A stretch of DNA of 64,000 nt from Candidatus Hydrogenedens sp. (GTDB taxonomy: Bacteria; Hydrogenedentota; Hydrogenedentia; Hydrogenedentales; Hydrogenedentaceae). The DNA lies in the NCBI GenBank assembly GCA_049968235.1, contig JBMFRC010000003.1, positions 64,001-128,000 on the forward strand, written 5' to 3'. Each line of letters starts with the position of its first letter. The first letter of the stretch is position 1. The position numbers were made by a program, and so were the translations under genes. This document shows, one piece after another, positions 1-64,000 of the stretch. The notes beneath the pieces were generated by a model, which saw nothing but the letters and a program-made list of their open reading frames with translations, was not told the DNA's origin and ran no database searches.

Positions 1-204
1 TAATCCGATAATAAAGCCCAGAATATAGTTTGTGGCACGTGTCGGGTCATCCAGTTGATTTATTCCCTTTTCGATTGCGGGCTGGCTATAAAAAAAACCA
101 GCAATGAGTATCATGAGCATCCCATAGCCAATAATCAGTCCTGTTAATGTACGGAACCAGTAGCGTCGGGTGATAATCCATCCACGTATTATCTCTGCTT
201 TCAT
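1..204 (-). CDS. ABC-2 family transporter permease, N-terminal part (gene runs off window start)
   Basis: ATG at 204 on minus strand; translation MKAEIIRGWIITRRYWFRTLTGLIIGYGMLMILIAGFFYSQP... is hydrophobic; immediately downstream of ABC ATPase in same orientation; weak SD. Confidence 0.4.
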   Translation of the reverse strand, partial: MKAEIIRGWIITRRYWFRTLTGLIIGYGMLMILIAGFFYSQPAIEKGINQLDDPTRATNYILGFIIGL

Positions 205-229
205 AATGAGTAGAAAACCAAGCATGATA

Positions 230-1309
230 TTATTCCTGTTCTTGTGAATTTATCGCATCAAATACGGGTTTTTCACCTGTAAGTTGTAAAAAGACATATT
301 CCAGATTTACCTGTTTTTGTTGTATGGAGCGTAATTGATATTTTTTCCTACGAAGTGTTTCAAATAGAAGATATAATGCTTCTGACCGTTCTTCATACGG
401 TTCCGGTACCTGCACCGTAATTGTAGGACCATCCGCCGTCAGGTCTGATTGGAGAAAAATAATCTGCGGACCAAGAGCATCGAGGTCCCCATCTGCCAGG
501 TTACGGTCTAATCGCAGGGAAAAGATTTGTTTTGAAAATAGTTCCAGCAGTTCAGAAGTAGGTTTGCAGGTAATAAGTTTTCCCTTGTTAATAATTCCAA
601 TACGATCACAGAGTTCTTGAGCCACATGCATATCATGAGTAGTAACCAGCACAGAACGACCATATTTTCGGGTCAGTTCCAGAATTTTGTCTTTAATGGA
701 GCGACTGCTTTGCACATCCAGACCCGTAGTAGGTTCATCTAACAGAATAATTTTGGGGTCAGCAATCAGAGCGATGCATATCGCTAATTTTTGCTTCTGT
801 CCTCGTGATAGTTTGCGAACTTCTATGTCTTTTTTGTCATTCAACCCGATAAAATCAAGTAGTTGATGGGCTCTTTCTTTGAGGATTTTTCCGCGAATAT
901 TTCGCAAATTTCCATAATAATAAAGATTTTCAAGAGGTGTCAGGGGCCAGATACTGGTTCGTGTTCCTTCAAGCACAACGCCGATTTGTGAAAGGACCTG
1001 TTTCCGTTTCTTTTCTACATTCATCCCATCCACATAAACTGTTCCACTATCCGGTTTTACTAGTCCTGAAATCATTTTTACCGTGGTTGTTTTTCCAGCA
1101 CCATTGGGACCCAATAATCCCATAATTTCACCGGGCATAATACCAAAAGTAATTTTATCTGCTGCACATGCTTCTTTCTTTTTTATTAAACTCCTCTTAC
1201 CTGTTTCCTCGTCTTTATAAAGAAAGTGAGATGTGTGAAAGGTCTTTGATACCGCATCAAGATAAACCGTATATTTTTTTATATTTGTATTCAATTCATT
1301 TTTATACAT
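230..1309 (-). CDS. ABC transporter ATP-binding protein with C-terminal extension
   Basis: Walker A GPNGAGKTT, ABC signature LSRGQKQKL, Walker B ILLDEPTTGLD; start overlaps stop of upstream CPBP gene (TAATG). Confidence 0.9.
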   Translation of the reverse strand: MYKNELNTNIKKYTVYLDAVSKTFHTSHFLYKDEETGKRSLIKKKEACAADKITFGIMPGEIMGLLGPNGAGKTTTVKMISGLVKPDSGTVYVDGMNVEKKRKQVLSQIGVVLEGTRTSIWPLTPLENLYYYGNLRNIRGKILKERAHQLLDFIGLNDKKDIEVRKLSRGQKQKLAICIALIADPKIILLDEPTTGLDVQSSRSIKDKILELTRKYGRSVLVTTHDMHVAQELCDRIGIINKGKLITCKPTSELLELFSKQIFSLRLDRNLADGDLDALGPQIIFLQSDLTADGPTITVQVPEPYEERSEALYLLFETLRRKKYQLRSIQQKQVNLEYVFLQLTGEKPVFDAINSQEQE

Positions 1310-2007
1310 TATGAAACTCCACCTCCTTCAAATAATGTCCTTTCTAATTCGTCCATACATTTATCGGGGTCATTTATCTCCTGCAACTTGTCTAAATACT
1401 CAAGGTAATTGCTTTCCATATTACGAATGAAATGTAGAATTGTTACAAAACCCAGGTCATTTGTAACATGGTAAAGAATGCTTATGATAATAGAGAATAT
1501 CAAAAATTCGATGTTCTGGCGTAGTTGATTTTGAAAAATATGTTCATGCACCAATGTAAAAGTGAGGGATACGATAAGAATCGCAATAGCGGGACTTCCC
1601 ATTATCCCTATCAGAATAGGTTGGATTGTAGCCCGATAAATAATCTCCTCTGTAAGTGCAACTGTAAAAGTCTTTCCTAATAACACCGGCGAAAGAAATG
1701 AGAAACGGAACACCTGTAAAAAGGATAGAAATTGATTTTTTACAATAGAATTAAAGCCTACTGTAATAAGAAATCCGATGGTATATAAAATATGTCCCAA
1801 TACTAATCCCACTATCCAATTAGGCACGAAAAATAAATTTCTGGGGAGTATTTGCTGGATAAATAGATAAAAAATCGCACAAATAAGTAAAAGGGATTGA
1901 ATAATTTTTACAATTGTAGTTAATTTCTGAATCTGGAAAAAATTGCGACATAATTCCAGCAGGAAATTCAAGGAGAAGAGGACTACAAGAATTATTTTGA
2001 TATTCAC
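1309..2007 (-). CDS. CPBP (CAAX/Abi) family intramembrane metalloprotease
   Basis: Multi-TM protein with EExxxR motif (TEEIIYR) and His motifs (LVHEHIF) typical of CPBP; 4-nt ATGA overlap with upstream GNAT. Confidence 0.7.
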   Translation of the reverse strand: MNIKIILVVLFSLNFLLELCRNFFQIQKLTTIVKIIQSLLLICAIFYLFIQQILPRNLFFVPNWIVGLVLGHILYTIGFLITVGFNSIVKNQFLSFLQVFRFSFLSPVLLGKTFTVALTEEIIYRATIQPILIGIMGSPAIAILIVSLTFTLVHEHIFQNQLRQNIEFLIFSIIISILYHVTNDLGFVTILHFIRNMESNYLEYLDKLQEINDPDKCMDELERTLFEGGGVS

Positions 2008-2624
2008 GAAGACTTCTCCAGATAATTCTTTATGCTTTCAGCCATTTTTTGTAGTGTAATTTCCCTTGTATGTTCGGTATTTTTTTCACGCCAGATTTGA
2101 AACTCCTGTTTTAATAATCCGTAAACATAAACATCATGCCAGACCCCGTTTCGTGTAATGTGTTCCTTTAGTGTGAGTTCTCGTTGGGCACCGAGAAATT
2201 CCAATAATTTCCATGATGGTTTATTGAAAGCATAAATAATAGCGGTAATGCGGTGTAAATTGAGTTCATCAAACGCATATTCCAATGCACGAAAAACATT
2301 AATTCCTGTCGTCAAATGATTCCGATGTTCCGGTGCTATATATACATCCAGATTGCAGGAACGATTCCGCCAGCTGATATTTTGTAGTGAAATCATTCCT
2401 AAAGGACCCTCCGGTGAATCAACGATGAAATATACACCAGCAGGGATAGGACTACCTGTATTTTTACTTAAAAACCCGATAATCTGTTCGCGAATAGTTC
2501 TTGGAGAACGGGCAGGGTCACCATACAGGAAGTATTGAAAATCTTCATCTTCCATCCAGCGGATAAGTGTGTCGAGGTCATCGCGGTCTGCTCTGCGGAT
2601 AAAAGATTTTGTAATAATACTCAC
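2004..2624 (-). CDS. GNAT family N-acetyltransferase (RimJ/RimL-like)
   Basis: RimL-like pattern ...ITAIIYAFNKPSWKLLEFLGAQRELTLKEHITRNGVWHDVYVYGLL; co-oriented in operon. Confidence 0.7.
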   Translation of the reverse strand: MSIITKSFIRRADRDDLDTLIRWMEDEDFQYFLYGDPARSPRTIREQIIGFLSKNTGSPIPAGVYFIVDSPEGPLGMISLQNISWRNRSCNLDVYIAPEHRNHLTTGINVFRALEYAFDELNLHRITAIIYAFNKPSWKLLEFLGAQRELTLKEHITRNGVWHDVYVYGLLKQEFQIWREKNTEHTREITLQKMAESIKNYLEKSS

Positions 2625-2637
2625 GAAAAACCCCTTC

Positions 2638-3183
2638 TTATTTCAATTCGACCGACAAAGTATTACTATTTTGAAATTTTGCCCATGTCTCAAGATTATG
2701 CCATTTCCCACAGGTGAATAGCACCTCTCGCATACATCCTTCACATTGATATGAATGATTTAATAGAAAGTTTCGCAGTCTTTCTTCCACATCCAGACAG
2801 GTTGTCATTAATTTTCTTAAATGGAGTTGTTGAAATGCCCGCACCTCAATAAATTCTAATGCTTCACCAATCAGAGCGGATTCATTATCGTAGGTCTCAT
2901 TTTCAAACAGGAGCATCATCTCCCCAAAAAGTGCCTCCGCATTTATCCCTTTTAGGATAACAAAGCCGGAAATATCTCCAATTTTATTTTCAACAGCATA
3001 AAAGGACTGAGCAGTATCTTTATGTTGAAGAAGTTCCTCCAACTCACTTAGATTGGGCATGAGCGGTTCTCGTTTCGTATCCAGCAGGGTGGCAAAGATG
3101 GGTTTGTGCAGGTAAAAACGGAGCAGTTCTTTTGCATCAAAACGGTCCGCATTGCGAATAGTCGCATAAGTCTTTTTTATCAT
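2638..3183 (-). CDS. GNAT-like N-acetyltransferase (divergent second copy)
   Basis: C-terminal half ...LRKLMTTCLDVEERLRNFLLNHSYQCEGCMREVLFTCGKWHNLETWA resembles RimL-type GNAT C-terminus; 13 nt from next GNAT. Confidence 0.5.
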   Translation of the reverse strand: MIKKTYATIRNADRFDAKELLRFYLHKPIFATLLDTKREPLMPNLSELEELLQHKDTAQSFYAVENKIGDISGFVILKGINAEALFGEMMLLFENETYDNESALIGEALEFIEVRAFQQLHLRKLMTTCLDVEERLRNFLLNHSYQCEGCMREVLFTCGKWHNLETWAKFQNSNTLSVELK

Positions 3184-3280
3184 ATAGAAAGGTTATATCC
3201 CGCAGTTAAAATTACACGCTTCCATGCCCTAAAATGGCATGAAGACAACTGAAAAAATCCCTGCTTATAATAACGAAAAG

Positions 3281-3400
3281 TTAAAAGCCAATTTCGTTTT
3301 TCTTTTCGTAGCGGAAATCCTGCCAGGCTCGCCACACCGCATTAAAAAAGTTTGTAAAGGCATCAGCTTTCCGTAATGTCAACTTTTGAATGTGCTTCAT
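3281..3400 (-). CDS. small peptide P1 (39 aa) MKHIQKLTLRKADAFTNFFNAVWRAWQDFRYEKKNEIGF; member of tandem paralogous peptide family
   Basis: Not in ORF track (<60 aa). Found by manual translation of minus strand; N-terminus MKHIQKLT matches the conserved motif of the three neighbouring small ORFs. Confidence 0.4.
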   Translation of the reverse strand: MKHIQKLTLRKADAFTNFFNAVWRAWQDFRYEKKNEIGF

Positions 3401-3451
3401 GTTCTTATTTCCCATATTACAAGTTTTAGGTGTTAATATATAAAAATTTAT

Positions 3452-3652
3452 TTAACTGCTTGAAGAGGTTGTTGTAGTAGTTGTTGTCCCGGTGCTCGGC
3501 AATGGAGACTCCGGGTCCTTATTCTTGAAAACAGGAATAAAAATTTTTATTATATCTTCAATAAATTTTATTATATTAACTGTGGTATAGGGGAAATCAC
3601 TCGCGGATAGGGGTTGAGTTATCTTCTGAATATGTATCTTATTACGCACCAT
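3452..3652 (-). CDS. small peptide P2 (66 aa from ATG 3652; track ORF uses GTG at 3661) ending ...STGTTTTTTTSSSS
   Basis: Contains KIHIQKIT near the N-terminus, which aligns with MKHIQKLT/MKHIRRLT/MKRIQCIT; hydrophobic middle; 11-residue Thr/Ser C-tail. Confidence 0.45.
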   Translation of the reverse strand: MVRNKIHIQKITQPLSASDFPYTTVNIIKFIEDIIKIFIPVFKNKDPESPLPSTGTTTTTTTSSSS

Positions 3653-3884
3653 ACTTCCCACTTCCGTCCAATGTTGAGGTATCTTCTGTATTTCTCGTTT
3701 CGAGTAAAGTTCGAACTGCTGTCAATATCTGAAGAAAAATTGTCAAAATAACATCAATCGTAACCGCTTGAACAGGTCTACTGTATGTCTGTCTTTTAAT
3801 ATGTTTCATAAAAATACCTTTAAACTATAAATCTATTATACTAAATATAAAGTATTTTACAAACTACAAAGATTCTGTATCTTA

Positions 3885-4070
3885 CTAACTGGTCGTAGTA
3901 TTTGTTGTTTCCTGAGGTTTTTTTACTTCCGCTAAAGGCAAGAAGAAATTTGTAAGCACAGAAAGCAAAAAACAAAGAAATGCCTGATAATCACTTGTGA
4001 TATTTGTGCAAAAGTTAGAACTTTGCTGTGCCCTTGATGGTTTAACAGTGATACATTGGATTCTCTTCAT
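3885..4070 (-). CDS. small peptide P3 (61 aa) MKRIQCITVKPSRAQ...FLCFLLSVLTNFFLPLAEVKKPQETTNTTTS
   Basis: SD GGAG 9 nt upstream; N-terminus is homologous to P4 (MKRIQCITVKPSRAQ vs MKHIRRLTATLHKAQ); Thr-rich C-tail. Confidence 0.45.
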   Translation of the reverse strand: MKRIQCITVKPSRAQQSSNFCTNITSDYQAFLCFLLSVLTNFFLPLAEVKKPQETTNTTTS

Positions 4071-4094
4071 TATTTCTATCTCCTTTTATTTAGA

Positions 4095-4250
4095 CTACGA
4101 AGAAGAGGAGGTGCCTCCTTCTTTAGCGACAAAAGCCTGAGCGACGACAGATAAAATATTCGCAATCAGGGTTAATATCTGTCCAATACTCAAAGTTGTC
4201 TCTATTTGTGCTTTGTGTAATGTGGCGGTTAATCTTCTTATATGTTTCAT
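4095..4250 (-). CDS. small peptide P4 (51 aa) MKHIRRLTATLHKAQIETTLSIGQILTLIANILSVVAQAFVAKEGGTSSSS
   Basis: Manual translation; lies out of frame inside track ORF 4123..4338; SD GGAG upstream; amphipathic/hydrophobic middle; SSSS tail; paralogous N-terminus. Confidence 0.45.
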   Translation of the reverse strand: MKHIRRLTATLHKAQIETTLSIGQILTLIANILSVVAQAFVAKEGGTSSSS

Positions 4251-4475
4251 TTTCCAACTCCCGTATATTGGTTATAATATTATCTAATATAGAATATTGT
4301 TTACATTCTATTTCATTACAGATTTCTTTTAATATCATATATTAATTTAATACCAAATTACATAAAAAAGTTTTCCCTTTCCACCTCATAATAACACGGA
4401 ATTATAAGATATATTTTACAAAATAAGAAGCAATATAGGAAATATTTAACAGAATTTAAGTATATCAATAACTTT

Positions 4476-7001
4476 TTATTTCTTTAATCGAGCACTGCTC
4501 ATCATAAATAACAATATACCGATAAATATAAAATCAAACAGATATTTCAATAAGGAATTGTTGTTTAAGGATTTGTTTATACAGCCACAAACATTTGTTG
4601 CTCCAGTTTCTTCCTTACTGATATTTCCATCACCATTCGTATCTATTTGATTAAATATTTCATGGGTTAACCATGGATACACAATACTTAACTCATCCCA
4701 ACTTAACATATTATCGCCGTTCGCATCAAACAATGAAAACCGTTTCTTGAGTATATTCTTTAATTCCTTTAATGTCATTGGACATGTACCCGCAGAAACC
4801 GTAATATTAACTACTGATTCCGGCTCTACCTGAGTTCCTGCGGGTGGATATTGAGTTATGACATTGCCTGTAGCTATGTCATTACTACACTCCTGGGTAA
4901 CATCCCCAACCTTCAGGTTTGCAGATTTTATAACATTTTTTGCAGAATCCTGGTTCATACCAACTACATCCGGAACCACATTTAATCCGACATACTGAGA
5001 CACTAATTGTGGATAAGATTTATTTTCTTTTATATACCATACTTTTTCAAAATCCCAACCATTAAAAGTGGCTTGCTGTTTCATTTTTGCCGTTGTTTTA
5101 CCCGTGCCACCTGCAGAATTTTTTTGTCCGGAAGTCTCTGTGTCCCAATATGAATTACTTACCGTACCGGAATGGTTATATCCCAAAAGCCCCCCAATAT
5201 ACGAAGCCCCGGAAGAATTGGACACAGAACCTGCTGAATAACAATAATTTATTGTGCCTCTATAATTTCCACCTACCAGTCCACCACTGTATAGAACTCC
5301 TGAAACAGACCCTATGGCATAACAGTTGCTAATTTCATTATTATTCTCACCTACCAGACCACCAACATTTATATGTCCCTGAGTTGTAACCTCCGCACAA
5401 CAACTACTTGCCTTACCCGAATTTGAACCTATTGCCCCACCAATAGAACTATATCCTGTTACAGACCCCTCTGCATGACAACCACTTACTGTACCATAAT
5501 TCTGACCTGCTAATATGCCTATAGAAGAAATATTCGTATCCCCGGAAACAGAACCTTTTGCATGGCAATTACTCACAGTACCATAATTTCGTCCTATTAA
5601 TATACCGACGGAAGTGGAAGTAACAGAAAGAGTATTTGTATGTCCTGATACGGAACCTTCTACATAACAATTACTTACTGTGCCATAATTTTGTCCTGCC
5701 AATATACCCACGAAAGAAGAACCCGCGACAATAGCATTTTCTATACTTAAATTTTTAACCACACCTTTCATATCAATATAGCCAAAGAAACCAACATAGT
5801 TTTCAGAAGGACGATTTATCGTTAGACCAACTATTTTATGCCCTTTACCATCAAAATTGCCTTTGAATGGATGCTCTTTATCTGCCCCTATAGGAGGCAA
5901 ATCTATTCCTGCAACATTAATATCATTAATTAATTCATAATCGCCATTCAAAGGATAAATGTCCCCTATCTTTTGCAATTCCCCGACATTATCTACAAGG
6001 ATAGTCCCCGGATTAATATTTCGCAGGAAAGGATATTGATATGGATAGGAATACACATCACTGCTGACATAGATTCTCCAAACTGTTTCAAAATCCCAGC
6101 CCACATAAGTGTTCTTTAATTTCATTTCTTCCGCTGTTTTCCCTGTTCCCCCATCAGAAGCACTCTGTCCGGATGCTATTATGTCCCAGTAACAATTACT
6201 AACATAGCCACTTTCTTTCTTTGCAATAAGCCCGCCTGTTATATGTTCTTCCGTTGAAGTCGCTGTTGACCGAACAGTTCCTCGACAATAACAATTAGTT
6301 ACACCATTTTCATTGCTGTTATTGTAGCCAATAAGTCCCGCAACATAATTCTTCCCTGTAATAGAACTTGAACTGTAACTATTATCAACAGAGCCTATAT
6401 TTTCACCTATCAATCCGCCAACACGATTTATTCCTGTTATAGATGCAAGATTATAACACTGACTTACTGTTCCCAAATTTTGACCCGTAATACCGCCAAC
6501 ATAATCCGTTCCTTTTACCGTTCCGCTGTTAACACAACTCTGTAATACTACACCGAAATTCCGACCGACAATCCCACCAACATTTGAATTACCTTTAATT
6601 GATATATTTTCTAAACGGAGATTATGGACTTTCCCACCAGCATCAACATATCCAAATAATCCAATATCATCCTCATCTCCCCGCGATATAACAAGACCTT
6701 TTATCTTATATCCTTTGCCATTAAAATCACCTGTAAAAGGACTATTAAATGTTCCTATGGGTTTAAACCCCGCTTTATCATTCCAGGTCGATGTGCTACT
6801 TGCGTCAATATCTTCTGTCAATTCATATTCCGCACTTAACGGGTAATTTGCATCATTACCTATTTTCTGTAATTCCTCAATACTGTTTATCTGGATTACA
6901 GTTGCACCATAACTGTTTCCGAAATAGAAACTCATGCAAAAAATAAAAAATAAACAAAAGGGGAAATATATGGTCTTTTTTGAAAAACTTCGATTATTCA
7001 T
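4476..7001 (-). CDS. large secreted surface protein: duplicated N-terminal module + GLUG-type (VGG[IL]xGxNxGx[IV]xNCY) repeats + PASTA domain + two dockerin/EF-hand-like Ca-binding loops + C-terminal TM anchor
   Basis: Signal peptide MNNRSFSKKTIYFPFCLFFIFCMSFYFGNSYG with strong SD (AAGGAG) before ATG at 7001; repeats GGIVGRNFGVV..C, VGGLIGENIGSV; PASTA-like VVPDVVGMNQDSAKNVIKSANLKVGDVTQE; DANGDNMLSWDEL and DTNGDGNISKEE; C-terminal FDFIFIGILLFMMSSARLKK. Confidence 0.7.
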   Translation of the reverse strand: MNNRSFSKKTIYFPFCLFFIFCMSFYFGNSYGATVIQINSIEELQKIGNDANYPLSAEYELTEDIDASSTSTWNDKAGFKPIGTFNSPFTGDFNGKGYKIKGLVISRGDEDDIGLFGYVDAGGKVHNLRLENISIKGNSNVGGIVGRNFGVVLQSCVNSGTVKGTDYVGGITGQNLGTVSQCYNLASITGINRVGGLIGENIGSVDNSYSSSSITGKNYVAGLIGYNNSNENGVTNCYCRGTVRSTATSTEEHITGGLIAKKESGYVSNCYWDIIASGQSASDGGTGKTAEEMKLKNTYVGWDFETVWRIYVSSDVYSYPYQYPFLRNINPGTILVDNVGELQKIGDIYPLNGDYELINDINVAGIDLPPIGADKEHPFKGNFDGKGHKIVGLTINRPSENYVGFFGYIDMKGVVKNLSIENAIVAGSSFVGILAGQNYGTVSNCYVEGSVSGHTNTLSVTSTSVGILIGRNYGTVSNCHAKGSVSGDTNISSIGILAGQNYGTVSGCHAEGSVTGYSSIGGAIGSNSGKASSCCAEVTTQGHINVGGLVGENNNEISNCYAIGSVSGVLYSGGLVGGNYRGTINYCYSAGSVSNSSGASYIGGLLGYNHSGTVSNSYWDTETSGQKNSAGGTGKTTAKMKQQATFNGWDFEKVWYIKENKSYPQLVSQYVGLNVVPDVVGMNQDSAKNVIKSANLKVGDVTQECSNDIATGNVITQYPPAGTQVEPESVVNITVSAGTCPMTLKELKNILKKRFSLFDANGDNMLSWDELSIVYPWLTHEIFNQIDTNGDGNISKEETGATNVCGCINKSLNNNSLLKYLFDFIFIGILLFMMSSARLKK

Positions 7002-7534
7002 CAAACAGCTCCTTGTTATTAATAAAATTACATGCAATAAACGCAATCAAATACATAGCTCTATTTCGCAATATATCTCTTTTAATTTATAAAATATCTT
7101 GTTGCCTCGGACTATCTTTGTATTTTAATAAGAAAGAGGCAATCCGCTTAAAATTTAAAGAAATACTATCATAGTATTATTGAATAATATAATTCTATTT
7201 TCAACATTTTAGAGTGATAATGAAATGTTAAAACAAACAAAATATTAACGGCATCTTTTGTGTCTCCGCTGACTGAATATAAAAAGATGAGCAAATAAGA
7301 AAAAGTTGTATTGTTTATAAGATAAAATCATTACGCATGTTATAAACGGTATTGTTATTTTATAATATAATTCCCGCTGTTCGTTGATAATACTATGATT
7401 ATTTCATACATGCTATTACCATACGGTCATTGGGAAAGATAGTTCAGGTTGCAATTTGATAATCACATAGAATTGAAATTACACTTATTACAGATTTTTT
7501 GTGTTCTGGAAAGTTAAATATAAGGAATGGGAAA

Positions 7535-8578
7535 ATGAAAAATGTATTGTTGCACATCTTCTTTATCTTGATTTTATCCTGTATTGCGACAGCACAAAAT
7601 ACGGATGTAGGAAATGCATCAGGCACAACACCTCCAGGGTCAGAAACGGAATTAAAAATAGGGTTAATAGGACTGGATACTTCCCATGTCATTGCTTTTA
7701 CGCGATTATTTAATGACCCTAATAATCCGAAACATATTCCCGGTGCCAGAGTAACATTGGGGTATCGTGGAGGCAGTCCGGATTTAGAAGCGAGTTATAC
7801 ACGTGTGGATGGCTTTACGGAACGATTAAAAAAAGAATATGGCGTAGAAATTGTAAATACTATTGAAGAACTCTGTTCTCGTGTGGATGCTGTTATGTTG
7901 ACCAGTGTTGACGGTAGGGTGCATTTAGAACAAGTAAAACCTGTGTTTCAAGCCAAAAAACGGGTATTCATTGATAAACCATTGGCAGGTTCTTTGATAG
8001 ATGTCATAAAAATTGCACGGTTAGCGAAAGAAAATGATATTCCATGGTTTTCCAGTTCCTCCTATCGCTATTATTCCAGTTTAACAAAGTTACGCCAGCA
8101 GGACGTGGGTCCCATTCATACAGTTATTTCGTATGGACCCTGCCATTTAGAACCTCATCACCCTGATTTGTTCTGGTATGGTATACACCCTGCTGAAGCA
8201 TTGTACACCGTCATGGGAAGAGGTTGTGAAACCGTATCCCGTGTTAGCACAGCCGATACCGATGTGGTTACAGGTGTGTGGAAAGATGGGCGTGTTGGTA
8301 TTCTCGTTGGACTGAGAAAAGGACCTTTACCTCATCAGGTTATTGCTTTCGGTGAGAATGGAACTGCCTATCAGGAAGAAGGGGGCGATTATGCGGAATT
8401 GGCACAGGAAGTAATTAAATTTTTTAAATCAGGGGTGCCTCCTATCACACCGAAAGAAACCATCGAAATTTTTGCTTTCCTGGAATCTGCAGATGAAAGT
8501 AAACGACAAGAAGGCAAACCAGTACGATTGGAAGAAGTTATTGCAAATGCGGAAAAACAAATCGCCGAAGGCAAATAA
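7535..8578 (+). CDS. Gfo/Idh/MocA family oxidoreductase, secreted
   Basis: Signal peptide MKNVLLHIFFILILSCIATAQ after SD AGGAA; Rossmann KIGLIGLDTSHVIAF; RVFIDKPLA motif. Confidence 0.8.
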   Translation: MKNVLLHIFFILILSCIATAQNTDVGNASGTTPPGSETELKIGLIGLDTSHVIAFTRLFNDPNNPKHIPGARVTLGYRGGSPDLEASYTRVDGFTERLKKEYGVEIVNTIEELCSRVDAVMLTSVDGRVHLEQVKPVFQAKKRVFIDKPLAGSLIDVIKIARLAKENDIPWFSSSSYRYYSSLTKLRQQDVGPIHTVISYGPCHLEPHHPDLFWYGIHPAEALYTVMGRGCETVSRVSTADTDVVTGVWKDGRVGILVGLRKGPLPHQVIAFGENGTAYQEEGGDYAELAQEVIKFFKSGVPPITPKETIEIFAFLESADESKRQEGKPVRLEEVIANAEKQIAEGK

Positions 8579-8620
8579 TACAAAAGAATACTTCTTTAGA
8601 TTTTAATAAATATTGTTAAA

Positions 8621-10987
8621 ATGTTTTTCCACCGTCATTGGGTAATTATCTGTGTAGGGTTTGTATGTGGTGCTTTCTTTGCCAAAATACAATGGATAAC
8701 ATGGGCGTTATTACCTGTTATTATCAGTATCATTGTCATTTTTCTTTTAATAAATTATCAGAAGAGAATACGATATGCAGAAAATATCGGGATTTTTCTG
8801 TTTTCCTTCATTATTGGTTCGTTATCTTATTTATTACACCCCTATCCTCAGGAAGGGGATGATTTTTTCGTATGGTTGAGACAGCAACAACCTAATATAT
8901 ATGTTGAAGTTGAAGGATATGTAACAGAAAATACGCTTTTTGACCCTATCAATAAACAAATTCGCTTTGTGATTAATATCTCAAAGGTAAAAGAAAAAAA
9001 TACATGGAAAAATATAAAGGGGAAAGCCCTTGTTTTATACAAAGATGCTCAATCTCCCATCTATACACATACCCGGCTTCGGTTATCCGGGAAAACTTCT
9101 CTATATTTAAGTCCAGTAAATGAAATATTAAGTGATTATGAAACCTATCTTCGTTCCCATAGAATTTATTCATTAATTTTTGTATATGCACCGCAAATAC
9201 AAACAATACATACTTACACATTTTCTCCATTTTATCACATATCCCGATTGCAACAATATTTTTATGAACGAATAATTCAATATACACCTACTTCCATCAG
9301 GGATATGACAAGAGCTATTTGGTTGGGAGACCGAAGTGGTCTGGATTATAAGGAAGAACAGAACTTTATGCTCACAGGAACCATACATATCATTGCTATT
9401 TCAGGACTGCATATCGGTCTGGTATTCTGGTTTACTCAGGTTGCGATACGGGCAATTTTCAAAACAAGGAGGCGATTGGCAGATATACCTGCCCTATTGT
9501 TATGTGTTTTTTATGCACTGATAAGTGGTGCTCATGGCTCTTCTTTGAGAGCAATCCTTATGCTGTTAATTTATGAGTTGTATGTGTTTAGTAGAAGAAA
9601 TGCGGATATTCTAACAACTCTTTCTATAACAGCAACACTACTTTTTCTCTGGAGCACAGATCTCATCTGGGATATAGGGACAGAAATGTCCATATTAGCA
9701 GTTGTTTCCATCATATTATTCAACGAACCCATCTCAAAACTATTACGCATCTTCCCATGGACAATCCGTTCCTATTTTTCGGCGATTATATCTGCACAGA
9801 TACTTTTACTGCCTTTACTTATTACAATAAACTCACAAATAAATGCTTTAAACCCTGTATATAATCTTTTTGTTGTTCCGTCAATTACACTTTATTTAAT
9901 GACCAGCATTTGTGGATTGGCTTTTATTTTTATTCCATTTTTACCGACTTTATTTTTCTACGCAAGTGGAGTATTTTTAATCTTCATTCAATCGTTATGT
10001 AAATGGGGTAGTTCTTTTTCCTATACTTTGTTTGCCATTCCCCATCTATCCTATTTCGGAATCTTCCTTTACTTTATCCTTTGCATGTTCCTTTATCGCT
10101 GGCTTATTAAACAAAAACGAAAAGAGTTTTTGATATTCATTGCAGGATGTGTCGTGTTATTCTTTTTCTGGAGGGGTATCCCGTTTTATAGAGAAACGAC
10201 TGTGCATATACTCGATGTAGGACATGGTGATGCTATACTTATCTCAACCGCAGAGAAAGAGAATATCCTTGTGGACGGGGGAACCCCATTTATGGGAGAA
10301 CGAGTTGTGCTTCCTTTTCTGTTTGCAAAAGGAATACGGACATTGGATTATGTCATCGCAACACATGCAGACGAAGACCATATAGGGGGGCTATTTAACG
10401 TTATAGACAAACTGCGTGTTCGACATTTTATTTATGGTGAAGGGTTTTTAAACACCGAACCCGGTAGTAAGATTATAAAAAAAGCCATGTCCCGCGGTAT
10501 TAACCTTATAAAAACTGAAAAAGGACAACAAATAAAATTGAGAAAGAGTTTTTTAAATGTTCTTTATGCGGGTAGAACTTACTACAATGAGACCAACGAA
10601 AATTCACTTGTCTTGAAATTTGTAAATTATCGTTTTTCCATATTGCTAACAGGGGATTTTCCTGCCCACTTGACAAATAAGGAACTTGCCTCTGCCGATT
10701 GTTCTACAACAATCATAAAAATAGCCCATCATGGTTTGAAGAATTCACTAAATCAGGATTTATTGGAGAAATCACACCCCGAGATTGCCGTTGTCTCTGT
10801 TAATGAATTCCAACGCAATTGGGGTGTGCGGAAGGAAATTAAAGACCTGCTACAACAATACCAAATTCCACTCTGGCGAACAGATTACTATGGAGGAATT
10901 ATTATACGAACGGATGGGAACAAAATAAATCTCTATGGGGCAAGACAGAAAAAAGGATACCTTCTCAGAAAAGAAACTTGTTTTTAA
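8621..10987 (+). CDS. comEC: DNA internalization competence protein ComEC/Rec2
   Basis: Multi-TM N-terminus; competence domain LTGTIHIIAISGLHIGLV; C-terminal metallo-beta-lactamase HILDVGHGDAILI...THADEDHIGG. Confidence 0.85.
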   Translation: MFFHRHWVIICVGFVCGAFFAKIQWITWALLPVIISIIVIFLLINYQKRIRYAENIGIFLFSFIIGSLSYLLHPYPQEGDDFFVWLRQQQPNIYVEVEGYVTENTLFDPINKQIRFVINISKVKEKNTWKNIKGKALVLYKDAQSPIYTHTRLRLSGKTSLYLSPVNEILSDYETYLRSHRIYSLIFVYAPQIQTIHTYTFSPFYHISRLQQYFYERIIQYTPTSIRDMTRAIWLGDRSGLDYKEEQNFMLTGTIHIIAISGLHIGLVFWFTQVAIRAIFKTRRRLADIPALLLCVFYALISGAHGSSLRAILMLLIYELYVFSRRNADILTTLSITATLLFLWSTDLIWDIGTEMSILAVVSIILFNEPISKLLRIFPWTIRSYFSAIISAQILLLPLLITINSQINALNPVYNLFVVPSITLYLMTSICGLAFIFIPFLPTLFFYASGVFLIFIQSLCKWGSSFSYTLFAIPHLSYFGIFLYFILCMFLYRWLIKQKRKEFLIFIAGCVVLFFFWRGIPFYRETTVHILDVGHGDAILISTAEKENILVDGGTPFMGERVVLPFLFAKGIRTLDYVIATHADEDHIGGLFNVIDKLRVRHFIYGEGFLNTEPGSKIIKKAMSRGINLIKTEKGQQIKLRKSFLNVLYAGRTYYNETNENSLVLKFVNYRFSILLTGDFPAHLTNKELASADCSTTIIKIAHHGLKNSLNQDLLEKSHPEIAVVSVNEFQRNWGVRKEIKDLLQQYQIPLWRTDYYGGIIIRTDGNKINLYGARQKKGYLLRKETCF

Positions 10988-11072
10988 TACACTTCGTATT
11001 CAAAAACTTATTATTCAAACATAACTCTTCTTTTTTCCCTACCTATTTCTTTATTACAAACTGTCCCATAGT

Positions 11073-11423
11073 CTAATCATTCTTTGCATCATATTTCTTT
11101 TCCAAAAATTTGTTTTTAAAATAAATCAAAGACAAAATGGGATGATACAAGAACATTCTGGGTCCGGAAAACCGCATTACTGTTTTAATACGCTCTTTAT
11201 GTTTCTTATCATAACAGTGGATATGGCAATTCTTGCAGGTAGGTTTATCTGGCATGAGAGGACATTTCTCAATACGTTTATAAGCATACTCTAAAAGTTC
11301 ATGGCACTCTCCACACACAGGATTTATATGATGAAACTTGCAATAAATTTCTATCATGCTTTTGATAGTTTTTTTCTCAAACTTTTCTCTACGAAGGTTC
11401 TTTCTATTTTCTTTTTTTCTCAT
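11073..11423 (-). CDS. nitrous oxide-stimulated promoter family protein (YgbA-like Cys-rich protein)
   Basis: Cys-rich pattern IEIYCKFHH..CGECHELLEYAYKRIEKCPLMPDKPTCKNCHIHCYDKKHKERIKTVMRFSGPRM matches this family's consensus as recalled. Confidence 0.55.
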   Translation of the reverse strand: MRKKENRKNLRREKFEKKTIKSMIEIYCKFHHINPVCGECHELLEYAYKRIEKCPLMPDKPTCKNCHIHCYDKKHKERIKTVMRFSGPRMFLYHPILSLIYFKNKFLEKKYDAKND

Positions 11424-11471
11424 TAGGGGTTAGTCCTTCCTTTTTATCGAGCCTGTCAGACCTGTCGGAGG

Positions 11472-12848
11472 CTACACCGTATAAACTGCTTTACAACGGG
11501 GACATATTACCTTCCTATTGTAACCCGGTGGGACTTTCAACGTTACTCCGCATTTACAGTTAAGGAAGGTATATTTCTGTGCCTTCATTATAGCATCACC
11601 ACTTAGACGTGCATTTTGAAGAGGTGTGGTAGAAACCTGCGACATGGTTGTCGTTGCGCTAGAAAGCGGATTTGCAGGAGGAGTAATAGCCCCTTTTGTC
11701 CATTTCTTCCCTTCGACTTCCTGCCATGCTTGTTCATAAGTAAGAAAAGGGCTTCTGGCAATATTTCGTAATATTTGTATCCGTCTTTGTAATGGTGGAT
11801 GTGTGCTAAAAATAGATGATGCATCGAGGTTCCGCGTCTCTAATGGATTTACGATATAAAGAGGGGCAATTATCTGGTTTACATCTGTAGCAGGTTGTTT
11901 TTGATAACGTTTTGCAATTGTTTCGAGAGCCGAAGCCAGTCCTTCCGGATTGCGTGTAAATACAACCGCTCCTGCATCGGCTAAGTATTCCCGCTGACGA
12001 GAACAGGCAAAATAAATAATTTGAGCAAGGAATGGTGCTATTAGTGATAGTAGTAGAGCAAAGATATAGACCAATATCAAAAATAGGATAATCCCACTTG
12101 TCTCCTTTCGATTGCGTCCACTATACCGTGCGGAACCATGAATCCCTGCTCCAACAATTTCACGCAGTCCCACAACCAGCAAAATAATAGTGCCGAGTGA
12201 TACCGCAAGCATGGTCATGTACAATGTGTCGCGGTGTGTAATATGACTAATTTCATGAGCAATAACACCCTGTATCTGGTCCCGGTTCATCGTGTTTAGC
12301 AATCCGCGGGTTACCGCAACAGCAGAATGTTCCGGCGACCGACCTGTTGCAAAGGCATTTATAGATGGGTCATCAATTACATATATCTCCGGCATCGCAG
12401 GAAGTCGCGAAGCAATTTTCATCTCCTCAACGATATTATATAACTGAGGATGGTCTACCTTTTCAATTTTAACAGCATTGCTGATGGATAAAAGCATATT
12501 TCCGCCGGAGTAGTAAGCAAACAACATTTGTATAAACCAGATTACAAATGCAACCAGAGCCCCGAGAGGTCCCCAATACAACCAGATAAAATACTGGACC
12601 TGCTCGTAAGTCAAATGATTTTCTTCAGACAGACGAGGAGAGTAATGATTGGGTGAGGAGTAAGGAGCGTATTGTTGGGTAGGATTATTTATTATCCTGT
12701 CATTGGCAAAGGCATAGGGTTCCGAGAAGTAATAGAAAACAAAAGCGAGAAACGAGCCAATAACATAGCCTATTAACAGCATGAAAATAAGCATAAGAAT
12801 GGCAAGTAAAATAGAACGGCGTTTGTTTTGACGGATAAGTTCAAACAT
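11472..12848 (-). CDS. M48 family metallopeptidase (HtpX-like) with C-terminal zinc-ribbon
   Basis: HExxH = AHEISHITHRD; third-ligand region SRQREYLADAGA; TM segments; C-terminal CKCGVTLKVPPGYNRKVICPRCKAVYTV. Confidence 0.8.
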   Translation of the reverse strand: MFELIRQNKRRSILLAILMLIFMLLIGYVIGSFLAFVFYYFSEPYAFANDRIINNPTQQYAPYSSPNHYSPRLSEENHLTYEQVQYFIWLYWGPLGALVAFVIWFIQMLFAYYSGGNMLLSISNAVKIEKVDHPQLYNIVEEMKIASRLPAMPEIYVIDDPSINAFATGRSPEHSAVAVTRGLLNTMNRDQIQGVIAHEISHITHRDTLYMTMLAVSLGTIILLVVGLREIVGAGIHGSARYSGRNRKETSGIILFLILVYIFALLLSLIAPFLAQIIYFACSRQREYLADAGAVVFTRNPEGLASALETIAKRYQKQPATDVNQIIAPLYIVNPLETRNLDASSIFSTHPPLQRRIQILRNIARSPFLTYEQAWQEVEGKKWTKGAITPPANPLSSATTTMSQVSTTPLQNARLSGDAIMKAQKYTFLNCKCGVTLKVPPGYNRKVICPRCKAVYTV

Positions 12849-12878
12849 CGTTGAATTTTATATCCTTGAGTGGTGTTA

Positions 12879-13439
12879 TTAAAACGATACTTTTGGCACA
12901 GCCCGTTCTGCAATATTCTCCAGTTCAAAGAAACTTTGTTCTTTAAATCCGAACATAGTACCCACAATATTTGTCGGGAACATCTGCATCACATTATTAA
13001 AATTCATTACCGTATCATTATATGCCTGACGGGCAAAAGAGATTCGGTTCTCTGTAGAAGTAAGTTCTTCCTGCAAGGCAAGGAAATTCTGGTTCGCTTT
13101 CAGGTCAGGATAATTTTCTACTACAACAAAGAAATTATGTAACGCCTGTGTTAGTTGTTGTTCCGCTTGAGCCCGCTCATTAACAGAACCCGGCTTCATT
13201 GCAAGATTGCGTGCCTGAGTTATGTTTTCCAGTGTTGCCCGTTCATGTTGCATATAACCTTTAACCGTTTCTACCAGATTGGGAATAAGGTCATGTCTGC
13301 GTTTTAACTGCACATCAATTTGTGACCATGCATTTTTCACCTCATTTAGCAATCGAACCAGTCGATTATATGTGCTGATGAAAAATAACACTAACAGTAC
13401 GATAAATACCAGAACAGCGATTAGTATTCCTATTGTCAT
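12879..13439 (-). CDS. lemA: LemA family protein
   Basis: N-terminal TM then LemA pattern STYNRLVRLLNEVKNAWSQIDVQLKRRHDLIPNLVETVKGY; typical pairing with HtpX-like peptidase. Confidence 0.85.
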   Translation of the reverse strand: MTIGILIAVLVFIVLLVLFFISTYNRLVRLLNEVKNAWSQIDVQLKRRHDLIPNLVETVKGYMQHERATLENITQARNLAMKPGSVNERAQAEQQLTQALHNFFVVVENYPDLKANQNFLALQEELTSTENRISFARQAYNDTVMNFNNVMQMFPTNIVGTMFGFKEQSFFELENIAERAVPKVSF

Positions 13440-13729
13440 AGTTCGTTTCTCCTATTTATGGTCTAAAATCTATAACAGACCGTTTTGTTAATAGTAACAT
13501 AGTTAACAACATAAGCAAAAAAATAGAGGTGTTCTGTCGGATTTGTCGGATTCGTCTGAGTTATTTAAATTTAAAAGAATAAAATAACTCTTACTCTTGT
13601 TCCTCTTTATGTATAAAAGAAATTTTCACCAATTCCTTCCGTGAGGGTTGGATAATTGATAGAAACGAAACAATATAAATATTATAATGGTAAAATAAGT
13701 AATGCAATAATATACAGGAGTATTTATCT

Positions 13730-15067
13730 ATGTTTAGTGATGCACTCATGTTAGCACGAATTCAATTTGCTTTAACCGCCATGTTTCATTACCTTTATCC
13801 GCCTTTAACAATAGGATTGGGCTGGATTATGGTTTATATGTCCTATCAACGTTTCAAAACCGAGGAAAAGATTTATGATAAAATGGCACGCTTTTGGACC
13901 AATATCTTCGCTATAACCTTTGCTATGGGTGTTACTACGGGCATAGTTATGGAATTTGAATTTGGGACAAACTGGTCCGAATATTCTCGATTTGTAGGTG
14001 ATGTTTTTGGTTCCCCATTAGCTGCAGAAGCATTAATCTCTTTCTTCCTTGAATCTACATTTTTAGGTATCCTCGTTTTTGGATGGAATCGCGTATCCAA
14101 AAAGGCTCACTTTTTTGCTACATTTTTGGTAGCTTTAGGAGCGACTCTATCCGCGTTGTGGATTATAGTAGCAAATTCATGGCAACATACCCCCGCAGGT
14201 TTTCATATTGTAGAAACGCATCTGGGACCGCGAGCAGAAATCATTAGTTTCTGGCAGATGTTTTTTAATCCTTCCACAGTGGGCAGATATTTCCATGTCA
14301 TTTTCAGTGCCATGTTAAATGCTTCCTTTTTTGTCATGAGCATTTCTGCACTTTATATCTTAAAGGGCAGGTATGAAGAATTTGCTCGTCGTTCCTTAAA
14401 AATTGCTCTGATATTTGGTGTTATCGGAGCTTATTTCACATTGCTTTTTGGACATCATCAGGCAATAGTGGTTGCACGACATCAACCTGCAAAATTAGCC
14501 GCCTTTGAAGGACATTTCAAGACAACAGAAGGGGGCACTCCTTACTATCTTTTCGGAATACCAAACGAGGAGAAGAAAAAAGTTGATTATGGTATTACTG
14601 TCCCCGGCTTTTTGAGTTTCCTGGTCTATTTTGACTTTAATAAGCCCGTAAAAGCCTTAGACCAGTTCCCACCTGAAGACCCGCCACCCGTAAAATTACC
14701 CTTTTTCACCTTCCATTTGATGGTAAGTTTAGGAATGTTCTTCATCGCTTTAACCACACTATCTTTATTTCTCTGGTGGAAAAATAAGTTGTTTGACTAT
14801 CGCTGGCTTTTATGGATATTTGTTTTTTCACTTCCGTTACCTTATATCGCCAACATGGCAGGCTGGATTGCTGCGGAAGTGGGTAGACAACCCTGGATTG
14901 TTCAAGATTTATTGCGAACCAAAGATGGTGTTTCTCCGGGTGTCTCAGCCAGTCAGGTTTTCTCTTCTACTGTAATGTTCACCATGATTTACTCCCTTTT
15001 ATTCATTCTATATGTGTTTATTCTTGTTAAGAAAGTAAAAAAAGGTCCTGAACTCATAAACCATTAA
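13730..15067 (+). CDS. cydA: cytochrome bd ubiquinol oxidase subunit I (short Q-loop type)
   Basis: N-terminus MFSDALMLARIQFALTAMFHYLYPPLTIGLG characteristic of CydA; 445 aa. Confidence 0.9.
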   Translation: MFSDALMLARIQFALTAMFHYLYPPLTIGLGWIMVYMSYQRFKTEEKIYDKMARFWTNIFAITFAMGVTTGIVMEFEFGTNWSEYSRFVGDVFGSPLAAEALISFFLESTFLGILVFGWNRVSKKAHFFATFLVALGATLSALWIIVANSWQHTPAGFHIVETHLGPRAEIISFWQMFFNPSTVGRYFHVIFSAMLNASFFVMSISALYILKGRYEEFARRSLKIALIFGVIGAYFTLLFGHHQAIVVARHQPAKLAAFEGHFKTTEGGTPYYLFGIPNEEKKKVDYGITVPGFLSFLVYFDFNKPVKALDQFPPEDPPPVKLPFFTFHLMVSLGMFFIALTTLSLFLWWKNKLFDYRWLLWIFVFSLPLPYIANMAGWIAAEVGRQPWIVQDLLRTKDGVSPGVSASQVFSSTVMFTMIYSLLFILYVFILVKKVKKGPELINH

Positions 15068-15092
15068 ACTTCAATAAGCAGAGGAGTTTTTT

Positions 15093-16097
15093 ATGTTACT
15101 TAATGTAATCTGGTTTGTTTTAATGACAGTCTTGCTCATGGTTTATGCCATTCTGGAAGGTTTTGATTTAGGTGTCGGAATTTTACATCTATTCACACGA
15201 AAAAATGAGCATCGGCGTATCTTGATGAATTCCATCGGTCCTGTTTGGGATGGAAATGAGGTCTGGTTGATTACCTTCGGAGGTGCCTTATTTGCCGCAT
15301 TCCCAACAGCATACGCTACCGTTTTTTCTGCTTTTTATACACCCTTTATGATATTGCTTACTACTTTAATATTCCGTGCCGCATCAATGGAATTTCGGAA
15401 CAAAGTGGAGTCGCCCGTGTGGCAGGATATCTGGGATGTCCTATTTTCTATCTCCAGTCTTATAGCAACACTTTTATTAGGTGTGGCAGGAGGAAACGCC
15501 CTACAAGGGATAACTATCAATGAAAAAGGAATTTTCCAGGGCAATTTCTTCTCTTTCCTCAATCCTTTGGGAGTAATCGCAGGTTTATTTGTTATATTCC
15601 TTTTCGCTTTACACGGTTCCTTATACCTTCAAATGAAAACAGAGGAAGAACTAAACTACCAGATAAAACAAACATCAAAGGTATTAAGTTTTTTTGTCCT
15701 CATCCTTTTTGCAGTGTTAACCTCTGTTAGTTTTTCCTCTGTCGCATGGGCAAAGCCTCGGCTTATCACATCTATTTTAGGCTTGATTGCGGTTGCTATG
15801 TTAGGACTAACTCTCTGGTTATCCTGGAAAGAGAAGGGTGGTATTGCCTTTTTAAGCAATACAGGCTTTATTGCTTCCATCATCCTGCTATTTTCATCTA
15901 ATATGTTTCCCTATCTTGTCCGCTCTTCCCTAAATCCTTCTTTCAGTCTTGATATATACAATTCCGCTTCCAGTCCTAAAACGCTGGCTATTATGTTAGG
16001 CATTGTTCTAGCCGTGTTACCCATAGTCCTTGTCTATACAGGGTATGTCTATTGGGTATTTCGCGGTCCTGTCAAATTAGATGAAAATTCCTACTGA
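15093..16097 (+). CDS. cydB: cytochrome bd ubiquinol oxidase subunit II
   Basis: Adjacent to cydA; polytopic membrane protein with a CydB-like N-terminus. Confidence 0.85.
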   Translation: MLLNVIWFVLMTVLLMVYAILEGFDLGVGILHLFTRKNEHRRILMNSIGPVWDGNEVWLITFGGALFAAFPTAYATVFSAFYTPFMILLTTLIFRAASMEFRNKVESPVWQDIWDVLFSISSLIATLLLGVAGGNALQGITINEKGIFQGNFFSFLNPLGVIAGLFVIFLFALHGSLYLQMKTEEELNYQIKQTSKVLSFFVLILFAVLTSVSFSSVAWAKPRLITSILGLIAVAMLGLTLWLSWKEKGGIAFLSNTGFIASIILLFSSNMFPYLVRSSLNPSFSLDIYNSASSPKTLAIMLGIVLAVLPIVLVYTGYVYWVFRGPVKLDENSY

Positions 16098-16190
16098 TGG
16101 CAATATTTCAGGTTTAAATTCATGATTTGAAAGAGGTAAGATAAGTAGAAACAACGAATTAATGACCTGAATAATAGGAGCGACAGGATT

Positions 16191-17882
16191 ATGAAGGATA
16201 CCTATGCCCTTGGACTGGATTATGGAACCAATTCGGTTCGTGCGTTGATTGTCAATGTTCATACGGGTGAAGAAATTGGGACCGCAGTTGTAAATTATAC
16301 CCACGGTGAACAGGGAATTATTCTAGCCTCGAAAGACCCTCATCTTGCCCGCCAGCATCCCAAAGATTACATTCAAGGGCTGGAACAGGTGGTAAAAGAT
16401 GCAATAGAAGATGCTAAAGCCAACAATCCCTATTTCAATGCAGAAAGTATAATCGGTATTGGTGTTGATACTACGGGTAGCACACCTTTACCTGTGGACC
16501 GCGAAGGCACACCGCTTGCTTTCCATGAAGAATTTGCCAACGACCCCAATGCAATGGCATGGCTCTGGAAAGACCATACCTCATATGCAGAAGCGGATGA
16601 AATCACACAGCAGGCAAAACAACAGAGACCCCATTTCCTTGCCAAATGTGGTGGGACATATTCCTCCGAATGGTTCTGGTCAAAATTACTTCACTGTCGG
16701 CGTATTGCCCCCAAAGTGTTCACATCCGCTTATACCTGGGTCGAATGTGCTGATTGGATACCTGCAGTGCTCACAGGAACGACCCATCCGGATAAAATTA
16801 AGCGATGTATTTGTGCCGGTGGGCATAAAGCTATGGCAAATCCCTCCTGGCATGGCTATCCCGATGAAACTTTTTTGGGCTTTCTTGACCCCGAATTAGC
16901 ACGAATTCGTCAGACCTTACCGGATATTTTATTCTGTGTAAAAGATAAAGCGGGAGATTTAACGCAGGAATGGGCAGAAAAATTATCTTTGCGTGCAGGT
17001 ATTCCTGTGGCAGTAGGTGCCTTTGATGCTCACTTAGGGGCAGTCGGTTGTGGAATAGCTCCCGGGGTGCTTACGAAAATTGTAGGCACATCCACCTGCG
17101 ATATGATGGTGGCACCTATGGACCAACCCCTGCCTGACATTCCCGGACTTTGCGGAATTGTTCCTGAATCTATTTTACCCGGCATGTTCGGATTGGAAGC
17201 GGGACAATCTGCCTTTGGGGATATTTATAACTGGTTTGTACAGTATATTCAACCCGGTGGTCCTGTCGAAGGGTCCCATGAAAAACTTACCGAAGAAGCA
17301 GAAAAATTAAAGCCCGGTGAAAGCGGATTGTTGGCATTGGACTGGCATAATGGGAACCGAACTATTCTTGTGGACCCGCAATTAACAGGAGCGGTCATCG
17401 GTTTAACACTTCTTACCAAACCTGCAGAAATATATCGTGCATGGATTGAAGCCACAGCCTTCGGGGCTCGTGTTATTATGGAACGTTTTGAAGAGTATGG
17501 CGTTAAAGCGGAACGCGTTATCAATTGTGGTGGTATCGCTATGAAGAATCCATTGGTAATGCAAATCCTTGCAGATGTTATGGGTAAAACAATGGAACTT
17601 TCTCGAAGTCAACAGACCTGTGCACTTGGCTCTGCTATATGTGGGTCTGTTGTTGCAGGTTCCGCAAACGGGGGACATACCGATTTTGCCTCCGCTATTA
17701 AAGCAATGACAGGTGTTCAATCCACAAAATATATACCCAATCCGAAAAATCAACAAATATATAACCAACTATACAAACTATACCGTCAGTTACATGATGC
17801 TTTTGGGACTAAAGAATATCAGGGCAACCTTGCCAATGTCATGAAAGAACTTCTGACCATTCGACGCAATATCAGCCAGTAA
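16191..17882 (+). CDS. araB: L-ribulokinase (FGGY family)
   Basis: Near-collinear similarity to E. coli AraB as recalled: LGLDYGTNSVRAL, GIGVDTTGSTPLP, ANDPNAMAWLWKDHT, YSSEWFWSKLLH, GLEAGQSAFGDIYNWF. Confidence 0.85.
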   Translation: MKDTYALGLDYGTNSVRALIVNVHTGEEIGTAVVNYTHGEQGIILASKDPHLARQHPKDYIQGLEQVVKDAIEDAKANNPYFNAESIIGIGVDTTGSTPLPVDREGTPLAFHEEFANDPNAMAWLWKDHTSYAEADEITQQAKQQRPHFLAKCGGTYSSEWFWSKLLHCRRIAPKVFTSAYTWVECADWIPAVLTGTTHPDKIKRCICAGGHKAMANPSWHGYPDETFLGFLDPELARIRQTLPDILFCVKDKAGDLTQEWAEKLSLRAGIPVAVGAFDAHLGAVGCGIAPGVLTKIVGTSTCDMMVAPMDQPLPDIPGLCGIVPESILPGMFGLEAGQSAFGDIYNWFVQYIQPGGPVEGSHEKLTEEAEKLKPGESGLLALDWHNGNRTILVDPQLTGAVIGLTLLTKPAEIYRAWIEATAFGARVIMERFEEYGVKAERVINCGGIAMKNPLVMQILADVMGKTMELSRSQQTCALGSAICGSVVAGSANGGHTDFASAIKAMTGVQSTKYIPNPKNQQIYNQLYKLYRQLHDAFGTKEYQGNLANVMKELLTIRRNISQ

Positions 17883-17940
17883 GGTTATAAAAATATGATA
17901 ATATAATATATATAAGCAAGAATCTTTTTAAGGGTAGAGT

Positions 17941-19821
17941 ATGAGTCAAAATATCGAGGGCAATTTAAGTTCGCCAATGGGACAGGCTCTGGTAGACGAA
18001 GGTGTTATCACCGAGGAACAGTTAAGACGGGCTCTACGTATCCAGAGTTTACTGGAACAACCCAGACATCTTAGTGATGTTTTAATTGAATTAGGCTATG
18101 CTACCCGTCAGACAATTAATCAGGCGATTACAAAGCATGGGGGGAATCTTCGTTTAGGGGATTTGTTAATAGAACAAGGAATTATTACACCAGAGGTATT
18201 AAATTCCGCACTGGCTCTTCAAAAGGAACGCGGTATTCGACTTGGGGAGGCTCTTATTGAATTAGGGGCTATTAACGAACGCACATTACTTCGAAATTTG
18301 GCACATCAGATGAGTGTGCCTTTCATTGAACCGGAATTCCCTATGATTGACCCCCGTCTTTTGCAGGGCGTATCTCCGGCATATTTGCGAAAGTATAATT
18401 TTATCCCTTTCTCGAAGGAGGAAGATGGGAGTATTACCGTTGTAGTAAGCGATATTAACAATGACCAGGTTCGGCAGGCTATTCAAGATGTTTTTCAGGG
18501 ACAATTTAATGTGGCGTTAGGACCACAAGATGCTATTCAGGAGTCCATCCAGGCGTTTGAAGAATACCGACGACAGATAACACAGGCCCCTGGTACAGCA
18601 CATGCAGGAGAAGATAATATTATTCAATTGGTAGACCATCTTCTTATAACTGCCATTGAACGCCGTGCTAGTGATATTCATATTGAACCTATGGCGGACA
18701 AAATTAGAATACGCTATCGAATTGACGGCGTATTGGTATATCATACCGACCTACCCCTGACAATGCTACCGCGTCTTATATCCCGTATCAAAATTATGGC
18801 AGGCTGTAATATCACAGAACATCAACGACATCAAGGGGAACGTATTCTTTTTCCATATAAGGGGAAAGATATTGATTTGCGATTATCCATTTATGTTACG
18901 GTATATGGCGAATCCGCAGTTATGCGTGTTTTGAACAGAGATTTGGCTTTGGTAACTCTGGATGAATTGGGGATGAACCGTAGCATGTTGGAGCGTTATC
19001 GCTATGATGTTCTGGACTTGCCCACAGGGGTAGTGCTGATTACCGGACCTACCGGTTCAGGAAAAACGACAACATTATATGCCAGTATTGCCTATTCAAA
19101 TGATGTATCACGAAAAATTATCACTGCGGAAGACCCTGTTGAATTCACTATTGATGGAGTTGTGCAATGTTCCGTTAACGACAAGGTCAATCGCACTTTC
19201 GACTCTACCCTGCGTGAAATTGTGCGTCAGGACCCGGATATAATTGTTATCGGAGAAATCCGGGACCGTGAAACAGCCCAGGTAGCCATTCAGGCTGCAT
19301 TAACCGGGCATAAAGTATATTCGACATTCCATACAGAAGACACCATCGGTGGACTTCTACGTTTGATTGATATGGATATAGAAACTTTCCTCATTTCCTC
19401 AACTGTTATCTCGGTACTGGCTCAACGATTACTCCGTCGCATCTGTCCCAAATGCATTGTCCCTTATATCCCTACTGCAAGAGAGGCACAATCATTGGGA
19501 TTAGACTATGCCGAGGTGCGAGAATATGAATATAAGCGAGGAAAGGGCTGTCAGTATTGTTCATACACGGGTTACCGGGGAAGAGTAGGGGCTTATGAAT
19601 TGCTGGTCCTTAATGAAGATGTGAAGGAAGCAATTCTTCAGAAAAAGACCGCTCACGAAATACGACGAATTAGCGTAGATTCCACAGGACTTATTAGTAT
19701 GCGAGAAGATGCCATTTCAAAAGTCATTCGTGGCACTACTACATACGAAGAAGTCGTTAAACATACACCGCGAACCTTTAATCTGCGTTCCATACGGCAA
19801 ATTATGACTTTATGTTCATAA
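17941..19821 (+). CDS. GspE/PilB family secretion/pilus assembly ATPase with N-terminal tandem MshEN-type (c-di-GMP-binding-like) motifs
   Basis: Walker A GPTGSGKTT; tetra-Cys CPKC...CQYC; N-terminal repeats RLGDLLIEQGIITPEVLNSALALQ and RLGEALIELGAINERTLLRNLAHQ. Confidence 0.85.
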   Translation: MSQNIEGNLSSPMGQALVDEGVITEEQLRRALRIQSLLEQPRHLSDVLIELGYATRQTINQAITKHGGNLRLGDLLIEQGIITPEVLNSALALQKERGIRLGEALIELGAINERTLLRNLAHQMSVPFIEPEFPMIDPRLLQGVSPAYLRKYNFIPFSKEEDGSITVVVSDINNDQVRQAIQDVFQGQFNVALGPQDAIQESIQAFEEYRRQITQAPGTAHAGEDNIIQLVDHLLITAIERRASDIHIEPMADKIRIRYRIDGVLVYHTDLPLTMLPRLISRIKIMAGCNITEHQRHQGERILFPYKGKDIDLRLSIYVTVYGESAVMRVLNRDLALVTLDELGMNRSMLERYRYDVLDLPTGVVLITGPTGSGKTTTLYASIAYSNDVSRKIITAEDPVEFTIDGVVQCSVNDKVNRTFDSTLREIVRQDPDIIVIGEIRDRETAQVAIQAALTGHKVYSTFHTEDTIGGLLRLIDMDIETFLISSTVISVLAQRLLRRICPKCIVPYIPTAREAQSLGLDYAEVREYEYKRGKGCQYCSYTGYRGRVGAYELLVLNEDVKEAILQKKTAHEIRRISVDSTGLISMREDAISKVIRGTTTYEEVVKHTPRTFNLRSIRQIMTLCS

Positions 19822-19843
19822 TCAGTAAAAAAGGGCTTAATTT

Positions 19844-20872
19844 ATGAATCTTACATGTCCATTTTGTCAGGCAGTTATATCTCCTCCCCAAAAAATGCGA
19901 AAGTGGTTTTTGTGGATTTGCAAAGAATGTAATAATCCTTTATGGATACAGGCACAAGGAACGAAAAACCTTGTTCAACCGTTTAGCAATTACACCGATG
20001 TTCGGTCGGTGCTACAACCCAACTCCATTGGAGCAAAAATTTTTGAACATCTGCCCGGGTATATCGAAAAGATACCTGTCATTCCTCGTATCGGACAGCG
20101 ATTGCTAAATACTATTCAAAAACCGGATGTCTCTTTTTCAGAATTGGTTTCCATTGTCCAGGAAGACCCTTCTTTATCCATGTCCATATTAAAAATGGCA
20201 AATAGTGCTTATTATGCAGGTTTGCAGGAAGTTAAAGATTTATTAACTGCCTGCTCACGCCTGGGCTTACAAACTTTAACGAACTTGGCACAGGTTTATG
20301 CAAGCCAGAAAGTATTTCAATCTTCAGACCCAAAATTAAATGCAGAGTTTCAGAAATTATGGAAACATTCCATTGCAACCGCTCATGCTTCGTATGAACT
20401 GGCGATTATTGTTGCAGAACCCCATCCGGAAGTTATGTTTCTCGCAGGTTTGCTTCATGATGTAGGGCATATTGTTCTACTTCAAATATTAAATGAGGTA
20501 AAATCATCTGCTTTTTCACAACTTATCGCCAGTCCTCAATTAACACAAGAGGTATTGATGCAATTTCATCCATTGGTGAGCCTTTTCGTCTTACAAAAAT
20601 GGGATATACCCGATGAATTTGCCGTTTTATCTTTTTCCCATCACGACCCATCACTTACACCTATGGAAGATTTACGAACACAAACACACATTCTCTGTCT
20701 ATCCAATTTAATTGTTTCAAGAGAAGGTTATAATTTCTTCCCCTTGACCGAAAATATTGTTTTCCTACAACATCCTTCCACACAATATTTAAATCTGAAT
20801 GATTTGAAAATTGCGACATTACGTGTGGACCTTGCAGACAAACTGGATGCTTATTTCTCCTCTATCGGGTAG
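19844..20872 (+). CDS. HDOD domain signalling protein with N-terminal zinc ribbon
   Basis: N-terminal CPFC...CKEC; HDOD signature GLLHDVGHIVLL; 22 nt after the GspE gene. Confidence 0.7.
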   Translation: MNLTCPFCQAVISPPQKMRKWFLWICKECNNPLWIQAQGTKNLVQPFSNYTDVRSVLQPNSIGAKIFEHLPGYIEKIPVIPRIGQRLLNTIQKPDVSFSELVSIVQEDPSLSMSILKMANSAYYAGLQEVKDLLTACSRLGLQTLTNLAQVYASQKVFQSSDPKLNAEFQKLWKHSIATAHASYELAIIVAEPHPEVMFLAGLLHDVGHIVLLQILNEVKSSAFSQLIASPQLTQEVLMQFHPLVSLFVLQKWDIPDEFAVLSFSHHDPSLTPMEDLRTQTHILCLSNLIVSREGYNFFPLTENIVFLQHPSTQYLNLNDLKIATLRVDLADKLDAYFSSIG

Positions 20873-20923
20873 CTGAACCTAAATACCGTCAAACGGGTCA
20901 GACTTATCGGATTTGTCGGACCT

Positions 20924-22345
20924 TCAAAACACATGGATCCTTGGCTTTACCCGAATATGTGGAATTACCCTTTCATGTGTATCCATATACCACGCTAACA
21001 GTGCACATCGGTCTGCATCAATAATATGGTCATTCCCTTTCGAATACACATATTGCCCTTGAGCATTTAATACATAGGTGTGATTTGCATATTGTTGCTC
21101 CCGCTCTGCGCTTTTCGGAAATATAATTGTATGCTCCGCTAAACGCCGTTGTAGCAATTCCGTCATCCATTCTTTGGTTCGCCGTTTCTGAAGCACCCCA
21201 TTTGATAACTGCCCCGTTTCTATCATTCCTCCAAATTCGAACGCACAAACTCGATGTTCCCAATCCTTACCTGATGCCATTAATTGATGTGCCACCGCTC
21301 TACCACTATTCCCACAGTCAATCCCTATCTTACAAAAATGATAATGATTATCCAACTCTTGTATCGTCATCTGTTGCTGAACATAGTTTACATTCTCCAG
21401 ATGCATACGCAGTACACAAATCAAATACGGTGGTTCATTTTTAAAAACGATGAATTCAGAAGGGTCTCGCGAAAAGCCTAAATCACAGCCTAAATAATAC
21501 ATCCCCTTTTTTACAGGTTCCGGCAATTCCCATTTTATCTCTGACCCTTTAAGTCGAATCTCATTTGCCGGCAAACTATCATCAACGCAAAGGAGATAAT
21601 CGTCCAGATTAAACACCGCATTCATCGGTTCTCCATGCAATCCCAATACCCGATGTACATATCCTGGACTATCTCTCCCTCCGTACAACAAAGCCAGTTC
21701 AGCATCTTTCTCAGGGATAAAATCCGGATTAAGATAACTGGGCCAGTGATATTGTTCCGCCTCCGGTAAAAAAGTCATACGGTAAAATGTATTCCGAAGC
21801 CCATTCGGTACACCATAAACCCATCGTTTACCCCCACCTTTCAGGGATTGATACAATTCCCCCCAACTTGTTTCTGTCATTTCCTGTGCCTCATCTACAA
21901 TCTGCCAGTCCACATGCATCCCCTGAAAATTTATTCCACGCGGTCCTGCAATCCGACCCCATAGAGTAAATCCATTCACAAATCGTATGAAGTAGGAAGG
22001 GGAACGACGCAATTCTGCAATACCTCCTGCGAATTCCGTCGTTGTTTCAAAACGACGCACCAGTCGATTCATTACCGGGAACAAATGATTTTCACATTGT
22101 GTAGCAATTAACATGGATTTTCCCGGACAATTAACCATAGCCCAGCAGGCTATAATTTCTATTTCCGTCGTTTTCCCTACATCTCTTCCATCACAATGCA
22201 CCTTGCGTAATGCCTGTGATTCCAGAGAATTGCGTTGATAATTGCGAACTCGCCAATGCGTACCATCAACATTATGAAAGAAACGATATGCAAACAATTC
22301 CCGCCGTTGAAGTAACTGAATTAAAGTCTGTTTCAGAACGGACAC
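20924..22345 (-). CDS. phage terminase large subunit-like protein (ATPase + RNaseH-like nuclease)
   Basis: Walker A-like GRDVGKT, Walker B VDWQIVDEAQ, C-terminal acidic nuclease motifs GIDCGNSG and HIIDADRCAL. Confidence 0.6.
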   Translation of the reverse strand: MSVLKQTLIQLLQRRELFAYRFFHNVDGTHWRVRNYQRNSLESQALRKVHCDGRDVGKTTEIEIIACWAMVNCPGKSMLIATQCENHLFPVMNRLVRRFETTTEFAGGIAELRRSPSYFIRFVNGFTLWGRIAGPRGINFQGMHVDWQIVDEAQEMTETSWGELYQSLKGGGKRWVYGVPNGLRNTFYRMTFLPEAEQYHWPSYLNPDFIPEKDAELALLYGGRDSPGYVHRVLGLHGEPMNAVFNLDDYLLCVDDSLPANEIRLKGSEIKWELPEPVKKGMYYLGCDLGFSRDPSEFIVFKNEPPYLICVLRMHLENVNYVQQQMTIQELDNHYHFCKIGIDCGNSGRAVAHQLMASGKDWEHRVCAFEFGGMIETGQLSNGVLQKRRTKEWMTELLQRRLAEHTIIFPKSAEREQQYANHTYVLNAQGQYVYSKGNDHIIDADRCALLAWYMDTHERVIPHIRVKPRIHVF

Positions 22346-22392
22346 ACTACACTCCCCTGAATAAATAAAAATCAGAAATTAAAAAGACGCGA

Positions 22393-22896
22393 TTATTTTC
22401 CCGGTGGATACCACACCTTCACCTTTTTAGTTTGTCTTCCCCAACGCATTGCTTCTTTGTGTTTCTTAAAAAACAGGTCTATACTATTCCCTTTTACAGA
22501 ACCACCACGGTCTTCCACTCTGCCATAACCATAGCCCGGAATATACATAACCGTCCCAAAAGGGAAGCGACTTATATCGGCTGAAATGGTTCCCTTCTTT
22601 GCTTTAACACCACTGGCAGTCACACCTACTTTCTTGGGTTTCCCTTTATTAGGACCATGGGCAACTACCGGACGGAAATACCAATTCCTTTTCCAATTAC
22701 AGCATTTACCACATGGACAATACCCACGCGTTTCTAAAGTTAATATCTCGGAACGAGAACCCGCCTGAGGCTTAAATCGAGATGAAGTTGTAGCACAGCC
22801 CGCAGAAAAAAACAAGAATACTGTTAGCGTTAGTATCAAATATCGTCGAAGCATCTTTTCAATGTTCCTTATCCATTGTTTATTTACTTTAATCAT
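22393..22896 (-). CDS. 3D domain-containing lipoprotein (MltA-like cell-wall binding/hydrolase domain)
   Basis: Lipobox LFFSAGC; 3D-domain pattern ADISRFPFGTVMYIPGYGYGRVEDRGGSVKGNSIDLFF. Confidence 0.65.
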   Translation of the reverse strand: MIKVNKQWIRNIEKMLRRYLILTLTVFLFFSAGCATTSSRFKPQAGSRSEILTLETRGYCPCGKCCNWKRNWYFRPVVAHGPNKGKPKKVGVTASGVKAKKGTISADISRFPFGTVMYIPGYGYGRVEDRGGSVKGNSIDLFFKKHKEAMRWGRQTKKVKVWYPPGK

Positions 22897-22929
22897 ATCC
22901 TTTACTATTCTATCAAATTTGTTGAATGA

Positions 22930-23433
22930 TTAATTATCTTGATTCACAAGAATTTCTTCTTTACTTCCCACGACTAAATTCTTTTGCATCGTTCCATTGC
23001 CTTTCTCCAATTCGTGCATACAACACACCAAATCCTGAACAAGTTCCGCAATACTCATAGAAGATGTTTTTGCTTCCACTGGCTTGATATTTTCAAATTC
23101 CTGCACCAACTTGCGTTGCCGTTCCATATATTTACATAAAATCTCATAATATTGTAAAGAATGGTTTGTCTTTTCTGTTTTTTTGGAAGATTCTATACAC
23201 ACATCTTCCTTTTTAGACATCAGTGGAGATAATAGGAATTCCTGTTCCAGCCTCTGGATAAAAAAAGTGAGTATAAGCAATTCTCGCAAACGCACTTGTA
23301 GCCAAGGTGATATTTCAATTCCATTATTCTGAAACCACACTTGCAGTGCTCTATATTTTTCTCGCCATTGCCGTTTTTCATATGGCGTTAGCCATGCTTC
23401 ACCTTTTTCAATAGAATAAAATATCGAGTCCAT
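22930..23433 (-). CDS. hypothetical protein (position upstream of terminase large subunit; small-terminase-like by position only)
   Basis: Co-oriented with the 3D-domain and terminase genes; no recognisable motif. Confidence 0.35.
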   Translation of the reverse strand: MDSIFYSIEKGEAWLTPYEKRQWREKYRALQVWFQNNGIEISPWLQVRLRELLILTFFIQRLEQEFLLSPLMSKKEDVCIESSKKTEKTNHSLQYYEILCKYMERQRKLVQEFENIKPVEAKTSSMSIAELVQDLVCCMHELEKGNGTMQKNLVVGSKEEILVNQDN

Positions 23434-23792
23434 AAAAATCTCCTATTATCTTTTATTGATATCTCTAAAAATATAGGAAAAAATTTTGCCCTGAAAAGCA
23501 GATAAACCTTTGACATATTTGAAGGAACACTTCCTTGCGATAAGTTATATATGATTTGCAGAAAAAGAATATAAGTCCAACACAATGATATTGAAATTCT
23601 ATTTATTTAGCATGCCAGCGGGATTATGAAACACGATATTTTAACATATATTAATATTATAATGTAATGTAATTGTATGCATACAAATATCACTCATTTA
23701 TAAAAAATAAATATCATATAATAAAGATAGAATAATTTGAATAACTTTACTTTTAATATGTATTTATTATTTAAATAATTATTAAAATTTAC

Positions 23793-23821
23793 TTGACAAA
23801 TAAAAATATATTTATTATAAT
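23793..23821 (+). promoter_or_regulatory. consensus sigma70 promoter TTGACA-17 bp-TATAAT with AT-rich UP-like region upstream
   Basis: TTGACA at 23793-23798, 17-nt spacer, TATAAT at 23816-23821; about 100-nt leader before the pilin-like gene (SD AGGAG). Confidence 0.6.
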
Positions 23822-23929
23822 TATCCCGTAACTACAATTTAATATTTTCGTTATATTCATGTGCCCTGCATGAATAAGGATTAAATCAATCAAAGGGTTT
23901 TCAGGGCAAACCCAAGAAGGAGTTCTAAT

Positions 23930-24940
23930 ATGAGTAAAAAAGGATTCACACTCATCGAATTGCTGGTAGTCATAGCGATTATTGGCATTCTTGCGGCAAT
24001 TCTGTTGCCGGCACTTGCTCGTGCGAGGGAAGCAGCGCGTAGAAGTAGTTGTCAGAACAACCTTAAACAATGGGGACTGGTCTTCAAGATGTATTCCAAT
24101 GAATCGAAAGGAGAACGGTTCCCGCCGATATGTCTTACAGCAGACCAACGAATGAATTGTAATGTCTATCCGTTTACACTGGAAGGTTCCTATGGAATTA
24201 TTGCAGCTGGACCCAATCCGAAAGTCCTTTATCCGGAATATTTAACCGATTTAAATATTATATTCTGTCCTTCGGATTCGGCAGAGAAACCCGGACTTCA
24301 ATTTAATCCTGCAGCACAAGCGGCAGGTGTTGAACTGACAGATGTAAATATCCCGTGTAATGATGCAGTTCGTGGTATGTCTATAATAGATTCCAGTTAT
24401 AACTATGTGGGTTATGTTCTTGACCTCTGTAATGCGGATGGCACAGACCCGTTGACAGATATATCAGGATTGGCAACACTGGTAGGTGCTACAGGAGTTA
24501 CAGGAATGGGACCTGCGCAGTTGGTTGCAGCAATGCTGGTTGTATTACAGGCATACATTAACAACCCTGTAACTGGCGCCCAAAGGGCAGACGAGGACCT
24601 GGATGTAAGTTCATATGCAAATTTAGGAACACCTCCCGGACCTGTAGGTAATGGCAGACAAAATACGATATATCGGCTTCGTGAAGGTATTGAACGTTTC
24701 TTAATTACTGATATTAACAATCCTGCTGCTTCTGCCAAAGCCCAGAGTGAGACATGGATTATGGCGGATACAATCGCAACAGAAGTTGGACATTACAACC
24801 ATATTCCGGGTGGTTCAAATGTCCTCTACATGGATGGTCATGTTGAATTTATGCGTTATCAGGAAACAGGGGAACAGCCGGTTAATGGCGCGGTTGCTCG
24901 TGTCGTAGGACTGATACTAAATTCAGAGAATTTAATATAG
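23930..24940 (+). CDS. DUF1559 / H-X9-DG family prepilin-type N-terminal cleavage/methylation domain protein (type II pseudopilin-like)
   Basis: N-terminus [47 protein letters not shown]; C-terminal [17 protein letters not shown]. Confidence 0.85.
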
Positions 24941-24980
24941 TACTCCCTTCCTTTCGCTTCTGTTCAAAACCCTCGCAAAT

Positions 24981-25015
24981 CCCCGATTACTACGGTAATC
25001 GGGGATATTTATTTA
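24981..25015. terminator. bidirectional rho-independent terminator between convergent genes
   Basis: Hairpin CCCCGATTAC-TACG-GTAATCGGGG followed by ATATTTATTTAT; T/A-rich on both sides. Confidence 0.6.
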
Positions 25016-25063
25016 TAGAACAAATAAATTAAAGGGGACTTTTTATTCAGAATATTCTCTGAC

Positions 25064-26959
25064 TTAACTTGCGAGTTGTTTTATTTTTTCGAGGATATGT
25101 TCAGGGTCCAATCCTTGATAGGTAATATGTTCGGACAGTCCGCCTTTTCCGGGCTTGCTAACGCCCATGTAATCGAATTTAGGCATAAACCTTCTTTGAA
25201 GTAGCCAGGTACCAAAACGAATGCCTAAACCTGTTTTAATATTTTGTGCCTCAACCACCAAAACGAATGGGGATTGTCCTAAAGTATTCATTATTTCTTC
25301 ATCTACGACATTAAGTGTCGGTTTATTGATAAGGCCTACATCTAATCCCTGTTCTCGTGCTTGTTCCACAGCATCCAGTGCACGGTGTAGCATTTCTCCG
25401 TAAGACACTACATATCCCGCAGAGCCTTTTCGGATAATTTCATCTTTTCCAGGAACGAACTGATAATTACCCTCATAGAACTTTGTCCCATCTTCTTTGC
25501 ATATGTATGGAACTTTACTGCGGGTAGTAAAAATAAACCGAATACCTTCATCTTTCCAGATACGATGAACCACTGCTTTAAGTTGTAATGCATCTGCTGG
25601 GAAATAAAGCCTTGTATTATCACCTTCCGGAAGTCCATTATCCGCAAAGAAAATGTTAATTCCATAGTGGCATGTATTGTCTGCAATATCATCAACACCT
25701 GCATGGGAAAAATGACAGATTGCATTGGCTTTATTTAACCGTGCCATCGTTAATTCAGAAAGAATCATCTCTAAAAATGCAGAAAAGGTGCTGAAGATTC
25801 CCTGTCTACCTTTTTCAAAACCGAAGCCTGCTGAAGCGGAGAAATTACCGCGTTCCTGAACACCTCCATTTATAAATACATCCGGATGTGCCACACGAAT
25901 GGCTTTTAACCCTGTAGAACCTTCAAGGTCAGAATCAATAACTAATATTTTTCGTTCACTCTTTTCTTCCGGATGTGCCGTTAAATAATCCTTAACAATA
26001 TTTCCAAATTCCGTGCGATTACTACCTTGTTCTTTCGAACAACCCCGATATGTTCTGCTCCCGGATATTTTTTCCACTTTATTTAATGCTTCAATAACTT
26101 CAGGCATCCCTCGTTTTTCAAAGTAAGCAATGGCATTATCTTTTCCAATAACATCATGTCCCGAATGATTCCCTTCTATTCCGGGGACACCCGGTGCCAT
26201 TACCCGCTTATTAATCAGAGCAACAGGACCTTCTGTACGAACTGCATTAATCATGCGTTTTGTTAGACTTTCTAAATTCTCGCCTTTGCCCACATCCACA
26301 TTCAATCCGTGTCCGGAAAGTGTTTTGCCAATATCATATCCGGGTAGATATTGGGACGGATGACCTGAAATCGTTACATTGTTGTCATCAATACATAATT
26401 TAACATTTATCTTCTGAGCGACCGCAAGTCGTGCTGACTCTGCGTCATCTCCCTCCTGCTGAGAACCATCAGAGCCCAACATAAATACAACCTTATCCGG
26501 ATTCGCTAATGCCACGCCATTAACAAATGACCATAAATGTCCTAACCGACCGGAAGCAAACTTTATTCCCAATTCATGTTCAATTTCAGGATGTCCATAT
26601 AATCCATAATTTGCCTCGCGATAATGTAATAAATAATCAAAGGGAATAATTCCATTGAAAGCAGACATGGCATACTGAATAGCTACACGATGACCCGCTT
26701 CATCAAAATATACGGGATATACTTTTTCCGAACCCTTTATAAAACTGTCCAGAACCAATACTTCAGGAACGATACTATACGCTCCACCCGTATGTCCACC
26801 TAACCCACGTATTCCTGCAACAGCGGTATAAAAAATGATAGTATCACGAACAATTTGAATATTTGTTTTTAACTGTTCTAATTGTTCCTTAGTAAACTCC
26901 TGAGTGAATGGGTCAATAGCAACAGGTCTATACTTCTCTACATTAATTGGGAAACTCAT
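25064..26959 (-). CDS. transketolase family protein (divergent)
   Basis: TPP-binding GDG...EG...DDN..ISG (GSDGSQQEGDDAESARLAVAQKINVKLCIDDNNVTISG); Pyr-domain DSDLEGSTGL; HAGVDDIADNTCHYG; 631 aa. Confidence 0.6.
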   Translation of the reverse strand: MSFPINVEKYRPVAIDPFTQEFTKEQLEQLKTNIQIVRDTIIFYTAVAGIRGLGGHTGGAYSIVPEVLVLDSFIKGSEKVYPVYFDEAGHRVAIQYAMSAFNGIIPFDYLLHYREANYGLYGHPEIEHELGIKFASGRLGHLWSFVNGVALANPDKVVFMLGSDGSQQEGDDAESARLAVAQKINVKLCIDDNNVTISGHPSQYLPGYDIGKTLSGHGLNVDVGKGENLESLTKRMINAVRTEGPVALINKRVMAPGVPGIEGNHSGHDVIGKDNAIAYFEKRGMPEVIEALNKVEKISGSRTYRGCSKEQGSNRTEFGNIVKDYLTAHPEEKSERKILVIDSDLEGSTGLKAIRVAHPDVFINGGVQERGNFSASAGFGFEKGRQGIFSTFSAFLEMILSELTMARLNKANAICHFSHAGVDDIADNTCHYGINIFFADNGLPEGDNTRLYFPADALQLKAVVHRIWKDEGIRFIFTTRSKVPYICKEDGTKFYEGNYQFVPGKDEIIRKGSAGYVVSYGEMLHRALDAVEQAREQGLDVGLINKPTLNVVDEEIMNTLGQSPFVLVVEAQNIKTGLGIRFGTWLLQRRFMPKFDYMGVSKPGKGGLSEHITYQGLDPEHILEKIKQLAS

Positions 26960-27092
26960 GTATATATCTCCTTTGTTATTAAATTCAATTTTTAGAAATG
27001 TAATATATCAAAAATCGGAGAGAATTATCTATCTGGTGAACTTTCCCCATTGTACTTGTGCCGGATATTTGTTGTTATATGCATCATCAAGT

Positions 27093-27121
27093 TTGAATTA
27101 GTATTCGTTTTTTGGTAAAAT
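27093..27121 (+). promoter_or_regulatory. putative tRNA operon promoter TTGAAT-17-TGgTAAAAT (extended -10)
   Basis: -35 TTGAAT at 27093-27098, -10 TAAAAT at 27116-27121 preceded by TGG; 16 nt before tRNA-Gly. Confidence 0.5.
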
Positions 27122-27137
27122 CATTAGTGCAAAAAGT

Positions 27138-27213
<76 letters not shown>

Positions 27214-27223
27214 ATTTTTTTAT

Positions 27224-27299
27224 AGGGCCGTTAGCTTAGCTGGTAGAGCAGGGGACTCTTAATCCCAAGGTCGCAGGTTCGATTCCTGCACGGCCCACC
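27224..27299 (+). tRNA. tRNA-Lys (anticodon CTT)
   Basis: Near-identical backbone to E. coli tRNA-Lys as recalled (GGGTCGTTAGCTCAGTTGGTAGAGCAG...GGTCGCAGGTTCGAATCCTGC...CCACCA); anticodon loop CTCTTAA. Confidence 0.85.
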
Positions 27300-27636
27300 A
27301 GTTTGTGAAATCTACACGGTGAATATACCGTTCCCACCTTTTAGCATGTGTAGTAATACCTCCCTTATTTTTCAGTGTAATTATCTTAACAAAAGCAGAA
27401 AATTTTTGGGGAAATAGAAATATATAACATAGACAGGTATGTAGATATTACATTTTTGTTCGCTTTATTTGTAGATGAAAAATAAATAAATGTAAAATAA
27501 ACAGGGGTACAAATACCCCTCTGTAAATACAATGCAAACGAAACTGTTGCAACTTATCTCTTTACAAAAGGATAATATTAATATAGTTTAATGAACTACC
27601 TATTTTCACAAATAGCATAAAAAAGGAAATTGTTGC

Positions 27637-28371
27637 ATGTTCAAAGGGAAAATCTTTTTTTTGTTAGTTGCTGGCATTTTTTGTATCACTCTGTTTTCAT
27701 ATGCACAAAGTAGTCCTGATATGACGAATGTTCTACCTGTTCAGCAAAATCTTACATTATGGGACATGATAAAAGCAGGTGGGGTAATACTCTGGATAAT
27801 TGGAGGTTTGGGCTTTATTGGATTGGTATGGGCATTTTATCTTCTGTTGACATTAACTCCGCGGAGGGAACTTCCTTCAACCCTTATCCGTAGATTGTTC
27901 CATTTATTACAAGCCAATGATTACAAAGGGGTGTTGGAACTTTGTGAAGGGCGAGATGAACTTATTGCCAAGATGATATTTGCTGGAGTAAAACTGGTAG
28001 GTCATGACCGCTATGTTATTCAGGACGCTATGGAAAGTGAAGGGGAACGAGGAGCGAGTATTTTATGGCAACGCATATCTTATTTGAATAATATTGCGGT
28101 CTTAGCTCCATTATTAGGTCTTTTAGGAACTGTATGGGGTATGATGCAGGCTTTTGGGGCTATCGCATTTAATGATGCTCAGGTGAAAGGGCTTACAATG
28201 GCATACAGTGTTGCCACAGCAATGGTAACTACTGCAGGTGGATTGGTCGTTGCAATTCCTGCTATGGCAATTTATTTTTATCTGCGGGGTAGAGTAAACC
28301 GAATTATTGCAGAGGTAGAAGCCATTGCCAGTGAAATGGTAGAGCTTATTTTGAGAGGAACACGTCCATGA
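27637..28371 (+). CDS. MotA/TolQ/ExbB proton channel family protein
   Basis: Three TM helices; C-terminal TolQ/ExbB signature region VATAMVTTAGGLVVAIPAMAIYFYL; 4-nt overlap with the downstream ExbD gene. Confidence 0.8.
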   Translation: MFKGKIFFLLVAGIFCITLFSYAQSSPDMTNVLPVQQNLTLWDMIKAGGVILWIIGGLGFIGLVWAFYLLLTLTPRRELPSTLIRRLFHLLQANDYKGVLELCEGRDELIAKMIFAGVKLVGHDRYVIQDAMESEGERGASILWQRISYLNNIAVLAPLLGLLGTVWGMMQAFGAIAFNDAQVKGLTMAYSVATAMVTTAGGLVVAIPAMAIYFYLRGRVNRIIAEVEAIASEMVELILRGTRP

Positions 28372-28862
28372 GAATCCGTCGTAATTATGAAAATGAGCCC
28401 GAACCCATTCAAATGGCTCCATTAATTGATATTGTATTTTTGACCCTTGTTTTTTTTATGGCAACAACTGTATATGGCGTTCTGGAGTCGGAAATTGACA
28501 TTACTTTACCGACCGCAGAAACTTCGGTTCCAACAACGCGTAGTCAGGGAGAAATTTATATTAATCTAAAAGCAGATGGGTCCATTGTTGTTAATAATCG
28601 TTCTGTGTCCCTATCGGAATTGCAGGAGGTATTGAACAAGGTGTCCCAATTTTTCCCCGGCAGTTCAGTTATTATCCGGGGCGACCAGAGTGCCATGTTG
28701 GGCAATGCCATACGGGTTCTGGATTGTTGCAGGAAAGCCAATATACAAAATGTAGCGTTCTCCGCAATTAATGAAAAACAAACAACCGATTCAGAACATT
28801 CCGTAAACGCAAATACTTCTCCAGATGCAGTTTCTCCAGCCACAGAGCCCACAAAACAATAA
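28368..28862 (+). CDS. ExbD/TolR biopolymer transport protein
   Basis: PLIDIVFLTLVFFMATT TM segment followed by a periplasmic domain; typical ExbD size. Confidence 0.8.
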   Translation: MRIRRNYENEPEPIQMAPLIDIVFLTLVFFMATTVYGVLESEIDITLPTAETSVPTTRSQGEIYINLKADGSIVVNNRSVSLSELQEVLNKVSQFFPGSSVIIRGDQSAMLGNAIRVLDCCRKANIQNVAFSAINEKQTTDSEHSVNANTSPDAVSPATEPTKQ

Positions 28863-28875
28863 ACAGGATTCACAT

Positions 28876-31263
28876 ATGATATTTACGAAGCATTTATATA
28901 AATTATCCATGATTTATTTCTTAATGGTATGTAGTTTCGCCTGGACACAATCCTCTGAATCTCTTTCGGGAGAAAACACACAACTTGATTTTGCTAATGG
29001 TCTCTACAGCAGACAGTTCTTTAAAGAAGCCATTGATGAGTATAAAAAGTTTATTGCTCAATATCCGGATTCTCCTAAAATTGCTGAGGTTTATCTTCGT
29101 TTGGGAAAATCTGCTCTTGTTGAAAAACAATATGAAACCGCTATGGGTGCCTTTGACCAGGTGATTAACAAAGCAACAGATGCCAATCAACGAACAGAAG
29201 CCATTCTTCGTAAAGGTGAATGCTTTTATTATCTAAAACGTTGGGCAGAATGTAGTGAGACATTAAAACCCTTAATTGAGGAGACCACACCAAAGGATTA
29301 TCGTCCCCGTGCTATGTATTTTTATGCCCGTGCACTTGTACAAACGCAGAATTTTGAAACTGCAATACCTGTATTACAAAACATGGTAAAAACTTTTCCG
29401 GAATATCCCCTGGTACCTTTTGCAAAGTATGTTTTAGGGAACATTTACACTCGTCTTAATCAATTAGAAAATGCTGTATCCATTTTATCTGACGTGGCAT
29501 CTAACGAAAAGATAGACCCACAATTACGAATGGAGTGCAATTTCCGTGTCGCAGAGATATACTCCCAGTTAGGTTGGTATGAAGGGGCGATGAATGCATA
29601 TCAAACACTCAAAACACAGTTCAAAGAAGGTCCCTATAAAGAAAAATCGGATTTTGGATATTTATGGACATTATATCAGGCAAAGAAATTTCCAGAAGCA
29701 GTAAATGAAGGGAAAAACTTTATTCAGAATTATCCGCAATCTGAGAAGAAGCCTTTTGCCATGTATATCCTTGCCAATTCATTGCTGGAACAAAATATGC
29801 TGGATGAAGCCCTGTCTTTTTATAACTCCTTACGCCAACAATATGCCGATACTTCTTACGCTACCGAATCGCTATATAAAATTGCATGGGCACACTATTT
29901 AAAGAACGACCTGAACATTGCAAAAACGAATGTAACCGAGTTTCTGGACAAAGCCGGGGAGTCTCCATTTCGAGCGGATGCTTACTTTTTGCTGGGTTCA
30001 TTATATACTGCCGAAGGAAATTATGAGGATGCTATGGAAGAGTTTCAGATGGTATATGAAAAATACCCAACCTCCAAATTTGCACCTGAGGCATTATACA
30101 AATCGGCGGAATGTGCAGAATTATTAGGCATCATCAAACCTGCTATGCAATTATACAATCGTTTTATCCAGACCTATCCCCAGCATACATTAATTGTTTC
30201 TGCCTATCTCCACTATGGGGATTTACAGGGTAAAGATGGGAATTGGGAAGAAGCACTGAAAACTTATCTCAAAGCAAAAGAAATCTCAGAGAATAATCCT
30301 CTACAAGAACAAGTATTCCTACGATTAGCACATTGTTATGAACAGTTACATAAAGGAGAAGACGCCTTTCAAATTTATCAGGATTTCATCAGTAGGTTCC
30401 CACAATCTCAATATGTTCAAGATATGAAGTTAAAATTGGGAACCTATTATCTAAAAGAAAAGAAGGACTCTATAAAATCAATCGATTCCTTGCAAAATTT
30501 ATTAGCCCAGAATCCTGCTCCGACCATTGCAGGTCAAGCCTGGCTGGCAATCAGCATCGCCTATTATGAAGTAAAAGATTATGAAAAATCTGCGGAAGCG
30601 TTATTGAAAACCATTGTGGACTACCCCCAGGTTACAGTAGGAGAAGAACAGTTCGCATGGTTAGCCCAATACTATCTTGATGCGCAAAAATGGGAGCAGG
30701 CACGTCAGGTGTTAAAACGAATGCAGGAGGTATTAAAAGATTACCCTGCTCCTCAAAGATTGCAATTCCGATATGCAGAATGTATTCATAATTTAGGGAA
30801 ACTGGATGAAGCCATAAAAGAATACCAGAAAGTTGTGGATATGTCCCCTTCTTCCACATCCGCTACAGAATCTTTGTATCGCATAGCTCAAATATATGAA
30901 CAAAAAAATCAGGTATCTCAAGCCTTAGAATTTTATGAACGCTGTGCAAATAATGGTGGAAGTGAAACAAGTGCCCGTGCTCAATTTCGAATTTCAGAAA
31001 TTTATGAGAACCAGAACGAATTTGAAAAAGCAGGAAAAAATTATCTAAAAGTGGCTATTCTTTATCTCCATCCGGAACTTTCTCCTGAAGCATTATGGCG
31101 TTCCGGAAATTGCTATTTAAAAATCAATGAAAAGGGAAACGCACAGAGAGCATTTAAAGAATTATTAGATGATTTTCCTTCGCATCCTCTGGCAGAAAAA
31201 GTAAAAGGCATTCTGTCCAGTGAAAAAGAAAATACACCTGCATTATCAATAGAACTGAGGTAG
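28876..31263 (+). CDS. secreted tetratricopeptide-repeat protein (about 795 aa, many TPRs)
   Basis: Signal peptide MIFTKHLYKLSMIYFLMVCSFAWTQS from ATG 28876 (the track's 28825 start overlaps exbD); repeated A..Y..G......A...Y TPR periodicity throughout. Confidence 0.8.
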   Translation: MIFTKHLYKLSMIYFLMVCSFAWTQSSESLSGENTQLDFANGLYSRQFFKEAIDEYKKFIAQYPDSPKIAEVYLRLGKSALVEKQYETAMGAFDQVINKATDANQRTEAILRKGECFYYLKRWAECSETLKPLIEETTPKDYRPRAMYFYARALVQTQNFETAIPVLQNMVKTFPEYPLVPFAKYVLGNIYTRLNQLENAVSILSDVASNEKIDPQLRMECNFRVAEIYSQLGWYEGAMNAYQTLKTQFKEGPYKEKSDFGYLWTLYQAKKFPEAVNEGKNFIQNYPQSEKKPFAMYILANSLLEQNMLDEALSFYNSLRQQYADTSYATESLYKIAWAHYLKNDLNIAKTNVTEFLDKAGESPFRADAYFLLGSLYTAEGNYEDAMEEFQMVYEKYPTSKFAPEALYKSAECAELLGIIKPAMQLYNRFIQTYPQHTLIVSAYLHYGDLQGKDGNWEEALKTYLKAKEISENNPLQEQVFLRLAHCYEQLHKGEDAFQIYQDFISRFPQSQYVQDMKLKLGTYYLKEKKDSIKSIDSLQNLLAQNPAPTIAGQAWLAISIAYYEVKDYEKSAEALLKTIVDYPQVTVGEEQFAWLAQYYLDAQKWEQARQVLKRMQEVLKDYPAPQRLQFRYAECIHNLGKLDEAIKEYQKVVDMSPSSTSATESLYRIAQIYEQKNQVSQALEFYERCANNGGSETSARAQFRISEIYENQNEFEKAGKNYLKVAILYLHPELSPEALWRSGNCYLKINEKGNAQRAFKELLDDFPSHPLAEKVKGILSSEKENTPALSIELR

Positions 31264-31267
31264 ATGT

Positions 31268-33082
31268 ATGTCCCGGGCGAACACATTAAATAATCGTTCT
31301 ATCTCCTCAGGAACACTCGAATTCCTGTGGAGTAAACGAATTCGCTTTGGGATTAGTGTTATCCTGAGTATCCTTTTATATTTCTCGTTAATTTACACTT
31401 CGCAATACATACCTCTTTTCACAACCGGACCGAATAGAATTCCTTTAAACATTCGTGTTAAGTTGCTTGATGAAAAAATAACTGTTTCCCAGCAAATAGA
31501 AGAACCTGTCAGCACATCTTTATCTACTCGTCCCATTTCTTTCCAGAATTTTATTGAAGAACTACTTCCCGCTACAGAAATACCTGAAACTCCTCATAGT
31601 CCATCCTTACAAAAGGAAGCATTAGCAAAACAGGCAGTAACAGAACCCATTGACCGACCCACAGAACCGCTTACGCCGGACGAAATGATACAGCAAATAG
31701 AAGAACAAATCCTCATGATTGAAAAGGAATCCGAAAAAGACACCGTAGATGTTGCCCGACGATTATTGCCTCCCCCCGAAGAAAACATATTGAAACCCGG
31801 TGAAACACCTGCTTTTTCATTGGATAATACAACTCTTCCCTCACAGGGAACGCAAATTTCTTCTTCTGCCATACCGCGTATCGTTGGCACATCACCTTCT
31901 ACAGAACAAACGGGTTCTGATACCGGAGAAACAAATCCAGTCCCTGTAGTATTAGAACCCATAGAACCTCCTATTCCGTTAGAGCAAGTTTTAGAACAGG
32001 AAATTATTGAACAACCTATTATTGAGGAAGCACAAAAAGAAAAGGAAAACCGTCCTTATGAATTCTGGGATGACCTGTTCGAGTTACAGTTAAAAACTTA
32101 CTTTGAACAGGATAAAACGCAGGGATTCTTTCAATTAGTTATCTCTCCTAAAAAAGATGCCAAAATTATCCCATTACCCAAACAGGTTGCCTTCATTATT
32201 GACAGTTCCGCAAGTATCGGACAACGAAAATTGGACCGAACGGTGCAGGGAGTTTGCGAGGCTTTACAACAACTTCGTGATGATGACCTCTTTAATATTA
32301 TTTTGTTCCGTGAACGGGCTACCTTCTTTGCAGAGGGATATATAAAAGCAACACCTGAAAATAAAAATTCTGCTCGGAAATATTTGAAACAGATACCTTC
32401 CATCGGACAAACGGATGTCTTTAATTCCGTTCGCCAAATTATACAACTTCCCACAACCCCAGGATTGCCTAATATCCTTTGGTTATACTCCGATGGGAAA
32501 CCGACCATCGGGCTTCGTGATACCCGTGCTATTATTGCCAATCTCACGTTAGAAAATCAGGGAAGATACGAAATATTTACAACAGGCGGAGGAAACACTG
32601 TTGACCGATACTTGCTTGAATTACTGGCTTATTTGAATCGGGGATTTTGTGTAATTCGAAATAACATAGAGCAGATTTCAACAATGATACCGCAGGCATT
32701 TCAGAAGATACAAAACCCCATACTTATTGATGTATCTATGGACTTTGGTGCTATACCTCGCGAGGAGATATATCCCTTTATTTTCCCCAATTTCTATCAG
32801 GGCGTTCCTGTGTCTATTTTTGGAAAGTTTAATCCCCAGACTCAGAAAAATTTTGTTTTCCGTCTCCAGGGTAATTCTGCTGGGAAACGAAAAGAAATTA
32901 TTTTCCGTACAGATTTATCTCATTCCGATTCGGGTGATTTTGAGATTGCACAAAGGTGGGCTTTTCATAAAGCTTTTTATATAATAGGTAGAATTGTTCG
33001 TGAGGGCGAAAAACCAGAACTATTACAAATATTAAAAGAACTAAAAGAAAAATATAATGTAAAAACAACTTATACACCATGA
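31268..33082 (+). CDS. TonB-like architecture protein: N-terminal TM anchor + Pro/Glu-rich linker + C-terminal vWA domain (MIDAS DSSAS)
   Basis: TM FGISVILSILLYFSLIYTS; P/E/T-rich region about 100-250; vWA VAFIIDSSASIGQRKLDRTV...LFNIILFRERAT; 4-nt ATGA overlap with downstream kinase. Confidence 0.75.
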   Translation: MSRANTLNNRSISSGTLEFLWSKRIRFGISVILSILLYFSLIYTSQYIPLFTTGPNRIPLNIRVKLLDEKITVSQQIEEPVSTSLSTRPISFQNFIEELLPATEIPETPHSPSLQKEALAKQAVTEPIDRPTEPLTPDEMIQQIEEQILMIEKESEKDTVDVARRLLPPPEENILKPGETPAFSLDNTTLPSQGTQISSSAIPRIVGTSPSTEQTGSDTGETNPVPVVLEPIEPPIPLEQVLEQEIIEQPIIEEAQKEKENRPYEFWDDLFELQLKTYFEQDKTQGFFQLVISPKKDAKIIPLPKQVAFIIDSSASIGQRKLDRTVQGVCEALQQLRDDDLFNIILFRERATFFAEGYIKATPENKNSARKYLKQIPSIGQTDVFNSVRQIIQLPTTPGLPNILWLYSDGKPTIGLRDTRAIIANLTLENQGRYEIFTTGGGNTVDRYLLELLAYLNRGFCVIRNNIEQISTMIPQAFQKIQNPILIDVSMDFGAIPREEIYPFIFPNFYQGVPVSIFGKFNPQTQKNFVFRLQGNSAGKRKEIIFRTDLSHSDSGDFEIAQRWAFHKAFYIIGRIVREGEKPELLQILKELKEKYNVKTTYTP

Positions 33083-34740
33083 TGATACTTGCAAGTAAAT
33101 GGATTGAATTTCTTCTCTGTCATTCTGCGGAACAAAAAAGGTTTCTTAATGAGACCTATGGTAATGCAGGGCAAGAGCGAATGAAATTAATCATTCAAAC
33201 CTTACAGAAATTTGTTGATACATTTGGAGATAAACATGTCTTCATTACAAGATGCCCCGGTAGAATAAACCTTCGTGGAATGCACATAGATACACACGGT
33301 GGTTTTTTAAATCTAATGACCATCGAACAAGAAGTTATTCTGGTAGGACATCCCCGTGATGATGATACTTTTTGTATATACAATTTAGAATCCAAACATA
33401 AACCCTTTCTCTCTTCTTTCCAGACTTTGCAGAACGAGTACTCCTTAGAATCTTCCTGGAAAAATATTTGTCATCACGCTCAAAATCGCACAGATACTTC
33501 CCGTCATTGGCACCAATATATTACGGGCATACTTCTTCGTTTTGCTCAACAAACAAAAAGACCTCTTACCACAGGTATGGAAATTGTTATAGGCGGGGAT
33601 ATTCCCGAAGGTTCTGCATTGAGTTCCTCACACGCTTTGTGTATTGTCCTGCTTCAATCTCTTATGTATAACAACCATTATGATTTTGACATAACCACTC
33701 AGTTGAAAATGGTTCAGGATGCGGAATGGTTCACGGGTGCAAGAAGTGGACTTAGCGACCAGACAGCAGAGTTGTTAGGGAAAAAAAACACTTTATTAGG
33801 TATTCGTCTCAATCCTGAAACGGCAGAAATACTGGAAAAGGACTATTATCCTTTCCCGAAAGATGTTTCTGTGATTATTACCAATTCCAGAACACAACGT
33901 GATATAAGTTCAACTCATGCCGTTTCATATATCAAAAATCGTTTTGCCTACTCTGTAGCATTAACCATATTAAAGGAAATTATGAAAAATCAAGGAGTAG
34001 AAAAAGAGATATTAGAAAGTTTCCAAACCCTATCTGATTTTTCACCGGAGCGACTGGGAGGTATCCGAAACCTTTATACTCTATTTCGTGCCATTCCTCA
34101 TGCCTTACCGGTTCAAACATTGTTCGAAGATTTTGATATTCCCGGGATTCATGAGATATTTGAGCGATATTATGGACATCTCCAACGAGAAGAACATCCG
34201 CAAGTAGTCCCTATACGGGGACCTTTAGTTTTTGGAATTTGCGAATCCATTCGTGCCCGCCACTTCTTTGAAGCCATCCAGCAGGGGGATGTATTGATGG
34301 CAGGTTATTTAATGACGTTAGGACATAATGGTGACCGTATCCTTGATAGTGCAGGAAATCCATTCCGTCGTGAAGTAACTGATGACATGTTATTTGTATA
34401 CGAGGACCTTCAAATCGCTCCCTATTCGCTTACAGGCGATTTTGGTGCAAGCACTCCTGTCCTAGATAAATTGGTGGACATAGCAAACCAAAACGGTGCT
34501 TTGGGTTCTTCCCTTACAGGGGCTGGATTAGGTGGGGTCGTGATAAGTCTCTGTAGAGAGCATGATGTCCATGCAATTAAAAAGGCATTACAAAACTGGC
34601 TTTGTTCTCATGAATATGCACAACTGTTAAATCGCACATCTCCGTTATCACCTGAGGAAGCAGAAAAGTCTGTGTTTATCCATAACTCTACGCAAGGGGC
34701 AAATATAATGCCTGCTCCGAACCTATCTTTTGTTCATTAA
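33079..34740 (+). CDS. GHMP family sugar kinase (galactokinase-like, extended)
   Basis: RCPGRINLRGMHIDTHGG (galactokinase signature-like), GHMP motif GGDIPEGSALSSSHALC, GARSGLSDQTAELLGK, C-terminal GAGLGGVVISL. Confidence 0.75.
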   Translation: MMILASKWIEFLLCHSAEQKRFLNETYGNAGQERMKLIIQTLQKFVDTFGDKHVFITRCPGRINLRGMHIDTHGGFLNLMTIEQEVILVGHPRDDDTFCIYNLESKHKPFLSSFQTLQNEYSLESSWKNICHHAQNRTDTSRHWHQYITGILLRFAQQTKRPLTTGMEIVIGGDIPEGSALSSSHALCIVLLQSLMYNNHYDFDITTQLKMVQDAEWFTGARSGLSDQTAELLGKKNTLLGIRLNPETAEILEKDYYPFPKDVSVIITNSRTQRDISSTHAVSYIKNRFAYSVALTILKEIMKNQGVEKEILESFQTLSDFSPERLGGIRNLYTLFRAIPHALPVQTLFEDFDIPGIHEIFERYYGHLQREEHPQVVPIRGPLVFGICESIRARHFFEAIQQGDVLMAGYLMTLGHNGDRILDSAGNPFRREVTDDMLFVYEDLQIAPYSLTGDFGASTPVLDKLVDIANQNGALGSSLTGAGLGGVVISLCREHDVHAIKKALQNWLCSHEYAQLLNRTSPLSPEEAEKSVFIHNSTQGANIMPAPNLSFVH

Positions 34741-35835
34741 AAACGATTTAATCCCTTCCACAACATACTCTACCTCCTCAGAGGTCATTTCGGGATAGAT
34801 AGGTAATGCCAATACTTCCTGCGATGCTTTTTCTGCCTCTGGATATTTCTCCTTTGAGGAAACAAACTTACGAAAACAGGGTTGTTGATGAATAGGAATA
34901 GGATAGAACACTGCGGTAGAAATACCGCGTTCCTGAAGAAACTGCCGTGCTTTATCGCGGTCAGGTATCCGAATAACATATTGATGATATATAGCATAAC
35001 TACCTTGCCGTTCCACAGGAAGTTGTAATTCCGATAATTCTTTCAAATGTTCTGTGTAATATCGAGCTATTTCCCGTCGTTTCTCATTCCATTTTTTCAA
35101 ATAACGAAGTTTTACACTTAATATACCTGCTTGCAAAGTATGTAGATGGCTGTTATACCCAATGCATTCATGTTCGTAAGTCTTTTTTGAGCCATGATTA
35201 CGCAATGTTAAAATTTTTTCTGCTATTTGTTCATTATTTGTCGTGATTAATCCCCCTTCTCCCATGGCTCCTAAATTTTTTGTTGGGTAAAAACTAAAGG
35301 CACCCACATCACCCCAACTACCCGCATTTTTTCCATATAAACGAGCTCCAATGGCTTGAGCAGAATCCTCAAGAATATAGAGAGAATAGCGTTCTGCCAG
35401 GGAAACAAACGCTTGCATATCCACACATTGACCGTATAAATGTACCGGTAGTAGAACCTTTGTTCGTTCAGAAATTTTCTGCTCCACTTTCACCGGATTT
35501 AAATGATAGGTATCAGACTCAATATCTGCAAACACAGGTATACCCCCTGCCAGCACAATGCTACTGGCAGTAGCAATAAAAGAAAATGGGGTTGTGATTA
35601 CTTCATCACCCGATTGCAAACCTAAAGCCCTTAATGCAATTACCAGTGCATCTGTTCCTGAACCAACACCTATAGCATAAGAACATCGAATAAATGCTTT
35701 TATTTCTTCCTCAAACCGTATGAGCACATCCCCTCCCCGGAATTGCTGGGTTTCCAGAACTTCTTCTATTGCCTTTAATATCTCTTCTTTGATTTGTTTA
35801 TATTGAGCTTTTAAATTTAGCATGGGGATTTTCAT
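34723..35835 (-). CDS. DegT/DnrJ/EryC1/StrS family PLP-dependent sugar aminotransferase
   Basis: GSGTDALVIALRALGL..GDEVITTPFSFIATA...; family-typical length 370 aa. Confidence 0.85.
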   Translation of the reverse strand: MKIPMLNLKAQYKQIKEEILKAIEEVLETQQFRGGDVLIRFEEEIKAFIRCSYAIGVGSGTDALVIALRALGLQSGDEVITTPFSFIATASSIVLAGGIPVFADIESDTYHLNPVKVEQKISERTKVLLPVHLYGQCVDMQAFVSLAERYSLYILEDSAQAIGARLYGKNAGSWGDVGAFSFYPTKNLGAMGEGGLITTNNEQIAEKILTLRNHGSKKTYEHECIGYNSHLHTLQAGILSVKLRYLKKWNEKRREIARYYTEHLKELSELQLPVERQGSYAIYHQYVIRIPDRDKARQFLQERGISTAVFYPIPIHQQPCFRKFVSSKEKYPEAEKASQEVLALPIYPEMTSEEVEYVVEGIKSFLMNKR

Positions 35836-35998
35836 AAAACAGAGTTCATCCTTATTTATTCAATAATATAATTCATAGGCGAGGTATTTCTAAAACAAAT
35901 TACATAGAGCAAACTAATATTAATCCGCTCCCTCTTTCTTGCTAAAGGGACACTTTGAGTAAGAATAACTTTTAATAAATAAGAGGGAATAGGAATGA

Positions 35999-37480
35999 TT
36001 ACATTTTTTGCATGCTATTAAGGAAATCGGCGTTACTCTTTGTTTTCTTCAACTTTTCAATAAGTAGTTCTGTCGCTTCTACGGTGTCCAAAGGACTTAA
36101 AACACGCAATAATAACCAGATTTTTTCAAGGTCTTCTTTGGCGATAAGTAGTTCTTCTTTCCGGGTCCGCGAAAGCATTACATTAATGGCAGGGAATATC
36201 CGTTTTTCCATCAGACGACGGTCTAAATGAATTTCCATATTTCCTGTGCCTTTGAATTCTTCAAAGATAACATCGTCCATACGACTGCCGGTATCAATTA
36301 ACGCTGTGGAAAGGATTGTCAAACTTCCTCCTTCTTCTACCTTCCGTGCTGCGCCAAAAAATCGTTTCGGTTTCTGTAACGCATTGGCTTCGATACCGCC
36401 GGAAAGGACCTTACCACTGGATGGCACAAGAACATTATAAGCACGGGCAAGTCGGGTCATTGAGTCCAATAAAATGACCACATCTTTTTTATGTTCTACG
36501 AGACGTTTTGCCTTGTTGAGAACCATCTCTGCCACTTGAACATGCCTATCCGGAGGTTCATCGAAAGTAGACGCAATAACTTCTGCGGCGACAGAACGCC
36601 TCATATCCGTTACTTCTTCAGGTCTTTCGTCAATCAGCAATACAATAATAGTAACCTCAGGATGATTTTTGGTAATACTGTTGGCGATTTTCTGTAACAA
36701 AACGGTTTTTCCTGTGAAGGGTGCTGCAACAATAAGCCCGCGTTGTCCTTTACCAATAGGAGAAATAAGGTCCATAATCCGCATGGCAATTTCATCCGAA
36801 GTTGTTTCAAGGTAGAAGCGTTCATTGGGGTGAAGAGGAGTTAAACTATCAAAAAGGAGTCGCTGATGTGCAATTTCAGGTGAGTCTCCATTTACGGATT
36901 CTACTTTCAACAGGGCAAAGTATCGTTCCCCTTCTTTCGGTGGACGAACATGCCCGCGGATAGTATCTCCTGTACGCAATCCGAATTTCCGTATTTGAGA
37001 TGGGGACACATATATATCATCCGGTCCCGGAAGATAGGAAGCATCCGGTGAACGCAAAAATCCATAATTATCAGGCAGTATTTCCAATGTTCCTTCTCCA
37101 ACAACAGAACCCGAGTGTTCAAAACTTTTTTGCAAAATTTTGAAGATAAGGTCCTGTTTTTTAAGTGAACCGGGGTCATCAATAGAAAGGTTTCCCGCTA
37201 TTTCACTTAACTGGGGGACGGACATCTTTTTCAAATCCGCAATTGAGATTTCAGGTCCATCTGTCCGAATTTCATCAAATTCCTCTTCTGCCACATCCAG
37301 CACAGGAGGTTTTTTAGATAGATTTTGGTGGTTGTTCCGATTATTCCGACTGTTTCGGACGTTTCGGTTGGAATTTTGATGAGAGTTTGAACGATGTGAG
37401 TAAGTCTTTTTGTTTCCCATAGTTCTAAACTTCCGTTGTTCCTGGTGTTTGTTGTTTACTGTTGTTCGGTAATCATTCAT
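35999..37480 (-). CDS. rho: transcription termination factor Rho (with Asn/Arg-rich N-terminal insertion)
   Basis: Walker [19 protein letters not shown]-binding and Q/R loops; low-complexity [22 protein letters not shown]; likely start MNDYRTT at 37480. Confidence 0.9.
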
Positions 37481-37544
37481 AAAAATTTCCTTATTTTGTA
37501 ATAGCGAAAGGAGCATCCGCTATTATTTGCAAATCTTACATATA

Positions 37545-40256
37545 CTAATGAGCCTCCGCCCAATTATTACCCAAACCGATATCCACTTTCAGAGGGACCC
37601 GCAGAGAAACAACTTTCTCCATAATGGATTTTACCTGTTGAGCAATCTCTTCTGCTGATTTTTTGGGGACTTCTATAAGCAATTCGTCGTGGACTTGAAG
37701 TAAAAGCCATGCACCTACCTCTTTCAAATATGAGTCCACTTCTATCATTGCTTTCTTGATTATATCTGCTGCACTCCCCTGCACTGGCGTGTTTACTGCC
37801 ATCCGTTCCGCTGATTTTCGGATAATTTGGTTGGAACTATCCAGACCGGACAAATATCTCCGCCGATTAAACAAAGTCGTTGTATATCCCCTATTTTTTG
37901 CTTCTTCTATTATCTTATCTAACCATTCCTTAACTCGTGCAAAACGGTTAAAATAGGAGTCAATAAATTTACTTGCTTCGGATGTGCTAAAACCAACCGC
38001 TTTTGATAAACCGTATGGAGTCATTCCATATATAACACCGAAATTAATCGCTTTGGCTTGTCTTCGCTGTTCTTCCGTAACTTTTTCAAAAGGAATGCCA
38101 AATACTTTCGATGCTGTTTCCCGGTGAATATCCAGGTCATTATAAAATGCCTCACAAAGGATAGGGTCCTCCGAGAGATGTGCCAATATACGTAGTTCAA
38201 TTTGAGAATAGTCCGCCGATAGTAATGTCCAGTTTGTATCCGTAGCAACAAAACCTTCGCGTATCCGTTTACCGTATTCCGTGCGGATAGGGATATTCTG
38301 TAAATTGGGGTCGCTACTGGAAAGTCTACCCGTTGCTACAACCGTTTGATTAAAATTGGTATGGATACGACCTGTTTCCGGATTTACCAGTTTGGGTAAT
38401 GCCTCTATATATGTATTGAGTAACTTCTGAAGAGTGCGATATTCGATAATGATGGCAGGTAGAGGATGGAGCATCGCTAATTCTTCTAACACTTCCGTAT
38501 CTGTAGAGGAGCCTGTTTTCGTCTTACGAATCGGCTTTAATCCTAACTTATCGAATAGGACCACCTGTAATTGCTTCGGGGAATTAATATTAAATTCCAT
38601 TCCCGCCTGCTTATAGATTTCCTGCTCTAAATATGCAATTCGTGATCGTAGTTCTTTTTCCAATTCTTTAAATACTTCAAGATTGATAGCAATACCACGT
38701 TCTTCCATTCGGGCTAAGACAGAAATAAGGGGGTGTTCTATTTCTTGATATAAGGTCTCTAATGAATGCTTTTTTAATTTCTCTCGAAATATAGGATATA
38801 AAAGTTGTATCATTTCTGCTCTTCGACAAACTTTTCCAATATCAATTTCAGACATTCCTTCTCCCACAGAAGCATCGGATTTTTCAAGGGACAAAACATA
38901 ATCGCTTAAAAATCGTTCCGCAATCTTTTCAAGCGAATGATGGGTAAAATCTGTATCTGTGAGGTAAGAGGCAACCTTTATATCCATTTCTGCCCCTTGT
39001 AAGTTAATATTATTCTTATGAAGTATTTGGATGGATTTTTTCAAATCAAACCCCAGTTTTTTTAAATTGTTATTTTCAAATATTCCTTTGACTGCCCTCT
39101 GCAGTTCATTAAAATCAAATTCATTAAATTCTTTTATTAAATTTTTGAAGGGAATAAAATAATTTTCTTTTTCTTTGAGGGAAATTACAATACCTACTAA
39201 CTGCTCTTTTAGTATACCATTATTTAGAGTAGCGAGGTCAAATGAAAAATAACCTGCTTTTTCAATTTTTTCGAATATGTTATTTAATAACTCTGTTTCC
39301 TTAACAATAGTATAACATAATTTTATTTCTTTTGCCGTTTTTTCCTCTACTTTATTTAAATTTAATTCCCGCACTAAAGATAGAAAAGAAAGGTTTAATA
39401 GTTCGTCTCTGAGTATTTCGTTATCTATAGGTTTTCGTTGTAACACATCCAGGCTTATATTCAACGGTACATCTTTCCGTAAAGTTAGTAAATCTCTACA
39501 GGCGAAGACTTGCTCTTTTTTTTCAATTAATGAATTTTTTATTTTACCGGAAAGCGTCTGTATATTTTCATACAGTTTTTCAAGGGAACCAAATTGTTCC
39601 ATCAATTTTTTTGCCGTTTTATCGCCGATACCTGGAACACCAGGAATATTATCTGCGGTATCACCGATAAGAGCAAGTGCATCGGGGACATGAATTGGGT
39701 CTGTTCCAAACCGTGCCTGAACTTCTGTCTCGGAATACCATTTGCCTTTTTCTCCATGCGTGGGGTCAAACATCTTCGTATGCGGACCTATTAATTGCAT
39801 AAGGTCTTTATCAGAAGAAACAATAACCACTTCCAAATCTTCCGATTGTGTATTTTTTGCTATCGTTGCAATAATGTCATCTGCTTCAAATCCCTCTACA
39901 AAGATTAGAGGAATATTCAAACACTCCGCTAAATGGATTGCCATCGGTATCTGGTATAAAAATTCCTGCGGGGGTTCCGGTCTATTGGCTTTATACTGAG
40001 GAAATTTCTCCTCTCGAAAGGTTTTTCCCGGTGCGTCGAAAGCAATAACTACATAATCCGGTTCATGTTCCCTCAAAACTTTTAATAGTGCACGTGTAAA
40101 ACCGTAAACAGCATTGGTAAACTTTCCGTCCTTACTCCTCAAAGGTACCTTAATAGCAAAAAAAGAACGGAACAGAAAAGCCATTCCATCAAAAAGATAT
40201 AGTTTTTTCTGTTTAGGGATTTGTTGCTGATATGAAAATAAATCTACTTCGGTCAT
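37545..40256 (-). CDS. polA: DNA polymerase I
   Basis: 5'-3' exonuclease N-terminus, 3'-5' exonuclease-like middle, polymerase motifs DYSQIELRILAH and QVHDELLIE. Confidence 0.9.
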   Translation of the reverse strand: MTEVDLFSYQQQIPKQKKLYLFDGMAFLFRSFFAIKVPLRSKDGKFTNAVYGFTRALLKVLREHEPDYVVIAFDAPGKTFREEKFPQYKANRPEPPQEFLYQIPMAIHLAECLNIPLIFVEGFEADDIIATIAKNTQSEDLEVVIVSSDKDLMQLIGPHTKMFDPTHGEKGKWYSETEVQARFGTDPIHVPDALALIGDTADNIPGVPGIGDKTAKKLMEQFGSLEKLYENIQTLSGKIKNSLIEKKEQVFACRDLLTLRKDVPLNISLDVLQRKPIDNEILRDELLNLSFLSLVRELNLNKVEEKTAKEIKLCYTIVKETELLNNIFEKIEKAGYFSFDLATLNNGILKEQLVGIVISLKEKENYFIPFKNLIKEFNEFDFNELQRAVKGIFENNNLKKLGFDLKKSIQILHKNNINLQGAEMDIKVASYLTDTDFTHHSLEKIAERFLSDYVLSLEKSDASVGEGMSEIDIGKVCRRAEMIQLLYPIFREKLKKHSLETLYQEIEHPLISVLARMEERGIAINLEVFKELEKELRSRIAYLEQEIYKQAGMEFNINSPKQLQVVLFDKLGLKPIRKTKTGSSTDTEVLEELAMLHPLPAIIIEYRTLQKLLNTYIEALPKLVNPETGRIHTNFNQTVVATGRLSSSDPNLQNIPIRTEYGKRIREGFVATDTNWTLLSADYSQIELRILAHLSEDPILCEAFYNDLDIHRETASKVFGIPFEKVTEEQRRQAKAINFGVIYGMTPYGLSKAVGFSTSEASKFIDSYFNRFARVKEWLDKIIEEAKNRGYTTTLFNRRRYLSGLDSSNQIIRKSAERMAVNTPVQGSAADIIKKAMIEVDSYLKEVGAWLLLQVHDELLIEVPKKSAEEIAQQVKSIMEKVVSLRVPLKVDIGLGNNWAEAH

Positions 40257-40341
40257 TAGAACGCCTTCTTCTCATTTGGCAATTTGGGTATTACTTCTTC
40301 ATTCATAAATTACTGAACAAAGTTTTTCCTTCAATTCACAA

Positions 40342-41460
40342 TTATTTTGAGGGACTTATGCCCAGAGTTCTTAAAATTTCAAAGGCTGTCTGTTTCCCTG
40401 CTCCGGGGGAACCTAATTTCTCCCTTAACTGTTTAAAATCATATATCATACTTCCCCTCAAAGTCGAATTTTGAACAAGTGAAACTAATCGGTTGTATAT
40501 ATGTAATGGAGTGGCATCGTTTTGTATAAGTTCCGGAACAACTTCTCGTCCCATTAATATATTAACAATACCAATATGTGAAATGTTTACCAGCAATCGT
40601 GCAATGTAATATGTTAATGGATGGGTGCGGTAAATAAGAACAAAAGGCATTCCAGAAAGTGCGGATTCCAATGTTGCCGTTCCCGAAGATACGATACCCG
40701 CATGAGATATTTGCAATACCTGCTCTATTCCTCCTTCATAAATTTCAATAGCAAAATCGCCAGATATGTCTCTAATAAGTTCTACACAACTCCTGTTGAA
40801 CGCAGGCACGACAAATTTTGTTTGGGGATATACAGATAGAAACTGTTTTGCTGTCTCAAGCATAACAGGAAAATTTCTTTTTATTTCTTGAGGTCTACTA
40901 CCCGGCAATAAACCGATTGTATAAGGGGGGGTATAATCCAGTTCTTTTCGCATCGTAGGTATTTTGTCTAATAGAGGATGCCCTACATAAACACATTCAA
41001 CACCTTCTTGTTCATATATCGGCACTTCAAATGGGAAAATAACCAGCACTTTTCGAACCCATCGGGCAATTTTTTTCACCCGATTTTTTTTCCATGCCCA
41101 TACCTGTGGGCTTATGTAATAAATAATAGGGATATTTAACTCTTTTATCATTGGGGCGATATGCAAATTAAAGCCAGGATAGTCCACCAGAACGACCCCG
41201 GTCGGATTATGCTCTTTAATCCAATTCAGTGTATTTTTCATTAATTGTCTTATATCCCCTAAATGTTTTACAACCTCCACAAAGCCCATAATCGCATTGG
41301 TACATAAATCATACAACAACACGAAACCTTCCTTCTCCATATTTTGTCCCCCTAAACCCACATGTTTGACCTCCGGTGCCAATTGCCGCAATTCGCGTAT
41401 GACATTGGCACAATGCAAATCGGCTGACGGGTCACCTACCACCCAGAAAATTGTGCTCAC
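40342..41460 (-). CDS. lpxB: lipid-A-disaccharide synthase
   Basis: N-terminus IFWVVGDPSADLHCANVIRELRQ typical of LpxB; 4-nt overlap with upstream gene. Confidence 0.85.
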   Translation of the reverse strand: MSTIFWVVGDPSADLHCANVIRELRQLAPEVKHVGLGGQNMEKEGFVLLYDLCTNAIMGFVEVVKHLGDIRQLMKNTLNWIKEHNPTGVVLVDYPGFNLHIAPMIKELNIPIIYYISPQVWAWKKNRVKKIARWVRKVLVIFPFEVPIYEQEGVECVYVGHPLLDKIPTMRKELDYTPPYTIGLLPGSRPQEIKRNFPVMLETAKQFLSVYPQTKFVVPAFNRSCVELIRDISGDFAIEIYEGGIEQVLQISHAGIVSSGTATLESALSGMPFVLIYRTHPLTYYIARLLVNISHIGIVNILMGREVVPELIQNDATPLHIYNRLVSLVQNSTLRGSMIYDFKQLREKLGSPGAGKQTAFEILRTLGISPSK

Positions 41461-42422
41461 TTGTAACTCCGTATTTGTTCAACAATTTGACAAGAAAGTT
41501 CCAATGCTCTTAAACCCTCTTCCCCGGATACTTCGGGAGGTGTTCCATCGCGAACCGCAGAGACAAATGCCTTTATCTCTGCCTGTAAAGGCTCTTCATT
41601 GGATACTTGAATTGGTGTTATCTCTATAAACTTCATCGGATTACTATTCGGTGGAATGTCTCCTCCCTTTTTACGATACACAAGTAAACTTTGCGAACTG
41701 TAATCGGTTGAAACATATTCACTATCCGAGAATATGCGTATTTTACGCATCCGGTCCATCGAGACACGACTTGCTGTTAAATTGGCAACACAACCCGACT
41801 GAAAACGAAGACGCACATTTGCAATGTCTTCAGAATCAGAAAAAACCGATACGCCCACAGCATCCATAGATATTACAGAACTACGGGTAAGAGTTAGAAT
41901 AATATCAATATCATGTATCATTAAATCGTGAACCACACTCACATCGGTACCCCTACCCGGGAAAGGGCTTAAACGATGGCACTCAATAAAACGCGAATTG
42001 TTTATTAAATTGAACAAAGCACGAACTGCACCATTAAATCTTTCCACATGCCCTACCTGCAAGATACGATTATTCTTTTGGGCAACAGATACCATCTTTT
42101 TCCCCTCTTCTACCGTTGCCGAAATGGGCTTTTCTACTAATACATGAACCCCTGCTTCCAGTAATGGTATCGCCACATTCGCATGAGTAGATGTCGGAGT
42201 TACTACTGAAACAAGGTCTAACGGTTCCTTCAAGATTTCATCTATGGATGAAAAAACCGAAACCTGAAAGTCCGTCTTTGCTTTCAACCTCCGCTCTTCA
42301 GAAATATCTACAACCCCAACCAATTCTACATCCGGAAGAGTCGAATAAATACGGACATGGTGAAATCCTAAATATCCAAATCCAATAACTCCCACTCGCA
42401 ATTTACGGTTCTTTTTACTCAT
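41457..42422 (-). CDS. Gfo/Idh/MocA family oxidoreductase located between lpxA and lpxB (GnnA-like position)
   Basis: Rossmann LRVGVIGFGYLGFHH; VLVEKPI motif; gene context within the lipid A cluster. Confidence 0.7.
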   Translation of the reverse strand: MSKKNRKLRVGVIGFGYLGFHHVRIYSTLPDVELVGVVDISEERRLKAKTDFQVSVFSSIDEILKEPLDLVSVVTPTSTHANVAIPLLEAGVHVLVEKPISATVEEGKKMVSVAQKNNRILQVGHVERFNGAVRALFNLINNSRFIECHRLSPFPGRGTDVSVVHDLMIHDIDIILTLTRSSVISMDAVGVSVFSDSEDIANVRLRFQSGCVANLTASRVSMDRMRKIRIFSDSEYVSTDYSSQSLLVYRKKGGDIPPNSNPMKFIEITPIQVSNEEPLQAEIKAFVSAVRDGTPPEVSGEEGLRALELSCQIVEQIRSYK

Positions 42423-42494
42423 TAATTTCTTTCCAGATTAAACTTAAAACTTTATCCTTTAACCCCAAGATATTCTATCACACCAAAACAGAAA

Positions 42495-43337
42495 TTACAC
42501 CAACTCATCACTGATAGGGTTAACCTGTGCTTCCTGAGGAGATAAAGGACCTTTAGATAAGCCTCGCTTTGAATTTTTAATAAAATCAAGGATAACCCTC
42601 CGTTCCGGGCTATCTTCGACTTGTTCCAGAATGGTTTTAACTGCCTGTTGTGTGTTTAGATTGGAACGGTAAAGAAGACGATACATCTGTCGTATCCGAC
42701 CGATAGATTCCGTACTAAAACCCGCTCGTTGTAAACCGATTACATTGGGTCCAAAACATTGGGCAGGGTAGCCTTCTGTAATCATATACGGTAAAACATC
42801 TTTTCCTACACGGGACATTGCTCCTACAAAAGAGTATTGTCCCACCGTACAGAACTGATGCACACCACTTAATCCACCAATGGACGCATAGTTCTCTACT
42901 GTAACATGCCCCGCAAGAGCAGAATTATTTGCCATAATTACACGATTCCCCACATGGCAATCATGGGCAACATGGGTGCAAGCCATAAAAAGACAATCAT
43001 TACCTATAACTGTTGCTTTTTCGTCTGTATCATCTGCATAGACCGTGCTGGAACTAATGGTTACAAATTCACGAAAAATGTTGTTATCTCCAATCAGTGT
43101 TTTCCCATACCGTCCCTTCACATGTTTTAGGTCTTGCGGGAGAATCCCTATTTGTGCACCTGCAAAGCAATGATTGTTTTTCCCCATTACTGTGCCAGAA
43201 CCAATGACACAATGGGGACCGATTACCGAGTTATCACCAATAACAACATGGGCTTCAATAATTGCATAAGGATGGATTTGAATATCCTTACCCAATTCAA
43301 CAGACGGATGTACAATTGCAGTCGGATGAATACTCAC
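42495..43337 (-). CDS. lpxA: acyl-ACP--UDP-N-acetylglucosamine O-acyltransferase
   Basis: N-terminus MSIHPTAIVHPSVELGKDIQIHPYAIIEAHVVIGDNSVIGPHCVIG hexapeptide repeats characteristic of LpxA. Confidence 0.85.
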   Translation of the reverse strand: MSIHPTAIVHPSVELGKDIQIHPYAIIEAHVVIGDNSVIGPHCVIGSGTVMGKNNHCFAGAQIGILPQDLKHVKGRYGKTLIGDNNIFREFVTISSSTVYADDTDEKATVIGNDCLFMACTHVAHDCHVGNRVIMANNSALAGHVTVENYASIGGLSGVHQFCTVGQYSFVGAMSRVGKDVLPYMITEGYPAQCFGPNVIGLQRAGFSTESIGRIRQMYRLLYRSNLNTQQAVKTILEQVEDSPERRVILDFIKNSKRGLSKGPLSPQEAQVNPISDELV

Positions 43338-43375
43338 GCTTTTCCCTTTCCGTTTTGATTGTATCTCATAATTAT

Positions 43376-44534
43376 CTATCGCACAGGGATACCTGTTTCA
43401 AATATACGATGGAATTCGTCAATATAAAAACGGGCAATTTCATGATTGTCAATAATTATAACATTTTCATCATTCCGTTTTTCCGCTGAATCTGTAAAAT
43501 TATAACTCCCTGTTAAAACTTTTTGTTCATCAAAAATCATAACTTTGTGATGCATGTTCTTGGGTTTGCTATCCCAGCGAACATTTATACCCGCATGTTT
43601 CAAATATTCGTCCTTAGAAGCAATATTCCCCGCATTCCTTTTTTCAAATACCCCCTGAATATCCACCCCTCTATCTTTTGCTCGAACGAAACTATTAGCA
43701 ATAGATTCTGAAGTAAACGAAAAAGCCATAAATCGAATCGACTTATTCGTATTTTGAACCTCTTCAATAATTCTTCTTTCTACTCCATCTTCCGGTGCGA
43801 ACATGTTTAGCAAAGTGGTGTCCTTATCAATATATATTCTTTGATACTTCGTATTTCGGGGAGATTTCATGCCGTAATGATGTTCAAAAAACATTTCATA
43901 GAATTCGTTAATATAATTTTCCGCAAGTTGCGGGGATTGAATTAAGACACTATTATTGTTATTTAAAAAAAGACCATTATAAGTCATGTTTGTCGAACCT
44001 GTCCATACATAAAAGTTGTCCACTATAAAAAACTTATTATGCATAAGTGCTGCGTTATTATCCTCAACCACAGAAATACCTACCGATTTGCATCTCAAAA
44101 TACCTTCCTGTTGGCTATTATCTCGCTCTATAACCAATCTCACATCAACCCCTTGCTGAAATTTTTGAATAATCAATTCCACAATGGGTTCATAATCAAG
44201 TTCATATATCGCACCATAAATACTTTTTTTTCGCCGAATTTAAAAATGAGATGAGTCCCGATACAATCTCTACCTCCTCCCCTTTTACTCCCGGTGATGT
44301 GAAGTAAACAGAAATAGAACGACCTTGCCACGCTAAATATGACTTTTGCCTCTCTTTTGTTTCAATAGAATTAGAAACAGGGAAAAAGACATGGTTTTGT
44401 TGTTCTAAAGCACAGAGAAATAAAATCGAGATAAAGGCACAAAATAAAAAACTGAAAAATAGAAATATAGAAAATCTTCTTTTCTCAGAAAAACTTTTCT
44501 TCAATCCGAATTTACTGTAATAAAAAAAAGACAT
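43376..44534 (-). pseudogene. phospholipase D / HKD nuclease family gene split into two ORFs by a frameshift in an A8 (T8 on + strand, 44224-44231) homopolymer
   Basis: Upstream ORF has signal/TM + SVYFTSPG; removing one A fuses ...SAKKSIYGAIYELDYEPIVELIIQKFQQGVDVRLVIERD (PLD consensus); two HKD motifs HNKFFIVD...GSTN and HHKVMIFD...GSYNFT. Confidence 0.6.
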
Positions 44535-45192
44535 TACAACTATTCTGTTTATGCTTTAATAATTAGATGAAAATTTAATATTGATGCTTAAATAATTTAT
44601 CCTATCTATCCTGCCTATTTCATTTTTCCAATCTACCCCCTATCACGAAATAATCCTTACCTGCCTACCACATTTCATTTCTATTCTTTTCGCCAGCGAA
44701 ACACTGATCATACTCCCCAAAACACAAGATAATTGCCAATAATAACCTCCATAACAACAAATCATTCACCCATTCAGATATTTTTATTTATTCCATCACG
44801 ACATTTTCTATACATGCAAAATAATGTATAGGCGAAATATTTTCTCCCCATTCTTGTAATTGTGATTTATTCATTGGCTTTGTGAGGGCATGTGTGTTTG
44901 GGGGATTACAATGATTGGATTCATTATTTGTATGTTCCGATTTTATACCGGACAGATACATACAGGCACATGTAAAACTGAGGATTTATTAGAGCAAATA
45001 ATTATAAGTCCCTCCCAAAAGACACATTTGCCATGCAGGCGGGGTTGGGATGCGACTATAAAAACCGCCCGTCTGGCAAGACTTTCAGTGGAGGTGATGT
45101 AAGGAGGTTGAAGTTTTTTGTTATCAGGTGTTTAAGTTAGGTGGAGGGCAAAGATTGTGCTTTATTTATAGAGGATATTTTTGTAAGAGGGT

Positions 45193-46464
45193 ATGGATAT
45201 GATACGAGGTATTTTTTCGGATTATCGTTGGCGGAACTGGTTTCGGATATTTTTTTCTTCGCGTGAGAATTCGAAGATGAGGTCGAGGTCGGTTTTGCGT
45301 CGTTCTCTTGTTTTCAACGCGCCGAATGGTTATTTACAGGGTTTTGTTCCGCTTCCGGATAATGTTCCCTTTCAGATGTTAGAGGTGTATCGTTATCTTC
45401 GGGATAATATTCCGGATTTGTCTGATGCGGTGTGGACATGGAAACGGTTATGCAATACGGGTTTTAGGCTTTCATGGTCGGAGAGAGTATCGGAATCGTT
45501 AAAACGGGATGGACAGGTAATTATTGAACAGTTGAATCGTCGCATGAATCATGGTGAAGGTGGTTTGACGCATCTGTTGGATATTTTGTATACATCCTTG
45601 TTTACATATGGTGCTTCTGCTATAGAAATTGTATTTTCGCCGCGAGGGAGTCAGATTTATGATGTGGTTCCGGTGGATGTATGGACGGTTCGTTTTCGTT
45701 GGGAGGATGGGGATTGGCAGGCGTATCAGGTGTATGCGGAAGAGGTGATACGGCTCCCTCGCGAACGGTTTGTGTATATTGCTCTGGACCGTGATGGAAC
45801 CAATCCGTATGGTCGTTCTTTATTTCGTTCTCTACCTTTTGTGGTACGGATACAACAGCGGTTAATGGAGGATATGTCTCGTGCTATGCATAATGCGGGT
45901 TGGGCTCGTATGCATGTGCAGTATAAGCCTGAACCGCGTGGGACGGATGAAACGGAGGAGGAGTATCAGAGTCGTTTGGATGCAAATTTAGAGCAGGTGC
46001 GGAATCAGATGAGTAATTTGGGGGTAGACCAGAATGTTGTTACTTTTGATAATATTGGCATATCGGTTGTTCAGGGGGCACAGCGTTTTTCGGCGTATTA
46101 TGAAACACAGCGTGCTATTGAGGAACAAATCATTACGGGTGCGCATATGATGCCTATTTTGTTGGGTCGGAATTATGGGACGACGGAGACTTACGGCACG
46201 GTGCAATATGAAATCATGAATCGACAGGTGGATACCATTAATCAATATTTAGCTCGTGTTCTGGAACGGATATATCGTCTGGAATTGTCGATGCATGGGA
46301 TAGAGGCGGAATTTACTGTGCAACCCCAATCGAATAGCACTGCGGATACGGTTAAAAAATCTTTAATAGAAACGAGACGAATTAATACGCTTCTTCAATT
46401 AGTACAATCGGGAATCATTTCTAAGGAAGATGTGCGTAAGGAAGTAGAAGAGATTTTACATTAG
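45193..46464 (+). CDS. putative phage portal-like protein (first gene of phage-head-like module)
   Basis: 423 aa, Arg-rich N-terminus; position at head of a tightly packed SD-rich operon with a capsid-like gene, M15 peptidase and holin-like gene; no definitive motif. Confidence 0.35.
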   Translation: MDMIRGIFSDYRWRNWFRIFFSSRENSKMRSRSVLRRSLVFNAPNGYLQGFVPLPDNVPFQMLEVYRYLRDNIPDLSDAVWTWKRLCNTGFRLSWSERVSESLKRDGQVIIEQLNRRMNHGEGGLTHLLDILYTSLFTYGASAIEIVFSPRGSQIYDVVPVDVWTVRFRWEDGDWQAYQVYAEEVIRLPRERFVYIALDRDGTNPYGRSLFRSLPFVVRIQQRLMEDMSRAMHNAGWARMHVQYKPEPRGTDETEEEYQSRLDANLEQVRNQMSNLGVDQNVVTFDNIGISVVQGAQRFSAYYETQRAIEEQIITGAHMMPILLGRNYGTTETYGTVQYEIMNRQVDTINQYLARVLERIYRLELSMHGIEAEFTVQPQSNSTADTVKKSLIETRRINTLLQLVQSGIISKEDVRKEVEEILH

Positions 46465-46508
46465 GATAAGGTTTTAAGTTTGATTTAACGAACAGAGGAG
46501 GCTTTTTT

Positions 46509-47225
46509 ATGGGTATGCTTGAAAGGCTGTGTTTTTGTGAGCGTTTGGGTGAAGTGGTAAACAACCATTCCGGATTTGCTTCTGAGGGATGGGATAGAGA
46601 AGCGGAGTTATCTGAGATTAATCGTTATACTTTGCGGTCGTTAACAGAGGATGAATATGTTGTTTTTACACTGGACCTTTGCCATAATCAGATTGACCGT
46701 CATTTCAGTTGTTTTCCGGAGAATGAACTGGAAGTGATAGATAAGAAGGTGCCGGGCAGACCTTTAATGGAACGGCACGATTTAAGGGGATCTCTACCGC
46801 GAGGGACTTTTTTCTATTCCCGTCTTCATCGGCAGGGAGATGTTCTATCGGTTCGACCTAAGGTTTATGTATTGAGATTGGAGGAGAATCGGAATTTCAT
46901 TGCCAATATTGAGGGAGGTATTTACAGGGAAACTTCCATTGGTTTTTCTTTTTTATTTCCGGAATGTTCCATTTGTGGTCGTGATATACGGCGCTGTGTG
47001 CATGTTCCTGGTGAGAAATATGAGGGTTCTCTGTGTTTTTATCGTATGCGGGGTGTTCAGGATGTATTGGAGGGGTCTGTGGTAGCGTGTGGTTCACAGG
47101 GCACTTCGTTTGTATCAGATGTGCGAGCACACATATTAGAGCAATTTGGTGAAAAGGGAGGGATTCTGCTTCAACGGAGTTATTTTGGTGGGATGGATAA
47201 AAATAAGGCATGGTGTAAGGAATAG
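46509..47225 (+). CDS. hypothetical Cys-rich protein (position of head maturation protease/scaffold)
   Basis: SD GAGGAGG; CFCERLGE and CSICGRDIRRCVH clusters; no clear catalytic motif. Confidence 0.3.
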   Translation: MGMLERLCFCERLGEVVNNHSGFASEGWDREAELSEINRYTLRSLTEDEYVVFTLDLCHNQIDRHFSCFPENELEVIDKKVPGRPLMERHDLRGSLPRGTFFYSRLHRQGDVLSVRPKVYVLRLEENRNFIANIEGGIYRETSIGFSFLFPECSICGRDIRRCVHVPGEKYEGSLCFYRMRGVQDVLEGSVVACGSQGTSFVSDVRAHILEQFGEKGGILLQRSYFGGMDKNKAWCKE

Positions 47226-47273
47226 GTTTTCAATGAATACAAAAGGCGATAGAACAAGAGAGGAGGTGATTTT

Positions 47274-47471
47274 ATGCTCAGACCATCCACGGTAGCCAGG
47301 CGGAGAAGTAAGTATGATGCGATAAATAATTTATGTGAAGATGTAAGCGAATTGCGGGAGCGTATTTTGCGGTTGGAGCAGTCGTTATTTCGTGGGCTAT
47401 GGCTTTTGATAGCCAATCTGCTTGGGGTTGTGTTTTCTTTAATACAACAGGGGATATTTTTAAACCATTGA
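47274..47471 (+). CDS. small protein with coiled-coil N-terminus and hydrophobic C-terminus
   Basis: SD GAGGAGG 6 nt upstream; ELRERILRLEQSLF then LWLLIANLLGVVFSLI. Confidence 0.3.
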   Translation: MLRPSTVARRRSKYDAINNLCEDVSELRERILRLEQSLFRGLWLLIANLLGVVFSLIQQGIFLNH

Positions 47472-47488
47472 AGAAAGGAGGTGGTTTT

Positions 47489-48214
47489 ATGTTTTGCAGG
47501 ATGATAGAGCATCAAGGAGAAATCCCTGTGGATGTTCCGCTTCATTCCGAAGGTCGTTTTGTGGTTCATGCGCATAAGGACCGGCAGGGTCATCATCTTG
47601 ACTTGCGGATAGAACAGAGGGGCTATCTTCTTGGCTGGCGAATTGATGATACCGAATTACGAAGTGAACTTTGGGGAACGGAGAAACTTCCTCATGACTT
47701 TTCGTGGCTGGATGAGGAAAGACCGGAGGGAACAGGAGTTACGGGTGATTATCGCTGGTTCAGTCAGGGTGATGGAAATGGTTATCTGAATTTGCGGATG
47801 AGTAATAATGAGCAACGCACATATCGTGTGGAGCGATGGGGCGGTTTTTCCATTCGTTTTCAGCGGGCATTGTGGCAAAGTATGCGGAAGTGGCAATTAT
47901 CGCCTTTACAGGTTCTTTCTGTTGTAGAAGATGGGATTAATGCCCGTGAATACGCAATTCGGCGGATATGTGGTTTAGGCAGGTTTCTTGAAGGGGAAAA
48001 TTTTGATGCATCCCAATGGGAAAAGGTTTTATTGCGGTGTTCGTTAAATGAAATCTATGCCCATTTAAGGAAATGGGAAAACCGTCTGGAAAGTCAAAAC
48101 CCACCCCAAAGAATTTCACAGCCGGAAAAGGTTGATGAAGTTTGTGTAGAAAAAGGGAATTTACGAACAAAGCCTGACCTGTTAAATTTAGTGCGTGGTC
48201 AGGGGAAAGTATAA
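47489..48214 (+). CDS. LigD 3'-phosphoesterase (PE) domain-like protein with C-terminal extension
   Basis: SD GGAGGTGG; RFVVHAHKDRQGHHLDLRIEQRGYLLGWRI and KLPHDFSWLDEE match the LigD-PE motifs HxH..H.D.R.E / DHP.DY as recalled. Confidence 0.4.
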   Translation: MFCRMIEHQGEIPVDVPLHSEGRFVVHAHKDRQGHHLDLRIEQRGYLLGWRIDDTELRSELWGTEKLPHDFSWLDEERPEGTGVTGDYRWFSQGDGNGYLNLRMSNNEQRTYRVERWGGFSIRFQRALWQSMRKWQLSPLQVLSVVEDGINAREYAIRRICGLGRFLEGENFDASQWEKVLLRCSLNEIYAHLRKWENRLESQNPPQRISQPEKVDEVCVEKGNLRTKPDLLNLVRGQGKV

Positions 48215-48242
48215 ATAACAGGAAGAAGAAAGGAGGCAAATT

Positions 48243-48623
48243 ATGGCATTTGGAGATATTGGTGGGACATATACCGAGTTGATTATTACATGTAGCACAC
48301 CAGAAACGGGACCTGTAAGTATCCGTCGTGGTGATGCACTGAAACTTATCGGAGGGTATGTGGTAACGAATACTTTTACCGGAGAGGATGTCATTTTCGG
48401 GCAGGCAATGAATGATTGTAATGTGAATGATACCGCTATCCCTGTAAAGGTGCGAGGTATATGCATTTTTGAGTATGAGGGAGTTCCGCCCACAGTAAAT
48501 GGAGTGCAAGGGATTGCGGGTTCGACTACTCCGGGTAAAGTGAAAGCACCTGCGTCCGGGAATGGTTCTGGCAGGGTAGTGAAAACAGAATCTTCTATAA
48601 ATCGGGTCCATGTATTGCTTTAA
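48243..48623 (+). CDS. small Gly/Val-rich protein (DUF2190 / head-decoration-like by size and composition)
   Basis: SD AAAGGAGG; 126 aa; GGYVVTNTF..GQA...VKVRGICIFEYEG..NGVQGIAG. Confidence 0.3.
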   Translation: MAFGDIGGTYTELIITCSTPETGPVSIRRGDALKLIGGYVVTNTFTGEDVIFGQAMNDCNVNDTAIPVKVRGICIFEYEGVPPTVNGVQGIAGSTTPGKVKAPASGNGSGRVVKTESSINRVHVLL

Positions 48624-48640
48624 CAGGAAAGGAGGTTATT

Positions 48641-49690
48641 ATGATGTTATCCATGCAGACAAAATTGACAGAACAGATGCAGTTTCTGTCACAGCCCAAA
48701 GAGAAATTATTATCCATACGCGGGAAGGAATTGTATGAGACATTAAATTCTTTAGGTCTAACCCATACTCAATTTTTCCGTGCTATTGGGACAGATATTG
48801 AGGAATATTGTGCTCGTGAGTTTGGTGTTGATTTATACCAGATTACGGTGGAGCGTTTTTTCCAGACAGACCCTAATGCGAAATGGCTTTTTCCGGACCT
48901 GGTTCGAGAGTCGGTTATTTCAGGGATGACGGGGAAGCCTGTATATTCACAATTGATAATTCGGGATGAGCGTATAGAGAGTGCGGTCTATGATGTGCCA
49001 TATGTTAAGGAGTCGGAGGAAGAGGAAGAACTACGGAATGTCGGCGAAGGAGCGGTTATTCCGGAATCGGAAATAAGGTACGGGAATCGAATTATCCAGT
49101 TACAAAAATTGGGGCGTGGCATTTTAGCGTCGTATGAGGTTATCCGCCGTATGTCTGTGGATATGTTGCGGGTTCATCTTCGTCGGATGGGTGAATGTCT
49201 TGGCAGAAATCTGGATAAACGGCTTGCGTATGTGCTGGCTTATGGGGATATGTCTGGGGAAACAAGTCCGGATGTGCTGAATACGGAGACTGCTAATATA
49301 TGGAAATATACAGACCTCGTCCGTGCTTTCTTGCATTTAACTACGAAGAATTTTTTTCATCCGACGCATCTGCTTGCGAACTCCGATACGATGGAAAAGA
49401 TAATGTCGTTGCCGGAGATTACCGATTCTGCATTGTTTGATTTTGCGAAATCGGGCAATTTGCCGACACCTTTGGGAGTAAAATTGGTGCCCATGTCTGA
49501 CCATCCGGAAAATTGTTTTACTTTACTGGATTCTCGCTATGCAGTCCAGAAGTTAACGGAACAAGATGTGCTTGTAGAAAGTGACCGCCTGATACATCAA
49601 CAATGGGACCGTAGTTATCTTACGGTGGTAACAGATTTCGCCATTATTTATCGAAAGGCGCGTGTGGTTATGCGTTGTGACTGGAGTTAA
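48641..49690 (+). CDS. putative major capsid-like protein
   Basis: SD AAGGAGG; 349 aa; follows the decoration-like gene in canonical head-gene order; no confirmable motif. Confidence 0.3.
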   Translation: MMLSMQTKLTEQMQFLSQPKEKLLSIRGKELYETLNSLGLTHTQFFRAIGTDIEEYCAREFGVDLYQITVERFFQTDPNAKWLFPDLVRESVISGMTGKPVYSQLIIRDERIESAVYDVPYVKESEEEEELRNVGEGAVIPESEIRYGNRIIQLQKLGRGILASYEVIRRMSVDMLRVHLRRMGECLGRNLDKRLAYVLAYGDMSGETSPDVLNTETANIWKYTDLVRAFLHLTTKNFFHPTHLLANSDTMEKIMSLPEITDSALFDFAKSGNLPTPLGVKLVPMSDHPENCFTLLDSRYAVQKLTEQDVLVESDRLIHQQWDRSYLTVVTDFAIIYRKARVVMRCDWS

Positions 49691-49766
49691 TCATACATTG
49701 GAAAAATAATCGGGAGAGGCTTGTAAGTTGTTTTTAACTTATAAGCCTCATCAGGAAAGGATAATT

Positions 49767-50237
49767 ATGAGGGATAGAAATAATGTGCATCTTGCTATTG
49801 AATTCGATGGAAGATGGCTAATAACCCACTTTAATTTGAAAGAGTTTGAGAATAAAAAGGGCTGGGTGATGATACACCGTTCGGTGATTATTTCTCTGAC
49901 AAAAATTCGCGAAGAACTGGGTCGATACTTTGGTGAAGAAGTGGAAATTGTAATAACTGATTCAACACGCACACCTGAGCAATTGCAAGTTTTAGGTGAA
50001 AAATTGGGCTGGATTGATGAAGGTGGTGTAGTTGCACGAAATTCAAAGCATCTGGAAGAATTTGGAGGGATTGCGGTGGATTTCTATGTGCGGTTTAAGC
50101 AAAGCAAGAAACGGATAGATTCATCGACTATTGAAACGATATGTAAAAAGTATTTTGATTATGTTAAATCGGATTATGCGGATGGGCATATTCATGCGGA
50201 TAATCGAGAACATATAACCAACACATGCAAGAAATAA
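49767..50237 (+). CDS. peptidase M15A-like (hedgehog/DD-peptidase fold; endolysin-like)
   Basis: SD AGGA then ATG (MRDRNN); motif ITDSTRTPEQLQVLGEKLG...NSKHLEEFGGIAVDF fits SxHxxGxAxD; later GHIHADNREH. Confidence 0.5.
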   Translation: MRDRNNVHLAIEFDGRWLITHFNLKEFENKKGWVMIHRSVIISLTKIREELGRYFGEEVEIVITDSTRTPEQLQVLGEKLGWIDEGGVVARNSKHLEEFGGIAVDFYVRFKQSKKRIDSSTIETICKKYFDYVKSDYADGHIHADNREHITNTCKK

Positions 50238-50252
50238 GGAGGCGGAAATAGG

Positions 50253-50630
50253 ATGATTCTCAGTATACCTATGTTAGACCAATTTCTTTTTTATTTGATA
50301 ACTGGTGTGTTCGGATGCATCTGGGCAGTTATGCGTGTTTATGAGATTTACCAGCAAATTAAAAATTCACGGTATCGCCTGGCACTAACAATAATTGAAA
50401 GTGCGGTGCAGAAGACTTATGATACCTATACACGGGAGATAAAGAAGGCACGCGAAGACGGAAAATTAACACCGGAAGAACGAAAAAAGGCGTTTGAATT
50501 GGCAATGCAAACCGCTTTAGAGATGGCACGAGGGGAAAATATAGAATTGTATAAGATTCTACGGAAGGAACTTCTACCTTACTTTATTCATAATGCATTG
50601 CAGAAATTGAAGTTGCGAAGAGCCAGGTAA
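50253..50630 (+). CDS. small membrane protein, holin-like
   Basis: SD AAGGAGG; single N-terminal TM FLFYLITGVFGCIWAVM then charged cytoplasmic tail; follows the peptidase gene. Confidence 0.35.
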   Translation: MILSIPMLDQFLFYLITGVFGCIWAVMRVYEIYQQIKNSRYRLALTIIESAVQKTYDTYTREIKKAREDGKLTPEERKKAFELAMQTALEMARGENIELYKILRKELLPYFIHNALQKLKLRRAR

Positions 50631-50667
50631 GGGTCAGAGTAATCAGACAGGTTAGATAGGGACACAA

Positions 50668-50699
50668 AGACAGGTTGCATAAGCAACCTGTCTTTTTAT
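50668..50699 (+). terminator. rho-independent terminator closing the phage-like operon
   Basis: AGACAGGTTGC-ATAA-GCAACCTGTCT followed by TTTTT. Confidence 0.75.
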
Positions 50700-50763
50700 G
50701 ATAATATATTTTCGGATTCTTTTATGGAATAAAGTGAACATGAAAAATAAGAAAGGAAAATTT

Positions 50764-52542
50764 ATGAAACTATGCCTTTTCATAATTATCGTAACTGTAT
50801 TGCTTTTCGCTGTATCTATAGAAGCAGAAGAAATACCCCGGCCTGAACACCCCCGACCGGATATGCAGAGGAATACCTGGCTGAACCTGAATGGTTATTG
50901 GGAATTTGTGGAAACGGATGATGATAATGCGACTTTTTTAGATACCGGTGCAAAGTTTCCGGACCGTATTCTGGTTCCGTTCTGTCGGGAAAGTGAATTG
51001 TCGGGACTGAACCGCAAACATTTCGTCCGCAATGTATGGTACCGTCGTTCCTTCTTTGTTCCCGCGGAATGGAAAGAAAACCGCATACTGCTCCATATTG
51101 GTGCTTGCGATTGGAAGACGCAGGTATGGGTAAATGGAAATTTATGTGGTGAACATTTTGGCGGAAGTGCCCCAATTACCTGCGATATAACTACCTCTAT
51201 AAAGGATGGTGAAAATACGATAGTTGTCCATTCGTATGATGATGTTCGCACGGGTATTCAAGCGGGTGGCAAACAGTCAACGAAACCAGAAAGTTATGGC
51301 TGTGTTTATACCCGAACAACAGGCATCTGGCAGACGGTCTGGTTAGAAAGTGTTGGGAAAACATACATTGAGCGATTCCGTTTATATCCGGATGTGGATA
51401 ACCGACAGGTCAAATTACACGCAGTATGTCGTGGCGATTTGCCTGCGGGATTAATGCTACAGGCGGATGCGCTTTTTAATGGTGCCATAGTTGGTTCTGC
51501 GTCTGTAGCCATAAAGGGAGATAGTGCAGACTTAACCATCCCGTTAAGTGTGCTTCAACTCTGGGAACCCGGACAGCCTAACTTATATGACCTTAAATTA
51601 TCGCTAAAGCAGGGAGATGTGGTAGTAGATAGTTTCATGTCGTATTTTGGTATGCGTAAAATAACATTAGAAGGGAGGAAATTCCTCATTAATGATAAAC
51701 CTATTTTCCATCGCGCAGTGTTAGACCAGGGATTTTACCCTACGGGTATCTGGACTGCTCCGAGCGATGATGAGTTGCGTGCAGATATTGAACGTTCTAT
51801 GAAAGCAGGATTTAATGGTGCGAGAATACATCAGAAAGTTTTTGAACCGCGTTTCTTATACTGGGCAGATAAGTTAGGCTATATTGTCTGGGGTGAATTT
51901 CCGGATTGGGGCTTTGACCATAAAAATCCAGCAGGACAGTTATATTATATTAATGAATGGCGGGAAATTGTAGAACGTGATTTCAATCACCCTGCAATTA
52001 TTGGCTGGTGTCCCTTTAATGAGACACCGAAGGAAGCAGTCCCTCTACAACGGGTTGTATTTGAACTAACGCGTGCCATCGACACAACCCGTCCTATTCT
52101 GGAAGCCAGTGGGTGGACACATGGCTATGCTTACCCTATGGTGATAGATGCACATGATTATGAGCAGGACCCAGTCAAGTTTCGGGCAAAATGGGATAAG
52201 GTCGGTGAAAACTCACCGAAGCCGGATGTTCCCTATGCGGATAGTCGTCCCGTTCCATTTTTCATTAGCGAATACGGAGGAATTGGCTGGAATGTGGAAA
52301 GCGGAGGTTGGGGCTATGGCAATAATCCAAAGACACTGGATGAATTTTATGAACGGTTAGAAGGATTAACCAAAGCCATCTTGGATAACCCCTATATTTT
52401 CGGCTTTTGTTATACACAATTGACGAACATCGAACAGGAGCAGAATGGTATTTATACCTATGACCGTAAACCGAAGTTTGACCTTGATCGAATCAAATCT
52501 ATTTTCTCTGCGGAATCTGCATACGAAAAGGCTGGGAAATAA
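50764..52542 (+). CDS. glycoside hydrolase family 2-like protein, secreted
   Basis: Signal peptide MKLCLFIIIVTVLLFAVSIEA; GH2 sugar-binding domain pattern NRKHFVRNVWYRRSFFVPAEWKENRILLHIGACDWKTQVWVNGNLCGEHFGGSAPITCDIT. Confidence 0.7.
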   Translation: MKLCLFIIIVTVLLFAVSIEAEEIPRPEHPRPDMQRNTWLNLNGYWEFVETDDDNATFLDTGAKFPDRILVPFCRESELSGLNRKHFVRNVWYRRSFFVPAEWKENRILLHIGACDWKTQVWVNGNLCGEHFGGSAPITCDITTSIKDGENTIVVHSYDDVRTGIQAGGKQSTKPESYGCVYTRTTGIWQTVWLESVGKTYIERFRLYPDVDNRQVKLHAVCRGDLPAGLMLQADALFNGAIVGSASVAIKGDSADLTIPLSVLQLWEPGQPNLYDLKLSLKQGDVVVDSFMSYFGMRKITLEGRKFLINDKPIFHRAVLDQGFYPTGIWTAPSDDELRADIERSMKAGFNGARIHQKVFEPRFLYWADKLGYIVWGEFPDWGFDHKNPAGQLYYINEWREIVERDFNHPAIIGWCPFNETPKEAVPLQRVVFELTRAIDTTRPILEASGWTHGYAYPMVIDAHDYEQDPVKFRAKWDKVGENSPKPDVPYADSRPVPFFISEYGGIGWNVESGGWGYGNNPKTLDEFYERLEGLTKAILDNPYIFGFCYTQLTNIEQEQNGIYTYDRKPKFDLDRIKSIFSAESAYEKAGK

Positions 52543-52581
52543 AATCCCCTTTTTAAGGTTGAAAACATATAGAGAGGTGAT

Positions 52582-53082
52582 ATGAGCGAAATAGCTATAA
52601 TTAAATATGAATTTGCACCATCGCCTGATGTAGAACAGGGTACAATCCTGCGGATGCCTTCATTCGTTAGTTTGGAATTGGAACAGCAAATCCGCAAGAA
52701 TGCCTTGCATGGGGCTTGTCTTCGTGGTGTAAATTTGACAGGTGTCTGGCTCGAAGGAATTGATTTTTCATCTGCAGACCTTACCGATGCATGTCTTGAA
52801 TTCGCAGTGTTGAGTTCGTGTAATTTTCAAAATTGTAATTTAGAAAAGGCTAATTTAAAGCGGGTAAATTTAATCGGTGCAAATCTAGACGGCGCAAATC
52901 TAAAAAATGCGGACTTGTATTATGCACGGCTTACCTGTGCAAGTTTAAAAAAGGCAGATTTAAGTGGTGCGAACTTAGAACGAACTATCCTCCGTTGTGC
53001 CGATTTGAGTGGTGCAAAATTAACCAATGCACGCGGAAATCCTGTGCTTGACCGAACAAGGATGGAGGGGATTATTTCATGA
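52582..53082 (+). CDS. pentapeptide repeat protein
   Basis: Tandem A(D/N)LxxA(N/D)L pentapeptides (ANLKRVNLIGANLDGANLKNADLYYARL...). Confidence 0.8.
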   Translation: MSEIAIIKYEFAPSPDVEQGTILRMPSFVSLELEQQIRKNALHGACLRGVNLTGVWLEGIDFSSADLTDACLEFAVLSSCNFQNCNLEKANLKRVNLIGANLDGANLKNADLYYARLTCASLKKADLSGANLERTILRCADLSGAKLTNARGNPVLDRTRMEGIIS

Positions 53083-53648
53083 TAATTTATCACTTCTGCA
53101 CACGGGTCAATGAAGCCAATGCATATTTGTTGATAGATACAGACACCAAGGAATGTTTACTCATAGATGTGCCTGCATGGACAGAACGAATGCAGAAAAT
53201 CCTTGATGAACATAAGGCACGACTTATTGGAGTATTCATAACCCATGAACATTATGACCACACTTCCGGTTTGAGTGAGTTATACAAGACATACCCTGAT
53301 ATAAAACGATACCCACAACAAGAGTTTTTTAATGATACTGATAATGAGCATTATAATAAAATTAGTGTAGGAAAATGGGAAGGAAAGATATTATACCTGC
53401 CGGGGCATACCCCGGAAAGTGTCGGGTTATATATAGGTAATGTAGTCTTCACCGGGGATGCTCTTTTTGCAGGTTCTGTCGGAGGCACTGTAAGTTTGCG
53501 GGAAGCAAAACAACAGGTGGAAGCCATAAAAAAGAGAATATTGGCTTTGCGGGAACATACCCTTGTATTGACAGGACATGGACCAGCTTCGTCTGTTGGA
53601 ATAGAAAAGAGGTTCAATCCCTTTCTGCAAGATAACAATTCCGTATAA
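53079..53648 (+). CDS. MBL-fold metallo-hydrolase
   Basis: HxHxDH motif ITHEHYDHTSG; 4-nt overlap with the pentapeptide repeat gene. Confidence 0.75.
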   Translation: MIIYHFCTRVNEANAYLLIDTDTKECLLIDVPAWTERMQKILDEHKARLIGVFITHEHYDHTSGLSELYKTYPDIKRYPQQEFFNDTDNEHYNKISVGKWEGKILYLPGHTPESVGLYIGNVVFTGDALFAGSVGGTVSLREAKQQVEAIKKRILALREHTLVLTGHGPASSVGIEKRFNPFLQDNNSV

Positions 53649-53832
53649 ACTGAAAAAATAGCATAATATTACAGGTACCCCGCATATAGATAAAAGGATA
53701 TTATACGCACATCACAGTAAAATTTTTATTGATGAAAATAGAAAGAAAAAAAACTGAGCACTCGGAACTATTTCTTTACATCCTATCCTTAGTCGTTTTT
53801 TCAAAATAAAATAATTTGTTTTACTGCATGTT

Positions 53833-54795
53833 TTATATTGTGTTTGTAGTCAGTTCGATATCAAATTTTAGTACCTGTGTTCGGAAAAACAATGTGCGAA
53901 TTGTCAGGGTTATTTTTGTAATATTGGGGAGATTTTGTTTAATACATTGAGTATCTATCCCGAACGTTTTTTCTGAACCGGGTGAGATTTCGATGCATGT
54001 TGAGGTTACCGGAGAAACAATTCCATCTTCGGTATAAAGGCAGGTCAGTGGAATTTGTATATTGTTTTTTTGTTTTGATGAGGTTGTTTCTGTGGAACAT
54101 TCAACGAAATAGATATACGGTGCTAATTCCCATTGGTGTTGGTTGTTTAAATAGATTTTTGCATTTAACATTCCTTTATTAAGGATACGTATAATGTGCT
54201 TGTTATCGTTAGGTATGGGGGTATGTTCAAATTGGGGTTGTTGGTTTCGGGTATTCCATGTCCATGTAAGATATACCGCAGTAATAAGGATAATAAAGCA
54301 AATTGTTATTTGTCCGATGTTGCTCAGGAATAGAATGCGTAAAAAGGATAGGAATAGTTCGTAAAAATATCGTTCTATCGGAATAACATTTTGAAAAGGG
54401 ACTTTATCTTCGAGAACTTCTCCAAATATCTTATTTTCGTCATCTGAACTGGAAATGAGATTATCTTCATCTGTTGGGTATTGAAGGAGTTTTCTATAAA
54501 ATTGTATTTGCCTATTTAATTCTTCACTATGTATATGAATTTGTTGATTAATATGGTTCGCTTCTTCGGGTGAGTATTCGCCGTTTTTAACTTTTTGTAT
54601 TAAAACCTCTTGCTGTTGTTGTAAAAGGCTTTTTTGTTTTACGAGGCTTTCAATTCGTTGATAGCATTTTCTCTGGAATTCTTTTTTCTGGTCTTCCCAG
54701 AATTGTAATTTTTTGGGGTCTCCTTCCTGCCATGCTTGTTCTGCGTTTTTACAAATCCATGCAATTGTTTCGTGTGTCGGTTCAATATCGTTCAT
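53833..54795 (-). CDS. hypothetical protein (N-terminal coiled coil, central TM, C-terminal beta-rich domain)
   Basis: 4-nt overlap with pyrG stop; TM ILFLSNIGQITICFIILITAVYLTWTW. Confidence 0.5.
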   Translation of the reverse strand: MNDIEPTHETIAWICKNAEQAWQEGDPKKLQFWEDQKKEFQRKCYQRIESLVKQKSLLQQQQEVLIQKVKNGEYSPEEANHINQQIHIHSEELNRQIQFYRKLLQYPTDEDNLISSSDDENKIFGEVLEDKVPFQNVIPIERYFYELFLSFLRILFLSNIGQITICFIILITAVYLTWTWNTRNQQPQFEHTPIPNDNKHIIRILNKGMLNAKIYLNNQHQWELAPYIYFVECSTETTSSKQKNNIQIPLTCLYTEDGIVSPVTSTCIEISPGSEKTFGIDTQCIKQNLPNITKITLTIRTLFFRTQVLKFDIELTTNTI

Positions 54796-56456
54796 TTTGT
54801 TCTTTTGTATTGCAGGGCGGACTTTATGAAGGCACAGAATAGTGGTTGTGGTTTTAGGGGTGTACTTTTAAATTCGGGATGGAACTGGCAGGCACAAAAC
54901 CACGGATGAATATCCGTTTTAAGTTCTATCATTTCTGTTAATTCTTCTTCCATATCCATAAATTTTCGGCGATGAATACCACTCACAAGCATACCCGCCT
55001 TCTCCTCAAAATCTTTACGATAGGCGTTATTAAACTCATAGCGATGTCGATGTCGTTCATAAATCAAAGTTTGCCCATAGGCTTTATACGCCAATGTATC
55101 CTGTTGCAATTCGCACGGATAAGCCCCTAGACGCATTGTTCCTCCTTTTGAGGACACACCTTTCTGTTCTGTAAGCAGAGAAATTACCGGGTGTGGTGTT
55201 TGAGGATTTACCTCTGTGGTATGGGCATCTTTCAAGCCTAAACAATTTCTGGCTATCTCGATGACGGCTACCTGCATTCCCAGACATATACCGAAATAAG
55301 GGATACGATTCTCGCGTGCAAATCGTGCTACATTAATTTTCCCTTCTATTCCGCGTGTTCCAAACCCGGGACCGATTAAAATTCCATGATACCCATGAAG
55401 GACATCTTCTGGCTTTTCCTTTCCGGGGTCGAATCGTTCTGAGTCAATCCATTCGTATTTTACTTTGCAATTGTTCGCAATACCTGCGTGGACAAAGGCT
55501 TCGTTAATACTCTTATAGGCGTCACCGTGTCCTGTATATTTCCCTACCGCGGCAATACGCACTTCTTCTTTAGCAGAGACAAGACGGTTCACAATGTTTA
55601 TCCATTCGCTTAAATCTCCTTCATGGATATCCAATCCCAACATTTTCAAAACGGTTATGTCTAAATTTTGCTCTTTGAAATTTAGTGGGATAGCGTAAAT
55701 AGGAGAAATATCCTGTGCGTTAATAATAGCATTTTCGGGCACATCGCAAAACAACGCTACTTTCTGTCGCTGTTCTTTTTCGAGTTTACTTATTCCTGTT
55801 CGACAGATAATAATATTTGGTTGGATACCAATATCGCGTAAAGCACGAACGCTATGTTGTGTTGGTTTCGTTTTCAATTCGTTTGCCGCTTCAATATACG
55901 GGACCAATGTAACATGGATAAAGCAACAATTTTCAGGTCCTACTTCCAGACGGAATTGTCGCAGTGCTTCAAGGAATGGCAAACTTTCAATATCGCCGAC
56001 AGTCCCTCCAATTTCTATAATAGCAATATCTACATCATCCTCATCAACTGTCAAAGCCCGAATACGGTTCTTTATCTCATCTGTTATATGGGGTATCACC
56101 TGGACTGTTTTTCCCAGGTAGGCACCATCGCGTTCTTTCTGAATTACCGTATTGTAAATAGCACCTGTAGTCGTATTACTTCTTCGGGATAATTTGGCAT
56201 GAGTAAAACGTTGATAGTGACCCAGGTCAAGGTCCGTTTCCGCACCATCATCCGTTACAAAAACTTCCCCATGCTCGAACGGATTCATTGTTCCCGGGTC
56301 AACATTAATGTAAGGGTCTATCTTCATAATTGCTATTTTATAACCGCGAGATTCTAAAAGTAACCCAAGACTTGCACAGGCAATCCCTTTACCTATTGAG
56401 GAAACTACTCCTCCTGTGGTAAAGACATATTTTAACGGTGGCTTTTTATCTGACAT
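54792..56456 (-). CDS. pyrG: CTP synthase
   Basis: N-terminus KYVFTTGGVVSSIGKGIACASLG; glutamine amidotransferase domain GICLGMQ. Confidence 0.95.
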   Translation of the reverse strand: MSDKKPPLKYVFTTGGVVSSIGKGIACASLGLLLESRGYKIAIMKIDPYINVDPGTMNPFEHGEVFVTDDGAETDLDLGHYQRFTHAKLSRRSNTTTGAIYNTVIQKERDGAYLGKTVQVIPHITDEIKNRIRALTVDEDDVDIAIIEIGGTVGDIESLPFLEALRQFRLEVGPENCCFIHVTLVPYIEAANELKTKPTQHSVRALRDIGIQPNIIICRTGISKLEKEQRQKVALFCDVPENAIINAQDISPIYAIPLNFKEQNLDITVLKMLGLDIHEGDLSEWINIVNRLVSAKEEVRIAAVGKYTGHGDAYKSINEAFVHAGIANNCKVKYEWIDSERFDPGKEKPEDVLHGYHGILIGPGFGTRGIEGKINVARFARENRIPYFGICLGMQVAVIEIARNCLGLKDAHTTEVNPQTPHPVISLLTEQKGVSSKGGTMRLGAYPCELQQDTLAYKAYGQTLIYERHRHRYEFNNAYRKDFEEKAGMLVSGIHRRKFMDMEEELTEMIELKTDIHPWFCACQFHPEFKSTPLKPQPLFCAFIKSALQYKRTK

Positions 56457-57245
56457 TTATACTTCCTTTTCTCTTGCTTTGAGAATTTTTTCTACATGTT
56501 CCAAATCTTCTGGTGTATCCACTCCCAATGCTTCATAATTCGTCGGAACAACCGCAATATCATAGCCGTTTTCAAGCACCCGTAATTGTTCCAACTTTTC
56601 TAACTTTTCCAGAGGTGTCTGAGGTAGTTTTGATATATGAAGCAAGAACTCCCGACGATAAACATACAAACCGATATGTTGCCAATATACGCCGACACTA
56701 TTTTTTCGTTGCTCTTCATCACGAATATAGGGAATCGGAGAACGGGAAAAATAGATAGCATGTCCTTTTATGTTTGTAATCACTTTCACTACATTCGGAT
56801 TTTGAATCCATGATGGGTCGGTAATATTCCGACATGCCGTTGACATTTGTAATTGAGCATCTTTCAACAATGGCTCTATTGTTACATCAATACATTCGGG
56901 TGGAAGTAAGGGTTCATCTCCCTGAACATTAACAATAATCTCTTCCGTTCTCTTTTCGGCTACTTCTGCGATACGGTCTGTTCCGCTGGCATGGTCTGCT
57001 CGTGTCATTACAACAGGGACACCCATTGGCTCCAATGCGGATTGGATGCGTTCATCATCCGTTGCTACCAGTACATCCCCTACATATTTCGCTTTTTTTG
57101 CCTGACGATACACATGATACACCAATGGGTAGCCACATAGATTTACAAGCATCTTTCCCGGGAAGCGAGTAGAAGCATAACGGGCAGGAATTACAACCAG
57201 AACGGATTTCTTTATTGCTTCTGAAATATTACCTCCTTGTATCAT
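56457..57245 (-). CDS. kdsB: 3-deoxy-manno-octulosonate cytidylyltransferase
   Basis: VVIPARYASTRFPGKML; QGDEPL motif. Confidence 0.9.
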   Translation of the reverse strand: MIQGGNISEAIKKSVLVVIPARYASTRFPGKMLVNLCGYPLVYHVYRQAKKAKYVGDVLVATDDERIQSALEPMGVPVVMTRADHASGTDRIAEVAEKRTEEIIVNVQGDEPLLPPECIDVTIEPLLKDAQLQMSTACRNITDPSWIQNPNVVKVITNIKGHAIYFSRSPIPYIRDEEQRKNSVGVYWQHIGLYVYRREFLLHISKLPQTPLEKLEKLEQLRVLENGYDIAVVPTNYEALGVDTPEDLEHVEKILKAREKEV

Positions 57246-57523
57246 CGTTTAGCCCTGAATATCGTTGGTTAGATTAAAAAAGTATCCCATACTTCCAAAC
57301 TCTATTCTGAGAAAATATTAGTTGCTATATAAAATTTTCCTTTGTTTAACTTATCATACTTTACCATATATGTTCAATACTGTACTCAATAACTTTCCGG
57401 ATAAACTTGTTGAAATGAAAAATTTTAAATATAGCAACAATAAATATAGCGGAATAAGAAACACCGCTCCTTTCCGAACACTATTTTTTGTTGGAAACAG
57501 AACTGTTTTATTCTTGGGACGAA

Positions 57524-57997
57524 TTATTGTTGTTCAGGATTGGGCTTAAATCCTGCTTGTCGTAACTGAGCCTCGTGATATTGCTGATTACGCACGAGAT
57601 AGATTTCTTGCAACTGGGCAATTGAATTATTAAGAATCCCTTCTTCCTGTGGAGAAAGATTTCCCTTGGTCTTTTCACGTAAAACCATCAGCAAATCAAT
57701 AAAGAACTGTGCCTGTTCTAAATCTATCGTAACCTGCTGAGTTCCTTGAGGGGCAATAACCCCCAATGCCACCATGGCATCGGTTGTCAGAATGCCTACA
57801 ATGGTTTCAAAAGAGGGAGTGATTGCTTCTTCCGGGGAGACTTCGCCTTCTTCAGGTTTTTTGGATTTTTCCTCTTCTAACTTTTTTTGAAGTTCCTCTT
57901 TCTCTTTCTGAACTTTCGATTTCCAATCTTCGTCAATGATGATTTTCTTTTCTTCGTCGCTCACATCCATTCTCCCTTGTAAATGTTTAATAACCAT
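57524..57997 (-). CDS. DUF1844-like acidic protein
   Basis: Glu/Lys-rich N-terminus then ILTTDAMVALGVIAPQ...QVTIDLEQAQFFIDLLMVLREKTKGNLSPQEE resembling DUF1844. Confidence 0.45.
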   Translation of the reverse strand: MVIKHLQGRMDVSDEEKKIIIDEDWKSKVQKEKEELQKKLEEEKSKKPEEGEVSPEEAITPSFETIVGILTTDAMVALGVIAPQGTQQVTIDLEQAQFFIDLLMVLREKTKGNLSPQEEGILNNSIAQLQEIYLVRNQQYHEAQLRQAGFKPNPEQQ

Positions 57998-58057
57998 TAA
58001 AACTACTACACCGGGAAAGGAATTATCCTTTCCCGGAGAGCGTTCTGGTTATTCAAA

Positions 58058-58150
58058 TTACTTCTTGTTCTTATGACGATTCAAGCGTCTTTTCTTCTTA
58101 CGCTTGTGCTTATTAATCTTGCGTTTACGAACTTTTCTTCCACCTGCCAC
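58058..58150 (-). CDS. 30-aa highly basic peptide, bS22-like small ribosomal protein candidate (GTG start)
   Basis: Not in track; SD AAGGAG 8 nt before GTG; translation MAGGRKVRKRKINKHKRKKKRRLNRHKNKK. Confidence 0.35.
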   Translation of the reverse strand: MAGGRKVRKRKINKHKRKKKRRLNRHKNKK

Positions 58151-58200
58151 GAATAATACTCCTTTTGTTAGATTTTGGATTTATTAAAAGTTACATCCCT

Positions 58201-58659
58201 TTACTTATTTGTTAGCCATTTTTCGTCTTCCGCCTTATATTCTAATATATCCTGAGGCGTAAAATAAAGTGATATTTCTCGCTCCGCAGATTCCGGACTA
58301 TCCGAAGCGTGGATAATGTTCATCTGCGTTATTAAGGCAAAATCTCCACGAATCGTTCCTGGTGCCGATTTCAGCGGGTTGGTATTTCCTACCATATTAC
58401 GAACCTGATTAATTGTATCTTCGCCTTCCCACACCATTTGAACTGTAGGACCGGAACAAATAAAACCTACAAGACTTTCAAAAAAGTCTTTTCCCTTATG
58501 TTCCTGATAATGTTCCTCCGCTTTTTCACGGGTCAATATCTGCATCTTTATGGCTATCAATTTCAGACCACGCTTTTCAAAACGGCTGATACATTCGCCT
58601 ATAAGACGGCGTGCAACACCATCCGGTTTAATCATAACGAAAGTACGCTCTATTGGCAT
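58201..58659 (-). CDS. ndk: nucleoside diphosphate kinase
   Basis: [12 protein letters not shown]; NIIHASD active-site His region. Confidence 0.95.
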
Positions 58660-58889
58660 TATGGGGGAACTCCTTGAAAAAAATAATGCAGATAATTATA
58701 TTACAAAAACGCAACTTCTTTCAAACCTGCTCATATCGTTATATCTGCCCACTCTTGTCTCTTCATATTTCCTCTTTCAGTTTTAGATACAACACCTCTG
58801 ATTTTTATTATTTAAAACTCTTCTGGCATAATGTTAGTCAAATCAAAAAGTTATCCATAAATAATATAATTGTGATAGGGATTTTTAGT

Positions 58890-59378
58890 ATGTCAAAACG
58901 AATTGCTTTGTATGCGGGTAGTTTTGACCCACCTACCTTAGGACATATCGATTTGGTGTATCGAGCCCGCCGTATTTTTGACCGCGTTATTGTTGCTGTT
59001 GCTGTCAATGAAGCAAAGACCTCTTTATTTACCGTTGAGGAACGAATACAGATGTTAGAGGAGGAATTAAACTGCACCCCGGATATTGAAGTTACAAGTT
59101 TTATTGGTTTATCTGTAGAGTTTGCTAAAAAATGCGGGGCACAAGCACTGATTCGTGGGTTGCGGGTTGTTTCCGATTTCGAATTTGAGTTAAGTCTGGC
59201 AATAAATAACCAAAAGTTGGACCCAAGTATTGATACCGTTTGCCTGATGCCCAGTGAACCGTATTTGTTTTTAAGTTCGCGTCAGGTTAAAGAAATTGTC
59301 CGTTTTGGTGGAAGTGTTTCGCATTATGTATCACCAAAAATAGAAAAGAAACTGCGAGAACGCCTGCTTAACCCGTGA
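58890..59378 (+). CDS. coaD: phosphopantetheine adenylyltransferase
   Basis: MSKRIALYAGSFDPPTLGHIDLV (T/HxGH motif); 162 aa; the track ORF's N-terminal extension is rejected. Confidence 0.9.
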   Translation: MSKRIALYAGSFDPPTLGHIDLVYRARRIFDRVIVAVAVNEAKTSLFTVEERIQMLEEELNCTPDIEVTSFIGLSVEFAKKCGAQALIRGLRVVSDFEFELSLAINNQKLDPSIDTVCLMPSEPYLFLSSRQVKEIVRFGGSVSHYVSPKIEKKLRERLLNP

Positions 59379-59392
59379 ATCAGTATTTTTTC

Positions 59393-62300
59393 TTACTTTA
59401 CTTTTAAATTCCTGTCAAGCCATGTAAAAACTTCTTCCTGCATTTCCTGATTAAATTCATGAGGGACATCCCAGATTTTTGTATGCAGGTTTTCGGACTT
59501 TCCTTGAGCCTGCCAAACTTTTCTCATAATTTTGTAGGCTTCTTCTACACCATCCAATGGGAATAAAGTATCTTTCATACCATTGAAAAATAACATGGGT
59601 CGCGGACATGCTAAACTGGCAATATCCGGAATATCCAGATACAAATACAGGTTCGGTGCTAACATTGAATAAGCGGATTGTCCGCGTGTCTGATTATTAT
59701 CAGGAACCATTAAAGACGGTGTTGTAGCCATCCAGCAGATAGCACAGCCTGCTCTAATATCATCCGATAAGGCACTGAGCATCCATGTACGATGTGCACC
59801 CATAGAAAGACCTACAGCACCAATATGCTCACCATCTACCTCCGGCAGACTTTTTAAATATTCCACAGAACGAATATCATCCCAGGTGATAATACCCAGC
59901 CATGATGTCCCCAAATGAAAAATATTCGACCCTAATTGCTGTTGATGGTCATATTGACTACCTTCACATTCCTGTCGGGCACCCCAGAACAAGGCATCAA
60001 TCGCCAGAACGACATATCCACGCTTTGCAAGTTCATCGCCAATAAACCTGCCCCCGTAATACTTATTTACCCAGTTCACGGCATCATCAACAACCGCATT
60101 ATTTTCCGCAATAGGTCGAACAACTTTCTCTTTCCCGATGCTGAAATGAGCCCCATGGTCATGCAAACACACAACCGCAGGGAAGGGAGGTGTCCCTTTA
60201 GGAATTAGTAGATACGCCGGGATTCGCTCCCATTCGGATATATTCAAAACCACTTTCCGTGCCACATAAGTATCCCTATCCTCCTCGATAATCCATTCCG
60301 GTCTAAAAAAAGTAAATGGCGGTGGAACCCCCAAACATTCAAAGATCTTTTTTCGACTTTCCTTCTTCCACTCTTCGAAGTTAGCAAACTTTTCCTGGTC
60401 ATAACGAAACGCAGGGACATAACTCTTTAGCCAGTCTGGGGTAAATTTAGGAAGTGTCTTCTCGATGGAACAGTTTTTACCTGTTTCAATATTCATTTCT
60501 GTTTCCGGTATTGCCAGTCGCATCAATACTGTCCGTAATTCAGGATGGGAAATAGTTAAAATGTGTTCTGCAGTTCTGTGTTTCAGATAGTAATCCAGAA
60601 CCGTTGCAAAGAAAACTACTCCTTCCGGAGGCAGGACATCTGAGCAGGAAATATTTCCTTCTGTGTAATCCCTTGAATAATCCCGCTCCTCAAAAGTTTT
60701 GTATATTTCTTCCAGACTCTTTCCGTATTCTACCTTACCTGTTGCATATTCCCAGGGATTTATACTATTTAACGCACATGGGTTATGTATTAAACTTGCA
60801 ACCCGTGCTTGTAAAACCGTTTCAATTCTATCCAAACATAAGTCAAAGTAGGGCGATTTCCCTTTCAATACTACACAAGCATTTGCCAGTTGCTGTGCAT
60901 GCTCAATTCCTTGTCCAATAAATGTGAGTGGTGACCGCGGATGAGGATAACGCCAACCCCCAACAGGGTCTCCACTTTCTGCAATAAACTTTGCAACTGA
61001 CTCTATTGTTTCGTATAAGCGGGGTTCGTCTGGAAATTCCTTATACAGTTCTGGCAACCCCTGTAAAGCATAGCCCAAAATATACGGTTTCGGGAAGGGG
61101 TATTTGTATCCTGTTTGGTCATTTTGAATAAATGGCACTTCATTTATTAATGGTTCGCCTCCCTGAGAGAATAAATGATTATCACATAACTTTTCCCGTA
61201 ATTCACGGAACAATCGTAAGGCATGTTGTGCATATTCCTGTTTTCCTAAAGCATGGTATAGAACCATAAAATCTTTTACTACTCCTACATTTCGACATTC
61301 CCCTGTATTGGCATGAACATTCTGTTTTGCATATTCAATTTGCCATTTCAAACCACACGCGTAAAAAGGGTCGCCTGTCTCTTCGTATGCAAAAAGTAAA
61401 TTATTAAAACCTTTTGTACAGAAAGTAACAGAGTCATTGGAACGCCACATAAAGGTATTATCATCCTCATGTATTTTGGGGTCTCTTCCTCGAATATTGT
61501 TATAACGCGTTCCTCCGAAATTCGATTTTTCTAACTCACCCCACCATATTGATAACTGCGTATAATTCTGACACCAAAGTAGGAATGTTTTTCGTATTTC
61601 CGGGTCTGCTGTTCGTAGGGCTTCGTAGAATATCTCCGTATTATGATTCAATCGGTTCATTCCAAAAACAGAGTTTACAGGCATGGTAGATAGATTTCCG
61701 AAATCATCTCCATAGAGCCTGGGTATTGCCATAGCGTTCCTGTGCCAGCGAACAATTTCTCTCAACACTTCATTCTCAGGTTCCGGACATTCTTCACAAT
61801 GATATGTAGATTTCCACAGCGAAAATGGGACATGGCATATTACAGGCGGTTCCAATAACTCGTTCCATACGGGCAAATCCGAAGGACCCATATACAAACA
61901 TGCAGTACGCCATGCCATCGGTTGGTGTGGAACTTTATCCGTTTCACGACTTCGTAAGTAAGTAATTTTCCAGCCATTGGAAGTAGGTTCGCCGTGAACA
62001 GCACCTTTTCGCCAGTTTATAGCATCTGGAAAGCATAATTTTTTACCTGTTTGCATCTGAAATGAAATGCTTTTCCCTTCCTTTAATTCATGTTCAAAGG
62101 AATTCTCCAGTTGTGTAATGCTATCCCCGATTATCTTTGATATATTCCCCGCACCTTCGATATCCAGGCCAAATTCCGGAGCATAGCCATCTTCCTTTGC
62201 ACATCGTTGTAAAAATAGGCGCACGGCAAATTGCCCCTCTGCATTTGCTCGCAATTCAACAATTTTAGGATACATCGCATCCCACTGTAGCCAGCGGACC

Positions 62301-62908
62301 CATAAATATTGATTTCCTTGCTCTATTATTTCCTGTTTCACTTCCCCATTATTTGTTATCGGCCAAATTAACATTATTTTTAATGACTTATCTTTATCAT
62401 TAGAAACGATGATTTGCTTTCCATCATATTGAAAGGAATTACCACCTATTTGTAGGGAATGAGTATTATCCTCTTCCTGTAAAACGGGTTTATCACAAAC
62501 AACAATGTATCGATTCTCTTTCCCTTCAAAATTATCTACAAATGTAAGCAATGCCCTGCGAACATAACCTTCTCCACCTCCATAGGTAGTGAGGACACGA
62601 CAATCCGCAAAAATATTTGTTCCTTGCGATTGTAATACTACCCTTTTACGCTCCTTCATCTTACCATACGGAAAAGGAACTGATACACGAACAAATTGAC
62701 GAGATGGATTATTTACCTTTATGGTAAATTTCACATCATCATTGCTCTTTTCACCTTGGGGGACTATTTCTCCTGAGGGCAAAGGCTCAAATAGAAATTT
62801 TTGGAACCACAATTCCTTTGTTTGTCCCATTTCATCTGCCATAGATAAAGAGGTATAGCCGATAAAAAATAGAAATACAACGCAAATAAACTGTTTTGCT
62901 GGAATCAT
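59393..62908 (-). CDS. large secreted multidomain protein with C-terminal alpha/beta-hydrolase (esterase/dienelactone hydrolase-like) domain
   Basis: Signal peptide MIPAKQFICVVFLFFIGYTSLSMA; GxSxG = GLSMGA with downstream Asp/His (DTLFP...HEFN). Confidence 0.7.
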   Translation of the reverse strand: MIPAKQFICVVFLFFIGYTSLSMADEMGQTKELWFQKFLFEPLPSGEIVPQGEKSNDDVKFTIKVNNPSRQFVRVSVPFPYGKMKERKRVVLQSQGTNIFADCRVLTTYGGGEGYVRRALLTFVDNFEGKENRYIVVCDKPVLQEEDNTHSLQIGGNSFQYDGKQIIVSNDKDKSLKIMLIWPITNNGEVKQEIIEQGNQYLWVRWLQWDAMYPKIVELRANAEGQFAVRLFLQRCAKEDGYAPEFGLDIEGAGNISKIIGDSITQLENSFEHELKEGKSISFQMQTGKKLCFPDAINWRKGAVHGEPTSNGWKITYLRSRETDKVPHQPMAWRTACLYMGPSDLPVWNELLEPPVICHVPFSLWKSTYHCEECPEPENEVLREIVRWHRNAMAIPRLYGDDFGNLSTMPVNSVFGMNRLNHNTEIFYEALRTADPEIRKTFLLWCQNYTQLSIWWGELEKSNFGGTRYNNIRGRDPKIHEDDNTFMWRSNDSVTFCTKGFNNLLFAYEETGDPFYACGLKWQIEYAKQNVHANTGECRNVGVVKDFMVLYHALGKQEYAQHALRLFRELREKLCDNHLFSQGGEPLINEVPFIQNDQTGYKYPFPKPYILGYALQGLPELYKEFPDEPRLYETIESVAKFIAESGDPVGGWRYPHPRSPLTFIGQGIEHAQQLANACVVLKGKSPYFDLCLDRIETVLQARVASLIHNPCALNSINPWEYATGKVEYGKSLEEIYKTFEERDYSRDYTEGNISCSDVLPPEGVVFFATVLDYYLKHRTAEHILTISHPELRTVLMRLAIPETEMNIETGKNCSIEKTLPKFTPDWLKSYVPAFRYDQEKFANFEEWKKESRKKIFECLGVPPPFTFFRPEWIIEEDRDTYVARKVVLNISEWERIPAYLLIPKGTPPFPAVVCLHDHGAHFSIGKEKVVRPIAENNAVVDDAVNWVNKYYGGRFIGDELAKRGYVVLAIDALFWGARQECEGSQYDHQQQLGSNIFHLGTSWLGIITWDDIRSVEYLKSLPEVDGEHIGAVGLSMGAHRTWMLSALSDDIRAGCAICWMATTPSLMVPDNNQTRGQSAYSMLAPNLYLYLDIPDIASLACPRPMLFFNGMKDTLFPLDGVEEAYKIMRKVWQAQGKSENLHTKIWDVPHEFNQEMQEEVFTWLDRNLKVK

Positions 62909-63059
62909 CGTATTAATTCCTTTCCTTGTCTTTTCTTTTTATACTATCACACTACCATCGGAGAAAAAGCAACCCTATAGGTCCTGTTTAACCTGTTGTC
63001 GTACTTGACAGATACTAAAACTTGTGCTATAATTACTTATTGTATTACTTTGTAATACT

Positions 63060-63395
63060 ATGTGGATACCCTATATGAACCTCGAAAAAATACGAAGATA
63101 CATACACCGAACTCTCAATTGTGCCTTTATTTTAATACTGTGTATCTCTGTTTTTGCACCGTTTCTTCTGCATCATCACCATATCTATTTCTGTTGCAAT
63201 GAACCTGAGTTAGGTTATTCGGAAGAATTCTGTCCTATTTGTTGGTTTGTTCTGCAACTCAATACCTTTGCATTTTGGGTTATAATTTTCACCTTTGTTT
63301 TATCAATTACAATTGTTGTTCGGATTGAAAAAAATCCCCTATTTTTCTCCTGTCTATCTTTATACCTTTCCCGGGCTCCCCCTTTAACTATCTAA
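63060..63395 (+). CDS. small hydrophobic membrane protein, hypothetical
   Basis: Two predicted TM segments; His-rich [11 protein letters not shown]; no homology recognised. Confidence 0.3.
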
Positions 63396-63505
63396 TTTTT
63401 TAATAGACACCTTTTTTATTTTTTCTTTTTATTCTCATTACTTTTTACGAATTACTAAGTTTTCATTGATTAATAAACTTGTCTTAATAAAAGGAGAATC
63501 TACCA

Positions 63506-64000
63506 TGAAAAAATCAGGTTTTACACTTATAGAATTGCTTGTAGTTATAGCCATTATTGGTATTCTTGCGGCAATATTATTGCCAGCATTAGCACGGGCA
63601 CGGGAATCAGCACGACGCTCATCTTGTGCGAATAACTTAAAACAGTTAGGTCTAGCTTTGAAAATGTATGCAAATGAAGCAAAAGGAGAACGCTTTCCAC
63701 CTATTAAATCCACGAATTGTGATGGAAGTCCAACCATAGGTCTCGCCACAATAGTGGATATGGAGACGATGTATCCGGAGTACTTGAATGATTTTCAAGT
63801 TCTGGTTTGTCCAAGTTCGCCATTTGCAGGTCCGGCTTTGCAGTTATGGGATGAAGGAAAAAATCCTGCAACTACTTATGAAGAAGCATTGGCGGAAGGG
63901 CACATGCGACTTAATGGTGTTTCTATCCATGGCAATGGGATTATTGAACCCTGTGAAGTGTATGAACATCCGTATGCATATTTTGGCTGGGCTATCAACC
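63506..64000 (+). CDS. second DUF1559/prepilin-type N-terminal domain protein (3' end beyond window)
   Basis: SD AAAGGAG; [47 protein letters not shown] is almost identical in protein to the N-terminus of the 23930 gene, but divergent at synonymous sites. Confidence 0.8.

What the first reader, a model, noticed from the sequence alone, without database searches (positions are those of the whole stretch)
47489..48214. LigD 3'-phosphoesterase-like domain protein embedded in the phage-like head operon
The sequence RFVVHAHKDRQGHHLDLRIEQRGYLLGWRI...KLPHDFSWLDEE reproduces, as I recall them, the LigD-PE / DNA-ligase-D 3'-phosphoesterase motifs (H-x-H, H..D.R.E, then a D/E-H-P-x-D-F/Y loop). A DNA-end-healing enzyme sitting between scaffold-like and decoration-like genes is not a normal head-gene component. 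It could process packaged DNA ends or act in anti-defense or DNA repair during injection, or I may have misread the fold.
Basis: inference. Interest (0 to 1): 0.5.

Follow-up and report, generated by a model that had tools for sequence, protein, structure and literature searches.

The report
Capsid-assembly protein carrying DNA-end-repair domain
A gene inside a small, phylum-wide conserved phage-capsid gene cassette of Hydrogenedentota bacteria encodes a protein whose front half has the fold and active-site residues of the DNA-end-cleaning (3'-phosphoesterase) domain of ligase D and whose back half is related to a phage head-assembly protein, suggesting an enzyme that is built into the capsid.

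Summary

New here: only residues ~20-117 are PE. Residues ~118-241 form a helical domain related (hhalign 87%, E 4e-6) to the C-terminal part of ~420-aa phage proteins that sit between portal and capsid genes. The N-terminal part of those phage proteins matches the separate upstream gene 46509-47225.

The gene belongs to a cassette (portal, p238, p65, PE-like, p126, capsid, lysis-like genes) found in over 80 Hydrogenedentota species among housekeeping genes. No terminase lies within 10 kb. All cassette genes are under purifying selection.

Best reading: a metal-dependent 3'-end phosphoesterase brought into the procapsid by a scaffold-derived domain. Activity, packaging and substrate are untested. 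It falls below the Pfam and TIGRFAM cut-offs, so it is a remote relative with a new architecture.

The parts
47475..47481 (+). Shine-Dalgarno AAGGAGG, 7 nt upstream of the ATG at 47489
   Evidence: Read directly from the sequence.
47489..48214 (+). PE-like / head-assembly fusion gene (241 aa including stop codon)
   Evidence: ORF. 84 homologues of 230-257 aa. dN/dS 0.12 against the closest orthologue.
47546..47839 (+). LigD-PE-like beta-barrel domain (residues 20-117). Catalytic codons: H29 47573-47575, H36 47594-47596, D38 47600-47602, R40 47606-47608, H69 47693-47695; W73 (Tyr position) 47705-47707
47840..48097 (+). Helical C-terminal domain (residues 118-203), related to the C-terminal domain of ~420-aa phage head-assembly proteins
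   Evidence: AlphaFold helices 122-203, pLDDT above 90. In 1.84 billion proteins found only in this architecture, plus weak hits to P0145-P0147. hhalign A2 vs A3: probability 87%, E 4.2e-6, 81 columns.
48098..48211 (+). C-terminal tail (residues 204-241): conserved (K/Q)xPPxxxSxPE motif, variable acidic linker, and a short near-terminal motif (LLNLVRG here; A-x-x-I-L/V-R-G/E/D in most homologues)
   Evidence: Alignments. Low pLDDT. The phage A3 proteins have the same layout (IPAGR, linker, DDAFKVGR).
45193..46464 (+). Portal protein, first gene of the cassette
   Evidence: PF06074 Portal_Mu 2e-10; phrog_3753 6e-51.
46509..47225 (+). p238: homologue of the N-terminal half of the ~400-420-aa phage proteins at the protease/scaffold position (function not established)
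   Evidence: phrog_16951 6e-32. BLASTP 4e-13 to the Bacillus phage CUBc25 403-aa protein and 1e-10 to P0150. Invariant H90 and S143. No Pfam or PDB support, and the structure model failed.
47274..47471 (+). p65: small coiled-coil plus C-terminal transmembrane protein (XhlA-like)
   Evidence: phrog_1193 E 0.004. Conserved in 56-65 loci.
48243..48623 (+). p126: small virion/decoration-like protein preceding the capsid gene
   Evidence: phrog_4588 E 0.0012. Same position as the 129-148-aa genes in related phages.
48641..49690 (+). Major capsid protein (HK97-type)
   Evidence: PF25209 Phage_capsid_4 2e-7; phrog_3922 4e-45.
49728..50237 (+). p169: putative cell-wall peptidase (endolysin-like)
   Evidence: The L037 orthologue hits phrog_465 endolysin at E 0.006. 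An SxHxxGxAxD ... HxH motif is read from the sequence and compared with LAS/M15 peptidases from memory; this is weak.
50253..50630 (+). p125: holin-like membrane protein, last gene of the cassette
   Evidence: phrog_13712 holin 4e-5.

Best explanation
The gene encodes a two-domain protein. Residues ~20-117 form a LigD-type 3'-phosphoesterase (PE) beta-barrel with an intact His-His-Asp metal site and the Arg/His phosphate-binding pair. This part is shown by homology, fold and conservation. Residues ~118-241 are a helical domain plus flexible tail derived from the C-terminal part of a phage head-assembly protein (the single ~420-aa gene between portal and capsid genes in related phages). This homology is shown at moderate confidence. 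In Hydrogenedentota that ancestral gene appears as two genes: p238 keeps the N-terminal part, and the C-terminal part now carries a PE domain instead. I infer that the C-terminal domain and tail act as a scaffold or capsid-docking module that brings the PE domain into the assembling procapsid. The particle made by this cassette would then contain, or be assembled around, a Mn2+-type phosphoesterase acting on nucleic-acid 3' ends (3'-phosphate or 3'-terminal ribonucleotide), either on the packaged DNA or after delivery. PE Tyr-to-Ala mutants keep some diesterase activity but largely lose monoesterase activity, so the invariant Tyr-to-Trp change suggests altered chemistry or a substrate different from classical LigD PE. 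The cassette itself behaves like a domesticated, mostly vertically inherited phage remnant rather than a prophage.
Against: No biochemical data exist. All PE hits are far below curated thresholds (14-15 bits against 31 and 144). The Tyr that coordinates the nucleophilic water for the monoesterase step is replaced by Trp in about 97% of sequences. About 5% of family members have lost the metal-binding histidines yet keep the protein, which argues that a non-catalytic (structural) role can suffice. The C-domain homology rests on one profile-profile hit of 87% probability and three weak HMM hits. Single-sequence PHROG scans of the family do not reach significance. The function of the phage A3/phrog_37798 proteins is itself unannotated. 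The 'protease' assignment for p238 got no Pfam, PDB or structural support. No terminase was found near any cassette, so it is unknown whether the particle packages DNA at all. Encapsidation of the protein is pure inference.
Confidence: 0.45

Rival explanations
1. The protein is simply the scaffolding protein of the particle. The PE barrel is an exapted structural or oligomerisation (perhaps phosphate- or DNA-binding) domain with no catalytic role.
For: It occupies the scaffold slot (portal, p238..., X, p126, capsid), and no other scaffold candidate exists in the cassette. The C-domain is related to phage head-assembly proteins. Six family members have lost the metal-binding histidines but persist. 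Tyr is replaced by Trp at the nucleophile-water position.
Against: All five essential catalytic residues are kept in 95% of 187 sequences that are otherwise only ~35-40% identical. The PE barrel is at least as conserved as the C-domain (column conservation 0.61 vs 0.59; identity to distant members 40% vs 34%). A purely structural barrel would not be expected to hold a His-His-Asp-Arg-His constellation.
Confidence: 0.25
2. It is an active end-healing or phosphodiesterase enzyme that works free in the cytoplasm and is not packaged. It might prepare DNA ends for packaging, repair nuclease damage, or counter a defence system. The C-domain would then only tether it to assembling heads or to another partner.
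For: PE fold and active site. In about 50 genomes the cassette also encodes a 583-aa protein with a staphylococcal-nuclease domain (Pfam 8.6e-5, NCBIfam EcnA 5e-5). From general knowledge, that nuclease class leaves 3'-phosphate ends, the substrate of PE enzymes.
Against: The short form of the cassette, including this window, lacks the nuclease gene yet keeps the PE-like gene. The C-domain is found nowhere outside this architecture except in proteins at the phage head-assembly position.
Confidence: 0.2
3. The resemblance to LigD PE is spurious. The N-domain would be another small beta-barrel, such as a CYTH/triphosphate-tunnel enzyme, or the motif is a chance match.
For: The single sequence gives no Pfam hit. 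Foldseek E-values are modest (2e-3 to 1e-2), and CYTH/TTM proteins appear among the lower hits and are the best hits in the viral structure library.
Confidence: 0.03

Closest known systems
LigD 3'-phosphoesterase domain and stand-alone archaeal PE enzymes (PaePE 3n9b/2lj6, CkoPE 3p4h, MbaPE 3p43; Pfam PF13298, TIGR02777)
   Same: Eight-stranded beta-barrel of ~100 residues. The R-F-V ... H ... H-x-D-x-R-x-E ... H motif order is the same. The His/His/Asp metal ligands and the Arg/His phosphate ligands are conserved. Size is like the minimal archaeal PEs.
   Different: Scores lie far below the family cut-offs. There is a one-residue insertion between the two metal histidines. Tyr is replaced by an invariant Trp. 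Extra family-specific invariant residues are D31, R51 and K66. The domain is fused to a C-terminal helical domain instead of ligase/polymerase domains or standing alone. It is encoded in a capsid cassette, not with Ku or ligase genes.
Phage head-assembly proteins of the phrog_37798 / phrog_16951 type (~400-426 aa; e.g. Bacillus phage vB_BcM_CUBc25 XRA41832.1 and Ruminiclostridium hungatei CLHUN_02200, named 'DUF2213 domain-containing' by UniRef)
   Same: They occupy the same slot between portal and a ~130-aa protein plus a PF25209 capsid gene. Their C-terminal helical domain plus Pro-containing motif, linker and short terminal motif aligns with residues ~137-217 of the PE-like protein.
   Different: In the phages one polypeptide carries the p238-like N-domain and the C-domain. 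Here p238 is a separate gene and the C-domain is preceded by a PE barrel. The function of the phage proteins is not experimentally defined.
Lambda gpC/Nu3 nested protease-scaffold arrangement; capsid-targeted internal proteins of T4; encapsulin cargo proteins with C-terminal loading peptides (all from general knowledge)
   Same: These are precedents for a shared C-terminal or terminal module that brings different 'payload' domains (protease, scaffold, enzymes) into an HK97-fold shell.
   Different: No sequence relationship was shown. No precedent known to me, or found in the searched literature, has a LigD-PE-type payload.
Gene transfer agents and other domesticated phage-particle clusters (e.g. 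RcGTA; general knowledge)
   Same: A chromosomal, phylum-wide conserved phage structural cluster under purifying selection. It has no integrase or replication genes, has lysis-like genes, and sits among housekeeping genes.
   Different: It is much smaller (5.4-9 kb). No terminase lies within 10 kb. There are no tail-tube or tape-measure genes. The short form has no tail genes at all. DNA packaging is unproven.

Membership tests
LigD 3'-phosphoesterase (PE) superfamily | Eight-stranded beta-barrel PE fold | tested here: met
LigD 3'-phosphoesterase (PE) superfamily | Score above curated family thresholds (Pfam PF13298 gathering 31.1 bits; TIGR02777 cut-off 144 bits) | tested here: not met
   The window protein has no PF13298 hit at E<=1. 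The L037 orthologue scores 14.1 bits. 29/47 members hit only weakly, best E 2e-4. TIGR02777 scores 15.3 bits. It is a remote relative only.
LigD 3'-phosphoesterase (PE) superfamily | His-His-Asp manganese ligands (CkoPE His9, His15, Asp17) | tested here: met
   H29, H36 and D38 align to them and are present in 180-183 of 187 sequences.
LigD 3'-phosphoesterase (PE) superfamily | Phosphate-binding Arg and His (CkoPE Arg19, His51) | tested here: met
   R40 and H69 align to them and are each present in 184 of 187 sequences.
LigD 3'-phosphoesterase (PE) superfamily | Active-site Tyr that holds the water nucleophile (CkoPE Tyr55 / PaePE Tyr88) | tested here: not met
   The position is Trp (W73) in 181 of 187 sequences and never Tyr. 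Tyr-to-Ala mutants of PE keep 18-23% diesterase activity but are impaired in the monoesterase step (PMC3082917).
LigD 3'-phosphoesterase (PE) superfamily | Mn2+-dependent 3'-phosphodiesterase / 3'-phosphomonoesterase activity on 3' ends | not testable with these tools
   Needs a biochemical assay.
Bacterial LigD / NHEJ module | PE fused to or clustered with ATP-dependent ligase, polymerase domain or Ku | tested here: not met
   The protein is 241 aa with no ligase or polymerase domain. Its neighbours are portal, capsid and lysis-like genes in all loci.
Phage head-assembly (protease/scaffold-position) proteins, phrog_37798-type | Homologous C-terminal helical domain | tested here: met
   hmmsearch hits P0145-P0147 at E 3e-4 to 7e-4 across 1.84e9 proteins. 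These hit phrog_37798 positions 340-450. hhalign A2 vs A3 gives probability 87%, E 4e-6. This is moderate, not overwhelming, support.
Phage head-assembly (protease/scaffold-position) proteins, phrog_37798-type | Gene position between portal and the small protein plus PF25209 capsid gene | tested here: met
   Same order in the window and in over 70 loci and in phages or prophages L087, L089 and L090.
Phage head-assembly (protease/scaffold-position) proteins, phrog_37798-type | p238-like N-terminal domain on the same polypeptide | tested here: not met
   The N-terminal domain here is the PE barrel. The p238-like part is a separate gene, 46509-47225.
Phage head-assembly (protease/scaffold-position) proteins, phrog_37798-type | Scaffolding or capsid-targeting function | not testable with these tools
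   Inferred from position only. The PHROG families are annotated 'unknown function'.
Gene transfer agent-like domesticated particle | Conserved chromosomal structural-gene cluster under purifying selection, inherited with the host | tested here: inconclusive
   Present in over 80 species representatives. dN/dS is 0.05-0.12 and dS equals that of the flanking GH2 gene in the closest pair. The left flank is not conserved even with the closest relative, and no host-versus-cassette phylogeny was made.
Gene transfer agent-like domesticated particle | Terminase for DNA packaging | tested here: not met
   No match to the TerL of the two related phages in the window or in 86 loci (+-10 kb). No recurrent extra gene family lies upstream of the portal. 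A distant or remote-locus terminase is not excluded.

The most novel reading that the evidence does not exclude
Hydrogenedentota carry a domesticated, terminase-less phage capsid module. In the window's clade it is a tail-less 'head plus lysis' form. Its scaffold has been rebuilt to load a nucleic-acid 3'-end phosphoesterase into the shell. That would make it either a new type of gene-transfer or delivery particle whose cargo includes an end-processing enzyme, or a phage-derived enzyme nanocompartment comparable to encapsulins but with a portal.
Probability: 0.2. Interest if true: 0.85.

Novelty: new variant of a known kind. Interest (0 to 1): 0.6.

Why it matters
LigD-type phosphoesterases are known as DNA-repair end-healing enzymes of NHEJ and as orphan archaeal proteins whose partners are unknown. 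Finding one fused to a phage head-assembly domain, in the scaffold slot of a capsid cassette kept by a whole bacterial phylum, gives this enzyme family a new biological setting. It also gives a testable example of 'payload swapping' on a capsid-targeting module. The protein further flags an undescribed, compact, terminase-less capsid cassette in Hydrogenedentota. That cassette may be a new domesticated phage-derived particle, and the PE-like protein is its most distinctive component and a handle for experiments.

Tried and rejected
- Single-sequence searches of the protein (Pfam, PHROGs, PDB phmmer, tblastn against 50,697 GenBank phages) gave nothing significant.
- Scanning all 47 members singly against PHROGs did not link them significantly to phrog_37798 (2 members, E 0.15). 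The link needed profiles.
- The word-indexed search with the C-domain profile returned only fragments of the same family.
- IMG/VR holds only two short contigs with the gene, so no complete phage genome carrying it was found.
- The BFVD viral fold library has no PE-like match; only weak CYTH hits appeared.
- I tried to confirm p238 as a prohead protease. PDB profile searches with A3 and A4 found nothing. A Pfam scan of 38 members found nothing. I therefore do not call p238 a protease.
- hhalign of the family against the Caulobacter phage Seuss 385-aa protein found no relationship.
- Promoter/terminator and Rfam scans of 43-52 kb showed nothing above background.
- Literature searches (Hydrogenedentes plus gene transfer agent; Hydrogenedentota plus prophage plus capsid; LigD plus phosphoesterase plus phage/capsid/scaffolding; DUF2213) found no description of this protein or cassette.
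- I considered and rejected a prophage (housekeeping flanks, no terminase or integrase). I also rejected a host NHEJ gene inserted by chance, given strict synteny in over 80 species and the phage-derived C-domain.

Full report
**1. The observation**

An AAGGAGG box lies at 47475-47481, 7 nt upstream. The mechanically longer ORF from 47399 overlaps the upstream gene, and the homologues start at the position of M1, so 47489 is the real start. The quoted strings are residues 23-52 and 66-77.

**2. Is it LigD-PE-like?**

The single sequence gives no significant hit in Pfam, PHROGs or the PDB. It has 84 homologues of 230-257 aa, nearly all from Hydrogenedentota metagenome-assembled genomes and none with a precomputed Pfam domain.

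A profile of 47 of these (alignment A1) hits only LigD phosphoesterase structures in the PDB:
- 3p43 (Methanosarcina barkeri PE), E 1.1e-6
- 3p4h (Ca. Korarchaeum PE), E 3.7e-5
- 5dmp, then 2lj6/3n9b (Pseudomonas LigD PE), more weakly

Supporting results:
- 29 of 47 members give weak PF13298 LigD_N hits.
- TIGR02777 LigD_PE_dom is the only NCBIfam hit (E 0.013).
- An AlphaFold2 model built on A1 has mean pLDDT 88. It shows a beta-barrel (residues 1-117), a helical domain (122-203) and a low-confidence tail.
- Foldseek against the PDB ranks 3p43, 3p4h and 3n9b first, second and fourth.

The barrel is therefore a remote member of the PE superfamily. It scores far below the curated thresholds (14-15 bits against 31.1 and 144), so it would not be annotated as such.

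**3. Active site**

The mapping uses the alignment and the published CkoPE active site (PMC3082917). In CkoPE, His9, His15 and Asp17 bind Mn, Arg19 and His51 bind the phosphate, and Tyr55 holds a water.

| CkoPE residue | Window residue | Count in 187 unique sequences |
|---|---|---|
| His9 | H29 | 180 |
| His15 | H36 | 180 |
| Asp17 | D38 | 183 |
| Arg19 | R40 | 184 |
| His51 | H69 | 184 |
| Tyr55 | W73 | 181 (Trp; never Tyr) |

The first five are invariant in A1, although overall identity to distant members is only about 35-40%. According to the paper, Tyr-to-Ala mutants keep 18-23% phosphodiesterase activity and are more impaired in the 3'-phosphomonoesterase step. I infer that this family, if active, has altered chemistry or substrate preference.

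Nine of the 187 sequences lack the full signature. Six of them have lost one or both metal histidines: L070, P0104, P0113, P0124, P0131 and P0140. The protein can therefore persist without catalysis in some lineages. Additional family-specific invariant residues (D31, R51, K66) have no counterpart in classical PEs.

**4. The C-terminal half**

Residues 118-241 were searched on their own.
- A word-indexed profile search returned only fragments of the same family.
- An exhaustive HMM search of 1.84 billion representative proteins found 52 proteins. Full-length hits in the 220-260 aa range all place the domain behind an N-terminal region of PE-domain length; the rest are shorter fragments.
- The exceptions were three weak hits, P0145-P0147, at E 3e-4 to 7e-4.

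P0146 turned out to be a fragment of ~416-426-aa proteins (alignment A3). The connections are:
- The N-terminal ~170-240 residues of these proteins are homologous to the window's upstream gene p238, 46509-47225 (BLASTP 1e-10 to P0150; 4e-13 to the 403-aa protein of Bacillus phage vB_BcM_CUBc25).
- Their C-terminal ~80 residues align with the PE-family C-domain (hhalign A2 vs A3: probability 87%, E 4.2e-6, 81 columns).
- One PHROG, phrog_37798, covers both parts. p238 hits its positions 136-178 and P0145-P0147 hit positions ~340-450.
- Both families end the same way: helical domain, a conserved Pro-containing motif (KYPPxPVSRPE versus EIPAGR), a variable linker, and a short conserved terminal motif (A-x-x-I-L/V-R-G versus DDAFKVGR).

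In a Ruminiclostridium prophage and a 53-kb phage contig the order is portal, A3 protein, ~131-144-aa protein, then a PF25209 capsid protein; a tape-measure gene lies downstream in both. A Terminase_6C gene is annotated upstream in the phage contig; the prophage has only an unannotated 492-aa ORF at that position. Bacillus phage CUBc25 has the same order.

The Hydrogenedentota cassette thus has, in the single A3 slot, three genes: p238, p65 and the PE-like gene. The simplest reading is that the ancestral head-assembly gene was split and its C-terminal module now carries a PE barrel.

What the A3-type proteins do is not established. Their position is that of the protease/scaffold. Relatives give weak hits to head-maturation-protease PHROGs (E 2.8e-3 and 1.8e-4) and to Pfam Phage_scaffold (E 0.01). 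My attempts to confirm a protease fold for p238 failed.

**5. The cassette and its distribution**

The window carries eight tightly spaced + strand genes between 45193 and 50630:

| Gene | Coordinates | Evidence |
|---|---|---|
| portal | 45193-46464 | phrog_3753, 6e-51 |
| p238 | 46509-47225 | phrog_16951, 6e-32 |
| p65 | 47274-47471 | coiled coil plus transmembrane helix; XhlA-like phrog_1193, E 0.004 |
| PE-like | 47489-48214 | see sections 2-4 |
| p126 | 48243-48623 | phrog_4588, E 0.0012 |
| major capsid protein | 48641-49690 | phrog_3922, 4e-45 |
| p169 | 49728-50237 | endolysin-like; weak |
| p125 | 50253-50630 | holin phrog_13712, 4e-5 |

Upstream lie Rho, DNA polymerase I, LpxB, an oxidoreductase, LpxA and a PLD-family gene. 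Downstream lie a GH2 glycosidase, a pentapeptide-repeat protein and an MBL-fold protein.

A scan of one genome per GTDB species found the gene in 83 genomes, essentially all Hydrogenedentota. A few are labelled otherwise and are probably mis-binned.

tblastn shows the order portal, p238, p65, PE-like, p126, capsid throughout. Identities to the window are about 62% for the capsid protein, 64% for p238, 58% for p126 and 52% for the portal, but only ~37% for the PE-like protein.

About 50 genomes have a long form, with four more genes between the capsid gene and p169:
- a 160-aa protein
- a Dit-like protein (phrog_33, 4e-7)
- a 583-aa protein with a staphylococcal-nuclease domain (Pfam 8.6e-5; NCBIfam EcnA 5e-5)
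- a 173-aa protein

The window's clade and several other lineages have a short form without them.

About 15 genomes have a variable lectin-like ORF between p238 and p65 (Laminin_G_3 2.6e-22 in L025).

No terminase homologous to those of the related phages occurs in the window or within 10 kb of any of the 86 loci. No other gene family recurs upstream of the portal.

Against the closest orthologous locus (L005, Ca. Hydrogenedens terephthalaticus), all cassette genes have dN/dS of 0.05-0.12. Their dS values (0.6-1.3) bracket that of the flanking GH2 gene (0.80). The right flank is shared within the clade, but the left flank is not.

The PE family is absent from GenBank phages. It is present on only two short IMG/VR contigs.

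Together this looks like a domesticated phage remnant rather than a prophage. Strict vertical inheritance was not tested.

**6. How it most likely works**

- *Shown:* a PE-fold barrel with a conserved metal/phosphate site; a C-terminal module shared with phage head-assembly proteins; fixed membership in a capsid cassette; purifying selection.
- *Inferred:* the C-terminal module docks the protein to the inside of the assembling shell, as scaffold or as targeting domain. The PE barrel would then be incorporated into, or act at, the procapsid. There or after release it would hydrolyse phosphoester bonds at nucleic-acid 3' ends in a metal-dependent reaction.

I put about 0.45 on this composite. 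The component estimates are about 0.9 for PE superfamily homology, 0.65 for a functional active site, 0.75 for the C-domain homology, 0.5 for capsid targeting or scaffolding, and 0.3 for a nucleic-acid 3'-end substrate.

The rivals are:
- a purely structural scaffold with a relic barrel (0.25)
- a free cytoplasmic end-processing or anti-defence enzyme (0.2)
- a spurious PE resemblance (0.03)

The co-occurring nuclease-domain protein in long-form cassettes would fit an end-healing partner, because that nuclease class leaves 3'-phosphates (general knowledge). However, the short form keeps the PE-like gene without it.

**7. Novelty and verdict**

The searched literature has no description of this protein, of a PE domain in a phage head module, or of this cassette. 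The enzyme fold is known. The architecture (PE plus head-assembly domain), the Tyr-to-Trp active-site variant and the genomic setting are new, so I rate it a new variant of a known kind.

Three corrections apply: only half of the protein is PE-like, the scaffold-like element is in this protein itself, and the 'operon' is a stand-alone, terminase-less cassette conserved across a phylum. Interest: 0.6.

Noticed in passing
window 45193-50630; loci L001, L003-L084: A compact capsid cassette (portal, p238, p65, PE-like, p126, capsid protein, endolysin-like, holin-like) is conserved in over 80 Hydrogenedentota species. It sits among housekeeping genes, with no terminase, integrase or tail-tube/tape-measure genes within 10 kb. 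It may be an undescribed domesticated phage-derived particle.
   Followed up: partly
L037 12723-15848 (and ~50 other loci); absent from the window: The long form of the cassette has four extra genes between the capsid gene and p169: a 160-aa protein, a Dit-like distal-tail protein, a 583-aa protein with a staphylococcal-nuclease (SNase/EcnA-like) domain, and a 173-aa protein. The window's clade and L039, L054, L061, L075, L080 and L086 have a short, apparently tail-less form.
   Followed up: partly
L011 7678-9366, L025 7390-8508, L059 8004-9677, L081 2124-3680 and about 10 more loci: Variable 370-620-aa ORFs, some with lectin or carbohydrate-binding domains (Laminin_G_3 2.6e-22; CBM_4_9 weak), are inserted between p238 and p65 in about 15 genomes. 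They could be a diversifying receptor-binding or head-fibre protein.
   Followed up: partly
window 47274-47471 (+): p65 is a 65-aa protein with a coiled coil and a C-terminal transmembrane helix, weakly similar to XhlA-type 'hemolysin' lysis proteins (phrog_1193, E 0.004). It is conserved inside the head-gene block directly upstream of the PE-like gene, an odd place for a membrane protein.
   Followed up: no
window 50698-53648 (+); L003-L007: A GH2 glycosidase, a pentapeptide-repeat protein and an MBL-fold hydrolase (weak precomputed Anti-Pycsar Apyc1 hit in L003/L004) stay linked to the right end of the cassette within the Hydrogenedens clade. The left flank differs even from the closest relative (L005).
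   Followed up: partly
window 43376-44182 (-): A PLD-family protein (PLDc_2 2e-41, with a weak NgoFVII restriction-endonuclease PLD-domain hit) lies immediately upstream of the cassette on the opposite strand. It was not found next to the cassette in any other locus.
   Followed up: no
L070 7338-8039; proteins P0104, P0113, P0124, P0131, P0140: A few family members have lost one or both metal-binding histidines of the PE site but keep the C-terminal domain. This suggests a catalysis-independent role in those lineages.
   Followed up: partly
L008, L011, L013, L015, L055, L063 and others: Several contigs carrying the cassette belong to MAGs labelled Nitrospirales, Nitrospiraceae, Bathyarchaeia, Rhodothermaeota or Planctomycetota. 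These are probably binning or labelling errors rather than true occurrences outside Hydrogenedentota.
   Followed up: no
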